In this document: positions 1-58,488 of the stretch, in pieces
How the letters are laid out: every line of letters starts with the position of its first letter
How positions within the stretch are numbered: position 1 is the stretch's first letter
Assembly (NCBI GenBank): GCA_040905925.1
Contig: JBBDQO010000012.1
Location: 1-58,488 of the forward strand
Origin: Acidimicrobiia bacterium
GTDB lineage: Bacteria > Actinomycetota > Acidimicrobiia > Spongiisociales > ZC4RG35
Length of the DNA: 58,488 nt
Direction of reading: 5' to 3'
Notes under the pieces: model-generated
The model's database searches: none
Told to the model about the DNA's origin: nothing
What the model saw: the letters and a program-made list of their open reading frames with translations, nothing else
Program-made: the position numbers and the translations under genes

Positions 1-171
1 TGCGGAATCTCAGGCGCCATGCAGCATCTTGTGGGGATGAAGGACGCCAAGACGATCATTGCCATCAACAAGGACCCAGACGCCCCGATCTTCTCCATCG
101 CCGACCTCGGTGTGGTCGGCGACGTGCACAAGGTGCTCCCCAAACTGATCGAGGCGCTGGAAAGCCGCTAG
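1..171 (+). CDS. etfA: Electron transfer flavoprotein alpha subunit, C-terminal fragment (5' end lies outside the window)
   Basis: Frame 1 reads [56 protein letters not shown] then TAG at 169-171. This is the conserved EtfA C-terminus. It is missing from the ORF track because no start codon lies in the window. Confidence 0.8.
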
Positions 172-270
172 AGCCCTGCTGGGGATGGCGCAACCGTTTC
201 CGTCTTCCATGCCCTGATCAGACGAAAGGAAAAATGTCGGAATCTGGGGCGCAAACATCTTGAATCTGTC

Positions 271-1356
271 GTGGGTCGAACGTATGTTCGTGTCATGGAA
301 GTGGAAGGGTCGACCGTCGACTATCACCAGTCTGAGCTCATCCGATTGGAGGGCTTGAAGACGCAAATCGCCGCCCTCCAGATGCGGCATCTGTCCTATC
401 TCGACGAGGCACAGGTGGCCACAGCCGACGGCTCGCGATCGCTTTCGGAATGGGTCGCTGCACGACTCGACCTCAGTCTCGAGACGGCCAAGAGTCTGGT
501 GCGCACCATGCGACGCATCGAGGACCGACCCGATCTGAGAGAGTCTCTGGCGGCAGGGGAGACCACCTTCGACCGGGTGGAGGCCCTTTCCCTGATCCCT
601 GAGGACGTTGGACTGCTCGAACATCTGGACGTGGCCGGGGTGCGTCGGGAGGCCGCCCATCGGGTCAGGATCACATCCGAATCCGAGTTCCGCACCGCCG
701 ACGACCGATTCCTCGTCATCCAACCTTCACTCGACGAGTCTTGGTGGAAGGTATGGGGCGGTCTCGACGGCTTCTCGGGAGCCTTGGTCGACAAGGTGCT
801 GACTGAGGCTGCTGACCAGCTCCCCGAATTCCCTGATGGGTCCAAAGGCGACAGTTCATGGCGCAAGGCCACCGCCTTGGTCGGGCTCTGCACCTCCGAC
901 GATCCCCCACCGGCACAGGTGACTGTGTTCGTCGACGCCAAATATGCTGCCGAGAGCAACGGCCAGTCAGCGATCGTCTTGGAAGCCGGACCTCGGGTGG
1001 GCGCCGACGCTCTGACCGGGATCCTCTGTGACGCCGCCACCGAGGTGATTGCCCAAACCGAGGACGGCAGATTCATGGAATACGGTCGAAGAATTCGGAC
1101 TGCTCCACCATCATTGCGCCGCGCCGTCCTTTCCAGGGACGGCAATGTCTGCGCCGGCGACGGATGCTCCTCTCGGTACCGACTCGAGGCACATCACGTC
1201 ATCCCCTGGAGCCAGGGCGGGCGCACCGATCCCGACAACCTGATCACCCTCTGTTGGTTCCACCATCACATCGTGGTCCACGAACGAGGCTTTCAACCCT
1301 TCCGACACCCCGTTCACGGGAGAGTCCGCTTCCGGAATTCGAGCCGACCTAGCTAG
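271..1356 (+). CDS. HNH endonuclease with DUF222-type N-terminal region (actinobacterial 13E12-repeat-like family)
   Basis: C-terminus RRAVLSRDGNVCAGDGCSSRYRLEAHHVIPWSQGGRTDPDNLITLCWFHHHIVVHERGF is an HNH motif. The long helical N-terminus is typical of DUF222. An alternative ATG start lies at 295. Confidence 0.85.
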   Translation: MGRTYVRVMEVEGSTVDYHQSELIRLEGLKTQIAALQMRHLSYLDEAQVATADGSRSLSEWVAARLDLSLETAKSLVRTMRRIEDRPDLRESLAAGETTFDRVEALSLIPEDVGLLEHLDVAGVRREAAHRVRITSESEFRTADDRFLVIQPSLDESWWKVWGGLDGFSGALVDKVLTEAADQLPEFPDGSKGDSSWRKATALVGLCTSDDPPPAQVTVFVDAKYAAESNGQSAIVLEAGPRVGADALTGILCDAATEVIAQTEDGRFMEYGRRIRTAPPSLRRAVLSRDGNVCAGDGCSSRYRLEAHHVIPWSQGGRTDPDNLITLCWFHHHIVVHERGFQPFRHPVHGRVRFRNSSRPS

Positions 1357-1426
1357 GGGTGGATCTTCCCCACCACCCCGGCGCCGAGACTCGTCAAACC
1401 ATCTCCACACCTAGGGTTCTCCGCCA

Positions 1427-1948
1427 ATGAGCGAGATCCCAGCTACCTATCGCACGCCACATGGGCTCGACGCCGGTCTGCGCAAGCAGCTGCTCGCCCG
1501 AAGCAACGCGGTTCTCGCCACCATCAACTCCGATGGCTCGCCCCATCTCACTGAGCTGATCTTCTACCTCGACGACGAAGATCGGATCCTCCTGCCCACC
1601 CCGCACGCCACCAGAAAGGTCAAGAACCTCCTAGCCCGGCCCACTGTCACCGTCTTCATCTCGGTGGAGTCCGGCTGGGCTTCCTGCACCGGGACTGCCC
1701 GGGTCATCGAAGGCGAGGAAGCCGCCCGGCTCAATCAGCTCAACCGGGAACGGGTCCTGACCGAGGCCGGGATGGCGACCATGGGCCTCCTTCTCGCCGC
1801 CTACGAGAACACCACCATCGAGGTCACTCCGGAGCGTTGGATCGCCTGGAACGATGAACCCGTGCTCGACACCATCGTCTCTCTCGGCGGCGACATCGAG
1901 ACCCACCCTCCGAGCACCTGGTGGAAAGACCTGGGCACCGAGGGCTGA
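1427..1948 (+). CDS. Pyridoxamine 5'-phosphate oxidase (PPOX) family / F420-binding-type split-barrel protein
   Basis: ATINSDGSPHLTELIFYLDDEDRILLPTPHATRKVKNLLARPTVTVFI is the typical PPOX-class N-terminal pattern. Confidence 0.7.
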   Translation: MSEIPATYRTPHGLDAGLRKQLLARSNAVLATINSDGSPHLTELIFYLDDEDRILLPTPHATRKVKNLLARPTVTVFISVESGWASCTGTARVIEGEEAARLNQLNRERVLTEAGMATMGLLLAAYENTTIEVTPERWIAWNDEPVLDTIVSLGGDIETHPPSTWWKDLGTEG

Positions 1949-1951
1949 GAC

Positions 1952-2368
1952 ATGGCCGGCTACAGCAGGACCCCGCTCCCACAGAAGCTGGGGATCAAAG
2001 AGGGGATGACGATTGCCATCCTCGGTGCACCAGACAGCTTCGCCGGGACCTTGGGACGTCTACCCGCAGACGTGGCGGTCCATCACGAAATGGCGCCCTC
2101 GAACATCTTCATGGTGTTCGGTCAGTGGGCCGATGATCTCGACGAGGCATTCCACGAGGCGGCAAAGCACCTGCCGCCGGACGGGGCGATTTGGGTGGCC
2201 TGGCCCAAACGAAGCTCCGGTGTCGAAACCGACGTCACCGAGGACACCCTCAGGAACCTCTTCCTGTCATCCGGCATGGTGGATAACAAGGTGTGCGCCA
2301 TCGACGATATCTGGTCGGGTCTCCGCTTCGTGGTGCGCAAGGAAAACCGGGCCACCTGGCCCGCCTAG
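1952..2368 (+). CDS. DUF3052 domain protein
   Basis: N-terminus MAGYSRTPLPQKLGIKEGMTIAILGAP matches the characteristic GYSGTPLxxKLGIK start of DUF3052 proteins. It begins 1 nt after the stop of the preceding gene. Confidence 0.65.
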   Translation: MAGYSRTPLPQKLGIKEGMTIAILGAPDSFAGTLGRLPADVAVHHEMAPSNIFMVFGQWADDLDEAFHEAAKHLPPDGAIWVAWPKRSSGVETDVTEDTLRNLFLSSGMVDNKVCAIDDIWSGLRFVVRKENRATWPA

Positions 2369-2372
2369 GAAA

Positions 2373-2762
2373 TCAGGGCCCGAATCGATGCGGCAGAAGC
2401 TCGTCGAGAGTGTGCTCGCGGATCTCGGAGCCTGGCGCACCAGCGACGATGACCTTCTTGACCCCGAATTCAGACATGATCTGACGGCATCGCCCGCACG
2501 GGTAGGCCCCCTCGACATCCATGGCGTCGACACAGGCAACCGCCACGGTGTCGATCTTCCGCACCCCGTGACTCACCGCGGTGCTGATGGCCGTGGCCTC
2601 GGCACAGGACGAGGCGGGGTAAGCGGAATTCTCGACGTTGGCCCCGATGAACACCTCCCCGCGCTCCCCGACCACCACCGCTCCAACCCGGAAGCCGGAA
2701 TACGGGGAGTAGGACCCTTCGGCCGCGGCCCTGGCAGCGGCTGCCAGATCTTCTGTGTTCAT
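2373..2762 (-). CDS. cdd: Cytidine deaminase
   Basis: SPYSGFRVGAVV...NVENSAYPASSCAEATAI...PCGRCRQIMSEF shows the CAE and PCGxCRQ zinc-binding motifs. ATGA overlap with the ftsY stop. Confidence 0.9.
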   Translation of the reverse strand: MNTEDLAAAARAAAEGSYSPYSGFRVGAVVVGERGEVFIGANVENSAYPASSCAEATAISTAVSHGVRKIDTVAVACVDAMDVEGAYPCGRCRQIMSEFGVKKVIVAGAPGSEIREHTLDELLPHRFGP

Positions 2763-3748
2763 GAACCCTCCAAGAGATCTTCGACGAACCTATCCGGATC
2801 GAACCGGACGAGGTCGTCGATGCCTTCGCCGACACCCACCAGCTTCACCGGAACTCCGAGCTGACGCTCGATCGCGATCACGATCCCACCCTTGGCCGTC
2901 CCGTCCAGTTTGGTGAGAACGATGCCGCTCACCGGGACCGCTTCAGAGAACTCTCTCACCTGAGCGATCCCGTTTTGACCGGCGGTGGCGTCGAGCACCA
3001 GCAGCACCTCGTCAACTGTCCCCCTCTCCCCCGCCGCGACCCGATGGATCTTGCTCATCTCCGCCATCAGGTTCTTCTTGGCGTGAAGGCGGCCGGCGGT
3101 GTCGACGATGACGACGTCGACGCCCTTCGCCCGAGCCGAGTTGATGGCATCGAAGGCGACGGACGCCGGGTCACCGCCTTCCTGGCCACCGACCACGTCG
3201 ACGGCAAGGCGATCACCCCAGGTCTGGAGTTGGGCCCCTGCCGCTGCCCGAAAGGTGTCGGCCGCCGCCAGGATCACCTTCTTGCCCTCCCCCTCGAGTC
3301 GGGCAGCGAGCTTGGCGATTGTGGTGGTTTTCCCGGTCCCATTGACCCCGACCACCAGGATGACCGACGGGTCACCGACGAGGTGGAGCTCACGCTCCTT
3401 GTCCCCCAATTCGAGCCGGAGTTGGCGGGCGAGCTGTTCTCGGGCCTGGTCCGCGTTCTCCGGGCGCGCCGAGCGAACACTCCGGACGATGGCGGCACTG
3501 GCATCGATCCCGACATCGGCGGCGAGCATGGCCTCCTCCAGATCCGCCCAGGTCTGCTCACCGACACCGGATCCCAGGACCTGTCGCAGCGATGCCCCCA
3601 AGGAGCCTTGCCCCCAACCCGCACCAGGAGTCGGGCTTTTCCCGGGCGAAACGGGGGACGCGGCACGGCCTCTGAGCACCAAGGTCACAACGGCGACCGC
3701 GACGATCACCGCGACGGCGATGACGACGACGATGGTTGTGGTGTCCAT
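2759..3748 (-). CDS. ftsY: Signal recognition particle receptor FtsY with an N-terminal TM helix
   Basis: GVNGTGKTTTIAKLA, DTAGRLH and TKLDGTAKGG are the SRP GTPase motifs. The N-terminus is hydrophobic. Confidence 0.95.
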   Translation of the reverse strand: MDTTTIVVVIAVAVIVAVAVVTLVLRGRAASPVSPGKSPTPGAGWGQGSLGASLRQVLGSGVGEQTWADLEEAMLAADVGIDASAAIVRSVRSARPENADQAREQLARQLRLELGDKERELHLVGDPSVILVVGVNGTGKTTTIAKLAARLEGEGKKVILAAADTFRAAAGAQLQTWGDRLAVDVVGGQEGGDPASVAFDAINSARAKGVDVVIVDTAGRLHAKKNLMAEMSKIHRVAAGERGTVDEVLLVLDATAGQNGIAQVREFSEAVPVSGIVLTKLDGTAKGGIVIAIERQLGVPVKLVGVGEGIDDLVRFDPDRFVEDLLEGS

Positions 3749-3767
3749 TGGAAGCGTGAAACTACCG

Positions 3768-6700
3768 CTACGAAAGCTGCTCGGCGCCCACCATGGTCAT
3801 GTCCTTGCGCACGGCCTGCGAGGAGCCGCCCGGCTCCATCGTGACGCCGTAGAGGACATCGGCCGCTTCCATCGTCTGATGTTGATGGGTCACGATGAGA
3901 AGCTGGGCGCGCTGGCGAAACTCGTCGACTATCCGGAGGAATCGTCGGAGATTGGCGTCGTCGAGAGCGGCCTCCACCTCGTCGAGCACATAGAACGGGC
4001 TGGGACGGGCCTCGAAAACCGAGAACAGGAAGGCCAATGCGGCCAGGCTTCGCTCACCGCCCGACAACAAGCTGAGCTGGCTGACTTTCTTGCCGAGAGG
4101 CTGGGCCTCGATCATGATCCCGGCCTCGGGATCGGCTCCATCGGTCAGCCTGATCCGACCCCGGCCACCCGGGAACAGGACCGTGAAATAGCGCTGGTAG
4201 GCCTCGGCTACCTCGTGGAAGGCCTCCTGGAACCGATGCTCGATCTCCTCGTCGAGGGCCCGGATCACCTTGCGCAACTCGGCGCGAGACGACTCGACGT
4301 CGGCGAGCTGGTCGGAGAGGAATGTGTGGCGCTCGTCGAGCTCTGCGAACTCCACCGCCGCCAGGGGGTTGATCGGGCCGAGACGGCGTAGCTGGGCAAT
4401 CCTCTCCTCGAGGAGCCCCTCGAGGTCGGCGTCAGCGGGAAGTTCTGGGCGCTCGGCCTCCAGCGCCAGCTCGATATCGGCGTCGGCGTCGCGCCGGACA
4501 CCCTCCACGACATTCTCCCGACGGAGACGCAATTCGGTGAGACGGACCTGGAGCTCGCTCAAACGCTCCCGTGACTTGGCGATCCTGTCCCTCGACGCCT
4601 CTTGATCGGTCCGGGCCGTGTCCAGATCGGTGATCGTCGCCTGATGAGATTCACGAAGATCGGTCTGACGGTGACGCAACTCGTCGAGACGGGTCTGCAG
4701 GACCTCGACACCGCGTCGGGCGTACCTCTCCACAACATCGAGAGTCGCGGCGCTGTCGGTGCCTTCCGGTCCGGTTTCAACACGCATCATGTCCGACTCG
4801 ATGCGTGTGATTCGCTCCTGCAGCAGACGCCGTCGCTCGATGATCGCCTGCAATGTGGTGGCAGTCTCCTGCCATTCCGACCGAGCCTGCTCTTTATCGG
4901 CGGCCAGCTGGGTTCGGCGAGCCTCCAGCTCCTCCCAGACCCTCATCCGCTCGGCTTCCTCACCTTCGAGTGACCGGAGACGGTGCTGCAGGTCGACGAT
5001 CTGGCGTTCGCGATCGATTACCCCTTCGACCACCGAGCTGCGTCGCTGGGCGAGGCGCGAGCGCTCGCCCTCGAGCACGTCGACCGACTTCTGAAGACGG
5101 GCCATGGCCTCGGTGCGCCCTGACAACCCGGTCTCAGCCGATTCCAACTCCTCGAGGGCGCTGCGCTCGAGGTCCCGGCTCTTCTCGAAGTCACGTTTGG
5201 CCGCCGTGTGAATCGACACCGCTCTCGACAGCTCGGTCTCGGCGGATTCGAGATCGACTTGGGCAGACTCGAGCATCGCCGGCCCGGCTCCGTCCGGAGA
5301 GGCGATCTGCACCCCATCTGAGGAAACCAAGTCACCCTCAGGTGTGACCGCTCGCAAGTCAGGATGCCCTGAGACCATGGACCAGGCCGCGGTCCAGCCC
5401 TCAACCAGGATGACGTCGCCCAACAGATGGCTGGCCAGACCTCGGTCGGCGTCCGGCCCGAGCCGGTCGACGAGGACCTCGACGCCCGCGGTCCGCGCAA
5501 CCGACCGGGCCGGGACTGCCTCGCGGCTGGCTGTGGCAACCACGGGCACCCCGCCGCCGCCTGACGCCTTCACCGCTTCGACCGCGCCCTGCAATGACTC
5601 GACGCCGTCGAAGGCGACCGCATCAGCCCACCGACCCAGGGCCGCATCGACTGCCTGCTCGAGATCGACCGGGATGTCGAGCAACGAGATCAAGCTCCCC
5701 TTCGCCCCTGGCGCCGACTCGATCGATCGGCGCGCATCCCGGTCGAAGCGCCCCGCCAGAGCGGCGGTGACCGCCTCGACGCGGGCTCGGGTAGCTGCCA
5801 CGACGAGTCTGGCGTCAATCAGGCCCTCCTCGGCCTTCGACCAGGTCTCCTGATCGGTCGCACGACGGCGCGTCGCCAGATCGAACACCGTCTGGAGCTT
5901 GACGACCTTCTCGTCGATCGAGCGCACTTCCCCATTGAGGCCGGATATCTCGGTGGATTCGTCGCGAAGCTGCCCGTCCACGACGTCGAGCCGGTGGGAG
6001 ATGGCCTCCAACTCCCGGTCGTCACGAACTCCTGCCGCCTCGAGCACGCTCAACTCGCCGCGCACGGCAGCCACTGCACCTTCCGCCGACAACGCATTCT
6101 GAGTGGCGACGACCCGCTCCTCGTCCTCCAGGCGCCTGAACCGCGCCTCCCGGGCATCGGTCTCGCTGGCGGCCTCCGCAGCCGCTGATTCCATCCCGCT
6201 CAGCTCCCCGCGAATCGAGGACAGCTCGGCTTCCAGATCGGTCCGGCGCTCGATGGTGGCCTGGAGCCTTCCCGAAGCCGCTCGACTCCGCTCATGAGCA
6301 ACCGAGGCCATACGGCGAAGCCGCTCGGTTGTCGTCTCGAGCAGGGCAGCCGCACCGGTGTCACGCTCGAGCTCGCGCCCCAAATTCGACGCACGGGCGC
6401 CGAGGGCGCTGACCCGGTCGCCGATCTCGACCACCTCGCTCTCGTCTCCCGTGACCTCGGCGGTGAGCCTCTGGTGCTCCTCCCGGGCGCTCACCGTCTC
6501 CTCGTCGAGCTCCCGCAGCTGCGCACCAGACAGATAGAGCCGGAGCGAGCGGACTTCGTTCCGGAGCCCGTCATAGCTGGCAGCGGCACGGGCTTGACGG
6601 CGCAAGGGTCGGAGCTGACGCTCGATTTCCCCCAGCAGGTCCTGGAGGCGAAGGACGTCCTCGTCGGTTCGCTCCAGCCTCCGCTCGGCCTTTTCCTTGC

Positions 6701-7217
6701 GTCTGCGATGTTTGAGGATGCCTGCCGCTTCCTCGATCACCGCCCGATGATCCTCCGGAGAGGCGTTGAGCACCGAGTCGATCTGCCCCTGGCCGATGAT
6801 CACATGCTGATGACGGCCTACCCCCGAGTCACTGAGAAGCTCCTGGATGTCCAACAGCCGACAGTTGACGCCATTGATCTCGTAATCGCTCGATCCGTCC
6901 CGATACAGACGTCGGGCAATGGCGACCTCATCGAGGTCGAGGGGTAGTCGCCGCTCGGCGTTGTCGATCACCAACACCGCCTCGGCGCGATTCAGAGCCG
7001 GCCGGGTGGCGGTGCCTGCGAAAACCACGTCCTCCATCTTCCCGGTGCGCAGGGTCTTGGTGGACTGAGTGCCCAGCACCCAGGAGAGCGCGTCGACCAG
7101 GTTCGACTTACCGGAGCCGTTCGGCCCGACGATCACGGTGACCCCGGGGCGGAACTCGAGACGCGTCCGGTCAGCGAAAGACTTGAAACCGACGAGCTTG
7201 AGTGACTTCAAATACAC
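3768..7217 (-). CDS. smc: Chromosome segregation protein SMC
   Basis: 1149 aa. N-terminal GPNGSGKSN Walker A, long coiled coils and hinge, C-terminal LSGGERSLAALAFLF signature plus FYVLDEVEAALD Walker B. GTG start. Confidence 0.95.
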   Translation of the reverse strand: MYLKSLKLVGFKSFADRTRLEFRPGVTVIVGPNGSGKSNLVDALSWVLGTQSTKTLRTGKMEDVVFAGTATRPALNRAEAVLVIDNAERRLPLDLDEVAIARRLYRDGSSDYEINGVNCRLLDIQELLSDSGVGRHQHVIIGQGQIDSVLNASPEDHRAVIEEAAGILKHRRRKEKAERRLERTDEDVLRLQDLLGEIERQLRPLRRQARAAASYDGLRNEVRSLRLYLSGAQLRELDEETVSAREEHQRLTAEVTGDESEVVEIGDRVSALGARASNLGRELERDTGAAALLETTTERLRRMASVAHERSRAASGRLQATIERRTDLEAELSSIRGELSGMESAAAEAASETDAREARFRRLEDEERVVATQNALSAEGAVAAVRGELSVLEAAGVRDDRELEAISHRLDVVDGQLRDESTEISGLNGEVRSIDEKVVKLQTVFDLATRRRATDQETWSKAEEGLIDARLVVAATRARVEAVTAALAGRFDRDARRSIESAPGAKGSLISLLDIPVDLEQAVDAALGRWADAVAFDGVESLQGAVEAVKASGGGGVPVVATASREAVPARSVARTAGVEVLVDRLGPDADRGLASHLLGDVILVEGWTAAWSMVSGHPDLRAVTPEGDLVSSDGVQIASPDGAGPAMLESAQVDLESAETELSRAVSIHTAAKRDFEKSRDLERSALEELESAETGLSGRTEAMARLQKSVDVLEGERSRLAQRRSSVVEGVIDRERQIVDLQHRLRSLEGEEAERMRVWEELEARRTQLAADKEQARSEWQETATTLQAIIERRRLLQERITRIESDMMRVETGPEGTDSAATLDVVERYARRGVEVLQTRLDELRHRQTDLRESHQATITDLDTARTDQEASRDRIAKSRERLSELQVRLTELRLRRENVVEGVRRDADADIELALEAERPELPADADLEGLLEERIAQLRRLGPINPLAAVEFAELDERHTFLSDQLADVESSRAELRKVIRALDEEIEHRFQEAFHEVAEAYQRYFTVLFPGGRGRIRLTDGADPEAGIMIEAQPLGKKVSQLSLLSGGERSLAALAFLFSVFEARPSPFYVLDEVEAALDDANLRRFLRIVDEFRQRAQLLIVTHQHQTMEAADVLYGVTMEPGGSSQAVRKDMTMVGAEQLS

Positions 7218-7279
7218 AGTGATTCCCTGGCAAATGACACGACTGTGATTATCGGTTCAGGCTAACAGCGAAGCGCTGC

Positions 7280-7576
7280 TCAGCGGCTCTTACTCGGGTC
7301 GGCGTGGATGAAGAAGTCCTTCAGTGTCTGATCTCCCGACACCGGCTCGGACTCGACTCCGGTGACCCAGGCACCGGCCGGGCCGGTCCACAGCCAGCTC
7401 ACCAGCTGGTCGAGTTGCTCGGCGTTACCCTGGGCAAGGACCTCGACCCGCCCGTCGGCCAGGTTCTGCACCCAACCCACCAGGCCAAGTGAGCGCGCCA
7501 TCTGCCGACAGCTCTGCCGAAACCCAACCTGCTGCACCCTGCCGCTGACGACAGCACGAACTGTCTTCTGACTCAT
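7280..7576 (-). CDS. acyP: Acylphosphatase
   Basis: VSGRVQQVGFRQSCRQMARSLGLVGWVQNLADGRVEV is the acylphosphatase signature. The ATG at 7576 overlaps the mutM stop (ATGA). Confidence 0.85.
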   Translation of the reverse strand: MSQKTVRAVVSGRVQQVGFRQSCRQMARSLGLVGWVQNLADGRVEVLAQGNAEQLDQLVSWLWTGPAGAWVTGVESEPVSGDQTLKDFFIHADPSKSR

Positions 7577-8409
7577 GGGGCAGGCTGGCACAAAGGGCAG
7601 AAATGGCTAGACCGCCCGCGAACAACGATGCGCTCGATGGGTGTCCCGCAACGGGCACAGGGGAGGTCGGTACGGCCATAGATCAGGAGGCGGTCGAGGT
7701 TTTCCCCTGCCCTCCCGTCGGGAAGCAGATAGGCCAGGTCATCGAGACTCGTCCCACCGTTCTCGATCGCCGTCGTCAGCACCTGAACCACCGCAGATCG
7801 CAAGCGCTCCAACTGCGGAGGTGAGAGCGAATTGCCCGGTCGGAGGGGGTGGATACCGGCGATATGCAGGGCTTCGTCGGCATAGATGTTGCCCAACCCC
7901 GAGATCGGGCCCTGATCCAGGAGAAGCGCCTTGATCGGCGCGGTTCTCCGGGCCAAGGCCCCCACCAGCTGGTCGGTGGTCGACAGCTCGAGCCAGGCAT
8001 CGGGGCCCAGTCGGGCCACACCGGATTCTCTCAGTTCATCATCGGTGAAGACCGCCACGAATCCGAAGGTGCGCGGATCGACGAAGCGGATCTCGGTTCC
8101 GTCATCGAGCAAGGCCCGGAAATGGGTGTGTGCCGCCAGCGGAACCTGCTCGGTCTCCACGGCAAACCGCCCCGACATCCCGAGGTGTGCCACCAGTGTC
8201 TGGCCGTCGTCCAGGGGAGCGACCAGGAACTTCCCCTTGCGACCGACCGACTTCACCCGGCGCCCGACAAGCCGCTGCTCCACCTCGAAGGGCGCCCCGT
8301 TGTGCCGGGAGGTGCGCACGTGAGTGACGGTCACCGAGACGATGACGTGGCCTGCCATGGCGTCATCGAGGTGACGCCGTGTGATCTCGACTTCGGGGAG
8401 CTCGGGCAC
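7573..8409 (-). CDS. mutM: Formamidopyrimidine-DNA glycosylase (Fpg/MutM)
   Basis: After the GTG at 8409 the protein starts PELPEVE, the catalytic N-terminal Pro-Glu. It has a C-terminal CxxC...CxxC zinc finger (CARCGTPIERIVVRGRSSHFCPLCQ). The 456-aa ORF in the track is an upstream read-through artefact. Confidence 0.9.
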   Translation of the reverse strand: MPELPEVEITRRHLDDAMAGHVIVSVTVTHVRTSRHNGAPFEVEQRLVGRRVKSVGRKGKFLVAPLDDGQTLVAHLGMSGRFAVETEQVPLAAHTHFRALLDDGTEIRFVDPRTFGFVAVFTDDELRESGVARLGPDAWLELSTTDQLVGALARRTAPIKALLLDQGPISGLGNIYADEALHIAGIHPLRPGNSLSPPQLERLRSAVVQVLTTAIENGGTSLDDLAYLLPDGRAGENLDRLLIYGRTDLPCARCGTPIERIVVRGRSSHFCPLCQPAP

Positions 8410-8451
8410 GCATCTTCTCCATGACGACGGCGGGTTACCGTACCCCGCCCC

Positions 8452-9258
8452 ATGCCGATGACACCACGTAGCCCCGGCGAGGTCCTGACAGCCGGGATCA
8501 GCATGCTGACGAGGATCTGGAAGAGCCTGGTGGCCCCCTCGATCGGTGCCTTCATCCCGCTCGGCGCTTTGACCCTGCTCGTTTTCCAGATGACCGGGGC
8601 CAACGAGTTCCTCAGCCTCACTCTCAACGACCCGGAGGCGTTGGAGGCGATGACCACTGAAGAGTTTTTCGAGGTGGCGGTCCCGTTCGTCAACGCGGTA
8701 TTCATAGGGCTGCCGTTGCAGATCCTGGCTTCGGCGTTCATCGGCGTAGCTACCAGCCGCGTTGTCGCCGCCGAGATCGATGGTGAGCCGATCACCGGAG
8801 GCGCCGCTAGCCGTTTTGCGTTCAGCCGAATGGCGCTTCTGGTTGCAACCGGGGTCCTCGCCGCGGCCGGGCTCTCGCTCGGTCTGGTGCTGCTCGTCAT
8901 CCCGGGGATCTGGTTGGCCGTGTCGGTAGCCATGCTCCCCCATGTCGTCGCATTGGAGGATCGAGGGGTGATCGGGTCGCTGTCACGGAGCATCACGCTG
9001 GTTCGGGGCCGCTGGTGGCCCACGCTCGGCTATCTGCTTTTGGTGGGTCTGATGGGATCGGTTGCCGGCGGGCTGTTGCAGTTCGTAGCCGTTCCCCTGG
9101 TGGCCGTCGGCGACATCTCGACCGGTCTCGCCCTTGTCTTCGTCACCGGGCTCGTCTTCCAAGGTGTGGTGATGGCTGCGATCGCGGTGATGACCACGAT
9201 GTGGTATTTCGACCTGCGGGCGCGCCAGGAAGGAGCGGTCAGCCAGAGCCTGACCTGA
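8452..9258 (+). CDS. Hypothetical polytopic membrane protein
   Basis: About six hydrophobic segments and sensible codon usage. It occupies the region that the spurious mutM extension covers on the other strand. No family recognised. Confidence 0.6.
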   Translation: MPMTPRSPGEVLTAGISMLTRIWKSLVAPSIGAFIPLGALTLLVFQMTGANEFLSLTLNDPEALEAMTTEEFFEVAVPFVNAVFIGLPLQILASAFIGVATSRVVAAEIDGEPITGGAASRFAFSRMALLVATGVLAAAGLSLGLVLLVIPGIWLAVSVAMLPHVVALEDRGVIGSLSRSITLVRGRWWPTLGYLLLVGLMGSVAGGLLQFVAVPLVAVGDISTGLALVFVTGLVFQGVVMAAIAVMTTMWYFDLRARQEGAVSQSLT

Positions 9259-9916
9259 GCATTTCGAGGGCCTGGCGGGCAGCCTCCTGCTCGGCCTCCT
9301 TCTTGGAGCGGCCGGTGCCGCGCCCGGCCTCGATGCCGGACACGGCGACCCACGCGGTGAACATCCGTTCATGGTCGGGACCGGTTCCCTCGGTGCTGTA
9401 CTCAGGTATTTGACCGTCTTTAGCCAGCACTTCCTGCAGCCTGGTCTTGTAGTCCTTGACCCCAGGGCTCTTGGCCCGTTCCCCGACCCGATCACCCCAG
9501 AGACGTTCGATGAGGTCGCCGACCTTCTCGATGCCCCCGTCGAGGTAGACGGCTCCGATGACGGCCTCCATGGCGTCCGCGAGGATCGAGTCCTTTTCCC
9601 GACCGCCGGATCGCTCCTCGGCATGAGCCAACTCGATGTGACGCCCGAGGCCGATCGTTCGCGCCACGTCTGCCAACGTCGGGCGGCTGACCAGAGCCGC
9701 CCGGATCTTGGCCATCTGCCCCTCTGCCAAGCGGGGGTAATCCCGATAGAGACGGTCGGTGATCACCAACTGCAGGACGGCGTCGCCGAGGAATTCGAGC
9801 CTTTCGTTGTCTTGGCGGGCGGGGTCATCGGCACTGACCGAGCGATGGCTCAGCGACAGACTCAGGAGCTCGGGATTGGCGAATACGTATCGGAGCTCGT
9901 CGTCGAGCGATGTCAC
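9239..9916 (-). CDS. rnc: Ribonuclease III
   Basis: NERLEFLGDAVL is the RNase III signature, followed by a C-terminal dsRBD (GPDHERMFTAWV...GRSKKEAEQEAA). The GTG at 9916 overlaps the plsX TGA (GTGA). Confidence 0.9.
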   Translation of the reverse strand: MTSLDDELRYVFANPELLSLSLSHRSVSADDPARQDNERLEFLGDAVLQLVITDRLYRDYPRLAEGQMAKIRAALVSRPTLADVARTIGLGRHIELAHAEERSGGREKDSILADAMEAVIGAVYLDGGIEKVGDLIERLWGDRVGERAKSPGVKDYKTRLQEVLAKDGQIPEYSTEGTGPDHERMFTAWVAVSGIEAGRGTGRSKKEAEQEAARQALEMLRSGSG

Positions 9917-10884
9917 AGGGCCAGCTCGACGGCAAGACGCCCGGGTAGGTCCCGATCGGCGCTGTCCCTGGCCATGACGAGGGCGTTTGCTATTGCCACC
10001 CGGCTCGAAGCCCCATGGGCGATTACGACAACACCCTTGATCCCGAGAAGTTGGGCCCCGCCGTATGTTTCCCAATCGAGACGCTGACGCACCCGGAACA
10101 AGGCCGGCATAGCCGCGTCTTGGATGGCCGGGTCGAGCAACGCCAGTTCTTCCAGGAGGTAGAGGGCGACGATCTGGACCGCCCCCTCCGTGGTCTTGAG
10201 CAGGATGTTCCCGGTGAACCCGTCAGTGACGATCACATCGGCGCGGTCCGTGGCAACATCGCGCCCCTCGACGTTCCCGATGAAATTGACCGGAGCACTC
10301 TCGAGAAGGTCGTAAGCGGCCCGTTCCAGGTCCCGCCCTTTTCCCTTCTCCTCACCATTGGAGAGAAGCCCCACTCGTGGCTCGGCAAGCCCGAGCATGA
10401 CCTGCGCGGCCACCGAGCCCATGATCCCGAACTGAGCGAGTTGCTCCGGCTTGACCTCGGGATTGGCCCCGGAATCCAGCACCAGGGTCGGTGACCCGGG
10501 CGTGGGGAAGAGCGAGGCGATCGACGGCCGGGATACCCCCTTGATCCTGCCGATGATGATCGCCGCCGCGGCCATAGCGGCGCCTGTGGAGCCCGCGGAG
10601 ACCAAGCCGGCAGCGGAGCCCTCGGCGACCAGCTTCGCCGCCACTCTGATGGAGGCGCCCGGCTTCTCTCGAAGTGAGCGCGCCGGATCGTCGGACATCC
10701 CGATGACTTCGGGCGCGTCGACGATGGGAAGCCGGGTTTCGTGTTTGGCGAGCTCGGCCTCCAGCGAGACGTGCTCACCGACCAGGACCACCTCGACACC
10801 CCGACGTGAGGCTTCAACCGCGCCAGCTACCGTCTCGATTGGGGCGTTGTCGCCCCCCATTGCGTCGAGGGCGATGCGTGCCAA
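9913..10884 (-). CDS. plsX: Phosphate acyltransferase PlsX
   Basis: ARIALDAMGGDNAP, and VTDGFTGNILLKT further along. TTG start 4 nt downstream of the rpmF stop. Confidence 0.92.
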   Translation of the reverse strand: MARIALDAMGGDNAPIETVAGAVEASRRGVEVVLVGEHVSLEAELAKHETRLPIVDAPEVIGMSDDPARSLREKPGASIRVAAKLVAEGSAAGLVSAGSTGAAMAAAAIIIGRIKGVSRPSIASLFPTPGSPTLVLDSGANPEVKPEQLAQFGIMGSVAAQVMLGLAEPRVGLLSNGEEKGKGRDLERAAYDLLESAPVNFIGNVEGRDVATDRADVIVTDGFTGNILLKTTEGAVQIVALYLLEELALLDPAIQDAAMPALFRVRQRLDWETYGGAQLLGIKGVVVIAHGASSRVAIANALVMARDSADRDLPGRLAVELAL

Positions 10885-10887
10885 GCC

Positions 10888-11064
10888 TCAGTCTGCCTTT
10901 ACGACCTCGCGGCCCTTATAGGTACCGCACTCACGGCATGCGCGATGAGGCAGCTTGGGCTTGCCGCATTGCTCACAGGCGACCGCGGTGGGACGTGTGC
11001 CCTTCCAAACGGCCTTGCGTTGCCGGGTCCGCGAGCGCGACATCTTCTTCTTGGGCACCGCCAT
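10888..11064 (-). CDS. rpmF: 50S ribosomal protein L32
   Basis: Read by hand (58 aa, below the ORF-track cutoff): MAVPKKKMSRSRTRQRKAVWKGTRPTAVACEQCGKPKLPHRACRECGTYKGREVVKAD. A GAGGAG Shine-Dalgarno lies about 8 nt upstream. Confidence 0.9.
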   Translation of the reverse strand: MAVPKKKMSRSRTRQRKAVWKGTRPTAVACEQCGKPKLPHRACRECGTYKGREVVKAD

Positions 11065-11085
11065 CTGCGGGCACTCCTCAATAGG

Positions 11086-11577
11086 TCAGGAATCGAACAG
11101 GTCTTTCAGGACGGCAAAAGGCGAATCGGAATCCTCCCCATGACCGTCGCAGGGTTCCGTATTCAAGTCGGTTCCGCACGTTGGGCAAAGTCCCTTGCAA
11201 CCCGGGGTGCAGAGCGGGACGATCGGCAGACTGAGGGCCAACTCGTCCTTGGCCGGCCCTGAGATGTCGATTCGGCTGTCGACGATGCCGTAACCATCCT
11301 CGTCCGGCACCCGCCCATACACCTGATCGCCCTCGGCCGTCATCGTCTCGTCCCACGCCGTGAGACAGCGGGTGCAGGTCAGATGGGCCTCGGCGGAGAC
11401 AGTGAAATGTGCTTTTACCGCATCGATGAGGCCCAACACCGCACCAGTGACCCTCATCGGGCCGTCGACAACCGTCTCCCCCAGGCGCAAGTGGACCGGT
11501 TTCTCACCAGAGAACGGTCGTTGCTTTCCCGGGGCGCCGATCAGGTCACCGACAGGGACCAGGAGATCGTTGGTCAT
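11086..11577 (-). CDS. DUF177 / YceD-family protein (large-subunit rRNA accumulation protein)
   Basis: Conserved position immediately upstream of rpmF. Cysteine pairs CTRC ... CKGLCPTCG are typical of the family. Start at the internal ATG (MTNDLL). Confidence 0.85.
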   Translation of the reverse strand: MTNDLLVPVGDLIGAPGKQRPFSGEKPVHLRLGETVVDGPMRVTGAVLGLIDAVKAHFTVSAEAHLTCTRCLTAWDETMTAEGDQVYGRVPDEDGYGIVDSRIDISGPAKDELALSLPIVPLCTPGCKGLCPTCGTDLNTEPCDGHGEDSDSPFAVLKDLFDS

Positions 11578-11578
11578 C

Positions 11579-12121
11579 TCAGATCGGGACGTCCGGGGGC
11601 TTGGGACGGGCCGTGTGCAGTTCGTCGCGAGCCGTTTGCACCTGAACTGTGATCTCGGCGAGTAGACCCTCCACCCTCTGCAGCTTCTTCTCGATCTCGT
11701 CCTCGGTCTCGAGACGGAGGCGACGGGCATCCCCTTCGGCCCGGCGCACCAGGAGATTGGCCTCCTCGACCGCCTCGGCGACGATGCTGGAGTCCGCTAC
11801 CAACTCATCCGCCTCGTTTCGCGCCCGGTCCACGATCTCCCTGGCCTTCTCGTTGGTTCGGGAGATGAAGGCCTCGCGCTCACGGACCATCCATCGTGCG
11901 GCTCGCAGCTCGTCGGGCAGCCCTGCCCTGATCCGCTCCAGCAGGCTCAGGAACTGCTCGCGGTCGACCATGGCAGTCCCCGACAGCGGAACCGACTTGG
12001 CCTCGTGGAGAAAGACGATCAGGTCGTCGACCATGTCCTGAAGGTCTCCGAGCTCGGTCCTGTTCGGCATCTCCACCGAGTCGGTCGGCGCGGCTTCGGT
12101 TGTGGTTGGTTCGTGAGTCAT
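11579..12121 (-). CDS. Coiled-coil protein (DivIVA / ATP-synthase-b-like, SepIVA-like position)
   Basis: Charged heptad-rich sequence (EKAREIVDRARNEADELVADS...RLRLETEDEIEKKLQRVEGLLAEI). The ATG at 12121 overlaps the coaD stop (ATGA). Function is not determinable from the sequence. Confidence 0.55.
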   Translation of the reverse strand: MTHEPTTTEAAPTDSVEMPNRTELGDLQDMVDDLIVFLHEAKSVPLSGTAMVDREQFLSLLERIRAGLPDELRAARWMVREREAFISRTNEKAREIVDRARNEADELVADSSIVAEAVEEANLLVRRAEGDARRLRLETEDEIEKKLQRVEGLLAEITVQVQTARDELHTARPKPPDVPI

Positions 12122-12585
12122 GACAGGCGCTCCTTGAGTGCTTTTTCGACCACGTCTGGCACCAGCCCGCTCACCGATCCTCCCAGCCTCGCCACTTCCT
12201 TGACCAGCGACGAGGAGACAAAACTCCAATCTTCCTTGGCGGCCATGAAGATGGTCTCCATCCCCGTGAGGTTGCGGTTCATCTGTGCCATCTGGAGCTC
12301 ATACTCGTAGTCGCCAATGGTACGAAGCCCTTTTATCACGACGTCCGCGCCGGTGTCGCGGGCGAAGTCGACCAGAAGGCCGCTGAAGGTCTCGACGCGG
12401 ACCCTGTCACCGAAGATGTCCTTGAACATGTCGGCACGTTCGGAGGCAGTGAATAGGGCGGCCTTGGCCGGGTTATCCACGATAGCGATGACGACCTCAT
12501 CGAAGCTGGCGATCGCTCTCTCGATCACGTCCACGTGACCGTTGGTAGGAGGATCAAAGCTTCCTGGGCAAAGGGCTTTCGTCAT
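12118..12585 (-). CDS. coaD: Phosphopantetheine adenylyltransferase
   Basis: MTKALCPGSFDPPTNGHVDVIERA carries the HxGH-type nucleotidyltransferase motif. Confidence 0.93.
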   Translation of the reverse strand: MTKALCPGSFDPPTNGHVDVIERAIASFDEVVIAIVDNPAKAALFTASERADMFKDIFGDRVRVETFSGLLVDFARDTGADVVIKGLRTIGDYEYELQMAQMNRNLTGMETIFMAAKEDWSFVSSSLVKEVARLGGSVSGLVPDVVEKALKERLS

Positions 12586-13130
12586 CGGGTTTCTGATTCC
12601 CTCACGTACCTGAAGATTCTGGTATCTCCGTAGCGTCTATCGGTGGCAACCCCCCAGGTTACGGGGATCGACGGCTCCTCGTCGGAGTGACGCCGGGACA
12701 CAACCACTTCAGCGCTGGGAGCCAACAGCGGGTCGAGACGCACGAGGTCGGCTCCAATCACCTCTGACGGTTGAGTCCAGGGAGGGTCCATGAACACCAG
12801 GTCGTAGCTCCCGGCCGACCGGTTGAGATAGTCCGACACCTTTGAGCTCACCACCGTGCCCCCCAGGCCGACGACTTCGATGTTGCGGCGCAGGGCAATC
12901 AGCGCCTTGGCACCGTTCTCCACAAACGTGGCCGCCCGGGCGCCCCGTGAGAGCGCCTCGAGACCAAACGAGCCCGACCCGGCATACAAATCGAGGACGT
13001 TTGCTTCCTCCACCCAGGAGCCGACGATCGAGAAGACCGCCTCTCGCACCCGGTCGGTCACGGGCCGGGTCCCCTTTGATTCCGGTGCTATCAGCCTTCG
13101 CCCCTTGGCCGCGCCGGCAATGATCCGCAT
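12582..13130 (-). CDS. rsmD: 16S rRNA (guanine966-N2)-methyltransferase RsmD
   Basis: MRIIAGAAKGRRL...RPVTDRVREAVFSI...DLYAGSGSFGLEALSRGA...FMDPPW. Conserved neighbour of coaD. Confidence 0.88.
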   Translation of the reverse strand: MRIIAGAAKGRRLIAPESKGTRPVTDRVREAVFSIVGSWVEEANVLDLYAGSGSFGLEALSRGARAATFVENGAKALIALRRNIEVVGLGGTVVSSKVSDYLNRSAGSYDLVFMDPPWTQPSEVIGADLVRLDPLLAPSAEVVVSRRHSDEEPSIPVTWGVATDRRYGDTRIFRYVRESETR

Positions 13131-13147
13131 CGACTGGACGCTAACCC

Positions 13148-15328
13148 TCAGCTATGGAACAGCCACTCCACGGCGTCCCCCAGCATCGATCTGACTTCCT
13201 CCGCCAAGTCAGGATGACCGCTCAGCTCGGGGTCGCGGTCGACCAGCTCGAAAGCGTCATGTCGGGCGGCCACCAGCAGGTCGAAGTCTCTCAGGACGTC
13301 GGCCAGGCGGAGGTCGGCCATACCCGACTGGCGGGCTCCGAACACAGTTCCCTGTCCCCTGATCTTGAGGTCCTCCTCGGCAAGCACGAAGCCGTCAGTG
13401 GTCGAGGCCATGGCACGGAGCCGTTGCTCACTCTCGTCGGTGGTCGGGTCGGCGAGGAGAAGACAAAGCCCGGGGTGCAGGCCACGCCCGACCCGGCCTC
13501 GCAGCTGGTGGAGCTGGCTCAACCCGAAGCGGTCGGCGTCCTCGATCACCATCACTGTGGCGTTGGGCACGTCGATCCCCACCTCGATCACCGTCGTGGC
13601 CACCAAGACGTCGATCTCACCCGCCCGAAACTCCGCCATCACCTGGTCCTTCTCCCCCGATCGCAGCTGCCCGTGGATGAGGCCGACCCGGAGCCCCGTC
13701 ATCAGCGCCGACAACCGTTGGAACTCCGCAACCGCAGATGCCGCCTCCACCTTGGGGCTGTCCTCGACGAGCGGGCAGACCACGAAGGCCTGACGCCCCT
13801 CGGCCACTGCGGCCCGGACCGCGTTCCACGCCACGTTTTCCTGCAGCGGTGAAATGACCTTGGTCTTGACGGGAATGCGTCCCGGTGGCATCTCGCTGAT
13901 CATCGACATGTCGAGGTCCCCATAGATGGTCATCGAAAGGGTCCTGGGGATCGGGGTGGCGGTCATGATCAGGAGGTCGGGATCAACGGCATCAGCCTTC
14001 TCCTTGAGCAGCACCCGTTGCGCCACCCCGAAACGATGCTGCTCGTCGACCACAGCGACGCCCAGTCGGGCGAAATGGACCCCTTCCTGGATCAGGGCGT
14101 GGGTGCCCACCAAAACGTCGACCTGGCCGCTGGCGATGTCTTCGAGCAGGCGATCGCGGGTGATGTCCTCCCGATAGTTCGCCACGGCGGTCGATCCAGT
14201 GAGAAGTGCCATATGGACCGCGGGTCCATCGGAGGCGAACAAGCTTGCCATTCCCAGGTCGGAAAGGGGCCCGAGCGGGTCCGGGGAGAGCCCGGACTGG
14301 GCCAGCAATGCGGTCACACCTTGATAGTGCTGGCCGGCGAGGACTTCGGTGGGCGCCATGATCGCTCCCTGCCAACCGCCTTCGACCCCCTGGAGAAGGG
14401 TGGCCACCGCGACCACGGTCTTGCCCGACCCGACCTCCCCCTGTAACAGCCGGTGCATCGGGTAGCCGAGCCGGAGATCGGCCGAGATCTCCTCGAGGGC
14501 CTGCTTCTGCGCTCCTGTCAGGGTGAACGGGAGACCGTTGAGGAACCGATCGACCAGCTCCCCGGTGGGCTCATGGGCGATCCCGGTCGAGTCCAGCATT
14601 TGACGCCTCTTTTGCATGGCCAATGCCAGCTCGAGGCGGAACAGCTCATCGAAGGCGAGCCGGTTGCGCGCCGGGACCACCTGTTCCATTGTCTCCGGGA
14701 AATGGACCTGCTCATAGGCCTGCTCCCGCCCGATCAGGGAAAGTCGCGCCAACGACTCGGCTGGGATCGTGTCCACTATCGGTTTCGACCGTTGCAGGGC
14801 ACTTCGGATGGCGCGGCGGATGACCCATGGGTTGATCTTGGCAATCTGAGGGTGAACCGGCACCCAACGGCCCGTCACCAACGCCTCGGTTGTGTCATTG
14901 AGTATGTCGTAAGCCGGGGTTTTCATCTGGAGGGAGCCCTTGAAGGACTCCACCACACCTGCGAGCGAGAGCTGCATCCCTTCTCTGATGGTCTTGTCGA
15001 TGTGTTTCAGGTTGAACCAGACCGCCTTGATCGAGGCCGTGTCGTCGGCTATCCGAACCTCAGTGATCAGCAGCTTGGGTTTGGGCCGACGGGTCTGGAC
15101 CGACTTCACTTCCCCGACGACCGTTACCTCGGATCCGACCGGGACCATTGCAATGTCGGCGGTCTCGGTGCGATCGACATAGCGACGGGGGATGTGATGG
15201 AGCAGGTCGGCGACGTTCCGAATGCCGACCTCAGCCAGAGCGTGCTGGCGCGAGGGACCGATGTCCTTGACCTTCGAAGTGGGGACCGCAACTAGCCGGC
15301 TCAGAGTTGCCACCTCGCAACGGTACAT
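13148..15328 (-). CDS. recG: ATP-dependent DNA helicase RecG
   Basis: Wedge domain plus SF2 helicase motifs: [55 protein letters not shown]. Confidence 0.93.
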
Positions 15329-15428
15329 CCGGAGTGGGACTTGGCCGGGATCGCCGCTATCCTGCCGCTCGGTCGCGACGGTTCGATCGATCCGTCTGCC
15401 TTCCGACCGTCCCAGGAGTATTCCAATA

Positions 15429-15617
15429 ATGTCTTATCGCTGCGAGATCTGTGGCAAGGAGCCGAGCTACGGCAAAACCGTCAGCTTCTCCCACAAACGC
15501 AACAACCGTCGTTGGCTTCCCAACATCCAGCGGGTCAGGGTCCGTCACGGGTCGAACACCCGTCGCGCCCGGGTCTGCACCTCCTGCATCCGCGCCGGCA
15601 AGGTGGAAAAGGCCTGA
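15429..15617 (+). CDS. rpmB: 50S ribosomal protein L28
   Basis: [38 protein letters not shown]... An AGGAG lies upstream. This is the internal ATG of the longer track ORF. Confidence 0.9.
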
Positions 15618-15619
15618 GC

Positions 15620-15835
15620 ATGCTCCAGGGTGTGGTCAAGACCTACGACCCTGTGACCGGTGCCGGGATCATCGTCCGTGACGACGACCGCTCAGAGGTC
15701 TACCTGCGGGCCGGCGCCCTCCAAGGATCGATCTTCCGCACCCTGCGCCAGGGCCAACGGCTCGTCTTCGACACCATCGAGGAGGACGGGAACCAGTACG
15801 CCATCTCGATCAGGGTGGGCCAGCAAGGCTACTGA
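15620..15835 (+). CDS. Cold-shock-domain-like small protein with degenerate RNP motifs
   Basis: 71 aa. It aligns by eye with CspA (GVVKTYDPVTGAGIIVRDD..EVYLRAGAL...GQRLVFD), but the aromatic RNP1/RNP2 residues are replaced. It starts 2 nt after the rpmB stop. Confidence 0.6.
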   Translation: MLQGVVKTYDPVTGAGIIVRDDDRSEVYLRAGALQGSIFRTLRQGQRLVFDTIEEDGNQYAISIRVGQQGY

Positions 15836-15868
15836 CCCGATTGCCGACAGACGCGGTGCAACAGCCCC

Positions 15869-16609
15869 CTACTCCCAGCGGAAGAAACGCACCGCCGCCC
15901 CGGCACAGGCCAAGGTCAGCACGGCGACCACCAACCATGAGTAGCCAGCATCGAGACCGAGCCACCCATCCTGCAAGGCAAGGATGGCGTGACGAAGCGG
16001 GGTGAGCTCACCGACCGTGTTCATCGCGCCGGTCAGCACCTCAGGGGGCGGGCCTGCGCCCCCGACCATGAGCATCACGAACCACAGCAGCACACCCAGC
16101 GCCTGGGCGGAACGGGATGAGGGGAGAAGGGCACCGAGCAGGACGCCGATGGACGAGAAGGCAAGCGCAACGAGAGCAAAGCTCGCCACCACGGTCAGGG
16201 TCGAGGCGGGGCCGGTGACGTCGTAAACGGGTATGGCCGCGAGGACCAAGGTCAGGGCGCTGACCGCGGAGATCAGGCACGTCACTCCAACCTGAGACCC
16301 GATGACCGCCCACGCAGGCATGGACGAAGCCCGATAGCGCTTGAGGACACCCCGCTCCCGGTTGCTGGCCAGCTGGGTGGGGAGGGTGATGAGCCCCACC
16401 GAGGCCGCCACCAGTGCGATGTAAGCGGGAACGTAGTAGTCCATCGCCCCCACCCCCCGGTAGAAGCCTTCCTGAGCCACGTTGCCGAAGACGCCACCCA
16501 TGACAAAGAGCACGGTCAAGGGAAGGACAAATGCGAAGACGACGGTCAGTGGCTCCCGCAAGAAGAGCTTCAACTCGAGCCATGTCATCTTGCCCAGCAT
16601 CCTCACCAC
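15869..16609 (-). CDS. ABC-2 type transporter permease
   Basis: Six hydrophobic segments. It overlaps the upstream ATPase gene by 7 nt. Confidence 0.8.
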   Translation of the reverse strand: MVRMLGKMTWLELKLFLREPLTVVFAFVLPLTVLFVMGGVFGNVAQEGFYRGVGAMDYYVPAYIALVAASVGLITLPTQLASNRERGVLKRYRASSMPAWAVIGSQVGVTCLISAVSALTLVLAAIPVYDVTGPASTLTVVASFALVALAFSSIGVLLGALLPSSRSAQALGVLLWFVMLMVGGAGPPPEVLTGAMNTVGELTPLRHAILALQDGWLGLDAGYSWLVVAVLTLACAGAAVRFFRWE

Positions 16610-17514
16610 TCGGCCTCCTCCCCCGAGGTGAGCGTCAGGAAGACGTCTTCGAGGGTCGCCCGCTCCTGACGCAGATCGAGTGGGGCAAGACCATGGTCGA
16701 GCAATGCAGCCGCCACATAGGTGAGAACCGGTCCCTCTCCACGAACTTCATACCGGTTGCGCTCATGCTGCCAATCGGTGACATGAGGCACCGATGACAA
16801 CCATCCGACGTCCTGGCCGTCGAGGGTGAACCTGACCCTGGCTCCACCGCCGAATCGATCTATCAGATCGGAAGGAGTGCCCCTGGCAACGACCAAACCG
16901 TTGTTGATGACCATGAGACGATCACACAGCGTCTCCGCCTCATCCATGAAATGAGTCACCAAGACAACAGTGGTGCCCCGTTCCCGGATTCGACGGATCA
17001 GATCCCACGCGACTCGACGGGAAGACGGGTCGAGCCCGGTCGTCATCTCGTCGAGGAAAACCAGCCGTGGGTCGTTTACCAACGAGAGGGCGACGAACAG
17101 CCTCTGCTGCTCACCACCTGAGAGACTCCCGAATCGGGCATTCCTTTTCTCGGTGAGACCCCAGTCCGCCAGAAGCTCGCCCCAGGACGGGCCCTGATGG
17201 CTGATGGAGCCAAACAGATCCAGCGCCTCCCATACCTTGACCCGATCCGGCAGCGCCGATTCCTGGAGTTGGGATCCGATCCGGAGACGGATCTCATGGG
17301 GCTCGGTGGAAGGGTCGAAGCCGAGAACCGAAACCGAGCCACCCTCTATCGACCGTAGGCCCTGCAGGCTCTCCACAGTGGTGGTCTTCCCCGACCCGTT
17401 GGGACCGAGTATCCCGTATATCTCCCCCTCTTCGACCGAGAACGAGATGTCCTCAACGGCGGTGAAGTCGCCGTAGCGCTTCACGAGATGTTTGACGTCG
17501 ATGGCGACTGTCAT
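16603..17514 (-). CDS. ABC transporter ATP-binding protein (DrrA-like)
   Basis: GPNGSGKTTT Walker A, LSGGEQQRL signature, LVFLDEMTTGLD Walker B. Confidence 0.9.
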   Translation of the reverse strand: MTVAIDVKHLVKRYGDFTAVEDISFSVEEGEIYGILGPNGSGKTTTVESLQGLRSIEGGSVSVLGFDPSTEPHEIRLRIGSQLQESALPDRVKVWEALDLFGSISHQGPSWGELLADWGLTEKRNARFGSLSGGEQQRLFVALSLVNDPRLVFLDEMTTGLDPSSRRVAWDLIRRIRERGTTVVLVTHFMDEAETLCDRLMVINNGLVVARGTPSDLIDRFGGGARVRFTLDGQDVGWLSSVPHVTDWQHERNRYEVRGEGPVLTYVAAALLDHGLAPLDLRQERATLEDVFLTLTSGEEAEW

Positions 17515-17710
17515 GTCAAACCCACGACCCTGCCGCGATCATGAGCCGAGTTTGTCCAAATCCAGAAGCGGAACATAGGGCCGAAGGTCAATACCGGAAG
17601 GTAACAGTGCGCCTTTGGTCCTGGCGGGCCCGTTCCCCAGGCACGCCACCCCGTGCCCGACAGAAGCCACTTGTGTAGGCTCGGCCTCCCCGAGACCCTA
17701 GGAGGCTCAG

Positions 17711-17944
17711 TTGGTCCAGGCTTTTGTCCTGATTCAGACCGAGGTCGGCAAGGCCGCCCTCGTGGCAGAGGAAGTGCGAACCATCCCCGGTGTCGACTCG
17801 GCAGACGACGTCACCGGCCCCTATGACGTGATCGTCAAGGCAACCAGCGAAGACGTCGACTCGCTCGGCAAGCTGGTCGTCGCCAAGATCCAGGCGATCG
17901 AGGGCATCACCCGCACCCTCACCTGCCCCGTAGTACATCTCTGA
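17711..17944 (+). CDS. Lrp/AsnC ligand-binding-domain-only small protein
   Basis: 77 aa: AFVLIQTEVGKAALVAEEVRTIPGVDSADDVTGPYDVIVKATSEDVDSLGKLV. TTG start with AGGAGG 6 nt upstream. Confidence 0.75.
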   Translation: MVQAFVLIQTEVGKAALVAEEVRTIPGVDSADDVTGPYDVIVKATSEDVDSLGKLVVAKIQAIEGITRTLTCPVVHL

Positions 17945-17968
17945 TCCAGGCCGGCACCCACTGAGACA

Positions 17969-17995
17969 GGACCGGCATTCGCCGGTCCTTCTTGT
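17969..17995 (+). terminator. Intrinsic-terminator-like hairpin between the convergent AsnC-like gene and ddl
   Basis: GGACCGGC-ATTC-GCCGGTCC is a perfect 8-bp stem (17969-17988) followed by TTCTTGT. Confidence 0.55.
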
Positions 17996-18003
17996 AGGGG
18001 GCC

Positions 18004-19080
18004 CTAGCCGAGTTTCGACGCGATCGTGCCCGCGCTGCGCAACGCGGTCCCGTCGCTGCCAGCAACCGAAAACACCCGCACCGGGGCGGCTTCCGCCTCG
18101 GCCACCATGTCGGCGAACAAGACCTCTCTCGACAAGGGCGGGTCGATCCACAGATAGGCCGCCATCGAGCCGGGGATGGTGTTGACCTCATTCACCAGGA
18201 TCTCCCCGTCCCGCTCCAGATAATCGATCCGGGTGATCCCTCTCAGCCCGGCGACTTCGGTCACCCGGGCAGACAGCTTCCTCAGCTCCTGTTCCAGCAC
18301 CGGCTCGAGGTTGGCGGGAAGCTCGCGGCCCCCGCTCACCTCCCCGCCCCACGCCAGGTACTTCTGGTCGTAGGAGTAGATGCCCTCGGGCGCCCGCGAG
18401 GGAGCCTCGATCGCAGAGAGCTGCCACTCGGGATAGGTGCGGACCGCGACCTGGAGGTCGCGGCTGCCGGCGAGGAAGGGTTCGATCACCGCCCCCCGAT
18501 CGAAATAGGAAGAGGCCCGCTTCAAGGCGAGCACGGTCACCCAGTCGTCAGCGATCTCGATCCCGATCGACGACCCTCCGAAGCGGGGTTTGGCGATATA
18601 GGGGCCGTCGAATGCCGGGGCACTCTCGTCGCCGGTGGCCACCAGGGCGCGAGGGAGTGTGGGGAGGCCGGCCGCGGACATCGCAGCCCCGAAGGCGAGC
18701 TTGTCCATCCCCAACGCCGAGGCGGCCTGCCCGGTCCCGGTATACCTGAGACCGGCAACATCGAGCATCCCTTGCAGAGTGCCGTCCTCACCAGGCCCGC
18801 CGTGACATGCGACGAAGACGGCGCCCACATCCAGCGGTCGCTTCTTGAGGACCAGACCTTGTCCCGGTGCCGCGACGAAACTCAGCTCCCTGGAACCTCG
18901 CGGAACCCCGTCCACGAAAGCGGACGCTTCGAGATCGCTGTCCACCAGCTGCCAATCGCCGGTCTTCGACCAGTAGACCGCGTGGACATCGCCCAGAGCC
19001 CGGGTCACCTGGAGACCGGTGAGAATCGAGATGTCGTGCTCGTCGGAGGGCCCTCCGAAGATCACCGCCGGCTTGGCCAT
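18004..19080 (-). CDS. ddl: D-alanine--D-alanine ligase (divergent)
   Basis: FGGPSDEHDIS, CHGGPGEDGTLQGMLDVAGLRYTGTG, AKPRFGGSSIGI, omega-loop IYSYDQKY, NEVNTIPG. Confidence 0.85.
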   Translation of the reverse strand: MAKPAVIFGGPSDEHDISILTGLQVTRALGDVHAVYWSKTGDWQLVDSDLEASAFVDGVPRGSRELSFVAAPGQGLVLKKRPLDVGAVFVACHGGPGEDGTLQGMLDVAGLRYTGTGQAASALGMDKLAFGAAMSAAGLPTLPRALVATGDESAPAFDGPYIAKPRFGGSSIGIEIADDWVTVLALKRASSYFDRGAVIEPFLAGSRDLQVAVRTYPEWQLSAIEAPSRAPEGIYSYDQKYLAWGGEVSGGRELPANLEPVLEQELRKLSARVTEVAGLRGITRIDYLERDGEILVNEVNTIPGSMAAYLWIDPPLSREVLFADMVAEAEAAPVRVFSVAGSDGTALRSAGTIASKLG

Positions 19081-19089
19081 TCGAGCTCC

Positions 19090-20586
19090 TCAGGGGTAAT
19101 GGTCAGGAAGATCGTTCTCGTAGAGCACAGCATCACCGGGACCCAAGTTGTCGCGCACCCAGTCGACGGCCGCCTCACGGGAAGCCACGACGGTAACCGA
19201 AGCTCGCCCCGCGCCCGAGCCTTCGAGGAGTGCGGATCGGTTGGTCCGGCCCACCACCACGATGTCGTCGACAACCGTCGAGGCGGCTGCGGCGAACGCC
19301 AGGTTTTCTGCCGCCTGCCGGGGCCCGAGCTCGACCATTCCCGGGGTGACCAGAACCTTGCGCCCCCCCGCGCCCAACTCGATGAGCTTCTCCAGACCCT
19401 TCCTGGCCCCGGCCGGGTTGGAGTTGTAGGTGTCGTCGATGACCGAGAATCCTCTCTCCGAAGTGGTGACCGTCTGGCGATGCTCCGGCCGTGGAAGGTT
19501 GTCGATCCGAGAGATGATCTGGTCGGGGCTCATGCCGAGGGCGAGACAGATGCCAATGGCGACTCCGAGGTTGAGCCCGAATGCTCCTTCGGGCAGTCGG
19601 GCGACCTGGCGACCTTCGATGAGGAGCCGACCGCCCTCGACTCTGACCCTGGCATCGCGCTCCCCGGTCGAGACGGTGATCAGACTCATCGCACCTGCTT
19701 TGCGCTCGGCGAGCCCGGCCAGCAGAGGGTGGTCGATACCGAGCACCCCCACCGCGGCTCCGTCGAGGATCTCCGACTTGGCGGTCAGGATCCTCTCCTC
19801 GCTCTTGAAGCGCTCCAGGTGCACCGGGCCGATGGCCACGATTGCGGAGACATCGGGCTTCACCCATTCACAGAGGGCTGCGATCTCCCCAGAACCGTAG
19901 GTCCCCATCTCGGCGACGAAGATCTCGGTGCCCGGCGCCAGATGCTCGTTGATGGCGCGCGCCAGCCCCATCCGGTTGTTGAACGATGCCGGGCTGGCGA
20001 CGGTGCGGAACCCGCCTGACAGTAGGTGGGCGGCATACTGCTTGGTGGTCGTCTTCCCGTAGGAGCCCGTGATCGCGACGACCTTCGCTCCCGAGGAGCG
20101 CAATCGGCCGGCGGCTTTGGCCACCCATTTGTCACCCAGTCGGGACTCCACCGGGGCCAGGGCCAAGGAGGCCAGGTCGACGATGAGCGGGACCGACACC
20201 ATCCCTAGCGCCACCAGCCATGCGGAGCCGGTGAGACCGCCCACCAGGTAGATCAGCGCCGCAAACAACCCCGAGACCACGGCCAGCCGGCGCAAGCGGC
20301 CGGTCCACGCCAGCGGGGAAGTCACGCCGCGCACTGACAGGCCGACCGGCCCCGCCATCTCGCTCGCCACCGCCAGGAACCCGTACCAGGGATCGAAGAT
20401 CGCCCCGGCGACTCCGACCGCGGCCACCCCGACGAGGGCACGGTTGGGCCAGCGGCTGGCCCACCAGCGGATAGCGAACCGGGTCACCGAGGGGGACAGA
20501 TAGTGCTCGCGTTGGGCCACCCGAAGCCAGCGAAGACCTGCCGGGATGGTGGCCAGGAAAGAGGCAGCGACCAGCGCCCAGATCAT
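19090..20586 (-). CDS. MurF-like Mur ligase with the N-terminal domain replaced by about 4-5 TM helices
   Basis: ITGSYGKTTTKQY P-loop, FNNRMG, VAEMGTYGSGEI...VAIGPVHLERF, DDTYNSNPAG. The first ~130 aa are hydrophobic (MIWALVAASFLATIPAG..., LAVVSGLFAALIYLVGGL...). Confidence 0.8.
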   Translation of the reverse strand: MIWALVAASFLATIPAGLRWLRVAQREHYLSPSVTRFAIRWWASRWPNRALVGVAAVGVAGAIFDPWYGFLAVASEMAGPVGLSVRGVTSPLAWTGRLRRLAVVSGLFAALIYLVGGLTGSAWLVALGMVSVPLIVDLASLALAPVESRLGDKWVAKAAGRLRSSGAKVVAITGSYGKTTTKQYAAHLLSGGFRTVASPASFNNRMGLARAINEHLAPGTEIFVAEMGTYGSGEIAALCEWVKPDVSAIVAIGPVHLERFKSEERILTAKSEILDGAAVGVLGIDHPLLAGLAERKAGAMSLITVSTGERDARVRVEGGRLLIEGRQVARLPEGAFGLNLGVAIGICLALGMSPDQIISRIDNLPRPEHRQTVTTSERGFSVIDDTYNSNPAGARKGLEKLIELGAGGRKVLVTPGMVELGPRQAAENLAFAAAASTVVDDIVVVGRTNRSALLEGSGAGRASVTVVASREAAVDWVRDNLGPGDAVLYENDLPDHYP

Positions 20587-21329
20587 CGGGAGAGTGCCCG
20601 CTCGATCGCACCACGCAGAGCGTCGGGTGCCTCAACCGGGACAAGGTGTCCTATCCCCTCGAGAATCTCCACCTCGACCTCTCGCCCCTCTGACTGGATC
20701 ACCTCCGCCGCCGCTCGAGCGATGCTCACCGGGACCTCCCGGTCGGCGCTACCCCAGATCAGGGTCACCGGTGCGGTCAGGGCCCGAAGTTGTGGCTCGT
20801 AGCTCTCGTTGATCACCCGTACCAGGATGTCTCTCATCACACCCGAGACCGCCCGGTAGTCGGTCGACCCGGTCTGTCTTCGAATCGTCTCCAACCGATT
20901 GTCGCTGACCACCCCAACCCGGTTCAGACCCCGAATGAGCCGGTAGCGCAACGTCGGGGCGGGGGATGGGGTGAGCCGAACCAGTGGCGCGCCGGTGAGG
21001 ACCAACGAGCCGACCCGGTCGGGATACAGCGCGGCGAGACAGACTGCCACTCTCCCACCGAATGAGTGGCCAACCACCACCGGAGGGGCGTCACAGACAT
21101 CGAGGATCTCACCGATGAGTCGTGCATAGCCCTCGGCACCAATGGGCTCGGAGGGGGGCGGAGAAGCCCCAAAACCGGGCAAATCGGGGGCCAACGCATC
21201 CAAATCGGTGAGAGAAGGCCGAAAATCGCTCCCCCGACGAGCCCATCCATGGAGCGCAATCACCCGGGGAGGACCGGTGCCGATCGCGTCTGCGAACAGC
21301 GTCCCGTTCGCGAATACGCGCAACGCCAC
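20583..21329 (-). CDS. Alpha/beta hydrolase
   Basis: VIALHGWARRGSDF and the nucleophile elbow VVGHSFGG. 4-nt overlap with the downstream Mur ligase gene. Confidence 0.8.
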   Translation of the reverse strand: MALRVFANGTLFADAIGTGPPRVIALHGWARRGSDFRPSLTDLDALAPDLPGFGASPPPSEPIGAEGYARLIGEILDVCDAPPVVVGHSFGGRVAVCLAALYPDRVGSLVLTGAPLVRLTPSPAPTLRYRLIRGLNRVGVVSDNRLETIRRQTGSTDYRAVSGVMRDILVRVINESYEPQLRALTAPVTLIWGSADREVPVSIARAAAEVIQSEGREVEVEILEGIGHLVPVEAPDALRGAIERALSR

Positions 21330-21395
21330 GTTTCAATCCTCGATCAGTCCGGGATAAATGCCGAGAATACAGTCGAAACCCTCACAAACCGTGAA

Positions 21396-23177
21396 ATGGA
21401 AGAGCTGAAGCCAACGATCCATCAGGCCATGGCCCGCTTCCGGGCGTCGTTGCTGCGACGCGCCTCGGCGGTGGCCTGGGTTGTGCTCATCATCATCTCG
21501 GCCCAGGCGGTGCGCCAGGAGGTCTTCGCCCAGCGCGGCTTCTGGATTCCGATGGCCGGCCTCTCCGTCCTCCTCGTCATCTCCACCGCCGCACGTTGGG
21601 ACCGGCTGATGGCCACCTGGGCCGCGCCCTGGATCGCCGCCTTCTGGCTCATGGGGCTGATCGTTGGGATCAGCGCCCTCGCCGTGATCCCGGAGCTGAC
21701 CGCCACGGCACAACCGATCCTCTTCGGGATCGCCGCAGTCTCCGGTCTGCTCCTCACCTGGTGGGCCCATGCCCTGGTGACGGTCTTCATCGGCATCGCC
21801 ATCTCCTTCGTCGCCTTCAGCCTGGGCGAGGCCGATGCCATCGAGCAGGTCCTGGCGCCGGTGCTGACGGTGGCAGTCGTTTCTGCAGCCACTGCCCTGG
21901 TCGGCCTCGAGTTCGAGCGCGAGGCGGTCCGGTCCAACGAGAGGGAAGGGCAGATAGACCAACAACGGCTCGACTTCGAACGTCTCTATGCGGTGAGCGC
22001 CACCCTGGCCCGAGCCGAATCCCTCGCCGAGATCGTCCCCCATCTGATCGGCACCATCTGCAAGTACCTCGACGCCCAGGTCGGGGTGGTCCTGCTCTAC
22101 GACCCCGATCGACACCGTCTCGAGCTGATGAGCCCGATCTGGGTCAACGGGTATCCGTTGGAGTCCGATCCCATCACCCTCGATGTTGCGGCCGGCGGGA
22201 TCGTCGCCCAGACCTTTCGAGCAGGCAAGCCGTTCTACGTGCGGGAAGTGGACCAGGATTCGGACGCTCACATCCTTCTCAAAGAACTAGGTCTGAAACA
22301 AGCCCTGGTGGCGCCGTTGAAGGTGGAGAGCCTCCGGGTTGGGGTGATCATCGTGGGCGACCCCTACGTCGGGAGCTTCAGCGAGGACCAGCTCGAACAA
22401 CTCGGGTCGCTGGCGGCGCCCGCCGGGCTGGTGCTGTCCCAGATCGGCCGTTACGAGGCCCAGGCCGACATGACGAGACGGCTCGAGGAAGTGGCTCAGA
22501 TGAAGAGCGACTTCGTTTCCACTGTCAGCCACGAGTTGCGCACCCCACTCACATCGATCATCGGCTCTTTGGACACCGTGGCCCGTCCGGAGCTGCAGCC
22601 CACCCAACCCACCGCCCAGCACCTCCTGTCCACGGCCCGGCGCCAGGCGGGGCGTCTGCAACGCCTGATCGACGACCTCCTGGTCGTCTCCCGGATCGAT
22701 CGTGGTGCGATCCCGGTCCATCTCGAGGCGATCAGCCTTCGTCAGGCATTCGACGAGGTGAACCGCGTGGTCTCCATCGAGCCCACGTTCGTCGTCGACC
22801 CGGAGGGACTGGCGGTCGAGGCGGACCGCGACCATCTGAGCCGCATCCTGATCAACCTCGTGGAGAACGCCGCCAAGTACGCGGCGGGAAGCTCTGTCGA
22901 GCTCTTCGCGTGGGAACGAGGGTCCAAGGCGCTGATCGTGGTCGTCGACCATGGCCCGGGCATCCCCGATCACGAGCGGGACCGGGTTTTCGAGCGATTC
23001 ACCCAGGTGGACCAGTCGGACACGAGATCGAAGGGTGGCACCGGTCTCGGCCTGTCCATTGTGAAGAGCCTCACCGAGGTCATGCACGGCTCGGTGAGGG
23101 TCGAGGAGACCGAGGGCGGAGGCGCCACCTTTGTGGTCGAGCTCCCCCTGGCCCCCGCCCTCCAGTCGGTGGACTAG
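21396..23177 (+). CDS. Membrane sensor histidine kinase with GAF domain
   Basis: About 6 TM segments, a GAF-like region, the HisKA H-box FVSTVSHELRTPLTSI, and HATPase N/G boxes (NLVENAAKY, DHGPGIP, GGTGLGLSIV). Start set to the first ATG clear of the convergent hydrolase gene. Confidence 0.85.
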   Translation: MEELKPTIHQAMARFRASLLRRASAVAWVVLIIISAQAVRQEVFAQRGFWIPMAGLSVLLVISTAARWDRLMATWAAPWIAAFWLMGLIVGISALAVIPELTATAQPILFGIAAVSGLLLTWWAHALVTVFIGIAISFVAFSLGEADAIEQVLAPVLTVAVVSAATALVGLEFEREAVRSNEREGQIDQQRLDFERLYAVSATLARAESLAEIVPHLIGTICKYLDAQVGVVLLYDPDRHRLELMSPIWVNGYPLESDPITLDVAAGGIVAQTFRAGKPFYVREVDQDSDAHILLKELGLKQALVAPLKVESLRVGVIIVGDPYVGSFSEDQLEQLGSLAAPAGLVLSQIGRYEAQADMTRRLEEVAQMKSDFVSTVSHELRTPLTSIIGSLDTVARPELQPTQPTAQHLLSTARRQAGRLQRLIDDLLVVSRIDRGAIPVHLEAISLRQAFDEVNRVVSIEPTFVVDPEGLAVEADRDHLSRILINLVENAAKYAAGSSVELFAWERGSKALIVVVDHGPGIPDHERDRVFERFTQVDQSDTRSKGGTGLGLSIVKSLTEVMHGSVRVEETEGGGATFVVELPLAPALQSVD

Positions 23178-23965
23178 CTCCCGGGTTTCTCGACGCCGGT
23201 GGCGATGGCGTGGAATCCACCGTCGACGTGGATGATCTCACCCGAGGTCAACGGGGCCCAGTCCGACAACAAGACACAGATCATCCGCGCCACCGGGTCG
23301 GGGTTGGAGGTGTCCCAGGGCAGCGGGGAACGCTGGTTCCAGACCCGGTCGAAGACGTCAAACCCTGGAATCGACTTCGCCGCCACCGTGGTCAAGGGCC
23401 CGGCCGACACCGCGTTGACCCGCACACCGTGGGGCCCCAGGTCGCGGGCCAGATATCTGGTGACGCTCTCCAACGCCGACTTGGCGACGCCCATCCAGTC
23501 ATAGGCCGGCCAGGCCTGGGTGTTGTCGAAGTCGAGAGTCACCAGGGCGCCTCCTCCTGCGGCCTTCATCAAGGGGAGCAAGGCCACAGCAAGGGTCTTG
23601 TAGGAGAACGCCGAGGTGACGAAGGCGGTTTGGGCCGATTCCACCGGGGTGTTGAGGAAGTTGCCACCGAGAGCGTCCTCGGGGGCGTAGGCAATGGCAT
23701 GAAGCGCACCGTTGATCAGTCCCCAGCGCGCGGTCAGTTCGGCGACCGCAGACTCGACCTGGGCGGGGTCGTTGATGTCCAGCTCCAGAACCGGGCATTC
23801 CTGGGGCAGCCGCTGCACCGAGCGCTCGGTGAGGCGAAGCCCGCGCCCGAACCCGGTGACGACGATGTCGGCGCCCTCTTCCTGGGCGATTCGAGCCGCA
23901 TGCCAGGCGATCGAGTCGTCGGTCAGCACCCCGGTGATCAAGAGTTTCTTGCCTTCGAGCAGCAT
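23174..23965 (-). CDS. fabI: Enoyl-ACP reductase (FabI/InhA type)
   Basis: LLEGKKLLITGVLTDDSIAWHAARIAQEEGADIVVTGF; later YDWMGVAKSALE (Y...K catalytic pair). Confidence 0.88.
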   Translation of the reverse strand: MLLEGKKLLITGVLTDDSIAWHAARIAQEEGADIVVTGFGRGLRLTERSVQRLPQECPVLELDINDPAQVESAVAELTARWGLINGALHAIAYAPEDALGGNFLNTPVESAQTAFVTSAFSYKTLAVALLPLMKAAGGGALVTLDFDNTQAWPAYDWMGVAKSALESVTRYLARDLGPHGVRVNAVSAGPLTTVAAKSIPGFDVFDRVWNQRSPLPWDTSNPDPVARMICVLLSDWAPLTSGEIIHVDGGFHAIATGVEKPGS

Positions 23966-23973
23966 GAGGCCTC

Positions 23974-24333
23974 CTAAAAGCTGTTGCCGAAAGTCATGAT
24001 TCCGCGTATGCCCAAACCCATCGAGAACAAGAGCAAGAGCCCGTAATACAGGGTGGGACGTTTTCGAAACTGGGATCGGTAGATGTAGGCGAAGGTGAAT
24101 GTCACCGCCGTTACGACACCGTAGAAGACGTGCTGGTTACCGGGGTCCACCCCACCGGAGGCGACCACGACTCCGGTGACGATCTGAAGGAGAAGGGCGC
24201 CGATAGCGATGCCGACCCCCCAGAGAAAGGCCGGCGGCGCCTCGGGCCGGCGCGCCATCGCCACCCCCCACAGCCCGACCACACCACTGGTCCCGGCGGC
24301 GATGTACCCCCAGTTGGTGTGAAATGTGCTCAC
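23974..24333 (-). CDS. Hypothetical small membrane protein (4 TM)
   Basis: Hydrophobic 119-aa ORF, 8 nt upstream of fabI on the same strand. No family recognised. Confidence 0.5.
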   Translation of the reverse strand: MSTFHTNWGYIAAGTSGVVGLWGVAMARRPEAPPAFLWGVGIAIGALLLQIVTGVVVASGGVDPGNQHVFYGVVTAVTFTFAYIYRSQFRKRPTLYYGLLLLFSMGLGIRGIMTFGNSF

Positions 24334-24458
24334 GGCTTGAGCTTAGAGAGCCGTTTGCAGCGCACGGCCCACCCGACCCACCCTCGCAGCTGTTTAGGCC
24401 CCATCCTCTGATTACAGATAACTATCATGTATTCGGGAGGAAACGAGAGAGGTGTGAG

Positions 24459-24719
24459 ATGTTTGAGGCAGTGGAGTTCATCGAGGCACCGGGACAGCCG
24501 GGGCCCAGCGAGACCGTCCTAGGTCAGTACCCCGACGAGACCGAGGCGGTCCAAGCGGCGAGGGTTGCCAAGGTGGCGTTCGCCGTCACCGCCTCAAAGG
24601 CTTACGCCTGGTGGGTAGTCCGTAAGCAGGGCGCCCAACTCGCACATTTCATCGCCGACTCCAAGAGCGACAAGGAATTCGTGCTCGACCTGACCTCCGG
24701 TCAGCTCGTCGAAGTTTGA
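24459..24719 (+). CDS. Hypothetical protein (86 aa)
   Basis: Internal ATG preceded by GGGAGG/GAGAGG in a locally AT-richer intergenic stretch. No recognisable motif. Confidence 0.4.
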   Translation: MFEAVEFIEAPGQPGPSETVLGQYPDETEAVQAARVAKVAFAVTASKAYAWWVVRKQGAQLAHFIADSKSDKEFVLDLTSGQLVEV

Positions 24720-25093
24720 TTCACCTCGGATAGCTCAATCGTATTTCCGTCAATATCTTTGAACCACGCCGCCTTGTAAGGCCCCATGGTGAACAGACCG
24801 TCCGTGGTCTTGAAGTCCGGCAGGTCGTAGTCCTCGAAGACCACGCCGCGTGCCCGGTATTGCGCCATCAACTCCTCGATACCGTTCACCTGGAAGCTCG
24901 CAGCCGTGTTCTGCGCCGTTCCGGCGTACGCACTGCCTGTGACCACGAACCAGGTTCCCTCCGAGCACTCGTACCAGAGCCCACCCGGGTCTTCCTTGAC
25001 CGGGGAAGTCCCGGTCTTTTCCTCATACCAGGCCCTTGCTCGAGCCAGATCCTTTGATGGCAGAACCGCGTACACCTTGAAATCGGTCAACAT
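24701..25093 (-). CDS. VOC (glyoxalase/bleomycin-resistance/dioxygenase) family protein
   Basis: VYAVLPSKDLARARAWYEEKTG...GPYKAAWFKDIDGNTIEL is a typical VOC beta-alpha-beta-beta-beta pattern. Confidence 0.8.
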   Translation of the reverse strand: MLTDFKVYAVLPSKDLARARAWYEEKTGTSPVKEDPGGLWYECSEGTWFVVTGSAYAGTAQNTAASFQVNGIEELMAQYRARGVVFEDYDLPDFKTTDGLFTMGPYKAAWFKDIDGNTIELSEVNQTSTS

Positions 25094-25130
25094 CCTGAAT
25101 CACCTCCTGTGACAACACCGCGCCTGATCC

Positions 25131-26747
25131 TCAACTCTCCTCTATGAGCAGGTCGGCGTACTGGTCCCTGACCACTTTCTTGTCGAACTTGCCCGTACCC
25201 GTCTTCGGGATCTGATCGATGAACACGATCCGGTCGGGTATCCACCAGGCGGCCACCTTCTCCTCGAGGAAGGTGCGAATCGCATCCTCATCGGTGTCGG
25301 CCCCCTCCCGTAAGACCACGAAAGCCGCCGGCCGCTCCTGCCATTTCACGTGTTTGAGCCCGACCACGGTTGCCTCGGCCACATCAGGGTTGGCCATGAT
25401 CGCGTTCTCGAGATCGATCGATGAGATCCACTCTCCACCGGACTTGATCACGTCCTTGGCCCGGTCCGTGATCCGGATGTAGCCCTCAGGGGTGATCTTG
25501 GCGACGTCACCGGTCCGCAGCCACCCATCCTCGAACGACTGGGCCGATCTCGGGTCCTTGTAGTACTCGGCGGCGATCCAGGGGCCCCTGATCAGCAACT
25601 CCCCAAAGGCCTCCCCGTCCTGGGGCAACTCATCGCCGATCTCGTCGACGATCTTCACCTGGAGACCTGCGATCGGGATCCCGGCCGTCTCCAGGAAATC
25701 GAGCTGACGCTGCAGGTCCCAACTCTCCATGTCTGGTTTCAACAATGCGGTGGAGGCAACAGGGTTGGTCTCGGTCATTCCCCAGCCCTGGACCACCCTG
25801 ATCCCGCGTTCGGTGAGGAACCACTCGATCATCGCCCTCGGAACCGCCGACCCCCCGCAGAGAAAGGCGCGTATCGACGACACGTCGGCCTCGGGGTGGG
25901 CCTCCAGGTATTGCCTGATGCCAAGCCACACCGTGGGGACGCCGGCGCTGAAGGTCACCTTCTCGTGCTCGAAGAGCCGCACCAGACCCTCCGGGGACAG
26001 GTCAGGGCCCGGATAGGTCAGCTTGGCTCCCTGGGCGACGGCCATAAAGGGGTATCCCCAGGCCGAGGCATGGAACATCGGCACCACGGGCAGCACGTTG
26101 TCGGTGGGGCCCATCGGGTAGTTGGCCAGGTTGGAGATGGTGTGGAGGTAGGTGGAGCGCTGGGTGTAGGCCACCCCCTTTGGACTCCCAGTCGTGCCCG
26201 ACGTGTAACAGAGCATCATCGGCGACCGCTCGTCGAGCTCGGGCCACTGGCCATGCTCCGGCGCGTCCGCGATCAGGTCCTCGTATGCGATGGAACCGGG
26301 GATGCGCGGGTCGGCCTCAGCTCCCATCACCACATAGGTCGTGACCGTCTCGAGTCGGGGAACCACCGGCGCCAGAAGTGGGACCAGGTCGGGATCGACG
26401 AAAAGGACACGGTCTCCGGCATGGTTGACGATGTAGGCCACCTGGTCGGCGAAGAGCCGGATGTTGACGGTGTGACAGATCAGACCCGTGTTTGCGGTCG
26501 CCCAATACAGCTCGTGATGGCGTCGGTTGTTCCAGGCAAAGGTGGCAACCGCGTCACCGGCGGGCAGACCCAGCCCTCCCAGTGCCGAAGCCAAACGCCG
26601 GACCCTGGCGTCCGTCTCCCCATAGCTGGTGCGGGTCAGGGACCGGTCGGCCTCCACCGACAGGATCTGCTGGTCGGGGTAGAGCCGAACCGATCGGTCA
26701 TAGAGCGTCGACAGATTGAGCTGGAAGTCGTCCTGCATATGTGGCAT
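25131..26747 (-). CDS. Long-chain fatty acid--CoA ligase (AMP-dependent synthetase)
   Basis: YTSGTTGSPKGV AMP-binding motif, GWGMTET, GWLRTGDV, KTGTGKFDKK. The start ATG overlaps the upstream TGA by 1 nt (TGATG). Confidence 0.9.
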   Translation of the reverse strand: MPHMQDDFQLNLSTLYDRSVRLYPDQQILSVEADRSLTRTSYGETDARVRRLASALGGLGLPAGDAVATFAWNNRRHHELYWATANTGLICHTVNIRLFADQVAYIVNHAGDRVLFVDPDLVPLLAPVVPRLETVTTYVVMGAEADPRIPGSIAYEDLIADAPEHGQWPELDERSPMMLCYTSGTTGSPKGVAYTQRSTYLHTISNLANYPMGPTDNVLPVVPMFHASAWGYPFMAVAQGAKLTYPGPDLSPEGLVRLFEHEKVTFSAGVPTVWLGIRQYLEAHPEADVSSIRAFLCGGSAVPRAMIEWFLTERGIRVVQGWGMTETNPVASTALLKPDMESWDLQRQLDFLETAGIPIAGLQVKIVDEIGDELPQDGEAFGELLIRGPWIAAEYYKDPRSAQSFEDGWLRTGDVAKITPEGYIRITDRAKDVIKSGGEWISSIDLENAIMANPDVAEATVVGLKHVKWQERPAAFVVLREGADTDEDAIRTFLEEKVAAWWIPDRIVFIDQIPKTGTGKFDKKVVRDQYADLLIEES

Positions 26748-27361
26748 CAGCCTTCACCCAGCAACTTCCTCTTCTGGACCTCGAACTCCTCGGTGGTCAA
26801 CTTCCCTTCGTCATGGAGCCGGGACAGGGTCTCCAACTCGGTCACAGAGCTCGCGCTGGGCGCCGATGGGGCGCCGCCGGACCGCATCTCCGCCATACGA
26901 GTCTCACGCGCCTCGTAGATCAGCTTCTGCACCTTTTCCGGATGAGGGATGTTGGTGTACGCAGACTGCCCATGGGTGCCGGCAGATTCGATCATGAGGT
27001 CGCCAGATCCGAAGATTCGCTCGATCATCGATTGCTTGAAGGTGACGTCGTTGATGACTTCGAGCGGGATCTCGGTCCCCTTCTTGGAGATCAGCCCGGT
27101 CCGATAGATGAGCCGCTCGTTGGTTATCACGTGCTGGGTGGTCCACCAGCGAACGAACTCGGCAACCACGACCACGAACCAGAGCAGGATCAGGGCGGCG
27201 ATGACCCACGTCTTGGCATCGAAACTCAAAGTGGCGACGAGGATGATGAGCGCCGCGACCATGACGGTGAGCAGGCCCTCCTTCAGGATCTGAGACCAGT
27301 GCGGTCGGAACTCGATCTCGATCTCCTCCCCGGCACTCAGCAGCTTTTGCGGATAACCCAT
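26747..27361 (-). CDS. Membrane bPH_2 (YdbS/YdbT-like PH) domain protein with C-terminal SHOCT domain
   Basis: Two TM helices, a PH-like core (ITNERLIYRTGLISKKGTEIPLEVINDVTFKQSMIERIFGSGDLMIE) and a C-terminal LSRLHDEGKLTTEEFEVQKRKLLG (SHOCT). Confidence 0.8.
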   Translation of the reverse strand: MGYPQKLLSAGEEIEIEFRPHWSQILKEGLLTVMVAALIILVATLSFDAKTWVIAALILLWFVVVVAEFVRWWTTQHVITNERLIYRTGLISKKGTEIPLEVINDVTFKQSMIERIFGSGDLMIESAGTHGQSAYTNIPHPEKVQKLIYEARETRMAEMRSGGAPSAPSASSVTELETLSRLHDEGKLTTEEFEVQKRKLLGEG

Positions 27362-27378
27362 CTGTTTCCTTCCATTGT

Positions 27379-28023
27379 TCAGCCGAGCAGCTTTCGCTTC
27401 TCGGTGTCGTACTCACTCTGGGTCAGCTTTCCCTGATCGAAGAGCCGGCTCAGGATCTCCAGTTGCTCCGCCGACGACTTGCCCGACGAGGTGACGGTGA
27501 CCGGAGCGGGGACGAATGCGGGACTTGGAGCGGGGTTGGGCCTCGCCGCCGACATCGAATTGGTTCGGTTTCTCCGGGTCTCATCAATGAGCGACTTCAT
27601 CTTCTCGGGCTCGGGAATGTGGAACAGCCTGCTTTGGCCCCTGGAGCCGGCGAACTCGATGACGAGGTCAGCGACACCGATTGCCCGCTCGATCAGGTTC
27701 TGACGGAAGGTGACGTCGTTGATGACTTCCAGTGGAATCTCGTACTCGATTTTGCGCACCAGACCGGCACGGTCGATGAGGCGTTCGGTCGTGATCACAT
27801 GCTCGCTGGCACGCCATCGAGTGTATCCGCCGACTGGGATCCACAGCCAGAGCAAGGTGATGATCGTGAAGGCCCACCCGTTTACCCCGTCAGGCACCAG
27901 AAGGATCAACAGCAGAAGGTAGGCGACGGTGCCGAGCGCCTCCTTCCAAAGCCCCAACCAGTGCGACCCGACCTCGAAAACGACCGACTCCCCCGGAGAC
28001 AGCAGTTCCTGCGGGTAAGCCAT
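27379..28023 (-). CDS. Membrane bPH_2 domain protein with C-terminal SHOCT domain (paralog of 26747-27361)
   Basis: Same architecture: MAYPQELLSPGE..., ITTERLIDRAGLVRKIEYEIPLEVINDVTFRQNLIERAIGVADLVIE, LSRLFDQGKLTQSEYDTEKRKLLG. Confidence 0.8.
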   Translation of the reverse strand: MAYPQELLSPGESVVFEVGSHWLGLWKEALGTVAYLLLLILLVPDGVNGWAFTIITLLWLWIPVGGYTRWRASEHVITTERLIDRAGLVRKIEYEIPLEVINDVTFRQNLIERAIGVADLVIEFAGSRGQSRLFHIPEPEKMKSLIDETRRNRTNSMSAARPNPAPSPAFVPAPVTVTSSGKSSAEQLEILSRLFDQGKLTQSEYDTEKRKLLG

Positions 28024-28377
28024 TCCGTGGAGGCTACAGATCAGGGGTTGAACGGGGCCCGGTGATCGATGGCATGTCAGCCCGAGAAACGAGAAGGCCC
28101 CGAGGGAGCCTTGGCCGAAGCCTCAACCCTCTCGGGGCTCTCGTTCCGATCGGTGTCGGGCCGGGGACCCAACTCCGCTCGGAAGTCGTCGATGACCGAA
28201 GTCTTCGACGGGCGTTCACTGGAGAGCCTCGATCCGAAGATCGCTGCGATCCGGTGACCGCTCTCCCCGTTTCCAGGGAGGGGCGGATCCGAAAACCCGC
28301 CGGTCGGTAGGCCGCCCGACGATCCCTAGAGATCCCCGTTCGGTCTCCCGACCACCTCAGGGTCTCCCCTGTGGCGT
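28024..28377 (-). promoter_or_regulatory. Candidate structured 5' leader RNA, copy 1 (~350 nt), upstream of the PH/SHOCT-PH/SHOCT-acyl-CoA ligase operon
   Basis: No credible ORF. It shares blocks with 29208-29382. Minus-strand RNA contains UUCG-capped hairpins at 28231-28242, 28194-28203 and 28113-22, plus GGCGG...CCGCC around 28276-28296. Confidence 0.45.
28098..28137 (-). repeat. 40-nt imperfect hairpin repeat, copy 1 (38/40 identical to 29240-29279)
   Basis: Minus strand reads CCCCGAGAGGGUUGAGGCUUCGGCCAAGGCUCCCUCGGGG: a 7-bp outer stem, a 5-bp middle stem with two G.U pairs, and GGC-UUCG-GCC at the tip. Confidence 0.85.
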
Positions 28378-28383
28378 TCGGGA

Positions 28384-28412
28384 AAAGTAGACCACAGCCC
28401 TGCCCACCGCAA
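28384..28412 (-). promoter_or_regulatory. Promoter-like -35/-10 pair (TTGCGG, 17 nt spacer, TACTTT) on the minus strand
   Basis: The hexamers were read directly. Spacing and -10 sequence are identical to the element at 29389-29417. Confidence 0.5.
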
Positions 28413-28429
28413 ACCCAGGGCTGGATTGA

Positions 28430-28458
28430 TTTTCGCGATCTCTACTCGACTTTTCGCG
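28430..28458 (-). promoter_or_regulatory. Two direct CGCGAAAA repeats 21 nt apart, 17 nt upstream of the -35 (candidate regulator binding site)
   Basis: Minus strand reads CGCGAAAAgTCGAGTAGAGAtCGCGAAAA. The same arrangement occurs at 29435-29462. Confidence 0.4.
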
Positions 28459-28463
28459 GGGGT

Positions 28464-29207
28464 TCATATGGCGTTCTTCATCGGGATACCGATGAACAGA
28501 TGAAGCATCGACCCGTCACTCAAATCCCTGGTCCGGAACTCCGCGTCGAAGCCCGCCGTGGATAGCGCCGCCAACCAGTCAGAAGTTGAGAACAGTCCCT
28601 GCCGATGTCGATCATGCACCACCGACACCTGGTCGCCTTCCCTGAGCAGATAGACCATGTCCGTCTCGAATGTCGTGTCACCTGGTTCGGGGTCCCAGAC
28701 CCATTCCAGATAGCGAAGACCCCGGGTGCCCTCGTCGTGACCTCCGTGCTCGGTGCCCGGCTCAAACGTCTCGGTGACGTAGTCGGGAACGAAGAGGGCC
28801 ACCCCCTCAGGGGAGCAGTGCTCGCGGGCAGTCCTCGCCGCTGCGATCACATCTTCGATGTCGCTGAGATAGGAGAGCGCATCGTGGAGGAACACCGCGT
28901 CGAAGGGATCACCGAGACGGACAGTCCGCATGTCTCCATGGATGTGAGCGCACTCCGGGTTCAGAGCCCGGCTCACTGCCAGCATCGGCTCGGAACGATC
29001 GACGAGGGTCATCGAGAAGTGGGCCTTGAGATGGGAGGCGTTGTTTCCACCGCCAGATCCGAGCTCGAGCACCCGCCTAACCTCCGACGCCGCGGACTCG
29101 ACAAAGATCTGCCGATAGACCTCAGCCTCTTCGGCATACTCATCCGGCGGGGAGAGCAGCGGCCACCAGCCGGCAAGGTCACCGTAGAGACGGGGGGTGT
29201 CCTCCAA
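28464..29207 (-). CDS. Class I SAM-dependent methyltransferase (TylM1/DesVI-like fold)
   Basis: VLELGSGGGNNASHL (motif I), then VDRSEPML and FDAVFLHDALSYL. TTG is the only in-frame start at the 5' end. Confidence 0.85.
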   Translation of the reverse strand: MEDTPRLYGDLAGWWPLLSPPDEYAEEAEVYRQIFVESAASEVRRVLELGSGGGNNASHLKAHFSMTLVDRSEPMLAVSRALNPECAHIHGDMRTVRLGDPFDAVFLHDALSYLSDIEDVIAAARTAREHCSPEGVALFVPDYVTETFEPGTEHGGHDEGTRGLRYLEWVWDPEPGDTTFETDMVYLLREGDQVSVVHDRHRQGLFSTSDWLAALSTAGFDAEFRTRDLSDGSMLHLFIGIPMKNAI

Positions 29208-29382
29208 GCCCGCAAAGCTACGCCCCCGGACGCGAGAAACCCCGAGGGAGCTTTGGCCGAAGCCTCAGCCCTCTCGGGGCTCTCGATGCCACCCTGCCAG
29301 GAAAGCGGGCCCCCGGCATGGTGGCGATCCGGAAAAACCGAAGTCTCTCCTTCTCCGACCCGGGGTTCCCCCCGTTTCGGTA
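29208..29382 (-). promoter_or_regulatory. Candidate structured 5' leader RNA, copy 2 (~175 nt), upstream of the methyltransferase
   Basis: Shares the order of blocks with copy 1. GGAGAGAC-UUCG-GUUUUUCC is an 8-bp hairpin (29331-29350). GCCACC...GGUGGC forms an enclosing stem. The terminal hairpin is at 29240-29279. Confidence 0.45.
29240..29279 (-). repeat. 40-nt hairpin repeat, copy 2
   Basis: Minus strand reads CCCCGAGAGGGCUGAGGCUUCGGCCAAAGCUCCCUCGGGG. The two differences from copy 1 turn U.G pairs into C-G and U-A. Confidence 0.85.
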
Positions 29383-29388
29383 GTCGGG

Positions 29389-29417
29389 AAAGTAGGTATT
29401 GCCTTCAGGTGCGTCAA
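29389..29417 (-). promoter_or_regulatory. Promoter-like -35/-10 pair (TTGACG, 17 nt spacer, TACTTT) on the minus strand
   Basis: Read directly. It is followed by CCCGAC, as in copy 1 (CCCGAA). Confidence 0.5.
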
Positions 29418-29434
29418 GCGATAGGGCGGGTTTC

Positions 29435-29462
29435 TTTTCGCGTCCTACAGCTCGATTTCGCG
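29435..29462 (-). promoter_or_regulatory. Direct repeats CGCGAAAT / CGCGAAAA 20 nt apart, 17 nt upstream of the -35
   Basis: Minus strand reads CGCGAAATCGAGcTGTAGGACGCGAAAA. This is the counterpart of 28430-28458. Confidence 0.4.
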
Positions 29463-29514
29463 GTGCCCGGACAGGTCCACGTTCCTGTCACAGGGGGCCC
29501 TTACACTCGCCTCC

Positions 29515-30309
29515 ATGACCGTCGAAGCACCCGATCGACAACTGACGACGCTCTCCCCGAGCCGGGCGGGTGACTTCAAGACGTGCCCTCAGCTGTTCAA
29601 GTTTCGTGCGGTCGATCGCCTCCCCGAGCCGACATCGGTCTATCAGGCCAGGGGGACCACGGCCCATCTCGCCCTGCAGCGCCTCTTCGATCATCCGGCC
29701 GTGGACCGCTCGCCCGATCTCCTCTACAACCTGTTCCGGGAGGCGTGGACCGAGTTGAGGGGAGACGAGGAGTTCGAGAGTCTCTTCGAGGACACAGAAG
29801 CCGAGCGGACCTGGGGTCTGCAATCGATGGAGCTCCTCGCCAACTATTTCGGCATCGAAGACCCCACCAGTTTCGACCCGGTCGACCGTGAGCTCGACAT
29901 GCTCGAGGATCTGGACGGGATCGTGATCCGCGGCATCCTCGACAGGATGGATCGTGACGAGGACGGCCGTCTGGTCATCACCGACTACAAGACGGGGTCC
30001 GCTCCCCCGGAGCGATACGCCCTCCCTGCCTTCTTCGCTCTCAAGATCTACGCCCTGCTCATCAGACGCCGAACCGGGGAGACGCCGAAGGAGATCAGGC
30101 TGCTCTATCTGAACGGGCCGACCGAATACCGCCTCGGCATCGACGACCGCCAACTCGATGCCATGGACGGTCAGCTACGCGCCCTGTGGAATGCGATCGA
30201 GAGGGCAATGACTTCGGGGCGGTTTCCGACCAGACCGGGCAGGTTGTGCGACTGGTGCTCGTTCAGGGGCATCTGCCCGGCCTTCGTCCCAGACGCCCAC
30301 CGCGATTAA
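29515..30309 (+). CDS. PD-(D/E)XK nuclease, RecB/Cas4-like with a 4Fe-4S cysteine set
   Basis: FKTCPQLF (first Cys), GILDRMDRDEDGRLVITDYKTG (D...D-Y-K), C-terminal CDWCSFRGIC (CxxCx5C). A TACACT hexamer 7 nt upstream of the ATG suggests a leaderless mRNA. Confidence 0.85.
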   Translation: MTVEAPDRQLTTLSPSRAGDFKTCPQLFKFRAVDRLPEPTSVYQARGTTAHLALQRLFDHPAVDRSPDLLYNLFREAWTELRGDEEFESLFEDTEAERTWGLQSMELLANYFGIEDPTSFDPVDRELDMLEDLDGIVIRGILDRMDRDEDGRLVITDYKTGSAPPERYALPAFFALKIYALLIRRRTGETPKEIRLLYLNGPTEYRLGIDDRQLDAMDGQLRALWNAIERAMTSGRFPTRPGRLCDWCSFRGICPAFVPDAHRD

Positions 30310-31597
30310 GGGAAGATACCTCGGACCAGTTTGGCGTCTGCCACCTTGCGAATCCCCTTGATGAGGGCGGCGGTCCGCAGGTCCACGTTCTCACTCTGGG
30401 CGATGTTGTGTACGTCGCTGAAAGCCCGGGTCATGATCTCCCGGAGACGGGCCACGACTTCGTTCTCCGTCCAGAAGTACTTCTGCACGTCCTGCACCCA
30501 TTCGAAGTAGGAAACGGTGACACCACCGGCATTGGCGAGGATGTCGGGAACCATGAGCACCTCGCGGGCACGGAGCAGGTCATCCGCCTCGATGGTGGTC
30601 GGGCCGTTGGCGCCCTCGAGGATGATCTTGGCCTGAATGCTGTCGGCGTTGTCGGCGCGGATCACGTTCTGGACCGCCGCGGGCACCAGCACATCGACCG
30701 GCAGGGAGAAGACAACGTGGCCATCGATGTGGTCGGCGTCGGGGTATCCCTCGAGAAAGCGGCTCTCGTCGACCCATTTCGCCAGCGCCTCGATATCGAG
30801 CCCATCGGGGTTGTAGACGCCTCCCGAGATGTCGGACACCGCCACGACTCTGGCGCCCATTTGGTGACCGGCGATCGCGGCGTATCTGCCCACATTGCCA
30901 AACCCATGGATGGCGACCGTGGCGTCCTTGGGGTCGAGGCCCCGAATCGCCGCCGCCTGTGGCAGCAGGAACATGATGCCCCGACCGGTGGCCTCCCTCC
31001 GGGCAATACTCCCACCAGGGCGGGAGGCTTGCCGGTGACGACGGCCGGCACGGAGTGACCGACATGCTGGGAGTAGGTGTCCATCATCCATGCCATCACC
31101 TGCTCGTTGGTCCCGAGATCGGGGGCGGGGATGTCGGTATCCGGGCCGATCACATTGATGATCTCCATCGTGAACCGTCGGGTCACCCTTTGCAGCTCGG
31201 CCCGGGAGACCTGCAACGGGTCGAGACGCACCCCGCCCTTGGCCCCACCGAACGGCAGCCCCACGATCGAGCACTTCCACGTCATCAGCATGGCTAGGGC
31301 GGCGATCTCGCCGAGGTCGACATCCGGCGCGAACCGGATCCCGCCCTTGGTCGGCCCCATAGTGGTCAGATGCTGCACCCGATAGCCGAACAGTGTCTCG
31401 ACTTCGGAGTAGTTGTCGTGGCGGAAGGGAAAGCTGACGACAGTGGCCTTCTGGGGAACCCGGAGCCGGTCTGTCACGTTGTCGTCGAGGCCCATCAGAC
31501 GGGCCACCCGGTCGAATTGGCCGACGGCCTCGTGATACATGGGAGAGTCGAATTCGTGGCCGATCGGCTTGAGCACCGGTGTGACGGCGTTGGCCAT
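30306..31597 (-). pseudogene. gdhA: Glutamate dehydrogenase (Glu/Leu/Phe/Val dehydrogenase family) interrupted by a 1-nt frameshift near 31017
   Basis: The N-terminal part (31597 down to ~31018) carries KGGIRF, GLPFGGAKGG and ends ...VTGKPPAL. The C-terminal part, in another frame, starts GGSIARREATGRG..GFGNVG... Inserting one base in the run at 31016-31017 restores ALGGSIARREATGRG. Confidence 0.75.
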
Positions 31598-31668
31598 ACG
31601 CCGCTCATCCTATGCCGAACTTCGCCCGATTCGATTTTCTGTCACAGGCCGCCCGTAGCGTTGTGCTC

Positions 31669-31812
31669 ATGAGAAAGTCGACGAACGAAGACCCAAACGG
31701 GTTGAACCACGAATTCGACCCCTACTCGGACCCGGTTCTCTTTCTGCGGGGTCTTGGCATCGAGGCCGAACTGGTAGAGACTCGAGGCGCCGATCTCCCC
31801 TCTGCTGCCTGA
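31669..31812 (+). CDS. Possible small protein (47 aa), unknown function
   Basis: MRKSTNEDPNGLNHEFDPYSDPVLFLRGLGIEAELVETRGADLPSAA, in a slightly AT-richer intergenic region between gdh and adnA. No motif and no clear SD. Confidence 0.25.
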   Translation: MRKSTNEDPNGLNHEFDPYSDPVLFLRGLGIEAELVETRGADLPSAA

Positions 31813-31828
31813 TATCTACGATCGCGAG

Positions 31829-34792
31829 GTGACAGTTCGGGAGATCCGGGTCGATCCCGGAGCCTGGGATCCGGTGGTGTCGGATCCCGATGGCGCCCAG
31901 CTGATCGTCGCCGGCCCCGGAACCGGCAAAACCGAGTTTCTGGTCCAGCGGGTAGCGCACATCGTCAACAGCGGTCGTGCCCGCCGTGATCAGATCTCCC
32001 TCCTCACATTCTCGCGACGCGCCGCCAGCGACATGAGACGACGGGTGGGGATCGCCCTCGGTGGGTCGGGGGTGCCCGTCGATGCCTCCACCTTCCATTC
32101 CTTGGCGCTCAGATTCCTCGAAGCCGCCAACGAAGGCGAGCGCCCGGTCCCCCTGACCCCGCCGGAGCAGGTGGCGCTGGTAGGAGAGCTCCTGGCGAAA
32201 GAGGACCCGACTCACTGGCCTCTGACCTATCGCGGGATCCTCAACACCCGAGCCTTCGCATCCGAGATCGCCGACTTCCTCACTCGGTGCTCGGAGCGGC
32301 TCCTCTCCCCCGCCGATCTGGAACAACGCGCCGAGGAGCGCGCCGACTGGCGAGGGATCCCCGGTCTGTTCCGTCGCTATCGGGAAACCCTCGAGAAGCT
32401 GGAAAGGACCGATTACGGCACGCTGCTGGTCTCGGCGGTCGAGCTACTGGCCACAGCCCGGGGTCAGGACCTGGCCGCAGGGTTTCGCTATGTGATAGTG
32501 GACGAATACCAGGACACGTCATCGGCCCAGGCAGAGCTGGCGGGGTTGCTTTCCAGGAGTCACGGCAACCTCACAGTTGCCGGGGACCCCTATCAATCGA
32601 TTTACTCGTTTCGCGGGGCGGAGCTGAGGAACATCGCGCAGTTCGCCAACCGATACCAGGACGTGACGCGCATCGTGCTCGATCAGAGCCTTCGAGTGCC
32701 GGCCGAGATCCTCGAAGCCGCGGTGCGAGTGGTGTCGTCGGGTGAATTGCCCGGATCGGCGGGGCCGGTGCGGCCGGCGGAGCATCGGGGCCGGGTCGAG
32801 GCCTATGTCTTCGACCAGGAGACCGCAGAGGCCGATTGGATCGCCCGCGAAGTCGAGCACGTGATCCGCGTCGAGGGTACGAGGCCCTCGGCGGTGGCGG
32901 TGTTGGTCCGTTCCAAACGTGAGCTCATCAATGAGCTGAGCCGAGCCCTCGACCGAAGGTCGATACCCCACGACTCCCCGGACTCGCGCCTGGTCGATCA
33001 TCCGGCGGTTCGGGTCTTCGACGATCTCGCCCGGGTCGCGGTCCTGGAGGGGGATTCTCGGGAGGCAACACCAGGGGAGAGAGCCGACGCCGACCGGGCC
33101 ATGCGCCGCATCCTGCTCGGACCGCTGGTATCGCTCGGGTTGGGTCAGGAAAGGGCGCTGCTGCGCCAACGGCGGAGATCCGATGCCTCATGGGCCGAAG
33201 TGGTCGCCACCGAACTGCCCGGTCGAACCGACCTCGCCGAGCTGCTCGCCGACCCGACGTGGGCGGGGGCCAAACCTGCCACCGATGGTTTCTGGCAAGC
33301 GTGGAACCGCATGCTGGGCGTGGAGCGCCTGGTGGCAGATCCGGATCGTCGGCTTTGGCGTCTCGCCATCGCCGCCTTCGCCCAGGTCCTCACTCGCCAG
33401 GCGGAGCGAGACGAGAAAGTCACTCTCTCCCGCTTCTTCGAGATGACGCAGGACGAGGGCTTCGAGTCTGAGCCCCTGCTGGTCTTCAGGCCCCAGGAGG
33501 ATCGGGTCACACTGACCACGCTCCACCAGTCGAAGGGGCTCGAGTACGACGTCGTCTTCATAGCCAATGCTGTCGAAGGCGTGTTCCCCGACCTGAGACG
33601 GAGTCGCCGCATGCTGCGGCCAGAGTTGTTGTCACCGGAGCGGACTACCGATGCCTCAGCTCAGCATCTGTTCCAGGTGCAGGAGGAGATGCGCCTCGCC
33701 TACACCGCCATGACCCGCGCCAGGTTCCGCGTGGTGTGGACAGCCACCGGCGCCGGGGTCGACCAAGGCGAGCATCGCCCTTCGCGGTTTCTGGTTGCCG
33801 CATCCGGTGTCGACTCCATCTCCGATCTCGGGCGCCCCGCTGACGACGACCGGGATCCGGTGACCTTGATCGAGGCCGAAGTGAGTATGCGCCGAACCTT
33901 GTTCGACCCGGAGCAGAAGCCGGCCCACCGCCTGGCTGCCGCCCGGGTCCTCGGCTCACCACCTGAGAGCTGGTGGGAGGCATCGGCATTCGCCGGAGTC
34001 AGAGAGCCCGGGCCAGATCAGCCGATCATCGGAGGCGAGCTTCGGCTATCCCCCAGCCAGGCTGACGCCTACGCCACATGTCCCCGCCGCTACGCCCTGG
34101 AACGGAGGCTTCGACTGGGCGACGCCGGATCGCCGTACGCCCGATTCGGCACGCTGGTCCATTCGGCCATGGAGAGGGCCGAAGCCGAGGTCGTGGGCAC
34201 CGGAGAGACCCATGCCGACCTGGAGGACGCGCTGGGCCATCTCCGCCGGGTGTGGGATGAGGACGCCGACTTCGGCACCCCCGAGTTGAATGCGGCGTGG
34301 TTGAGACAGGCGGAGACGGCGCTCACCAAGCTCTACACGCGCTGGCCGAGCCCCGGAGGCGAGCCCGTCGGACTGGAGATGAGGGTCGAATCGGTGATCG
34401 CCGGCACCCCATGGATTGGCTTGGTCGACCGCCTCGAGCGGACACCACACGGCCTGAAGGTCGTCGACTACAAGACATCGAAGAGCGCCACCTCGATCGA
34501 GGACGCCAAGAGCTCGATCCAGCTCGCCTTCTATGCCTCCGCCATCGCCCAGTCCTTCGGAGAGCCGATGATCGGCGCCGAGATGTGGTTCCCGAGAGTC
34601 GAGTCCGTGAAGGTCACCACCCGCCTCCTCGACCTCGATCGGTTGACGGAAATCGAAGAGACGATGATCGAGGTCACGAACGCCATCCGCTCGGAGCAAT
34701 GGCAGCCTCGAGTCGGCGACGGCTGCAAGAACTGCGTCTTCAAGAAGTCGTGCCCGGCGTGGCCAGAAGGCCAGGGAGCGTTCCTGCCATGA
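31829..34792 (+). CDS. adnA: Helicase-nuclease subunit AdnA-like (UvrD-type motor plus C-terminal RecB-type nuclease)
   Basis: GPGTGKTEF Walker A, VIVDEYQDT, C-terminal GLVDRLERTPHGLKVVDYKTSK nuclease motif, Cys set C...CKNCVFKKSC. ATGA overlap with the next gene. Confidence 0.75.
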   Translation: MTVREIRVDPGAWDPVVSDPDGAQLIVAGPGTGKTEFLVQRVAHIVNSGRARRDQISLLTFSRRAASDMRRRVGIALGGSGVPVDASTFHSLALRFLEAANEGERPVPLTPPEQVALVGELLAKEDPTHWPLTYRGILNTRAFASEIADFLTRCSERLLSPADLEQRAEERADWRGIPGLFRRYRETLEKLERTDYGTLLVSAVELLATARGQDLAAGFRYVIVDEYQDTSSAQAELAGLLSRSHGNLTVAGDPYQSIYSFRGAELRNIAQFANRYQDVTRIVLDQSLRVPAEILEAAVRVVSSGELPGSAGPVRPAEHRGRVEAYVFDQETAEADWIAREVEHVIRVEGTRPSAVAVLVRSKRELINELSRALDRRSIPHDSPDSRLVDHPAVRVFDDLARVAVLEGDSREATPGERADADRAMRRILLGPLVSLGLGQERALLRQRRRSDASWAEVVATELPGRTDLAELLADPTWAGAKPATDGFWQAWNRMLGVERLVADPDRRLWRLAIAAFAQVLTRQAERDEKVTLSRFFEMTQDEGFESEPLLVFRPQEDRVTLTTLHQSKGLEYDVVFIANAVEGVFPDLRRSRRMLRPELLSPERTTDASAQHLFQVQEEMRLAYTAMTRARFRVVWTATGAGVDQGEHRPSRFLVAASGVDSISDLGRPADDDRDPVTLIEAEVSMRRTLFDPEQKPAHRLAAARVLGSPPESWWEASAFAGVREPGPDQPIIGGELRLSPSQADAYATCPRRYALERRLRLGDAGSPYARFGTLVHSAMERAEAEVVGTGETHADLEDALGHLRRVWDEDADFGTPELNAAWLRQAETALTKLYTRWPSPGGEPVGLEMRVESVIAGTPWIGLVDRLERTPHGLKVVDYKTSKSATSIEDAKSSIQLAFYASAIAQSFGEPMIGAEMWFPRVESVKVTTRLLDLDRLTEIEETMIEVTNAIRSEQWQPRVGDGCKNCVFKKSCPAWPEGQGAFLP

Positions 34793-37700
34793 GGCCGTTG
34801 ACCCCGAGCCCAGAACAGGCAGAGATCCTCACCCTGGGCCTCGATGCCGTCCGGATCCGGGCCGGGGCCGGGACCGGCAAGACCACCACAGTGGCGATGG
34901 TGATCTCGAACCTGATCGCCAACCACTCCCTGGACCCCGAGCGCATCCTCGGCATCACCTTCACCAACAAGGCCGCCTCCGAGTTGGCCGATCGGGTGAG
35001 GTCGACCATCGCCGGAGCGGTGGACGAGGGGCGCCAGGTCGAGGTTCACACCTATCACGGTTTTGCGGCCCAGGTACTCGCCGAGTTCGGGGCCCTGGCC
35101 GGTGTCGACAGCCGGGTCAAGGTGATAACCCCCACCTTCTCCCGACAGATCCTGTCCGAGACGTTTCATCGCACCACCTACCAACACCTCGAAATCACGA
35201 ATCGGATGACCCTCGACCGGATCAGGGGACTCGGTGACCGTCTCGGCGACCATCTCCTGGAACCGCAGGACCTCCTCGGCGAGGAACACCCCGATGACGA
35301 GACCTGGGGCAGCCGGGTCGAGATGTTGGAGACATTGCAGAGATACGGCGAGGACAAGCGCCGGCTCGGCGTCGTCGATTACGGCGACCTGGTGACCCTG
35401 TCGACCAGGATCCTCCGCTCCCATCCCGGGCTGGCCGCCGAGATAAGGGACCGGTACCAGGTGGTGGTGCTCGACGAGTACCAGGACACCAACCCGGGAC
35501 AGAGGGTGTTGCTCACAACGATCTTCGGCGAGGGTTTCCCGGTGATCGCGGTCGGCGACGAAGATCAGACCATCTATGAGTGGCGTGGGGCATCGTCCGA
35601 GAACTTCGAGCTGTTCCCTCTGCATTTCCGGGGCGCCGACGGAAGCCCGGCCCGGGATCGGAGCCTCACCCTCAACCGGAGATCGGCACAAACGATCCTC
35701 GATGTGGCCAACGAGATCCGGCGCAAGGCCAACCCGGAGGCTGAGCTGCTCCAGTCAGACGATCCCGACAAGAAGGGGCAGGTGATCACCTACTGGGCCG
35801 GAGATGCCCTCGGAGAGGCAGATTGGATCGCCCGGCGCCTTGAGGAGCTCCACAACGACGGAGTCCCATTCTCCGAGATGGCGGTCCTCTTCCGCAAGAA
35901 CAAGGACTTCGCAGTCGTCGTCGACGCCATGGCCAGGACCGGCATTCCGGTGGAAGTCGCCAACCTGGGCGGCTTGCTTTCGGTGCCCGAGGTTGCCGAG
36001 CTTCGATCCTGGCTGACCGTCGTCGAGCGACCGGAGGACTCTGCCGCTCTCGTCGAGATCCTCTTCGGTTCCCGTTATCGACTCGGGCTGGCCGACATCG
36101 CACCCTTGAGCCGTTGGGTGTCGGGCGCCGAGCCGATCCGAGACTCCGAGGAGGAAAACCCGGTCACCCTCCTCGAAGCGATCGAGGAGGTCGACCAGAT
36201 CATCGGTATCCGAGACGATGCCCGCTCCGCCCTCAAGCACTTCCTCGCGGCGTACCGCACAGTGCTCACCGAAAGCCAGGGGATGAGCCTGGTAGAGACC
36301 TGCCGTCTCGTGCTGGACCGGACCCGGGCCTGGCAGGACATCGAGGCCCTGCCTGCCACCACCAGGCTGACCGCCCGGTTGAATCTCCATCGCTTCCTCG
36401 ACCTCGCCGAGGATTGGAGCCCGTTGACCGGTCGCCCGTCGTTGGAGGCGTTTCTCGATTATTTGGAGGCAATGGAGGACGAGCCCGCCGAGGAGCTCGA
36501 CTCGGCCCATCTCTCGGGCGAAGACGCCGTGACCTTGGTGACCGTCCACAGAGCCAAGGGCCTGGAGTGGGATGTCGTTGCCATTCCGGCAGTTACCGAC
36601 CAGAACTTCCCGAGCAAGGCCCGCCAACACCCGGACCCGGCACGATTCGCCGAGTATCTGCCGGTCCAATACCGGATCGACAGTGCGCTCGCCGACATGC
36701 CCGATGACGAGGCGGCGCGCACCCATTACCTGAAAGCAAGGAACGAGACACAAGAGTGGCGAACCGCATACGTGGCAGCCACCCGCGCCCGGTCGCTGCT
36801 CATGGTCACAGGGGCCTATTGGTACGGTCTTCCCGAGCCCGCCGTCAACGCCAAGAAGCCGTCGGCGCTCTTCGAGCTCGTCGAGTCGCATCCGGCGACG
36901 CACTCCGCCGGGCATGAAACGGAGCCCGAGCGCCCAGCCTTGCTGCGCCGAGCGCCGGAGGGCACGACACCGGATCCCATCTTCGGCACGGGCTGGGACG
37001 GAGGGCTGCGTTCGGCGATCTCGGATCACGAAGCGATGAGCCGACGCGCCACCGAGCTCGGCGTTGGTCTGGACTACGAGATGAGGGTCACCGAGTTGAT
37101 CGGCACCCTGTTCGATCTGGCGACCACCGAGCAGGTCCCCCAGCCCTCACCCGATCAAAGGACGGTCTCGGTGACCGGCTTGGTGACATACGCCCAATGC
37201 CCCAAGCGCTTCTATTGGTCGGCAGTCGACATCCTGCCCCGAAGACGGAGCCCTTCCGCCGTGGCGGGAACCGAATTGCACCGGAGGATCGAATTGCACC
37301 AACGCGGCCAGGTGCCCTTCGAGCAGCTCTCCGAGGACCTCTACGACGTGCCTGACGAGCTGGCGGGTGACGGTGGCTTCAAGGCATTTCGCAACTCGAG
37401 GTTCTCAGAGCGACCGGCTGCCATGGTCGAGGCGCCGTTCGAGGTGCTGGTTGGTGACGGCTACAGGATCCGGGGGCGGATCGATGCGGTGTACATCGAC
37501 GGTCGCCATTGGGAGGTCGTCGACTTCAAGAGCGGGAGACCCAGCACGGACCCCTCCCGGATCGTGCAGCTCCAGTCCTATGCGATGGCCGCGAGCGACG
37601 TCGACTTCGGCCATCCCGGCCCTGGAGAGCTCGACGTGACCTTCGCCTATCTGGGTGGTGGCCTCGTCGAGACCACCTACCAGGCCGACTCCGAGTGGGT

Positions 37701-37839
37701 CGAGCAGGCCAGATCGGACATCGCCTCCCTCACACGGTCGATCGACGAGAAGATCTTCGTCGAGACGCCTGGTGACTGGTGTCAGTCGTGCGACTTCCTT
37801 CGGTTTTGCGGGCCGGGGAGGGCCTGGGTAGGCGAATGA
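34789..37839 (+). CDS. adnB: Helicase-nuclease subunit AdnB-like
   Basis: GAGTGKTTT, VVVLDEYQDTNP, VHRAKGLEW, YVAATRAR, C-terminal GRIDAVYIDGRHWEVVDFKSGR, Cys set CPKRF...CQSCDFLRFC. Start at the internal ATG 34789. Confidence 0.75.
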   Translation: MRPLTPSPEQAEILTLGLDAVRIRAGAGTGKTTTVAMVISNLIANHSLDPERILGITFTNKAASELADRVRSTIAGAVDEGRQVEVHTYHGFAAQVLAEFGALAGVDSRVKVITPTFSRQILSETFHRTTYQHLEITNRMTLDRIRGLGDRLGDHLLEPQDLLGEEHPDDETWGSRVEMLETLQRYGEDKRRLGVVDYGDLVTLSTRILRSHPGLAAEIRDRYQVVVLDEYQDTNPGQRVLLTTIFGEGFPVIAVGDEDQTIYEWRGASSENFELFPLHFRGADGSPARDRSLTLNRRSAQTILDVANEIRRKANPEAELLQSDDPDKKGQVITYWAGDALGEADWIARRLEELHNDGVPFSEMAVLFRKNKDFAVVVDAMARTGIPVEVANLGGLLSVPEVAELRSWLTVVERPEDSAALVEILFGSRYRLGLADIAPLSRWVSGAEPIRDSEEENPVTLLEAIEEVDQIIGIRDDARSALKHFLAAYRTVLTESQGMSLVETCRLVLDRTRAWQDIEALPATTRLTARLNLHRFLDLAEDWSPLTGRPSLEAFLDYLEAMEDEPAEELDSAHLSGEDAVTLVTVHRAKGLEWDVVAIPAVTDQNFPSKARQHPDPARFAEYLPVQYRIDSALADMPDDEAARTHYLKARNETQEWRTAYVAATRARSLLMVTGAYWYGLPEPAVNAKKPSALFELVESHPATHSAGHETEPERPALLRRAPEGTTPDPIFGTGWDGGLRSAISDHEAMSRRATELGVGLDYEMRVTELIGTLFDLATTEQVPQPSPDQRTVSVTGLVTYAQCPKRFYWSAVDILPRRRSPSAVAGTELHRRIELHQRGQVPFEQLSEDLYDVPDELAGDGGFKAFRNSRFSERPAAMVEAPFEVLVGDGYRIRGRIDAVYIDGRHWEVVDFKSGRPSTDPSRIVQLQSYAMAASDVDFGHPGPGELDVTFAYLGGGLVETTYQADSEWVEQARSDIASLTRSIDEKIFVETPGDWCQSCDFLRFCGPGRAWVGE

Positions 37840-38438
37840 CCGTCCTGGCTGCCGCCCTCCTCGGCTATCTGATCGGATCGCTGCCCACCGCCAACGGCCT
37901 GGCCCGGCTCTGGGGAGTCGACCTTCGCACCTCAGGGTCCGGCAACCCGGGGGCCAACAACGCCCGCCGAGCCGGTGGACTCCCTCTCTTCTTCCTGGTC
38001 CTCACCGTTGAGGCCGGCAAGGGAGCGCTGGCAGTCCTCGCCGGAGCGTATTTGGCCGGCGATCTCGGGGCAGTTGCGGCAGGGTTGGGGGCGGCGACCG
38101 GCAACGTCTACAACGTCTGGTATTCGTTCCGGGGTGGCAAGGGGCTCGGTATCACACTCGGAGTTCTCCTCGCCTCATGGCCCACCGTGGTCCCTGTGGT
38201 ACTGGTGATCCTGGCCATCGCCTCCGTCGCCACCCGGTCGTCAGGCATCGGAGCCCTGGTCACCCTGGCCTCTCTCTTCGTTGCCGGGCTGGCCTGGGGC
38301 TGGACTGGGCTCGGCACCGGATGGGGGGTCGAGGAGATGGCGACCCTCGGTGTTCTCGGCATCGGCATCCCGCTGGTGGTGGGGCAACGGCATTGGGCAG
38401 ACGCCGTTGCCCCGCTCAGCGCACGCGCCCGCCGCTGA
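37836..38438 (+). CDS. plsY: Acyl-phosphate:glycerol-3-phosphate acyltransferase PlsY
   Basis: [44 protein letters not shown] overlap with the adnB stop. Confidence 0.88.
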
Positions 38439-38889
38439 CCTCGAGCACCAGCGTGACCGGCCCGTCGTTGACGAGGGCGACGGCCATCATCGCCCCGAAC
38501 CTCCCGGTTCGGGTCGGGATCCCGGCTTCGACGAGACACCGCGCCAGTGCCTCGATGAGAGGCGCCGCCACGGCCGGGCTCGCGGCCTCGGTGAACGAAG
38601 GTCGGCGTCCGCGCCGGACATCCCCCAGCAACGTGAACTGACTCACGATGAGGACCTCGCCACCGGTGTCGAGGATCGAGCGGTTCATCAGCCCCGCATC
38701 GTCGGCAAACAGGCGGAGACCCGCGATCTTCTCCGCAGCCACTTCCACGTCGACCACATCGTCTGTCGGCTCGATCCCCACCAGGACCAGGAAACCCGGC
38801 CCGATGGCGCCGACCGGCTCGTCCTCTACCGTGACGGCCGCTTCTGATACCCGCTGCAGGACGATCCTCACGGAGCCGGATTGTGGCAT
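38416..38889 (-). CDS. dtd: D-aminoacyl-tRNA deacylase
   Basis: [31 protein letters not shown]...SQFTLLGD...GRRPSF...[16 protein letters not shown]. An alternative GTG start at 38871 gives the canonical MRIVLQRV N-terminus. Confidence 0.88.
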
Positions 38890-38906
38890 CGAAATAGAGT
38901 GAGCCC

Positions 38907-41183
38907 GTGTCCCCCAAGCCAAACCGGACGGATGACCTTCTGGCCGGTCCCTCCGGGTCGAATGTGCTCTACCTCGTCGACGCCGCATCTGACTACGAGG
39001 CTGCGTTGCTCGATCAATGGCTTCGCAGCGAGGTGGGAAGGCGGGTCGACACGGTGATGATCGCCTCCTCCCGGAGGGGGTGGGGAGGTGACGACGAATC
39101 CCTGACCCGGCGGATGCGGTCCGGGGACGACGTGTACTTGATCCCGGTCCGCGTCGTTTGGATGGCCCCCAAGAAGAAGCAAGGCCGCCGGGCAGTGCGC
39201 TGGACCGATTTCCTTCACCCGGGCGACCCCAGGGATCCTCGCGGCATCCGCGCCAGGTGGATTCGCAACCTTCGCAGGAACCGGGTCCGCCTCATCGCAG
39301 CCCAAGGCGCCTTCTCCTCCGAGGTAGCGGCGGACTACGCGGTATCGGGACAGGTCGACCCCCTCGCCAGCTATATCACGAGACGGGCCTGGAACGTCCT
39401 CGACCGCGCGGAGCGGAAGCTCCGGGGCAATCGTTACAAGATCCCCCGTTTCGTCCCCGAGGCCATCCTCTCACGCAAGGAGTTCCTGGACTCGATCGAT
39501 CAGATCTCACGGGAGACCAACACCGAGATCGAGGTGGGACGAAACAAGGCCGAGCGATATCTGAGGGAGATCGCAGCGACCCATTCGCCGTATGTGATCG
39601 ACTTGATCGCCAACGGCATCCACAAGCTCTACAGCCAGGGATACGGCGGAATCCGCTACGACGTCGACCAGGTGCGAATGGTGGCCGAGTTGGGCCAGGA
39701 GCACCCCGTGATCTTCCTCCCCTCTCATCGATCCAACCTCGATCGGCTCAGCCTCCAGTTCATGCTCTGGGAGAACGATCTCCCACCCAACCACACCGCC
39801 GGAGGGATCAACATGAACTTCTTCCCGATCGGGCCCTTGATGCGGCGCACCGGAGTCTTCTTCATCCGGAGGAGCTTCAAGGACAACCGGTTGTACAAGA
39901 CGGTCCTCAAGGGATATCTGGACTACCTGGTCGAGAAGCGGTTCCCACTCGAGTGGTACCTGGAGGGGGGCCGCTCCAGATCCGGGCGACTCGGAGCGCC
40001 TCACTTCGGTCTTCTCAGTTATGTCGTCGATTCCTTGCGGCGGGGGAAGACCGACGACATCAAGCTGATCCCGGTGTCGATCGCCTACGACCAGATCCAG
40101 GATGTGCCCGACTATGCCCTGGAGGCCCAGGGTAAAGGGAAGCAGAAGGAGTCGCTGGGATGGCTCTTCCGGGCTGTCAAGTCGTTGCGGCGGCGTTACG
40201 GCGACATCTACATCCGCTTCGGCGAGCCGGTGTCGGTCGCCGCCGGGCTGGCCTCGATCCACGGCGAAGACGAGGCTTCGATCGGTCTCCAGAAGCTCGC
40301 CTTCGAGGTGATGTACCGGATCGGGCGGGTGACACCCATCACACCCACTGCTCTGGTGACGGTGGCGCTGCTCGGGGCACGAGGCGGCGCCCGCAATGCG
40401 GAGCAGCTGGCCGAGGAATGCCGGAGTCTCTCCCAATTCGTGACGGCCCGGTCCCTGCCCACGACCGAGGACCTCGGCCTGGCCGATCCCGGTCGGGTGA
40501 CTGGAGTCCTCGACTCGCTTGCCGAGCATGGGAACGTGTCCAGCCATGCTGCGGTAGGTCGCCGGGTGTTCTGGCTCGATGAGGAGCAGATGGTCCGCAT
40601 CGCCTACTACCGCAACGTGATAGTCCATTTCTTCGTGCCACGGGCATTGGCCGAGATGGCGCTGACCGCTCTCATCGACTCCGATGACCCCAAGGACTCC
40701 GATGTCGACGACGCACTCCTCAGACTCCGCGACCTACTCAAGTTCGAGTTCTTCTTTCAAGAGAAACAGGACTTCCTCGATTCGATCTCGGCCGACGTGG
40801 AGCTGGACGTCCCCGATTGGAGGATGAGCCTCCGCTCGAGCGGCGCCGCAGAGGTTCTCTCGAAGATGGGGCCACCAGTCGCCAGGTGGGCCGTGTTGCC
40901 CTTCCTCGACGCCTATCAAATCGTGGGAGACGAGTTGGAGGCGACCCAAGGGCGGTTCAACGAGAAGGCCTTCCTCAAGTCGTGTCTCGACCGGGCCCGC
41001 ATGTATCGAATCGAAGGCCGGCTGATCTCGGGTGAGAGCGCCAGTCTGGTGATGTTCAAATCAGCCCTATCGCTCGCCGACAATCGTGGGCTGCTTGCCG
41101 CGTCCACTGATATCGACGACCGGCGACGCCAATTCGCTGCGGAGATCAGGGAGGCCCGGGGTCTGGCGGCAGCCGGGCTCTGA
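38907..41183 (+). CDS. plsB: Glycerol-3-phosphate 1-O-acyltransferase, PlsB type
   Basis: All four GPAT blocks are present: [45 protein letters not shown] start. Confidence 0.88.
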
Positions 41184-41191
41184 TCTAGACG

Positions 41192-41713
41192 TCAGGGCCG
41201 GGTCCCCCAACGCCGGCGTGCTTCCTCGATCAGCTCCTGTGAGGTCTTGGGGCGTCCCGCCGGCTTCGCTACCGACTCCAGCTTGGATGGTGTGGTTTTC
41301 TCACCCGATTCCTGAGCGGCCGCGACCTCCATCGGCTTGTCTGCCGCCTTCTTGGGCGCGGTGACGGGCCGGGGTGGTTTCGGGGCCATTGGGACCGTCG
41401 GACGGGGAGGCTCATAGCTGGTATCGGTTCGGGGCAGGATCGGCGGGGTGCGGATCGGGGCAGCAACGTCGGGACGGATGGAATCCTCGGCGGGCCGGGC
41501 CCGCCTCCGAATGGCCCGACCGACGCCGATCATGACGATGGCGGGGAAGATCGTGGTCCCGATGCCGCGGGCGATCGGCCCCGACACCCCGAGCGCTTGG
41601 ATTGCGCCCAGACCCCAGAGCACGGCGAAGACGAACCAGACATACCCGATCCATGACAAGACCCTCCCCAGGGTGGCGGCAGAGCTCTGCTCGGGATCGG
41701 CCATGTCTCCCAT
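41192..41713 (-). CDS. Hypothetical membrane protein with a proline-rich tail
   Basis: Two to three N-terminal TM segments, then a PPILPRTDTSYEPPRPTVPMAPKPPRPVTAPKK low-complexity region. It lies 8 nt downstream of the ABC permease gene. Confidence 0.55.
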   Translation of the reverse strand: MGDMADPEQSSAATLGRVLSWIGYVWFVFAVLWGLGAIQALGVSGPIARGIGTTIFPAIVMIGVGRAIRRRARPAEDSIRPDVAAPIRTPPILPRTDTSYEPPRPTVPMAPKPPRPVTAPKKAADKPMEVAAAQESGEKTTPSKLESVAKPAGRPKTSQELIEEARRRWGTRP

Positions 41714-41721
41714 TCAAACAT

Positions 41722-42885
41722 TCAGGCCCGGGTGAGGGCCACCCGCAGACGCCAGGCCGCCAGCGCCAGCAGGACCACGGCATAAGCGGTGAGGACCCCC
41801 AACTCGGGCAGAATGTCAACCACCGTCCCGTTTCGCCGAACCAGTTCGGCGAATCCGTCGAGGGCCCAGGCGTGAGGTGTGATGTGAGCCACCTTTTGCA
41901 TAGTCGGTGAGAACAACTCGATGGGCAGCATGGCGCCCCCCAGGGCGGCTAGACCAATGCTGAGGATGATCCCGATGCCGCTGGCCTGGGCGTCGTTGCT
42001 GAAAACCGCCCCCATCAACATGCCCGCCCCCGCACCCACCGCGGAGAAGGTGATCAGGATCAGGACGGCTCCGAGCGGGTCACCCCAATCGACGCGGAAG
42101 ATGAGGAAGGTGACCAAGATGATGTAGAGGCCCTGGACCATGGCAACCGCCCATCGCCCTGTCCCTTCGCCGACCACGATGGTCCCGGTCGACGTCGGAG
42201 TGGACAGCATCCGGCGCGATATGCCGAGTTGGCGGCTCAGGATCAGGGCCGCCGAACCGGCGAGCGCGGTCAGGAAAACGAAGAGAACGAGCTGTGAGGA
42301 TGCCCCCAGGTCGAACCGGCCGAGGGTGGGCGGGAATAATGCCTCACCGACCGCGGTCACCTGGGTGCCGAGTCCGGGGGCGGCCGCCTCCTCGGCAATT
42401 GCCACCTCCAGCGCTTCGTCGAATGGCGCCCCGGTCTTCTCTGATGCGAAGCTGGCCGCAGCGACAGGTGTCATGACCCTCGACACCGCGGCGCCGACCA
42501 CCGACTGGATCTGAGGGCCAAATCCGTCGGGCCGGGAGACGAAGCCGATCTCCACCCGCTCACCGGCTTCGGCAACTTCATCCAGGCCGCCGGGAATGAA
42601 CAGGCCGGCCTGGGAGGTTCCCCGCTCCACCGACGAAGTCAGCTCTTCGGCGGTCTCGAATCGCCTGACATCGAGGGTGTCCTCCGATTCGACCTCTTCG
42701 GCGATGGCAACAGCCAGCTGATCATCATCCGCCATGTAGAGACCGATCACGGGATCGACATCACCACCGAACTGGGCGCCGATGAGAAGGATCAACGCCA
42801 GCGGGAAGATGAAAACGAAGAAGATGTTCGACCGCTCCCGCAACATCCGTCGCACGTTGGACCCGGCAATGGCGAAGACCTTCAT
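41722..42885 (-). CDS. ABC-2 transporter permease (large extracytoplasmic loop after TM1)
   Basis: MKVFAIAGSNVRRMLRERSNIFFVFIFPL... with a C-terminal cluster of 5 TM segments. The ATG at 42885 overlaps the upstream stop (ATGA). Confidence 0.8.
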   Translation of the reverse strand: MKVFAIAGSNVRRMLRERSNIFFVFIFPLALILLIGAQFGGDVDPVIGLYMADDDQLAVAIAEEVESEDTLDVRRFETAEELTSSVERGTSQAGLFIPGGLDEVAEAGERVEIGFVSRPDGFGPQIQSVVGAAVSRVMTPVAAASFASEKTGAPFDEALEVAIAEEAAAPGLGTQVTAVGEALFPPTLGRFDLGASSQLVLFVFLTALAGSAALILSRQLGISRRMLSTPTSTGTIVVGEGTGRWAVAMVQGLYIILVTFLIFRVDWGDPLGAVLILITFSAVGAGAGMLMGAVFSNDAQASGIGIILSIGLAALGGAMLPIELFSPTMQKVAHITPHAWALDGFAELVRRNGTVVDILPELGVLTAYAVVLLALAAWRLRVALTRA

Positions 42886-44063
42886 GTGGCGATCCTCCGA
42901 CGAAGCAGGGTCCAACCGATGCTCCCCAGGATCAGAGAGAACGCGAGAAGGGCTCCGACTGCGGGCAAGGCGGCCGTCCACTCCGCACCACCCGAGATCT
43001 CGGCCAAGCCCTCCATGAACCACGCGTGCGGAGTGAGATAGGTGAGCTTGCTCAGGAGATCGTCACCCTGGCCGACCGGGAAGAAGGTCCCACCGAGCAT
43101 CCCAAGGATGACGGCGATGATGGCGCCGAGATTCCCCGCCCCTTCCGGAGACTTGGCCACGCTGGCCACCAAGCCCATTATGGACACTGCCGAGAGAACG
43201 CCGGCCACCGCGAGGAGGGCGACGCCCAGCGGCGGCCCCCAGGTGGCGCCCATCAGAAAATGGGTGGCCAGGATCAGAACACCCAGAGAGATGACCCCGA
43301 GCCAGAACGAGAGCAGGGCCTTGGCGGTGATGACGCTGGTGCGGCGGATCGGAGCCGCCAGCAACCGCGCCAGGGTGCCATCCCGCTGCTCCTCGAGGAG
43401 GCCGATGACCCCGAATTGGACAGTGAAGAACAGGAAGAAGACCGCCATTCCCGCCGCGAAATAGGTGGTGCCGTCGAGTTGACGGGTCTCGGTGGTGACG
43501 TCGGTGAGGGCATAGGAAGCCCCTCGCGCCGCCGCCTCCTGACCCCAGGTGGCAGATTCCGGGGGTATGGGGCCGTCCAACGAGTGGAAGGAAGTGGCCA
43601 CCGAGAGCTGCACCCCCGCGACGCCGTCACCGAATTGCTCCGCGATCGAGGCCGCGATCTGGGTCGAGGTGGGGGCATCGACGTCGCCGATGATCTTGAT
43701 CGCGGCCTCCTCCCCAGCCTCGACCGCCGCCTCCATCCCGGGCTCGATCAGGTAGTAGGCGTCGATCTGGCCCTCCTCGATCGCTGCCTCCGCCTCATCG
43801 GCGTCGTCGTAGTCGGTCAGAGCAAGAATCCCCTCGCTGTCGAGATCGCCGAGGATCTCTCGAAAGGACTGGGACACCTCTGTGTCGTCGAGATCGACCG
43901 CTCCGAAACGGAGGTCCAGCGAAGTCGCACCGAAGGCCCCGCCGAAGACCAGTTTAAAGATGAAGGCGAGGACCAGGGGAGCGAAGATCCCGAGGATGAA
44001 CGCGGAACGGTCTCTTATCCGGAGTTTCAGGTCCTTGGCCGCGATCCGGGTGGCTGGGCCCAC
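42882..44063 (-). CDS. ABC-2 transporter permease (paralog of 41722-42885)
   Basis: Same topology: AAKDLKLRIRDRSAFILGIFAPL..., a large loop, then 5 TM segments. Confidence 0.8.
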   Translation of the reverse strand: MGPATRIAAKDLKLRIRDRSAFILGIFAPLVLAFIFKLVFGGAFGATSLDLRFGAVDLDDTEVSQSFREILGDLDSEGILALTDYDDADEAEAAIEEGQIDAYYLIEPGMEAAVEAGEEAAIKIIGDVDAPTSTQIAASIAEQFGDGVAGVQLSVATSFHSLDGPIPPESATWGQEAAARGASYALTDVTTETRQLDGTTYFAAGMAVFFLFFTVQFGVIGLLEEQRDGTLARLLAAPIRRTSVITAKALLSFWLGVISLGVLILATHFLMGATWGPPLGVALLAVAGVLSAVSIMGLVASVAKSPEGAGNLGAIIAVILGMLGGTFFPVGQGDDLLSKLTYLTPHAWFMEGLAEISGGAEWTAALPAVGALLAFSLILGSIGWTLLRRRIAT

Positions 44064-44065
44064 GT

Positions 44066-45004
44066 CTAGTCCCGCAGCGCCTTGCCCGTGACATGGAGAA
44101 ACACTGCCTCCAGGTTGGGCTCCACCACCTCGACCCCGGTGATCACTGCGCCGGCAGCGGCAAGCCGCCTCAAGAGCTCGGGCAGGAGCCTCGATGCCTC
44201 GTCGGCCAGCACCTCCAAACCCTGGTCCGAATGGCTTGCCTCGAACACCCCCGGGATCTCACGGGCCGCCTGCACTGCCCGGGAAAGGTCCCCGGTGGCG
44301 GTGATCGTGATCCGGTCCCTTCCCCCGACGATGGATACCAACTCACGTCGGGTTCCTTCGGCCTTGAACGTGCCTTCGTCGATGATCGCCACCCGATCGC
44401 AGAGGCGTTCGGCTTCCTCCATGTAGTGGGTGGTGTAGAGGACTGCCATCCCCTCGGCCGAAAGGCTTTCCACCGACTCGAGGATCGAGTTGCGGGACTG
44501 GGGATCGACGCCCACCGTGGGCTCGTCGAGGATGAGGAGTTTGGGGCGATGGAGGAGCCCGATGCCGATGTTGAGACGTCGCCTCATCCCGCCGGAGAAC
44601 TCCTTGGTGAGATCGTCCTTTCGATCGATGAGCCCGATCACCTCCAGGACTTCAGCGACACGTTTCGACAGCTCCTCACCCCTCATCCCGTAGAGACGAC
44701 CGAAGAAGGAGAGATTCTCGGTGGCGGTGAGGTCGGGATATATGGCCAGATCCTGAGGAACCAGCCCAATGGCGGCCTTCCCGGCGACCGAGGCCGGAGA
44801 GATGGATATGCCGGCCACCACGACTTCGCCGGCGTCGGGCTCGAGAAGACCGGCGACTATTGAGATCGAGGTCGTCTTGCCCGCCCCATTCGGGCCCAGG
44901 AGACCGAATGTCTCCCCCTCCTCGATGGTGAAACCCACACCACCGACCGCGGTGATATCTCCGAAGTTCTTCACCATCCCGCTTGCGGAAAGAACGGTTG
45001 CCAA
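44066..45004 (-). CDS. ABC transporter ATP-binding protein
   Basis: GPNGAGKTTS, FSGGMRRRLNIG, LLILDEPTVGVD. TTG start at 45004 or ATG at 44977. Confidence 0.9.
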   Translation of the reverse strand: MATVLSASGMVKNFGDITAVGGVGFTIEEGETFGLLGPNGAGKTTSISIVAGLLEPDAGEVVVAGISISPASVAGKAAIGLVPQDLAIYPDLTATENLSFFGRLYGMRGEELSKRVAEVLEVIGLIDRKDDLTKEFSGGMRRRLNIGIGLLHRPKLLILDEPTVGVDPQSRNSILESVESLSAEGMAVLYTTHYMEEAERLCDRVAIIDEGTFKAEGTRRELVSIVGGRDRITITATGDLSRAVQAAREIPGVFEASHSDQGLEVLADEASRLLPELLRRLAAAGAVITGVEVVEPNLEAVFLHVTGKALRD

Positions 45005-45023
45005 GATCCCTGCCTGTTGTCGC

Positions 45024-46427
45024 CTAGGCGAGCACCCTACCGATGCTCAGCGAGACGGCCGTGGCCTGACCCGCCGTGGGCTCCGCACAACAGAACCAAC
45101 TCTCGGTGAGACGCGGGGTCGGTGGGCCTCGTTCGGCAAGGGGGCCAAGGTCGACACCGGTTTCGCGGCCAACAGCCGCACGCATCGCAGCCAGGGTCTC
45201 ATCGGGATCGGCGCCCCCATCGGATGCCTCGGCGGCCATCAGGTCGAGCTGTCGGTGCAGCCGCCCGGTTGTGGCGTGCTCGAACTCCCAGGCCCAGGTG
45301 AGAGCTGCCGGCTCATAGCCCAAGAGGAAAGGAGTCACCGCGGGGTGCTGCTCCAGGAGAGAGCCTTCCGGGATCAGGAGTTTGATGGCCAGTTGCACCG
45401 GGTCCGTGGCCGACCAGAGCTGGTGCACATCGATGAAGGCCACCATTCGGGCCATATCGTCAGGACGGGTCCAGGGAAGGAAGGGCAGCCAGGTGGGTCG
45501 AACATGGATCCCAACCTCCCTGAGGGCCCGGACTGCCCGACCCATGTCGTCCACCGTGTGGTTCTTGTCGAGAATCTCGAGAGTCCTCGCATCGACGCTC
45601 TCGAAGGCGCTGACCACGAACAACACGCCGAGCTCTGACAGCTCCGCCCAGAGAGCCCGGTGAGCCAGGATGTGCTCCACTTTGACCGTCACGTCAAAGG
45701 TCAACCCCGGAAAGGCGGCGTGGGCCGCCCGGAGCAGGTCCCCGCTGTATCGGGGGGCATTCAGAAAATCGGGATCGGCGAAACTCACATGTTGGACGCC
45801 GGCGGCGACCAATTGCTCGATGTCGGTGAGCACCGGCTCGAGGCCGACCACCCGGATCCTCCCGTCATAGACCACCGGGATGGGGCAATGACGGCAGCGA
45901 TGCCGGCATCCACGGGTTGCCTCGACCGCCCCAGCCAGCCACGACTCACCCTCCCATTCGAGACGGGCATAGCCCTCGTGGGGCGGAAGGGTGCTGCGAT
46001 CCGGTATTACGGGATCCGACCGGTCCAAGCCGACGACAACCCCGCGACGGGGCTCGCCACCTTCGGCAATCGACCGGGCCCACGCCACGAGCTCGGCGAG
46101 GTACTCACCCGCGATCACCAGGTCGGCCACCTGGCCCACCGTCCATTCGCGCCCGACCGCGGCGTACAGACCGTAGAACGCGATCGGCATGCCAGGCCGG
46201 GCCTCGCGGATCCTCAGGGCCAGATCGGTCGCCAGCCGCATCGCGGTGTGCATCGGCACCGAGAAGGCCACAGCGTCCATGCCGTCCAAAAACCCCTCGT
46301 CGAGTTGCTCAACCGACAGATCCAGGGTGTGGACTTCGACACCGGCGGCAGATAGCTCGGCTGCCGGGAGCGCCAGGTGGAGCGGTTGATGACCCAGTTC
46401 GTACGTGGAGACGAGGAGGAGGCGCAC
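45024..46427 (-). CDS. B12-binding-domain / radical SAM protein with a C-terminal CCAEP tail motif
   Basis: N-terminal Rossmann-like region (LLLVSTYELGHQPL...), radical-SAM cluster motif CRHRCRHC, C-terminal ...ESWFCCAEPTAGQ. GTG start without SD. A TAGACT hexamer (46434-46439) 6 nt upstream suggests a leaderless mRNA. Confidence 0.8.
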   Translation of the reverse strand: MRLLLVSTYELGHQPLHLALPAAELSAAGVEVHTLDLSVEQLDEGFLDGMDAVAFSVPMHTAMRLATDLALRIREARPGMPIAFYGLYAAVGREWTVGQVADLVIAGEYLAELVAWARSIAEGGEPRRGVVVGLDRSDPVIPDRSTLPPHEGYARLEWEGESWLAGAVEATRGCRHRCRHCPIPVVYDGRIRVVGLEPVLTDIEQLVAAGVQHVSFADPDFLNAPRYSGDLLRAAHAAFPGLTFDVTVKVEHILAHRALWAELSELGVLFVVSAFESVDARTLEILDKNHTVDDMGRAVRALREVGIHVRPTWLPFLPWTRPDDMARMVAFIDVHQLWSATDPVQLAIKLLIPEGSLLEQHPAVTPFLLGYEPAALTWAWEFEHATTGRLHRQLDLMAAEASDGGADPDETLAAMRAAVGRETGVDLGPLAERGPPTPRLTESWFCCAEPTAGQATAVSLSIGRVLA

Positions 46428-46467
46428 GGAAGGAGTCTAAGGACAGGCAGTCGGTAGCCTCTTCTCA

Positions 46468-47352
46468 ATGGGAGAGTACGTGCAGACTGTGACCGGTCCT
46501 GTCCACAGGGTCGACTTCGGCGGGAACGGGGAACCGATCGTGCTGGTGCACGGTCTTGGGGGCTCCACGACCAATTGGATCGCCGTCGCCGACGGCCTCG
46601 CCAGACATGGGAGGGTGCTCGCGCTCGATCTTCCGGGTTTCGGCCTCTCACCGCCTGGACGCGACTATCGCCTGGAGACCCATCGGGAAGCGATCGAGGA
46701 CTTCATCGAGTTGGAGGGAGCGCCCGCCACTCTGATCGGCAACTCGACCGGTGGTCTTCTTTCCCAGATGGTGGCAGCGCATCGGCCCGACCTCGTCGAT
46801 CGTCTGGTGCTGGTGGCGCCGGCCACCCCGCCGGTCCTCCCCGATCCCAGACTCGACTGGCCGACCGCGGCTCGCCTTGCCCTTCAGGCCACGCCTGGCG
46901 TGGGGACGGTCTGGGGCCGTCGTTTCATCGACAGCCACACTCCGGAGGAGTTGGTGCGCCTCAGCATGGCGATGATCACCTATAAGCAGGGAAGGGTGCC
47001 CCTGGCAGTCATCGAAGCGTCGATCGACATGGCTCGGATCCGAAAGGACCTTCCGTGGTCGGCGGAAGCCACCGCCCGGACGGCCACCTCCATTGCTGCG
47101 TTCTACGCCAACCGGGCGAACTACATCCGGATGATTCGGTCGATCAAGGCTCCGACCCTGGTGGTGCATGGCGTGTCCGATCACATCGTGTCACCCACCG
47201 CAGTCGAGCGGATCTGCAGTCTCCGACCGGATTGGAAACTGGTGCAGATGTCGGATACCGGCCACACCCCACAGATGGACGCCCCGTTGCGGTTTCTGGC
47301 AGCGCTCGAGTCCTGGCTGAGCGAGATTCGAGCCCAGGCAGTCGGTGCCTGA
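46468..47352 (+). CDS. Alpha/beta hydrolase
   Basis: IVLVHGLGGSTTNW, nucleophile elbow GNSTGG, C-terminal GHTPQMD. Confidence 0.82.
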   Translation: MGEYVQTVTGPVHRVDFGGNGEPIVLVHGLGGSTTNWIAVADGLARHGRVLALDLPGFGLSPPGRDYRLETHREAIEDFIELEGAPATLIGNSTGGLLSQMVAAHRPDLVDRLVLVAPATPPVLPDPRLDWPTAARLALQATPGVGTVWGRRFIDSHTPEELVRLSMAMITYKQGRVPLAVIEASIDMARIRKDLPWSAEATARTATSIAAFYANRANYIRMIRSIKAPTLVVHGVSDHIVSPTAVERICSLRPDWKLVQMSDTGHTPQMDAPLRFLAALESWLSEIRAQAVGA

Positions 47353-47393
47353 CCCTTGGGTCGGGAAGTCGCGCCCTAACTAGGCTTCATGAG

Positions 47394-50111
47394 ATGTCAG
47401 GCGATCACGGATTGATCCTCGGAGAGGAATACATCCATCAGTTGCCGGATAGCGACCCGACCGAAACCCAGGAGTGGGTCGACTCCTTCGACGCCGTCGC
47501 CCACGACCAGGGGCCGGACCGCGCCCGATTCTTGATGGCCAAGCTGTTGGAGCGCGCCCGCGAGACCAGCATCGGGATGCCGCCTGTGGTCACGACACCG
47601 TACATCAACACCATCTCGGTCGAGGACCAGCCCGACTTCCCAGGGGACGAGATCATCGAGCGCAGGATCCGCCGCTTCGTCCGCTGGAACGCTGCCGTCA
47701 TGGTGGTGAAAGCGAACCATCGGGAGAAGGGCATCGGAGGGCATCTCTCCACCTTCGCCTCATCGGCCACCTTGTACGAGGTCGGGTTCAATCACTTCTT
47801 CAAGGGCAAGAACGCCCCCGGGGGTGGCGACCACGTCTACATGCAGGGCCACGCCGCGCCAGGGATCTACGCCAGGGCCTTTCTCGAAGGCCGCTTCGAC
47901 GAGAAGCACCTGGACAATTTCCGATTCGAGATCGGGGGGGACGGGCTCTCCTCATACCCCCACCCCCGTTTGATGCCGGAGTTCTGGGAATACCCGACCG
48001 TTTCGATGGGATTGGGCCCGATCAACTCCATCTACCACGCCAGATTCAACAAGTACCTTCAGAACCGGGGACTCGACGACACGTCCCAGTCGCGGATCTG
48101 GTGCTTCATCGGCGACGGGGAGACCGACGAGCCCGAGACCCTGGGGGCGATCTCTCTGGCGACCCGGGAAGGATTGGACAACCTCACCTGGATCATCAAC
48201 TGCAACCTGCAACGTCTCGACGGGCCGGTTCGCGGCAATAGCCAGATAATCACCGAGTTGGAGGCGGTGTTCCGCGGCGCAGGCTGGAACGTCATCAAGG
48301 TCATCTGGGGCTCGGGATGGGATCGCCTTCTGGCAAACGACAAAGAAGGCGCCCTGATCGGTGTGATGGGCAGCACCGTCGATGGTGAGTACCAGCGGTA
48401 CAAGGCAGAAGACGGGGCATACGTCAGAGAGCATTTCTTCGGGAAGGACCCCCGAACCAAGGCCATGGTGGCCGACATGACCGACGACGAGATCTGGGCG
48501 TTGCGCCGCGGAGGTCTCGACTACCGCAAGGTCTATGCCGCCTACAAGGTGGCCACCGAGCTCGGCAACGGCAAGCCGACAGTGATCTTGGCGAAGACCA
48601 TCAAGGGCTGGACCTTGGGACCGGACGTGGAGGGCCGCAACGCCACCCATCAGATCAAGGAATTGACCAACCAACAGCTGATACAGCTGCGGGAGACACT
48701 CCATCTCGACAAGGAGATACCGGCCGAATCGCTGGACGGAGACAGCGTGCCTCCCTATTTCCGCCCGGGCCCGGGGACACCTGAGTACGAGTACCTGCAA
48801 CAAAGACGTCAAGAGCTGGGCGGGCTGCTTCCGATGCGGGTGTTGCGGGATTTCGAGCTGCAGCTTCCCGTCCCCGAGTCCTACGCCGAGATCCATGCCG
48901 GATCAGGCAAGATCGAGGCTTCGACGACTACGGCGTTCACCCGCCTCCTCCGCAACCTGTCCCGAGTCGAGGGCTTTGGCGAGCGGGTCGTGCCCATCGT
49001 CCCCGATGAGGCCCGGACCTTTGGCATGGACTCGTTGTTCCGTGAGCTGAAGATCTATGCCTCGCATGGCCAGCTCTATGAGTCGGTTGACGCCTCGATG
49101 CTCCTCACCTACGCCGAGGCCCAAGACGGTCAGATCCTCGAGGAGGGCATCACCGAAGCGGGCTCTGTCGCCTCCTGGATCGCCGCCGCCACCTCATACG
49201 CGACCCGTGGCCTGCCCATGATCCCGTTCTTCATCTTCTACTCGATGTTCGGTTTCCAGCGCGTCGGTGACCTGATCTGGTCGGCAGCCGACTCGAGAGC
49301 CCGTGGCTTTCTGCTCGGCGCCACGGCGGGGAGGACGACGCTTCAGGGTGAGGGGCTCCAACATCAGGATGGCCACAGCCTGATCCTCGCCTCGACGGTG
49401 CCGGTGTGCGACGCCTATGACCCCGCGTTCGCCTATGAGGTGGGGACCATCGTCGAGCACGGCCTCCAGCGGATGTACGGCGCCGGTGAGGACCGCTTCT
49501 ACTACCTGACCCTCTACAACGAGAACTATGTCCAGCCTCCTCGCCCCGAAGGGGTGGCGGAGGGCGTCATCGAAGGCCTCTACCGGTGGCAGGAGGCGCC
49601 CGCCGCGGCGGGGCCGAAGACCGCGATCCTCTTCTCAGGGTCGGCCAACCTGGCGGCACGGGAGGCGGCCAGCGAGTTGGCCGAGCACTACGCCGTGGTT
49701 GCGGAGTTGTGGTCGGCGACCTCGTACAAGAAGCTGCGGGAGGAGGCCCTCGGAGTCGAGCGGTGGAATCGGCTTCATCCCGACCAACCACCTCGTGTTC
49801 CCCTGGTAACCAGACGCCTCTCCGCCGTTGGCGGGCCTGTGGTCGCAGTCACCGACTTCATGAAGCTGGTCCCCGATCAGATCGCCCGATGGGTGCCATC
49901 CCAATTCGTAACTCTGGGCACAGACGGGTTTGGTCGCTCCGACTCCAGGCAGGCCCTCCGGAAGTTCTTCGAGATCGACGCCGGCAGCATCGTCGCCGCC
50001 ACCCTCTGGGCCCTGTCCAAGGACGGCCTGGTCCCCCGGACGGCAGTTCAGGATGCATTCACCCGCTATGGGATCGATCCGGAGACCCCGGACCCGGCTC
50101 ATCAACATTGA
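47394..50111 (+). CDS. aceE: Pyruvate dehydrogenase E1 component, homodimeric type
   Basis: DPTETQEWVDSFD N-terminus, GGHLSTFASSATLYEVGFNHFF, GDGETDEPE, HQDGHS. Start at the internal ATG 47394 (the track ORF starts upstream inside the hydrolase gene). Confidence 0.92.
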   Translation: MSGDHGLILGEEYIHQLPDSDPTETQEWVDSFDAVAHDQGPDRARFLMAKLLERARETSIGMPPVVTTPYINTISVEDQPDFPGDEIIERRIRRFVRWNAAVMVVKANHREKGIGGHLSTFASSATLYEVGFNHFFKGKNAPGGGDHVYMQGHAAPGIYARAFLEGRFDEKHLDNFRFEIGGDGLSSYPHPRLMPEFWEYPTVSMGLGPINSIYHARFNKYLQNRGLDDTSQSRIWCFIGDGETDEPETLGAISLATREGLDNLTWIINCNLQRLDGPVRGNSQIITELEAVFRGAGWNVIKVIWGSGWDRLLANDKEGALIGVMGSTVDGEYQRYKAEDGAYVREHFFGKDPRTKAMVADMTDDEIWALRRGGLDYRKVYAAYKVATELGNGKPTVILAKTIKGWTLGPDVEGRNATHQIKELTNQQLIQLRETLHLDKEIPAESLDGDSVPPYFRPGPGTPEYEYLQQRRQELGGLLPMRVLRDFELQLPVPESYAEIHAGSGKIEASTTTAFTRLLRNLSRVEGFGERVVPIVPDEARTFGMDSLFRELKIYASHGQLYESVDASMLLTYAEAQDGQILEEGITEAGSVASWIAAATSYATRGLPMIPFFIFYSMFGFQRVGDLIWSAADSRARGFLLGATAGRTTLQGEGLQHQDGHSLILASTVPVCDAYDPAFAYEVGTIVEHGLQRMYGAGEDRFYYLTLYNENYVQPPRPEGVAEGVIEGLYRWQEAPAAAGPKTAILFSGSANLAAREAASELAEHYAVVAELWSATSYKKLREEALGVERWNRLHPDQPPRVPLVTRRLSAVGGPVVAVTDFMKLVPDQIARWVPSQFVTLGTDGFGRSDSRQALRKFFEIDAGSIVAATLWALSKDGLVPRTAVQDAFTRYGIDPETPDPAHQH

Positions 50112-50131
50112 AACCGGCCGGACCGCTGCTG

Positions 50132-50545
50132 GTGCCGGAGCCGATCCGGCAGGCGATCCTGGCTCACGCGGTCAACAGCCTTCCCGATGAGTGTTGCGGT
50201 TTGATCGCAACGGACTCGACGGGAGCGGTCCGTTTTGCCTATCCACTCACCAATGCCAATGCCTCACCGGTGAGCTTCACTGTGGACTCTCATGAGCACT
50301 TCGGAGCGATGCGGCACGCCGAGAGCCAGGGTTGGGAGATCACAGGGGTCTTCCACTCCCACCCAGCCGGCGAGGCCATGCCGTCGGTGACCGACGTGGC
50401 GATGGCTTGGGATCCAGATTGGGTCCATCTGATCGTCGGGAGCGGCGAGATCGCCGCCTTTCGGATTCGGGGTGGCGAGATAGAGCCGGTCGGTTTGTGG
50501 TGGGTGTCGAAGGGCCCACATGAACTCGCTCAGCCTCCTGAGTAA
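50132..50545 (+). CDS. JAMM/MPN+ (Mov34) family metalloprotein, Mec-like
   Basis: DECCGL (catalytic Glu) and FHSHPAGEAMPSVTD (HxHx7Sx2D). An alternative TTG start at 50108 overlaps the aceE stop. Confidence 0.75.
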   Translation: MPEPIRQAILAHAVNSLPDECCGLIATDSTGAVRFAYPLTNANASPVSFTVDSHEHFGAMRHAESQGWEITGVFHSHPAGEAMPSVTDVAMAWDPDWVHLIVGSGEIAAFRIRGGEIEPVGLWWVSKGPHELAQPPE

Positions 50546-50574
50546 CGTGGCTCCGGCGTTCCAGGAGGTCGGAG

Positions 50575-51060
50575 TTGCCCCGCATCGAAGAGTCTGCCTT
50601 GCCCGGCGTTGGGATCAGATATGAGTTCAACACCGAGGACGGGCGTCGCATAGGAGTCGTTCATCACCGAACCGGCCGCCGTGAGCTGTTTATGTGTGAG
50701 CCGGATGACACCGACGCCGCGGTGGTGAACATGAGCCTGTCCGAGGAGGAGAGCCACGCCCTCTCCGAAGCGTTGGGCGGCTCGACCGTGGTCGCCAACC
50801 TGGCCAATCTCCAACAACAGGTCGAGGGTCTGGCCATCGACTGGCTCATGATCGACGAGCGATCGCCATACGCCGACCGCACCATCGGCGATGCCCGGAT
50901 TCGCACCCGCTCCGGGGTCTCTGCGGTTGCCGTGCTCCGTGGCGTCCAGGCGTTTCCCGCCCCCGGTCCGGATTTCGCGATCCAGGCAGGTGACACCCTG
51001 GTCGTCGTGGGCACCCCCGAAGGTATCGAGCAGACACAAGAGATCCTTCGCACCGGCTAG
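50575..51060 (+). CDS. Cation:proton antiporter regulatory subunit (TrkA-C domain, KhtT-like)
   Basis: PRIEESALPGVGIRYEF... and a C-terminal TrkA-C pattern (IGDARIRTRSGVSAVAVLRG...IQAGDTLVVVG). TTG start. Confidence 0.75.
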   Translation: MPRIEESALPGVGIRYEFNTEDGRRIGVVHHRTGRRELFMCEPDDTDAAVVNMSLSEEESHALSEALGGSTVVANLANLQQQVEGLAIDWLMIDERSPYADRTIGDARIRTRSGVSAVAVLRGVQAFPAPGPDFAIQAGDTLVVVGTPEGIEQTQEILRTG

Positions 51061-51063
51061 CCG

Positions 51064-52221
51064 ATGGACGAGAGCGCCCTCTTCCTCGTAGAACTGGGCG
51101 CCGTCATCCTTGGACTCGGGGTGATGGCCCGTCTCGCCGGCCGTCTCGGGATCTCCCCGATCCCGCTCTATCTCATCGCCGGACTTGCCCTGGGAGAGGG
51201 AGGTCTGATCCCGGTCATCACCTCCGACGACTTCATCGGATTCGGTGCCGAGCTCGGTGTGATCTTCCTGCTCCTCATGTTGGGCCTGGAATACTCGGCG
51301 AGGGAGTTGGTGCAAGGGGTGCGGTCGGTCGCCACGGCAGGGCTGGTCGACTTCGTGCTCAATTTCACGCCAGGGTTTCTCACCGGCCTGATACTGGGCC
51401 TCGACCCGGTCCCATCAGTGTTCTTCGGCGGGGTCACCTACGTCTCATCAACCGGAATCGTGGCCAAGCTCCTCGATGATCTCGGGTGGTCGGGGAACAG
51501 GGAGACCCCCGTCGTCCTTTCGATCCTCGTGTTCGAGGATCTGGCCATGGCTGTGCTCCTCCCGATCCTCGGTGTGCTCGCCCTGGGGGCGACCGTGGCC
51601 TCAGCCGCCCTCACGGTGGGCCTCGCGGTTGCCGTCATCGTGGTGATCATTGCCCTGGTGGCTCGGGGCGGCGACCGACTCGGCTCCCTCGTCTTCCATC
51701 ACTCCGACGAGGTCAGCCTGCTCTCGTTGTTCGGTCTGACCCTGTTGGTCGGCGGTCTCGCCGAGGGGGTCAACGTCTCGGCTGCGGTAGGCGCCTTCCT
51801 CGTCGGAATCGGGGTGTCGGGTGACTCCGTCAGTCGGGCCCGTTCCCTCTTGACACCCCTCCGCGACCTATTCGCTGCGGTGTTCTTCGTCTTCTTCGGA
51901 CTGCAGACCGACCCCGGCGACATCCCTGACGTGGCTTTGGCCGCAATCACGGTTGCGATCATCACCGGTCTGACCAAGTTCGCCGTCGGATGGTGGGCCG
52001 CCCGCAGAGTCGGGATCGGGCGCCAAGGCCGGCTTCGGGCGGGATCCCTACTCGTGGCCAGAGCCGAGTTCTCGATCGTCATCGCAGGGCTCGCCGCCTC
52101 CTTAGCCGGTAGTGAGCGGCTGGCTGCGCTGGCCGCCACCTATGTCCTGATCATGGCAATCGCTGGACCGATTGCCGCCAAGATCGCGGACGCCCGCCGA
52201 CCGCATGTCATCCTGGCTTGA
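51064..52221 (+). CDS. CPA2-family cation:proton antiporter (KhtU/KefB-like membrane domain)
   Basis: About 12 TM segments, including ELGVIFLLLMLGLEYS and VGAFLVGIGVS. It starts 3 nt after the regulatory subunit gene. Confidence 0.82.
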   Translation: MDESALFLVELGAVILGLGVMARLAGRLGISPIPLYLIAGLALGEGGLIPVITSDDFIGFGAELGVIFLLLMLGLEYSARELVQGVRSVATAGLVDFVLNFTPGFLTGLILGLDPVPSVFFGGVTYVSSTGIVAKLLDDLGWSGNRETPVVLSILVFEDLAMAVLLPILGVLALGATVASAALTVGLAVAVIVVIIALVARGGDRLGSLVFHHSDEVSLLSLFGLTLLVGGLAEGVNVSAAVGAFLVGIGVSGDSVSRARSLLTPLRDLFAAVFFVFFGLQTDPGDIPDVALAAITVAIITGLTKFAVGWWAARRVGIGRQGRLRAGSLLVARAEFSIVIAGLAASLAGSERLAALAATYVLIMAIAGPIAAKIADARRPHVILA

Positions 52222-52231
52222 GCTGATCGGA

Positions 52232-53260
52232 TCAGATCGCGGCAAGCCATCCCATCGCACCCCGTTCGGCGAGCCAATGCTGGTGCGGGTGGAACATGTA
52301 TCGGCCGAGGTGGGGCAGGGTGAACTCGATCATGGCTCGCTGGGCCTGGCCGAGGACGATGGTGTCGTCACGAAACGTGGGCGCCTCCCCCATCCCCGCC
52401 GGGTAGACATCGAAGGTCTCGGCATGCAGGTGAAACGAGGCCACCGGCTCGTGCTCCACCATGTTGACCAGATAGGCGCGGACCGGCTCTCCCACCGGGA
52501 CCTTGATCGGGTAGGAGTCGTAGAAACCGGCTACTCCGTTCCAGGCCACCACCCCGTTCCGTCCCAGCTCGTCGTTACTGAAGCCCGAAAGGATCAGGGC
52601 AACCTCGTTGGCCGGCGACCTTCCAGCGGCCGGGTCAACGATCATCATCCCGTATAGGCCGCGTCCGATGTGCCCGGCAAGCGGTGTGGTGTGACAGTGG
52701 TAGGGATGGAGCCCGGCAGGCCCGGCCTCGATCTCGTAAGTCGTCTCCCCACCCGGAGGCACCTGCTCCCACCCGTCCTGCTCAGGGCGGTGTGCCCCGT
52801 GGAAGTGGAGGTTGTGGGGGTGGCCGGTACGGTTCTCGAAGCGAATTCGCAGAGTGTCGCCCTCGGTGGCGCGGATGATCGGCGCCGGCACCGTCCCGTT
52901 GTAGGTCCAGGCTTGAAACAGCACGCCGTCACCAACCTCGATCAACCTATCCTCGACCGCAAGCTCCAATTCGCGGAGGACTCCGGCTGGCCGACCGTCG
53001 GGAGGTGGGGGCATGGTGAGAGCATCGAGATCGCCCGGGCCCATCGAGGTGGGCGGCGAATGGAGGTGACCGTAGAGACCTGGGGCATCGTCCTCTCCAG
53101 TCATCGCGTGCTCGGTGGCCCGAGGGTCGTACTCCTCGGCCACCTCAGCGGCCTTCGCCTGGTGCTGGACGGTGTGGCCCAGGACCGAGCCCCCGAGAAA
53201 GACCGCTCCGCCCAGCCCGACCTTCTTCAGGAGCTCGCGACGGGACACACCTTCGGGCAT
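52232..53260 (-). CDS. Two-domain multicopper oxidase / NirK-like copper protein with Tat signal
   Basis: MPEGVSRRELLKKVGLGGAVFLGG (twin-arginine), PHNLHFHG, PYHCHTTPLAGHIGRGLYGM (HCH...H...M copper ligands), FHPHQHW. Start at the internal ATG 53260. Confidence 0.75.
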   Translation of the reverse strand: MPEGVSRRELLKKVGLGGAVFLGGSVLGHTVQHQAKAAEVAEEYDPRATEHAMTGEDDAPGLYGHLHSPPTSMGPGDLDALTMPPPPDGRPAGVLRELELAVEDRLIEVGDGVLFQAWTYNGTVPAPIIRATEGDTLRIRFENRTGHPHNLHFHGAHRPEQDGWEQVPPGGETTYEIEAGPAGLHPYHCHTTPLAGHIGRGLYGMMIVDPAAGRSPANEVALILSGFSNDELGRNGVVAWNGVAGFYDSYPIKVPVGEPVRAYLVNMVEHEPVASFHLHAETFDVYPAGMGEAPTFRDDTIVLGQAQRAMIEFTLPHLGRYMFHPHQHWLAERGAMGWLAAI

Positions 53261-53268
53261 AGGTCGAC

Positions 53269-54915
53269 TCAGACGATGCCCCCCACGACCATGCCCAGAC
53301 CAAGGAACAACGCATAGACCGCCATTCCTCCCGCCAGGAAGACCCAGCGTTGCCAGACCGGGATGCTGCTCCGACCGAACAGGTAATAGGCGATCACCCC
53401 GACGAAGGGGATGATCAGGATCACCGCCATCCAGCCGATGACTTTGCCCCGGTTCGGATCCTCCCGCCGCGACAGGTCCCAAATCGCGATCACCACCCAA
53501 GAGGTGTACAGGACCAGCGGGAGAATGTATGCGTAGAGACCGAAGAAGACCCCGGCGGCCGAGGCCAAGCTGACACCCATGATGTTGATTCCTCTCTCCT
53601 GTGTGACTTCCGAGCCCGGAGGCATCTCCGGGACGGCAATGCTGTCGAGGCCGGGCTCCGACCCGGCGAAGACGTTGACGGCTGGGACGACGGGGGCGTC
53701 GGCGCCCCCCGGCATGTTGGGTTGCGGCTGCGGGTCAGGCATAGCCGCTGGATCGAACTCGGGCCGAAGGTCAAGCCCGCTCTCGAAGAGACGCCCCAGC
53801 TGGGCCGTGCTCGAGCCGAATTCGAAAAGGGCGGGAAGGCGAAGACCCTCACAGGGCTGCTTGAGCTCGAGCGCGGCCGGCAGCGTTGACGAGTACTCGT
53901 TGCCCTCGAAGCAGTTGCCGGACGCAGAAGGCCCACCAAGGGTCAGGTCGGCCAGGCCGGAGCCCGCGACCACATTGCCCTCGACGTGATGGTCGTAGGA
54001 CATGTACACGTTGGCGTCGATCATCGGCAGGACGATGATCCCGCTCTGGGGGTGATTGAACACCCGATTCCGTGACACGTATGAGTCGCCGCCCCCCGAG
54101 AGCATGATCCCGTTCCCTTGTGCCGCCCACTGCAGGGCTTTGGCGGGGGCGTCCTCGTTCCCGTTGTCGTGTACCAGGTTCCCCACGACATTGACCCCAT
54201 GGAACGGTGGCAACAACTCACCATCGAGGGTGTTGGGTCCGATCCCGGAGAGGTTGTACCGAAACACTGATTTGACGATGTAGAGGTCTGACGAGGCGTT
54301 GGTTCCGGAAAAGCCCAGCCCGTTCCATTCCGAGATCGAGTCGGTGAGGGTCGATTCACATGGATCGCATTGCCCGATGTAGAACCCGGCATCGGGAGAG
54401 CCGAAGGCGTAGGAGAATTCCAGCAGCCCGTCGCTGGAGTCGAAGGCGTAGATCCCGTAGTCCTGGTTGTTGAGCGCGGTCAGGTGAGACCCTCGGAAAC
54501 CGCGCACTCCGGTCCAGAAGACGCCGTTCCCGGTTGCGTTGCGAACAGTCAGATTCTCGACGGCGACACCATCGGCGTAGAACACCTCGATGCCGTTGGG
54601 TCGCTGGAACTCACCGTCGATGATCACCTCGTTGCGATCGATGCCTCTGATGATGAGCCCGGGTGTGGTGACCTGAACCTCCTCCCTATAGACCCCACGG
54701 TCGATGAGGACCAGATCACCCGGGTCTGCGGCGTCGACCGCCGCCTGGATCGTCGGATAGCCCTGAGGGACGAGACGGGTCTCTCCGGTCCACTCCGATG
54801 GGGAATCGGTGGCGGGGTCGCCGAGGGCTGCTGGCGAGGGATCACCCACCGGAGGGCCGACACAGGCGACCAGCCCCAGGGCCAGCACCGCCAGGAGCCG
54901 CCACCGGTGTCTCAC
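53269..54915 (-). CDS. Lipoprotein with NosD-like parallel beta-helix repeats fused to a C-terminal PLDc_N-type membrane domain
   Basis: Lipobox LGLVAC. Repeated ~22-aa units (NLTVRNATGNGVFW, NNQDYGIYAF, GNLVHDNGNE, RNRVFNHPQSGI). C-terminus WVVIAIWDLSRREDPNRGKVIGWMAVILIIPFVGVIAYYLFGR. Confidence 0.65.
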   Translation of the reverse strand: MRHRWRLLAVLALGLVACVGPPVGDPSPAALGDPATDSPSEWTGETRLVPQGYPTIQAAVDAADPGDLVLIDRGVYREEVQVTTPGLIIRGIDRNEVIIDGEFQRPNGIEVFYADGVAVENLTVRNATGNGVFWTGVRGFRGSHLTALNNQDYGIYAFDSSDGLLEFSYAFGSPDAGFYIGQCDPCESTLTDSISEWNGLGFSGTNASSDLYIVKSVFRYNLSGIGPNTLDGELLPPFHGVNVVGNLVHDNGNEDAPAKALQWAAQGNGIMLSGGGDSYVSRNRVFNHPQSGIIVLPMIDANVYMSYDHHVEGNVVAGSGLADLTLGGPSASGNCFEGNEYSSTLPAALELKQPCEGLRLPALFEFGSSTAQLGRLFESGLDLRPEFDPAAMPDPQPQPNMPGGADAPVVPAVNVFAGSEPGLDSIAVPEMPPGSEVTQERGINIMGVSLASAAGVFFGLYAYILPLVLYTSWVVIAIWDLSRREDPNRGKVIGWMAVILIIPFVGVIAYYLFGRSSIPVWQRWVFLAGGMAVYALFLGLGMVVGGIV

Positions 54916-55295
54916 TCTTCGGGGACCTCCACCATCACCGTGCCTGCCATGCCATCGCCCTCGGCATCGCCATGGAAGGTGCAGAAGAAGTTGTACTCAC
55001 CCGGCTGGTCGAAATCGATGGATGCCTCGTCACCCTCGCGCAGCTCGAGACTGCCGAAAACATCCTCGCTCGACCAGGAGCCATCGGACGCAACCGCGTT
55101 GTGGGGGTTCCGCCCCGCCCCAACGAAGGTGACCGAGCCACCAGGGGGGATGTGGATCTCGTCGTATTCGTAGCGGTTGTCGAACATCCGCACCGTCACA
55201 TCCTGCCCCTCGATGACCGTCGTCGCGTCGCTTCCGCCACAGGCGACCAGGACGAGCGCGGCGAAGAGAGCCACGACCGAGCATCGACAGGTCAC
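54912..55295 (-). CDS. Cupredoxin (plastocyanin/azurin-like) lipoprotein
   Basis: FAALVLVACGG lipobox, GRNPHNAV, YNFFCTFHGDAEGDGMAGTVMV (C-x2-H-x8-M type-1 Cu ligands). The GTG at 55295 overlaps the CoxG stop (GTGA). Confidence 0.75.
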   Translation of the reverse strand: MTCRCSVVALFAALVLVACGGSDATTVIEGQDVTVRMFDNRYEYDEIHIPPGGSVTFVGAGRNPHNAVASDGSWSSEDVFGSLELREGDEASIDFDQPGEYNFFCTFHGDAEGDGMAGTVMVEVPEE

Positions 55296-55849
55296 TCGTC
55301 GCCCTTGCGGAACAGGCGTTTGAACCAACTCCACAGCGAGGCGAAGAAGAGTGACATTCCTCGCACCTCACCGGCCCGTATCGAGTCCGCCTCCTCCTCG
55401 GTGCTGGCGGCGAGCTTCGCCTCGAGACAATCGACGAACTCTCCGATGAGGCGCTTCGACATCTCGTTGATCAGGCCGGTGCGCCCGAATTGGGCGACCG
55501 GACCGGAGAGAGTCACGTCGGCGTCCACCATCACCTTGGAGCCGGTGCCCTCGGCGACGATGGTGTAGACCACCTTCACCTGGCCGCGGGAACCACCCTT
55601 CTTGTCGGTCCCCTTGCCTTCGATGGTGGCGGTCAGGGCCGCGTGATCGGGAATGACGACGCAGTTGCCCTCGAACGCGGCCGCCATCGGCCCCATCTTC
55701 ACGGAGAGATTGCCTTCGTATGAGCCGTCCTCGCCCTGACCGGTGAGATTGGCACCGGGAAGGCATTGGGCCACGTCAGGCACATCCTGGAAGAACTCCC
55801 AGACCACGTTGGTGGGACGCGCCACCACGAATTCGTGCTTGATGTTCAT
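55292..55849 (-). CDS. SRPBCC-fold CoxG-family protein with a hydrophobic/amphipathic C-terminal tail
   Basis: MNIKHEFVVARPTNVVWEFFQDVPDVAQCLPGA... is typical of CoxG. Tail: GMSLFFASLWSWFKRLFRKG. An alternative GTG at 55912 overlaps the moaB stop. Confidence 0.75.
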   Translation of the reverse strand: MNIKHEFVVARPTNVVWEFFQDVPDVAQCLPGANLTGQGEDGSYEGNLSVKMGPMAAAFEGNCVVIPDHAALTATIEGKGTDKKGGSRGQVKVVYTIVAEGTGSKVMVDADVTLSGPVAQFGRTGLINEMSKRLIGEFVDCLEAKLAASTEEEADSIRAGEVRGMSLFFASLWSWFKRLFRKGDE

Positions 55850-55908
55850 GATCTTCCCGCGAGGTGGTCGAAGAGCCCGCGAACGGTAGTGGATCGCGGA
55901 CTGGGGCG

Positions 55909-56388
55909 TCACCGGTGCTCGGTGTCGCCGGACAACAGATCGAGGGCGTGTGTGATCACCTCGAGCACCGCCTCCAGACCCTCGACTGCGCCTCTCGCCG
56001 AGCCGGGGACATTGATCACCAGTGTGTGCCCGATCGAGCCTGCCCTGGCCCGCGACAGGCCTGCCATCGGGGTCGTCTCCAGGCCATGTGACATCATCAT
56101 GTGGGTGAGGCCCGGCGCCTCCCGCTCGAGGACCCGGGCGGTGGCCTCCGGGGTCACGTCACGTGGGCCAAAGCCGGTGCCACCAGTGGTGACGATGAGA
56201 CTGGCCTCGACTGCCGAATCCTGAATGGCCGAGACAATCGCCGCGATCTCGTCGGGTACGACTGCCCTCCGCACCTCGAAACCTGCCTGGGAGAGGATGA
56301 CCTCGAGGGCCTGGCCCGACTTGTCCTCCCTGGTGCCGGAGCTGACACCGTCGCTGACGGTGATCACGTCCGCGATGCGCGCAGTCAC
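55909..56388 (-). CDS. moaB: Molybdenum cofactor biosynthesis protein B (MoaB/Mog family)
   Basis: ITVSDGVSSGTREDKSGQAL...LIVTTGGTGFGPRDVTPEA...GSIGHTLVINVPGS. The GTG at 56388 overlaps the upstream TGA (GTGA). Confidence 0.85.
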   Translation of the reverse strand: MTARIADVITVSDGVSSGTREDKSGQALEVILSQAGFEVRRAVVPDEIAAIVSAIQDSAVEASLIVTTGGTGFGPRDVTPEATARVLEREAPGLTHMMMSHGLETTPMAGLSRARAGSIGHTLVINVPGSARGAVEGLEAVLEVITHALDLLSGDTEHR

Positions 56389-57227
56389 CCCCACTTGGTT
56401 GGGTCGACCGACACCCCGCCCCGCAATACGAAGATCTCGAAGAGGAGCATGACGAACAGGGTGCCACCCATCCCCCAGGGCCACGGAGTGGTCTGCGGGT
56501 CTTCGGGGCCCTGGACGGTGGTGGTCCCGGGGGCCGCAGCCACCGTGGCCAGGAAGATGACGGCTGACAACGGCAAAGAGGGGATCACCCCGCTCCCGGC
56601 GTCGGGAGTGAAGAAGGGTATGGCGAGGAACACCGAGACCACCGCCGGCGCCAGGGCGATCCAGACTACGAATGTGAACCGCTTGCGGCCGGTGGTTATC
56701 AACCGATGATGCGGTGTGAAGGCGAGAAAAGCAGACGCCGCCGAGAGAACGATGAGGAGAAGCCCGACTCCTCCTCCGGCGGCGATGACCACATCCAGAC
56801 CCGCCGGAGCCTCGAGAGTTGCATAAGCCTTCGCCAGTTGGCCACCTGTGTCGAAGGGAAGAAGGACCGCTTGTCCGAAGGCTTGACGGAGGATGTGCAG
56901 CAACATCCAGAGCAATGCGAGTCGCGCCGTCCCGTGGCCACGAGCGGTGGGGTAGGAGAAGAGGGCGAGAAAGCCAACGATCAGGCACAGCAGGAATCCA
57001 CCTGCCCAAGCGAGATCGGTGGCTCCGGAGAGCTCCACCCGGTTGTTGTAGACCACGGCGTCGCCACCGAGGATCAAAGCGAGGATGGCGTCACCCAGGT
57101 CGTCGAGGAATTGGGCGACGACGATTCCCATCGTCGAGCCAAGGATGGACGCGACAACGAGCGGAGGGCCGATCCTCCTGATCGTCTCCGTTGTCGATGA
57201 CTCCTGAGCAGATACCCCACTCGTCAC
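56385..57227 (-). CDS. Hypothetical polytopic membrane protein
   Basis: About 7 hydrophobic segments. Start placed at GTG 57227 (alternative ATG 57131), because the upstream part of the track ORF overlaps a better small membrane ORF in another frame. Confidence 0.55.
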   Translation of the reverse strand: MTSGVSAQESSTTETIRRIGPPLVVASILGSTMGIVVAQFLDDLGDAILALILGGDAVVYNNRVELSGATDLAWAGGFLLCLIVGFLALFSYPTARGHGTARLALLWMLLHILRQAFGQAVLLPFDTGGQLAKAYATLEAPAGLDVVIAAGGGVGLLLIVLSAASAFLAFTPHHRLITTGRKRFTFVVWIALAPAVVSVFLAIPFFTPDAGSGVIPSLPLSAVIFLATVAAAPGTTTVQGPEDPQTTPWPWGMGGTLFVMLLFEIFVLRGGVSVDPTKWG

Positions 57228-57298
57228 GCAGTGTGATGCTAAACGACAGGTCCCCCGTGACCAGACCTTCCCGTTTCTCGCCCTGCCTGGTTTTCCGG

Positions 57299-57556
57299 TC
57301 AGCTTTCGGTTATCGCAACCGTTGCCAATGCCCAGAACAGGAATAACCCAATAGCCACCAGCAACACGAGGGCAGTTCGCCTCCAATTGGCCGCGGACCA
57401 CACGGCGAGCACCAGCCATATGACGCCCATGGCCACGGTCCAAGTGATCGGGACCACACCGGCAACGGCCTCGCCCACGATCAAGACCAGGACGATGAGG
57501 AGAAAACCACCGGCCACCAATGCGTAGAGCACCTGGCGTGGGGAGGGCTCGCTCAC
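57299..57556 (-). CDS. Hypothetical small membrane protein (3 TM)
   Basis: 85 aa, strongly hydrophobic. The GTG start overlaps the mug stop (GTGA). Confidence 0.5.
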   Translation of the reverse strand: MSEPSPRQVLYALVAGGFLLIVLVLIVGEAVAGVVPITWTVAMGVIWLVLAVWSAANWRRTALVLLVAIGLFLFWALATVAITES

Positions 57557-58116
57557 AGGAGGCCCGCCACCCTGCCCACCTCGCCCAACCAGCGGGCCAG
57601 GGAGTCAATGGTCTCATGGGCATTGAGACCGGACGGATTGGGAATCACCCAGATCTGAGCCCCGGAGACATCGGGCTCCTGGCGACCCAGCGAAGCATCG
57701 GGTTGGCCGAACGCGGTGCGATAGGCGGTCACACCCGCAATCGCCACCACCGTTGGGTGCAGGGTGGCGATGGTGGCCAGGAGCCGGTCACCACCATCCC
57801 GCAACTCTCCGGCGGCGATCTCAGAGGCTCGAGCGGTCGCCCTGGAGACCAGATTGGTCACGCCCATCCCCCGGGCCAGGAACTCGGCGCGTTGGGCATC
57901 GGTCATCCCGACATCGGTGTCGATGTCGAGGTCGATGAGACCCGCCCTGCGCAGCGCCGGATAGAACCGATTCGAGGGGTGACAGAAATGGGTCTGAGTG
58001 GCCGCGGTCCACAGCCCGGGGTTGATGCCCACGAAGAGGAGCCGGATATCGGGGCCGAGCAGGTCGGGAACGGTCCTCCCCTCGAAGGCCTTCAGTTGCT
58101 CCCGGGTGAATCCCAC
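57553..58116 (-). CDS. mug: G/U mismatch-specific uracil-DNA glycosylase (Mug/TDG, UDG family 2)
   Basis: LLFVGINPGLWTAATQTHFCHPSNRFYPAL and WVIPNPSGLNAH. Start at GTG 58116 (alternative TTG 58143). The upstream part of the track ORF overlaps the pirin gene. Confidence 0.8.
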   Translation of the reverse strand: MGFTREQLKAFEGRTVPDLLGPDIRLLFVGINPGLWTAATQTHFCHPSNRFYPALRRAGLIDLDIDTDVGMTDAQRAEFLARGMGVTNLVSRATARASEIAAGELRDGGDRLLATIATLHPTVVAIAGVTAYRTAFGQPDASLGRQEPDVSGAQIWVIPNPSGLNAHETIDSLARWLGEVGRVAGLL

Positions 58117-58129
58117 AGTCGGTTGGTGC

Positions 58130-58488
58130 TCAGCCAGCCGCAAGCCAATGCGGCACAGGGGCGTCGATCCGGGAGAGCCTGGAAGGCACCGGGCCGAACC
58201 AGTCCTCGTCGTGAGCCTGCCACGCCCGCCAAGCTGCGGTGATCTCCTCCTTGGATCGCGCCACGAAGTTCCACCACATCTCGATCGGCTCCCCCAGGGG
58301 CTGGCCGCCGAGGAGCAGAAAGCGCCCAGCCTCACCTGCAATCTCCACCGGCACCACCTCTGCACCGGGTGGCACCAGGGCCAGCCATCCCGGCTCGACG
58401 ATGTCGTCAGCCACCTTGAGCCGGCGGTCGATCGGGACCACCGCATACTCGAAATCGGGCTGGGCCGGGATCTCGAGACGACCCGGCC
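58130..58488 (-). CDS. Pirin-family protein, C-terminal part (5' end outside the window)
   Basis: The frame stays open to the window edge: ...PGRLEIPAQPDFEYAVVPIDRRLKVADDIV...FLLLGGQPLGEPIEMWWNFVARSKEEI... Confidence 0.7.
   Translation of the reverse strand, partial: PGRLEIPAQPDFEYAVVPIDRRLKVADDIVEPGWLALVPPGAEVVPVEIAGEAGRFLLLGGQPLGEPIEMWWNFVARSKEEITAAWRAWQAHDEDWFGPVPSRLSRIDAPVPHWLAAG

Follow-up and report, generated by a model that had tools for sequence, protein, structure and literature searches.

Two noncoding gaps in the genome of an Acidimicrobiia bacterium appear to carry two paralogous genes for structured noncoding RNAs that are independently transcribed, co-regulated, and restricted to Acidimicrobiia, and whose products probably act in trans or bind protein rather than serving as shared leaders for the genes that follow them. 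We assign this reading a probability of about 0.7. The DNA analyzed, hereafter called the window, is a stretch of 58,488 nt (GCA_040905925.1, contig JBBDQO010000012.1, forward strand, positions 1-58,488). The RNA unit in the gap termed copy 2 is named S (∼155 nt), and the unit in the copy 1 gap is named L (295 nt in the window). Soils, sediments, and both fresh and marine waters harbor Acidimicrobiia in abundance, but to our knowledge hardly any work on their RNAs exists. Two structured RNAs shared across the class, one of them 300-450 nt long, would add to the orphan bacterial noncoding RNAs a new pair with a promoter signature of its own and an invariant hairpin in common.

Locus architecture, promoters, and distribution

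One module is common to both gaps and consists of two CGCGAAA(A) boxes, a promoter of the form TTGnnG-17-TACTTT, a multihairpin RNA, and a 46-nt terminal hairpin (Table 1). The neighbors at the locus are genes for GDH, a PD-(D/E)XK nuclease, PH/SHOCT proteins, and an acyl-CoA ligase. Crude GC3-based gene calls leave further gaps in the window, and plausible ORFs cover most of them.

Table 1. Coordinates of the RNA units, their promoters, and adjacent genes in the window
Feature	Position	Strand	Remarks
PD-(D/E)XK nuclease gene	29515-30309	+	Divergent from S; usual left-hand neighbor of S
Copy 2 gap	29208-29514	-	Divergent intergenic region; holds S
S upstream promoter element	∼29435-29462	-	CGCGAAA(A) boxes: distal 29456-29462, proximal 29435-29442
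S core promoter	29389-29417	-	TTGACG (29417-29412), 17-nt spacer, TACTTT (29394-29389)
S RNA, ∼155 nt	29231-29388	-	P1-P4; alignment A2, RNAalifold, covariance model
S terminal hairpin	29234-29284	-	Terminator-like 3′ module, almost invariant across the class
-10-like box TAGCTT	29215-29220	-	7 nt before the methyltransferase TTG; putative promoter
Class I SAM-dependent methyltransferase gene	28464-29207	-	TTG start at 29207; between S and L
Copy 1 gap	28024-28463	-	Holds L
L upstream promoter element	∼28430-28458	-	Two CGCGAAAA boxes: 28451-28458, 28430-28437
L core promoter	28384-28412	-	TTGCGG (28412-28407), 17-nt spacer, TACTTT (28389-28384)
L RNA, 295 nt in the window	28089-28383	-	Alignment A3
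L terminal hairpin	28092-28142	-	Tail CCUUCUCG
-10-like box TAGCCT	28031-28036	-	7 nt before the PH/SHOCT ATG; putative promoter
Operon after L	25131-28023	-	Two PH/SHOCT genes, then acyl-CoA ligase
PH/SHOCT, first gene of operon	27379-28023	-	ATG start at 28023
PH/SHOCT, second gene of operon	26747-27361	-	
Acyl-CoA ligase, last gene of operon	25131-26747	-	

The paired boxes described in the first-pass annotation are present at 28431-28458 and 29436-29462, each on the minus strand, and the 58 kb window has no other CGCGAAA-N-CGCGAAA pair (0 expected). In the S promoter, the boxes are ∼21 nt apart and 17 nt separate the end of the proximal box from the -35 hexamer. Related loci totaling 1.34 Mb contain 294 box pairs, and in 279 of these cases the terminal hairpin follows within 620 nt. 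The core promoters also read as originally claimed. Among 46 relatives, the hexamers and the spacer length of the S promoter are conserved while the spacer sequence varies, and the boxes are kept in all S promoters. The L promoters are likewise conserved in boxes, hexamers, and 17-nt spacing, again with variable spacer sequence. Judging from these elements, transcription would start near 29383-29381 for S and near 28378 for L. The core promoters resemble the sigma-A type, and the two phased boxes could allow S and L to be switched on together, either as the site of one regulator or as an UP-like element of a strong promoter. We know of no match between these boxes and the sites of GlnR, PhoP, MtrA, or WhiB7, or promoters of ECF sigma factors.

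Among GTDB genomes, 89 stretches carry the hairpin core, almost all of them from Acidimicrobiia. A further 87 metagenome contigs carry it as well, and the copy number is one or two in each case; a search among viral contigs gave 0 matches. The contig Ga0209109_10002355 (L167) is 97.3% identical to the window. Contigs and chromosomes of 1.2-3.3 Mb, including a chromosome of 3.25 Mb, carry it at a single locus only, and both units occupy this same locus in ∼90 Acidimicrobiia genomes. The neighboring proteins are just 35%-70% identical across the class, yet the sequences of S and L are conserved. The metagenome contigs with the hairpin were all genomic and longer than 1 kb, and none was a transcript-sized contig that would mark RNA ends.

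Structure and paralogy of the S and L RNAs

An alignment of 41 S sequences (A2) yielded an RNAalifold consensus of 40 base pairs arranged as a nested hairpin with a GNRA or UUCG loop (P1), a UUCG hairpin (P2), a stem with the invariant apex GGGGGCCCGCUUUCC (P3), and the terminal hairpin (P4). Compensatory changes occur in 17 of the 40 pairs, compared with 7.7±1.7 in shuffled alignments (17 was reached in 0 of 500 shuffles) and with three to eight pairs in slid controls. The figure for paired cells is 98.2%, G-U pairs are numerous, and the fold is far stronger than those of shuffled sequences (z = -4.25). A covariance model for S (R1) scores 180.8 bits on the minus strand and 24 on the plus strand. 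Thus, the early impression that the gaps hold structured RNA rather than spacer DNA is well founded, and the conserved, covarying structure in relatives that this implied is present in both units.

For L, 36 sequences (A3) support 65 consensus pairs, 19 of which show compensatory changes, with a fold z-score of -4.7. Besides a P1 hairpin on the 5′ side and the terminal hairpin, this RNA has a P3-like hairpin GUUGGGUCCCCGGCCCGAC and a conserved core marked by GGGGAUC...GGGAUCGUCG and by hairpins of the UUCG and GAAA types. Its invariant elements are GGGUCCCCGGCCCG and GGGGAUC..GGGAUCGUCG. In relatives, L is usually 330-450 nt long, and the distance from the -10 box to the hairpin ranges from 246 to 404 nt. 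In most relatives, L has an additional variable domain built of GNRA hairpins and measuring at least ∼95 nt, which is missing in the window. The UUCG-capped stems reported earlier are indeed there, and copy 1 has four of them by our count instead of three.

A conserved ORF across the units was also considered, and none was found. In S, 210 of 225 gap runs in the alignment have lengths not divisible by three. Such indels speak against coding, and at a GC content of 65% the lack of stops in a frame carries no information.

The two gaps had been described as related and similarly oriented, and the model built from copy 2 relatives bears this out. It matches the 3′ part of copy 1 (28088-28245) with 69 bits on the minus strand (E about 1e-14) and 15 bits on the plus strand, which extends the paralogy beyond the terminal hairpin. 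In this alignment, P2, P3, and P4 of copy 2 correspond to the last three hairpins of copy 1. Two further blocks that had been listed as shared and ordered, CCGAA(A)CGGGG and GUUUUCGGAUCCGCC, fall out of register with the model homology, and their similarity between the copies is probably due to chance.

The two copies share a 46-nt repeat (28098-28143 and 29240-29285) that is identical at 44 of 46 positions (96%; none expected in shuffles). The near-identity of the hairpin claimed at the outset is thus upheld, and its distance to the start codon, previously given as 75 and 33 nt, is 74 nt to the PH/SHOCT ATG and 32 nt to the methyltransferase TTG. In S, the hairpin reads GAGAG-CCCCGAG-A-GGGCU-GA-GGC-UUCG-GCC-AA-AGCUC-C-CUCGGGG-U-UUCUC, with a tandem G-A internal loop and a UUCG cap. 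The hairpin is strong, and it is the most conserved segment of both units (invariant columns in A2 and A3), whereas the upstream helices covary freely. The tails in the window (UUUCUCGCG for S and CCUUCUCG for L) base-pair in part with a GAGAG that is conserved on the 5′ side of the stem. The U-tract that follows the hairpin is a weak one (UUUCUC, or CCUUCUC in the L of the window), and a terminator scan flags one site, for L only, at 28112-28094.

Under the independent-gene reading, each gene is a complete unit made up of its dedicated promoter, a chain of covarying hairpins with stable tetraloop caps (UUCG or GNRA), and the shared terminal hairpin, and transcription would end at or just past this last element. 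The terminal hairpin, the S apex GGGGGCCCGCUUUCC, and the L elements GGGUCCCCGGCCCG and GGGGAUC..GGGAUCGUCG may then serve as contacts for a common partner, most likely a protein, and the RNAs would act in trans and not as 5′ leaders.

Neighboring genes and competing explanations

The gene between S and L is a variable cargo that lies outside the RNA units. In many genomes S is directly followed by L at a spacing of ∼480-520 nt. Where a gene intervenes, it encodes a methyltransferase, an NYN protein, a ceramidase-like protein, an F420H2 quinone reductase (Ddn-like), or a cupredoxin, in either orientation. S is intact in several relatives that carry no methyltransferase gene (L002/3/4, L008, and L009), and in a relative 96%-97.5% identical to the window (L096) the methyltransferase is a decayed remnant beside an intact S. 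Other lineages place an unrelated gene behind S, often in convergent orientation. L differs in having a constant class of downstream gene. In essentially every genome it precedes the (PH/SHOCT)-ligase operon in the same orientation, 50-200 nt from the first gene; this holds even for loci that no longer have the PH genes and in which the ligase or an LppM-like gene comes next. Some relatives have a separate REP-like element inserted between the PH gene and L.

Both genes that follow the RNA units in the window have a -10-like box immediately before their start codons (Table 1). The methyltransferase genes of relatives show TAGCCT and then a GTG start 6-7 nt later, and among 83 loci, 43 have a TAnnnT sequence 6-9 nt upstream of the start codon that follows L, compared with 0.4% in the background. 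By this simple test, about half of the loci after L have no leaderless-type -10 box. The closeness of the boxes to the start codons suggests that the methyltransferase gene and the PH/SHOCT-ligase operon would be transcribed as leaderless mRNAs from their own promoters.

The first-pass annotation had proposed that the two gaps are a shared cis-regulatory leader co-regulating the methyltransferase gene and the PH/SHOCT-ligase operon, and this proposal is not supported: S outlives the methyltransferase, each unit has its own conserved promoter, and the genes that follow have putative promoters of their own. In a more limited version, which we judge unlikely, L would act in cis as a large riboswitch, an attenuator, or a leader bound by protein, with its hairpin serving as a conditional terminator for the operon, and the same would go for S at loci with a gene behind it. 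The large size and elaborate structure of L, its terminator-like hairpin, and its co-orientation with the operon in all loci with visible context are what such a leader would offer, and functional coupling or read-through regulation would likewise give this constant order. Given its constant position upstream of the ligase operon, L may have some cis role. However, the locus is a core-genome block that is seldom rearranged, so synteny alone is weak evidence for such a role. The conserved -10 box 6-9 nt from the start codon lies 3′ of the hairpin, which places a putative separate promoter between element and gene, and the sensor is not more conserved than the terminator; neither property is leader-like. 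Instead, the hairpin is the best preserved part and is common to S, which lacks a constant downstream gene and is often followed by a convergent one. The aptamer-like part of L is modular, with an entire domain present or absent, and no convincing antiterminator pairing was seen in L by eye.

A function in binding RNA polymerase, as analogs of 6S RNA or of Ms1, its actinobacterial counterpart, would suit two paralogous and probably abundant RNAs with strong-looking dedicated promoters in a class for which neither has been described, and we judge this very unlikely. In size, 6S (184-201 nt) and Ms1 (∼300 nt) (PMC4191392) fall within the span set by S at ∼155 nt and L at 300-450 nt. Like them, S and L are comparably sized stand-alone genes with promoters of the sigma-A type, and paralogous pairs such as 6S-1 and 6S-2 of B. 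subtilis occur in some bacteria. In contrast to 6S and Ms1, both folds are chains of local hairpins and do not form a rod-like long hairpin with a closing stem and central bubble (PMC4191392). No Rfam 6S match appeared even at E values up to 10, and the HAD-IB hydrolase/phosphoserine phosphatase and oxidoreductase genes that mark Ms1 synteny are absent (PMC9130861). On fold and synteny, assignment to the 6S or Ms1 family was rejected. 6S RNA has generally not been identified in Actinobacteria, in an account that does not mention Acidimicrobiia (PMC9130861). That the repeats are REP/MITE-like or terminator repeats without a function of their own, as might be imagined from the near-identical hairpin and from the REP-like element that inserts near L in some relatives, is scarcely credible. 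One or two copies per genome at one syntenic locus, also on Mb-scale contigs, do not make a dispersed repeat, each copy has its own promoter and covarying upstream structure, and conservation persists across a class whose neighboring proteins have diverged.

A more ambitious extension of the independent-gene reading, and a rather doubtful one, is that S and L together form a new ribonucleoprotein system of Acidimicrobiia, in which L is a large modular RNA and S its minimal paralog, with a dedicated regulator at the CGCGAAA boxes and one partner on the terminal hairpin. If so, this partner could, for instance, make S and L a functional counterpart of 6S and Ms1 in the class, or the RNAs might sequester a global regulator. 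The boxes provide a handle for finding the regulator, the hairpin one for finding the partner, and L variants lacking a domain, including that of the window, a further one.

Relation to known RNA classes

S and L match no described RNA family, consistent with the initial failure to recognize a known riboswitch class. A search with the 4227 models of Rfam 15, which include 6S, raiA, and riboswitch classes, gave 0 matches in the window at gathering scores. With E values up to 10, the region 27900-29700 gave chance-level matches only (E 0.7-7, far below gathering); those to EBV sisRNA, F6, and mir-1296 were rejected as chance.

The most similar RNAs are the orphan structured noncoding RNAs, such as the raiA motif RNA (PMC10861870), and large RNAs such as OLE, GOLLD, and ROOL. 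These likewise combine a covarying multihelix fold and many GNRA or UUCG tetraloops with a lineage-restricted, stand-alone gene that has its own promoter and terminal hairpin, and their functions cannot be deduced from their neighbors. S and L differ from them in matching no Rfam 15 family, in forming a pair of short and long paralogs at one fixed locus, and in the CGCGAAA-box promoter dedicated to them and the invariant 3′ hairpin that they share.

L also resembles riboswitches and attenuators, in that a long structured noncoding region with a terminator-like end precedes a co-oriented operon, and two related elements lie in series. Unlike riboswitches and attenuators, each element has its own promoter, a -10 box lies downstream, the would-be expression platform is the most conserved part, and S lacks a constant downstream gene. 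The locus also exposes an annotation trap: in high-GC actinobacteria a gene can be leaderless, with its own -10 box beside the start codon, and a long structured gap ahead of it is then not necessarily a leader.

6C RNA is an actinobacterial trans-acting sRNA, a short chain of hairpins with C-rich loops in high-GC bacteria that lack Hfq. S and L are distinguished from it by the absence of an Rfam match and by the far larger, modular architecture of L. The points of likeness are the hairpin chain, the high-GC host without Hfq, and conserved C-rich loops as potential seeds, for example the S apex CCCGCUUUCC.

Two related structured RNAs

The noncoding gaps flanking the methyltransferase gene carry a short (S) and a long (L) RNA unit, which we regard as stand-alone structured RNA genes with a probability of about 0.7. 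As the first-pass annotation had proposed, the gaps are related: they share a 46-nt hairpin that is identical at 44 of 46 positions, with none expected by chance. With a covariance model built from S, the window's S scores 180.8 bits and the 3′-terminal 158 nt of its L score 69.3 bits (E ~1e-14), with the S elements P2, P3, and P4 aligned to the final three hairpins of L; the opposite strand reaches only 23.8 and 14.6 bits. These model scores show that S and L are paralogous and that the RNA strand is minus, as originally annotated.

Sequences 5′ of the common hairpin sort into two types. The S type (~155 nt) opens with a nested 5′ hairpin, P1, whose loop is GNRA or UUCG. A UUCG hairpin (P2) comes next, then P3, whose apex GGGGGCCCGCUUUCC is invariant, and finally the terminal hairpin P4. 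The L type, which spans 246-404 nt from −10 box to hairpin across relatives, begins with a P1 hairpin and a variable domain; a conserved core then leads to a P3-like hairpin (GUUGGGUCCCCGGCCCGAC) and the same terminal hairpin as S. From its base upward, this hairpin runs from a GAGAG-CCCCGAG lower stem past an A·C mismatch into a middle stem rich in G-U pairs; above that come what is probably a tandem G·A internal loop and then a GGC-UUCG-GCC cap. The variable domain comprises zero to ~5 GNRA-capped hairpins. The window and its closest relative (locus L096) lack this domain, most relatives carry ~95 nt or more of it, and two other loci (L023 and L046) have it expanded to as many as ~5 GGGAAACC-type hairpins. 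Such losses and expansions represent natural deletion and expansion variants.

The assignment of both gaps as structured RNA was borne out. Both RNAs fold well below shuffled controls (z = −4.7 and −4.25). In an alignment of 41 S sequences, 98.2% of cells are paired and 17 of 40 pairs show compensatory changes, compared with 7.7±1.7 in column shuffles (0/500 reach 17) and 3-8 when the structure is slid by 1-3 columns. Even a rough MAFFT alignment of L gives compensatory changes in 19 of 65 predicted pairs. Most gaps in the alignments have lengths that are no multiple of three, evidence against a conserved ORF across the units.

Features in and around the two RNA units
Feature	Position	Strand	Detail
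Acyl-CoA ligase	25131-26747	minus	
PH/SHOCT membrane protein	26747-27361	minus	
PH/SHOCT membrane protein	27379-28023	minus	−10-like box TAGCCT, 7 nt before ATG 28023
L	28089-28383	minus	
Hairpin of L	28098-28143	minus	
Site of missing L domain	28355-28362		vs L001:5545-5640
Box pair, L	28431-28458		
Methyltransferase presence/absence	28462-29197		vs L096:3160-3260
Class I SAM-dependent methyltransferase	28464-29207	minus	−10-like box TAGCTT, 7 nt before TTG 29207
S	29231-29388	minus	
Hairpin of S	29240-29285	minus	
Box pair, S	29436-29462		
Nuclease promoter	29486-29517	plus	TGTCA-CAG-8 nt-TACACT, 7 nt, ATG 29515
PD-(D/E)XK nuclease, right of second gap	29515-30309	plus	
Glutamate dehydrogenase	30306-31597	minus	1292 nt; overlapping ORFs 30306-31280, 30662-31597

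A private promoter signature

Both gaps contain a TTGnnG-17 nt-TACTTT promoter-like pair, and their CGCGAAA(A) box pairs are the sole two in 58 kb. Every S and L is preceded by CGCGAAAA, 13-14 nt, CGCGAAAA, ~17 nt, TTGnnn, 17 nt, and TAC(T/C/G)TT. Conservation of the boxes, hexamers, and spacings but not of the spacer sequences is what a promoter, not an RNA, would show. The boxes are specific to the S and L genes: of 294 box pairs across 1.34 Mb of related loci, 279 have the hairpin no more than 620 nt downstream on the same strand; the remainder are cut off at locus ends or lie ahead of diverged hairpins. The boxes may represent a site for a regulator or, alternatively, phased A-tract UP-like elements. 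Of the block series originally proposed for both gaps, the boxes, promoter pair, and hairpin hold, whereas the CCGAA(A)CGGGG and UUUUCGGAUCCGCC blocks are out of register with the homology and probably reflect chance.

Relation to neighboring genes and possible roles

Homologs of the methyltransferase and PH/SHOCT proteins occur in Acidimicrobiia MAGs, on contigs with unchanged gene order and both noncoding units. The order kept is glutamate dehydrogenase, divergent nuclease, S, a variable interval, L, PH/SHOCT (0-2 copies), and ligase; the nuclease being on the plus strand, gap 29208-29514 is a divergent intergenic region. PH proteins are 35-70% identical among relatives, and S and L are conserved far more strongly. 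In many genomes L directly follows S (~480-520 nt hairpin to hairpin). In others the interval holds a co-oriented methyltransferase (the window's clade), a convergent NYN-domain, ceramidase-like membrane protein, or cupredoxin gene, or an F420H2-dependent quinone reductase gene in either orientation.

The earlier view of a shared leader for the methyltransferase and PH/SHOCT-ligase operon fares poorly against this tandem arrangement and variable cargo. In L096 (DNA 96-97.5% identical to the window) the methyltransferase is a decayed remnant and S is intact. The methyltransferase and PH/SHOCT genes each have their own −10-like TAnnnT box 6-9 nt ahead of the start codon, and in relatives the methyltransferase GTG start lies 6-7 nt past TAGCCT. 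A −10 box this close to the start codon is the arrangement of leaderless mRNAs in actinobacterial transcription. Such a box occurs 3′ of L at 43 of 83 non-redundant loci versus 0.4% for internal ATG/GTG codons; in other lineages a short Shine-Dalgarno leader lies between the −10 box and the gene. A riboswitch would use the terminal hairpin as its expression platform, yet no other part of S or of L is as well conserved, and a whole domain comes and goes in what would be the sensor of L. From sequence comparison, S and L thus appear not to be leaders of the genes 3′ of them.

A cis role of L on the ligase operon, whether by read-through or by interfering with the operon promoter, is unlikely. 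L always lies 5′ of this operon and co-oriented with it, even where PH genes are lost or replaced by an LppM-like gene, but synteny alone is weak evidence because the block belongs to a stable part of the core genome. The downstream −10-like boxes, the conserved hairpin, and the optional L domain also count against it. A 6S/Ms1-like role is attractive because 6S RNA is largely unidentified in Actinobacteria, with Acidimicrobiia not covered (PMC9130861). However, S and L are chains of hairpins, in contrast to the 6S rod with its central bubble (PMC4191392), Ms1 synteny is absent at the locus, and the Rfam 6S model has no match to the region. As products of stand-alone RNA genes, S and L would be co-regulated sRNAs that act in trans or bind protein, and their common hairpin would serve both as 3′ end or terminator and as a shared recognition module. 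The neighborhood offers no pointer to a mechanism.

Several neighboring features deserve mention. The methyltransferase is polymorphic between genomes >96% identical: locus L167 has the gene, and in L096 just short remnants are left, namely its start (TTGGAGGAC) and two internal fragments. The nuclease upstream region, TGTCG-CGG-8 nt-TATGAT in distant relatives, fits the actinobacterial RecA-NDp (RecA-independent DNA-damage) promoter of the PafBC regulon (TGTCRgtg-N8-TAnnnT) driving a leaderless mRNA; if so, S and a DNA-damage promoter would adjoin in divergent orientation. Glutamate dehydrogenase, a single 430-aa protein in relatives, is split by a one-base frameshift, which points to a pseudogene or else to an error in the assembly. 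In some relatives (L001:5900-6000, L005:5890-6000, L096:3630-3790, L042, L045, L047) one to three REP-like elements (~65 nt, TTCTCCCCCC..GAGCG..TTGGGGGGAGTACCGCCGAAGGCGGGGAGGGGGG) are inserted between the L hairpin and PH promoter; absent from the window and present elsewhere too in L045, they have no relation to S or L.

Distribution and novelty

A scan of 185,579 species-representative genomes for the terminal-hairpin core CCCCGAGAGGGNTGNGGCTTCGG matched 89 stretches, nearly all labelled Acidimicrobiia or Actinomycetota; 87 metagenome contigs show the same pattern, and viral contigs gave 0 matches. Each genome has 1-2 matches, always at a single locus, even on 1.2-2.6 Mb contigs and a 3.25 Mb chromosome, which rules out a dispersed REP/MITE element.

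Consistent with the initial failure to recognize a known riboswitch class, Rfam 15 gave no match at gathering scores and chance-level matches alone at E up to 10, and our literature search found no description of such an RNA. S and L form a new pair of RNA families; their general kind, that of lineage-specific structured bacterial ncRNAs, is known, and they are unusual in their paired short/long architecture, private promoter signature, and large member.

In one clade, to which the 3.25 Mb chromosome OY970227.1 belongs, the S model finds three consecutive hairpin-bearing units rather than two (L021:1751-4665, L066:2443-3391), and a third family member may exist there. Inversions in several lineages separate or re-orient S relative to L and the nuclease gene: a co-oriented nuclease gene follows S in L040 and L044, S and L occupy opposite strands in L017, L037, L050, L053, and L067, and in all these cases L still precedes the ligase operon.

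What the first reader, a model, noticed from the sequence alone, without database searches (positions are those of the whole stretch)
28098..28137. The 40-nt hairpin occurs twice, and both substitutions preserve pairing only on the minus-strand RNA
Copy 1 (28098-28137) and copy 2 (29240-29279) differ at two positions. On the minus-strand RNA both positions lie in the middle stem. They change U12.G29 to C12-G29 and U13.G28 to U13-A28, so wobble pairs become Watson-Crick pairs. On the plus strand the copy-1 wobbles would be A/C mismatches. The pattern therefore argues for selection on RNA structure and also indicates the transcribed strand. The flanks (CGAG-AG ... CUCG) can extend the stem in both copies. 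No strong U-tract follows, so it is not a classical intrinsic terminator.
Basis: seen in the sequence. Interest (0 to 1): 0.6.

Follow-up and report, generated by a model that had tools for sequence, protein, structure and literature searches.

The report
Shared end-hairpin of twin small RNAs
The repeated 40-nt hairpin is the almost unchanging 3' end (a terminator-type stem-loop) of two neighbouring genes for very abundant, heavily folded non-coding RNAs, which belong to an uncatalogued RNA family of soil and sediment Acidimicrobiia whose function is unknown.

Summary
Two copies (28098-28137 and 29240-29279) differ at two bases and fold best as minus-strand RNA.

With 127 distinct homologues the structure and the strand are firmly supported:
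- 96% of cells are paired in sense, against 82% in antisense.
- The G10.U31 wobble is invariant.
- There are 276 G.U cells against 10 A.C cells.
- Pair 12-29 covaries (CG, UG, UA).

It belongs to a purine-rich internal loop.

The hairpin is not an isolated element. It is the 3' module of two sibling sRNA genes on the minus strand, of about 150 and 290 nt. Each gene has two CGCGAAA(A) boxes, a -35/-10 promoter and a chain of UUCG/GNRA-capped hairpins.

Metatranscriptome contigs cover only these two RNAs, at word depths up to about 166,000. They end 0-9 nt after the stem.

Strong hits are limited to the window's order of Acidimicrobiia (35 of 36 genomes sampled). The element matches no Rfam family, plasmid or phage. 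Function is unknown.

This scan has already reported the same family on other genomes.

The parts
28098..28137 (-). Hairpin copy 1, the terminal stem-loop of the long sibling RNA (unit B). It has 7 bp, an A8/C33 mismatch, 5 bp (including U12.G29 and U13.G28), a 2x2 purine loop, and 3 bp closed by c(UUCG)g.
28086..28147 (-). Extended terminal helix of unit B. The GGAACGAGAG and CUUCUCGUUUC flanks pair around the 40-nt core, leaving a 2-nt CC bulge.
   Evidence: 66-nt fold, -42.2 kcal/mol, z -4.66
28090..28378 (-). Predicted unit B RNA (about 289 nt), a chain of about 9 tetraloop-capped hairpins. The 5' end is inferred from the -10 position. The 3' end comes from poly(A)/adapter junctions at 28089-28098.
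   Evidence: (MFE -169 kcal/mol, z -6.2)
28384..28412 (-). Unit B promoter: -35 TTGCGG (28407-28412), 17-nt spacer, -10 TACTTT (28384-28389).
   Evidence: Read. Conserved in the alignment and in the promoter list.
28430..28458 (-). Unit B upstream pair of CGCGAAA(A) boxes, 21 nt start-to-start.
   Evidence: this box pair occurs only at the two RNA promoters in the genome; 148 of 164 hairpins in other genomes have the same module upstream
29240..29279 (-). Hairpin copy 2, the terminal stem-loop of the short sibling RNA (unit A). It has C12-G29 and U13-A28.
29234..29285 (-). Extended terminal helix of unit A (CGAGAG / UUCUCG, 1-nt U bulge). The U-rich tail UUUCUCG lies inside it.
   Evidence: the tail consensus is
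29234..29385 (-). Predicted unit A RNA (about 150 nt): four hairpins, H1 GNRA-capped, H2 UUCG-capped, H3 long, H4 the terminal hairpin. Adapter junctions at 29233-29237 mark the 3' end.
   Evidence: MFE -93.2 kcal/mol, z -6.1; 16 of 45 consensus pairs with compensatory changes
29389..29417 (-). Unit A promoter: -35 TTGACG (29412-29417), 17-nt spacer, -10 TACTTT (29389-29394).
29436..29462 (-). Unit A upstream pair of CGCGAAA boxes.
28464..29207 (-). SAM-dependent methyltransferase gene lying between the two RNA genes. It is not part of the RNA family, and most related genomes lack it, so their two hairpins lie only 390-600 nt apart.

Best explanation
The 40-nt hairpin, with its GAGAG/CUCUC flanks (about 20 bp in all), is the shared 3'-terminal module of two sibling, independently promoted, highly structured small RNA genes read from the minus strand. 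Unit A is about 150 nt (29385 to 29234). Unit B is about 290 nt (28378 to 28090).

It defines the RNA 3' end. The very stable GC-rich stem, capped by c(UUCG)g and followed by a short U-rich tract, acts as a Rho-independent terminator and/or a block to 3' exonucleases. This insulates each unit from the next promoter or gene.

Its lower stem, the A8 mismatch and the G10.U31 wobble barely change across a whole order, while the RNA bodies vary freely. It is therefore probably also a recognition handle for a common partner, likely a protein.

Shown: the repeat, the fold, the covariation, the strand, the gene architecture, abundant discrete transcripts that end at the hairpin, and the taxonomic range.

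Inferred: the termination mechanism, the partner binding, and control by a regulator at the CGCGAAA boxes.
For: - Repeat and folds.
- Covariation on 127 distinct homologues: 96.0% of cells paired against 91.2% in shuffles (0 of 500 reach it), 7 of 15 pairs with double changes, slid controls 35-64%.
- Strand: sense 96.0% against antisense 82.0%, G10.U31 in 127 of 127, 276 G.U cells against 10 A.C cells, UUCG loop in 120 of 127. The model R1 scores about 75 bits in sense against about 34 bits in antisense on the same site.
- Gene architecture: the box-box/-35/-10 module lies upstream of 148 of 164 hairpins in other genomes. It is aligned.
- A third paralogue with the same modules sits at another locus in congeners.
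- Expression and 3' ends: in four metatranscriptomes depth exists only over 28071-28355 and 29211-29381. It reaches 166,005 and is 0 in the bins over the flanking methyltransferase and bPH genes in X25 and X26, and at most about 2 in single bins in X27 and X29. Poly-T or adapter junctions lie just before 28089-28098 and 29233-29237 on the plus strand.
- Tail consensus UUUCUCGC or UUUUUCGC.
- The whole RNAs fold into hairpin chains with z about -6. The short form has 16 of 45 pairs with compensatory changes.
Against: - Copy 1 has a poor U-tract (CCUUCUCG). The simple terminator scan does not call either full hairpin.
- The RNA evidence comes from assembled contigs of relatives that are at least 85% alike, not from this organism. 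It cannot separate termination from exonucleolytic trimming back to the stem.
- The invariance of the lower stem is partly ascertained. The GTDB-wide pattern fixed those bases with at most 3 changes. The BLAST-based sample shows the same conservation.
- No partner protein has been identified. No neighbouring gene is consistently linked.
Confidence: 0.8

Rival explanations
1. The hairpins are the expression platforms (attenuator terminators) of cis-regulatory leaders or riboswitches. These would control the genes downstream: the methyltransferase after copy 2, and the bPH_2-SHOCT/acyl-CoA ligase operon after copy 1.
For: - Synteny with the bPH_2-SHOCT and AMP-binding ligase genes holds across much of the order. 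The hairpin lies only 40-130 nt upstream of the next start.
- I identified no separate promoter for the methyltransferase gene (TTG start 33 nt after copy 2) or for the bPH gene (not looked for further).
Against: - In most relatives the two units sit directly in tandem, so unit A would be the 'leader' of another RNA gene.
- A third paralogue lies at an unrelated locus.
- Neighbours across 120 loci are diverse: SDR, luciferase-like monooxygenase, histidine kinase, unknowns.
- Metatranscriptome depth falls from thousands to zero at the hairpin.
- No Rfam riboswitch matches.
- The terminator, not a ligand pocket, is the most conserved part.
Confidence: 0.1
2. The RNAs are the Acidimicrobiia counterpart of 6S, Ms1 or CoRP: abundant RNAs that bind RNA polymerase. 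The invariant hairpin would be the polymerase-contact or stability element.
For: - Abundance in metatranscriptomes is very high.
- No 6S RNA is detectable in this genome.
- The authors of PMC11077062 propose that each bacterial species has one abundant RNAP-associated RNA. They note that such RNAs escape homology searches in Actinobacteria.
- Sizes of 150-400 nt lie in the range of those RNAs.
Against: - The predicted folds are chains of short local hairpins. They have no long closing helix and no large central bubble that would mimic an open promoter.
- The Ms1 synteny (HAD-IB hydrolase and oxidoreductase, PMC9130861) is not present here.
- There are two to five paralogues per genome, of very different lengths.
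Confidence: 0.15
3. The repeat is a DNA-level element, such as a REP/MITE-like palindrome, a recombination site or a cassette boundary bracketing the methyltransferase gene. It would not be an RNA element.
For: - The two direct copies bracket a methyltransferase gene that is present in only some congeners.
- Hairpins within one locus are more alike than between loci (4.4 against 6.9 differences). This fits gene conversion.
Against: - There are only 2 copies in the genome.
- The hairpin is always coupled to the promoter module.
- The G.U against A.C asymmetry and the invariant G.U wobble show selection on one RNA strand.
- The hairpin is transcribed at very high levels.
- There is no plasmid or phage match.
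- The pair of units exists with and without the methyltransferase gene.
Confidence: 0.02

Closest known systems
Rho-independent (intrinsic) terminator hairpins of bacterial sRNA genes
   Same: - A GC-rich stem-loop sits at the end of a short transcription unit.
- It is followed by a U-rich tract (UUUCUCG, or UUUUUCG in the family).
- RNA 3' ends lie 0-9 nt after the stem.
- An A/G-rich 5' flank can pair with the tail.
   Different: - The sequence is nearly invariant across an order, whereas terminators normally drift.
- The stem is unusually long (about 20 bp), with a fixed A mismatch, a fixed G.U wobble and a purine internal loop.
- The U-tract is short and interrupted. Copy 1 here has CCUUCUCG.
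Sibling (multi-copy) sRNA genes with one shared upstream operator, for example PrrF1/PrrF2, OmrA/OmrB, Qrr1-5 (recalled from general knowledge)
   Same: - Two to five paralogous genes lie often in tandem.
- Each has its own promoter, preceded by the same conserved upstream DNA motif.
- Each has its own terminator.
   Different: - Those sRNAs share a single-stranded seed for mRNA pairing and usually need Hfq.
- Here almost every base is paired. The shared conserved part is the terminal hairpin, the bodies differ in length from 150 to more than 400 nt, and no Hfq gene was found.
Ms1 / 6S / CoRP RNAs (abundant RNA-polymerase-binding RNAs; PMC9130861, PMC11077062)
   Same: They are abundant, stable, structured, stand-alone RNAs of 150-500 nt in Actinomycetota that escape sequence-based annotation.
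   Different: - There is no rod-with-bubble fold.
- The synteny is different.
- There are several paralogues.
- RNAP binding is untested.
Csr/Rsm protein-sponge RNAs (CsrB, RsmY/Z)
   Same: They are arrays of many short hairpins with little linker, are very abundant, and often have several paralogues with a shared upstream activating sequence.
   Different: - The loops here are UUCG or GNRA tetraloops, not GGA motifs.
- No CsrA gene was found in the genome.

Membership tests
Intrinsic (Rho-independent) terminator | Stable GC-rich stem-loop at the end of a transcription unit | tested here: met
   Core folds reach -25.5 and -27.7 kcal/mol, and extended folds -42.2 and -39.2. The hairpin lies at the end of promoter-driven units.
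Intrinsic (Rho-independent) terminator | U-tract immediately 3' of the stem | tested here: inconclusive
   Copy 2 has UUUCUCG. Copy 1 has CCUUCUCG. The family modes are UUUCUCGC (33 of 127) and UUUUUCGC (12 of 127). The strict consensus scan does not call the full hairpins.
Intrinsic (Rho-independent) terminator | Transcripts end in or just after the tract, with no read-through | tested here: met
   Poly-T or adapter junctions lie at 28089-28098 and 29233-29237. Depth is 0 in the next bins. The caveat is that these are contigs of relatives, and trimming cannot be told from termination.
Any Rfam 15 family | Covariance-model match at or near the gathering score | tested here: not met
   There are 0 matches at gathering score in the window. 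The best E-value hits in 27900-29600 are chance-level (E at least 0.66, well below gathering).
6S RNA | Match to RF00013, or a rod-like fold with a large central bubble | tested here: not met
   There is no RF00013 hit in the genome. The MFE and consensus folds are chains of local hairpins.
Ms1 RNA | Conserved synteny between a HAD-IB hydrolase/phosphoserine phosphatase gene and an oxidoreductase gene (PMC9130861) | tested here: not met
   The neighbours are a PD-(D/E)XK nuclease, a methyltransferase, bPH_2-SHOCT genes and an AMP-binding ligase.
Ms1 / CoRP RNA | Binding to RNA polymerase core | not testable with these tools
   This needs RIP-seq or a pull-down.
Sibling sRNAs with a dedicated regulator | Two or more paralogous genes, each with its own promoter and a shared upstream motif | tested here: met
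   Two units lie here, and up to 5 in other genomes. The box pair is unique to these promoters in the genome. Regulator binding itself is untested.
Sibling sRNAs with a dedicated regulator | Conserved single-stranded seed for mRNA pairing | tested here: not met
   The folds leave almost no unpaired stretch. The conserved segment is the paired terminal hairpin.
Csr/Rsm sponge RNA | Repeated GGA motifs in hairpin loops, and a CsrA/RsmA protein in the genome | tested here: not met
   The loops are UUCG or GNRA. There is no PF02599 hit in the 92.9%-complete genome.
REP/MITE-type dispersed palindromic repeat | Many dispersed copies per genome, independent of gene architecture | tested here: not met
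   There are only 2 copies in the genome. 148 of 164 homologous hairpins carry the promoter module upstream.

The most novel reading that the evidence does not exclude
The invariant hairpin (fixed A8 mismatch, fixed G10.U31 wobble, purine loop, UUCG cap) is the docking handle by which a whole family of very abundant hairpin-chain RNAs binds one central cellular machine. That machine could be RNA polymerase, as a structurally new counterpart of 6S/Ms1/CoRP, or another global RNA-binding protein. A dedicated regulator acting at the CGCGAAA boxes would set the RNA level. This would be a new class of global regulatory RNA in a widespread uncultured soil and sediment clade.
Probability: 0.2. Interest if true: 0.8.

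Novelty: new variant of a known kind. Interest (0 to 1): 0.6.

Why it matters
Acidimicrobiia are widespread in soil, sediment and water metagenomes and are mostly known only as MAGs, and their RNA biology is essentially unknown. This family is among the most abundant non-ribosomal transcripts in several soil metatranscriptomes (word depth up to about 166,000 in a data set of 100 million letters), yet it is absent from Rfam.

The hairpin provides three practical things:
- a compact, highly specific signature (model R1) for annotating these genes and their strand in MAGs;
- a well-defined bait for finding the RNA's partner;
- a natural example of a terminator whose sequence, not just its shape, is under strong selection.

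If the RNAs prove to be global regulators, they would fill the gap left by the absence of 6S, Hfq and CsrA in this genome.

Tried and rejected
- **Rfam.** I scanned at gathering score and at a permissive E-value over the window, the two gaps and eight third-paralogue loci. Nothing relevant came up, only two tRNAs elsewhere.
- **Dispersed repeat.** Rejected: there are only two copies in the genome. A weak third model hit on contig C4 is an ordinary unrelated hairpin.
- **Small protein gene.** Rejected. Orthologue alignments show indels that are not multiples of three and compensatory stem changes. A short ATG-initiated frame in the third paralogue is not conserved.
- **K-turn reading of the internal loop.** Considered by eye and rejected. 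There is no 3-nt bulge followed by GA on the second strand. The loop is a symmetric 2x2 or 3x3 purine loop.
- **Conserved protein partner by neighbourhood.** ORF clustering around 120 loci found no universal neighbour.
- **Minus-strand 221-aa ORF upstream.** It is the antisense shadow of a plus-strand PD-(D/E)XK nuclease gene.
- **Regulon of the CGCGAAA box pair.** The pair occurs only at the two RNA promoters.
- **6S, CsrA and Hfq.** None was found in the genome.
- **Plasmid and phage collections.** No match.
- **Consensus promoter/terminator scan.** Uninformative for this high-GC organism.
- **Literature.** Searches found no description of the family.

Full report
**1. The observation**

Reading 27900-29500 and the repeat finder confirm a 46-nt direct repeat at 28098-28143 and 29240-29285, with two differences. 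A degenerate 40-nt pattern finds exactly these two sites in the window, against none in 100 shuffles. A BLAST of the whole 2.48-Mb, 136-contig assembly (92.9% complete) finds no further copy.

- 7 bp;
- an unpaired A8 opposite C33;
- 5 bp (G9-C32, G10.U31, G11-C30, 12-29, 13-28);
- a 2x2 loop;
- 3 bp closed by a c(UUCG)g tetraloop.

The minus-strand energies are -25.5 and -27.7 kcal/mol. The plus-strand energies are -20.5 and -26.5, and copy 1 loses its middle stem there. With flanks, the helices extend to about 20 bp (-42.2 and -39.2 kcal/mol).

**2. What surrounds it**

All confirmed genes next to the copies lie on the minus strand: a SAM methyltransferase (28464-29207), two bPH_2-SHOCT genes and an AMP-binding ligase. 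The upstream minus-strand 221-aa ORF is only the antisense shadow of a plus-strand PD-(D/E)XK nuclease gene (29515-30309, Pfam E 1.4e-35).

Both non-coding gaps have the same order of elements on the minus strand:
- two CGCGAAA(A) boxes, 21 nt apart;
- a -35 hexamer (TTGCGG or TTGACG);
- a 17-nt spacer;
- a -10 hexamer (TACTTT);
- a structured stretch;
- the hairpin.

I checked it independently.

**3. Homologues**

A BLAST of the 71-nt element against 60 related genomes hit 59 of them, usually as two or three copies 300-1200 nt apart. Alignment of the inter-hairpin region and a tblastn map gave three results:
- The locus is syntenic (GDH, nuclease, RNA units, bPH_2-SHOCT, ligase).
- The methyltransferase gene is present in only some congeners.
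- Where it is absent, the two units are directly tandem.

Same-genus genomes carry a third paralogue at another locus. It has the same boxes, promoter and hairpin, followed by UUUUUCGCG. It was not found in this assembly.

Most are labelled Acidimicrobiia or Acidimicrobiaceae, and the rest carry broader labels (Actinomycetota, 'uncultured bacterium', or Acidobacteriota, which I take to be mislabelled); none names a cultured species. Some carry up to five tandem copies. In those loci 148 of 164 hairpins have the full box-box/-35/-10 module upstream. Inferred RNA lengths cluster at 145-160 nt or spread over 230-750 nt.

A covariance model of the hairpin (R1) gave the following range:
- strong, mostly paired hits in 35 of 36 sampled genomes of the window's order;
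- only weak single hits in other orders of the class. One of these is a recognisably diverged version;
- only weak single hits in the rest of the phylum.

There is no match in the plasmid or phage collections.

One caveat on data use. Locus L006 comes from genome G011, which is flagged unpublished. It contributes 2 of 127 rows in alignment A2 and 1 of 14 in A3.

**4. Structure and strand, tested on 127 distinct hairpins (alignment A2)**

The count of structure pairs gave:
- 96.0% of cells paired, against 91.2% (sd 0.4) in shuffles (0 of 500 reach it);
- 7 of 15 pairs with changes on both sides;
- 110 double-change cells, against 24.7 expected;
- 35-64% paired when the 3' partners are slid by 1-3 columns.

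My own count gave:
- sense 96.0% paired against antisense 82.0%;
- G10.U31 in 127 of 127 rows;
- 276 G.U cells against 10 A.C cells;
- UUCG loop in 120 of 127 rows.

Pair 12-29 is CG in 47 rows, UG in 42 and UA in 36.

The second is not a reliable pair. Positions 13-28 pair in only 57% of rows, with U.U, G.A and A.A common. U.U is the state in most orthologues of copy 1. Together with G14/A15 and R26/A27 (GA/GA in 49 rows, GA/AA in 20) these positions form a purine-rich internal loop.

C12 against U12 is a fixed difference between the short and long paralogues throughout the genus. The two substitutions are therefore old paralogue signatures, not recent events.

Part of the lower-stem invariance is ascertained, because the GTDB pattern fixed those bases. 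The BLAST-derived sample shows the same conservation.

**5. Expression**

Two run searches found soil and sediment metagenomes and metatranscriptomes that hold the stretch. I laid the contigs of four metatranscriptomes on 27900-29600 at 85% likeness or more.
- Depth exists only over 28071-28355 and 29211-29381.
- It reaches 38,280 (X25) and 166,005 (X27).
- It is 0 in the bins over the flanking methyltransferase and bPH coding regions in X25 and X26, and at most about 2 in single bins in X27 and X29.
- Loose ends are runs of T immediately before 28089-28098 and Illumina adapter immediately before 29233-29237 on the plus strand. These are poly(A) or adapter joined to the 3' end of a minus-strand RNA, 0-9 nt after the stem.

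The caveats are that these are assembled contigs of related organisms, that contigs have no direction of their own, and that termination cannot be told from 3' trimming.

**6. The RNAs**

Unit B (about 289 nt) folds into about nine consecutive hairpins capped by GNRA or UUCG loops (-169 kcal/mol, z -6.2). Unit A (about 150 nt) folds into four (-93 kcal/mol, z -6.1). The consensus fold of 14 short-form orthologues has 16 of 45 pairs with compensatory changes. Hardly any base is left single-stranded.

In this genome and its closest relative, unit B lacks a module of about 95 nt that is present in other congeners.

**7. Mechanism**

The best-supported reading is this. The hairpin is the 3'-end-defining module, acting as a terminator and/or exonuclease block, of sibling sRNA genes on the minus strand. 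Its sequence invariance, in contrast with the variable bodies, suggests a second role as a handle for a shared partner.

I tested four alternatives:
- **Leader or attenuator.** It is disfavoured by the tandem arrangement, the unlinked third paralogue, the diverse neighbours and the absence of read-through signal.
- **6S/Ms1/CoRP-like RNAP binder.** It is not excluded, given the abundance and the lack of a detectable 6S. But the fold and the Ms1 synteny (PMC9130861) do not fit. CoRP (PMC11077062) shows that such RNAs can be structurally idiosyncratic.
- **Csr-type sponge or Hfq-dependent seed sRNA.** It is disfavoured: there are no GGA loops, no CsrA and no Hfq, and no conserved unpaired seed.
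- **DNA-level repeat.** It is essentially excluded.

The CGCGAAA box pair occurs nowhere else in the genome. Any regulator that binds it would therefore be dedicated to these genes.

**8. Novelty**

I found no Rfam family and no paper that describes this RNA.

Earlier follow-up reports of this scan, on other genomes, describe the same family and reach the same 'undescribed, function unknown' verdict. I treated these as leads only.

The hairpin itself is a known kind of element, a terminator-type 3' stem-loop, in an unusual, sequence-invariant form. It belongs to an uncatalogued sRNA family.

Noticed in passing
window 30306-31597 (-): Glutamate dehydrogenase is split into two overlapping ORFs in different frames: the N-terminal dimerisation domain in 30662-31597 and the NAD-binding domain in 30306-31280. 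This is a frameshift or an assembly error.
   Followed up: partly
window 29488-30153 (-) and 29515-30309 (+): The 221-aa minus-strand ORF, which looks conserved in tblastn across relatives, has no Pfam hit. The overlapping plus-strand ORF is a PD-(D/E)XK nuclease (E 1.4e-35). The minus ORF is an antisense shadow. The nuclease gene is divergent from the unit A promoter.
   Followed up: yes
window 28464-29207 (-): The methyltransferase gene sits exactly between the terminator of unit A and the boxes of unit B. It is present in only some genomes of the genus (L010-L013) and absent in others (L006-L009, L014-L018). I noticed no promoter or Shine-Dalgarno sequence of its own (not checked systematically), which suggests an insertion at this spot.
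   Followed up: partly
L035-L042 (same-genus genomes, other locus): A third paralogous RNA gene (about 190 nt) has the same boxes, promoter and hairpin, and a better U-tract (UUUUUCGCG). It was not found in this window's assembly, which is 92.9% complete. It may be lost or unassembled.
   Followed up: partly
L023, L044, L124, L054, L111, L121: Hairpins within one locus share lineage-specific variants and are more alike (mean 4.4 differences) than hairpins of different loci (6.9). Five-copy arrays alternate two hairpin types. This suggests recent duplication and/or gene conversion.
   Followed up: partly
window 28300-28360 (-) against L006, L008-L018: Unit B here, and in the closest relative (L007), lacks a hairpin module of about 95 nt that is present in the other congeners (289 nt against 381-390 nt). 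The RNA body evolves by gain and loss of whole hairpins.
   Followed up: partly
window 28185-28210 (-): A second c(UUCG)g-capped hairpin (GUCGAAGAC-UUCG-GUCAUCGAC) lies about 80 nt upstream of copy 1. It is conserved, with compensatory changes, in relatives. Several body hairpins repeat a GAUC-UUCG-GAUC theme, which suggests internal duplication.
   Followed up: no
run X25: One metatranscriptome contig joins 29251 to 28114 with 5 extra letters. This is most likely an assembly chimera across the two near-identical hairpins, not a real joint.
   Followed up: no
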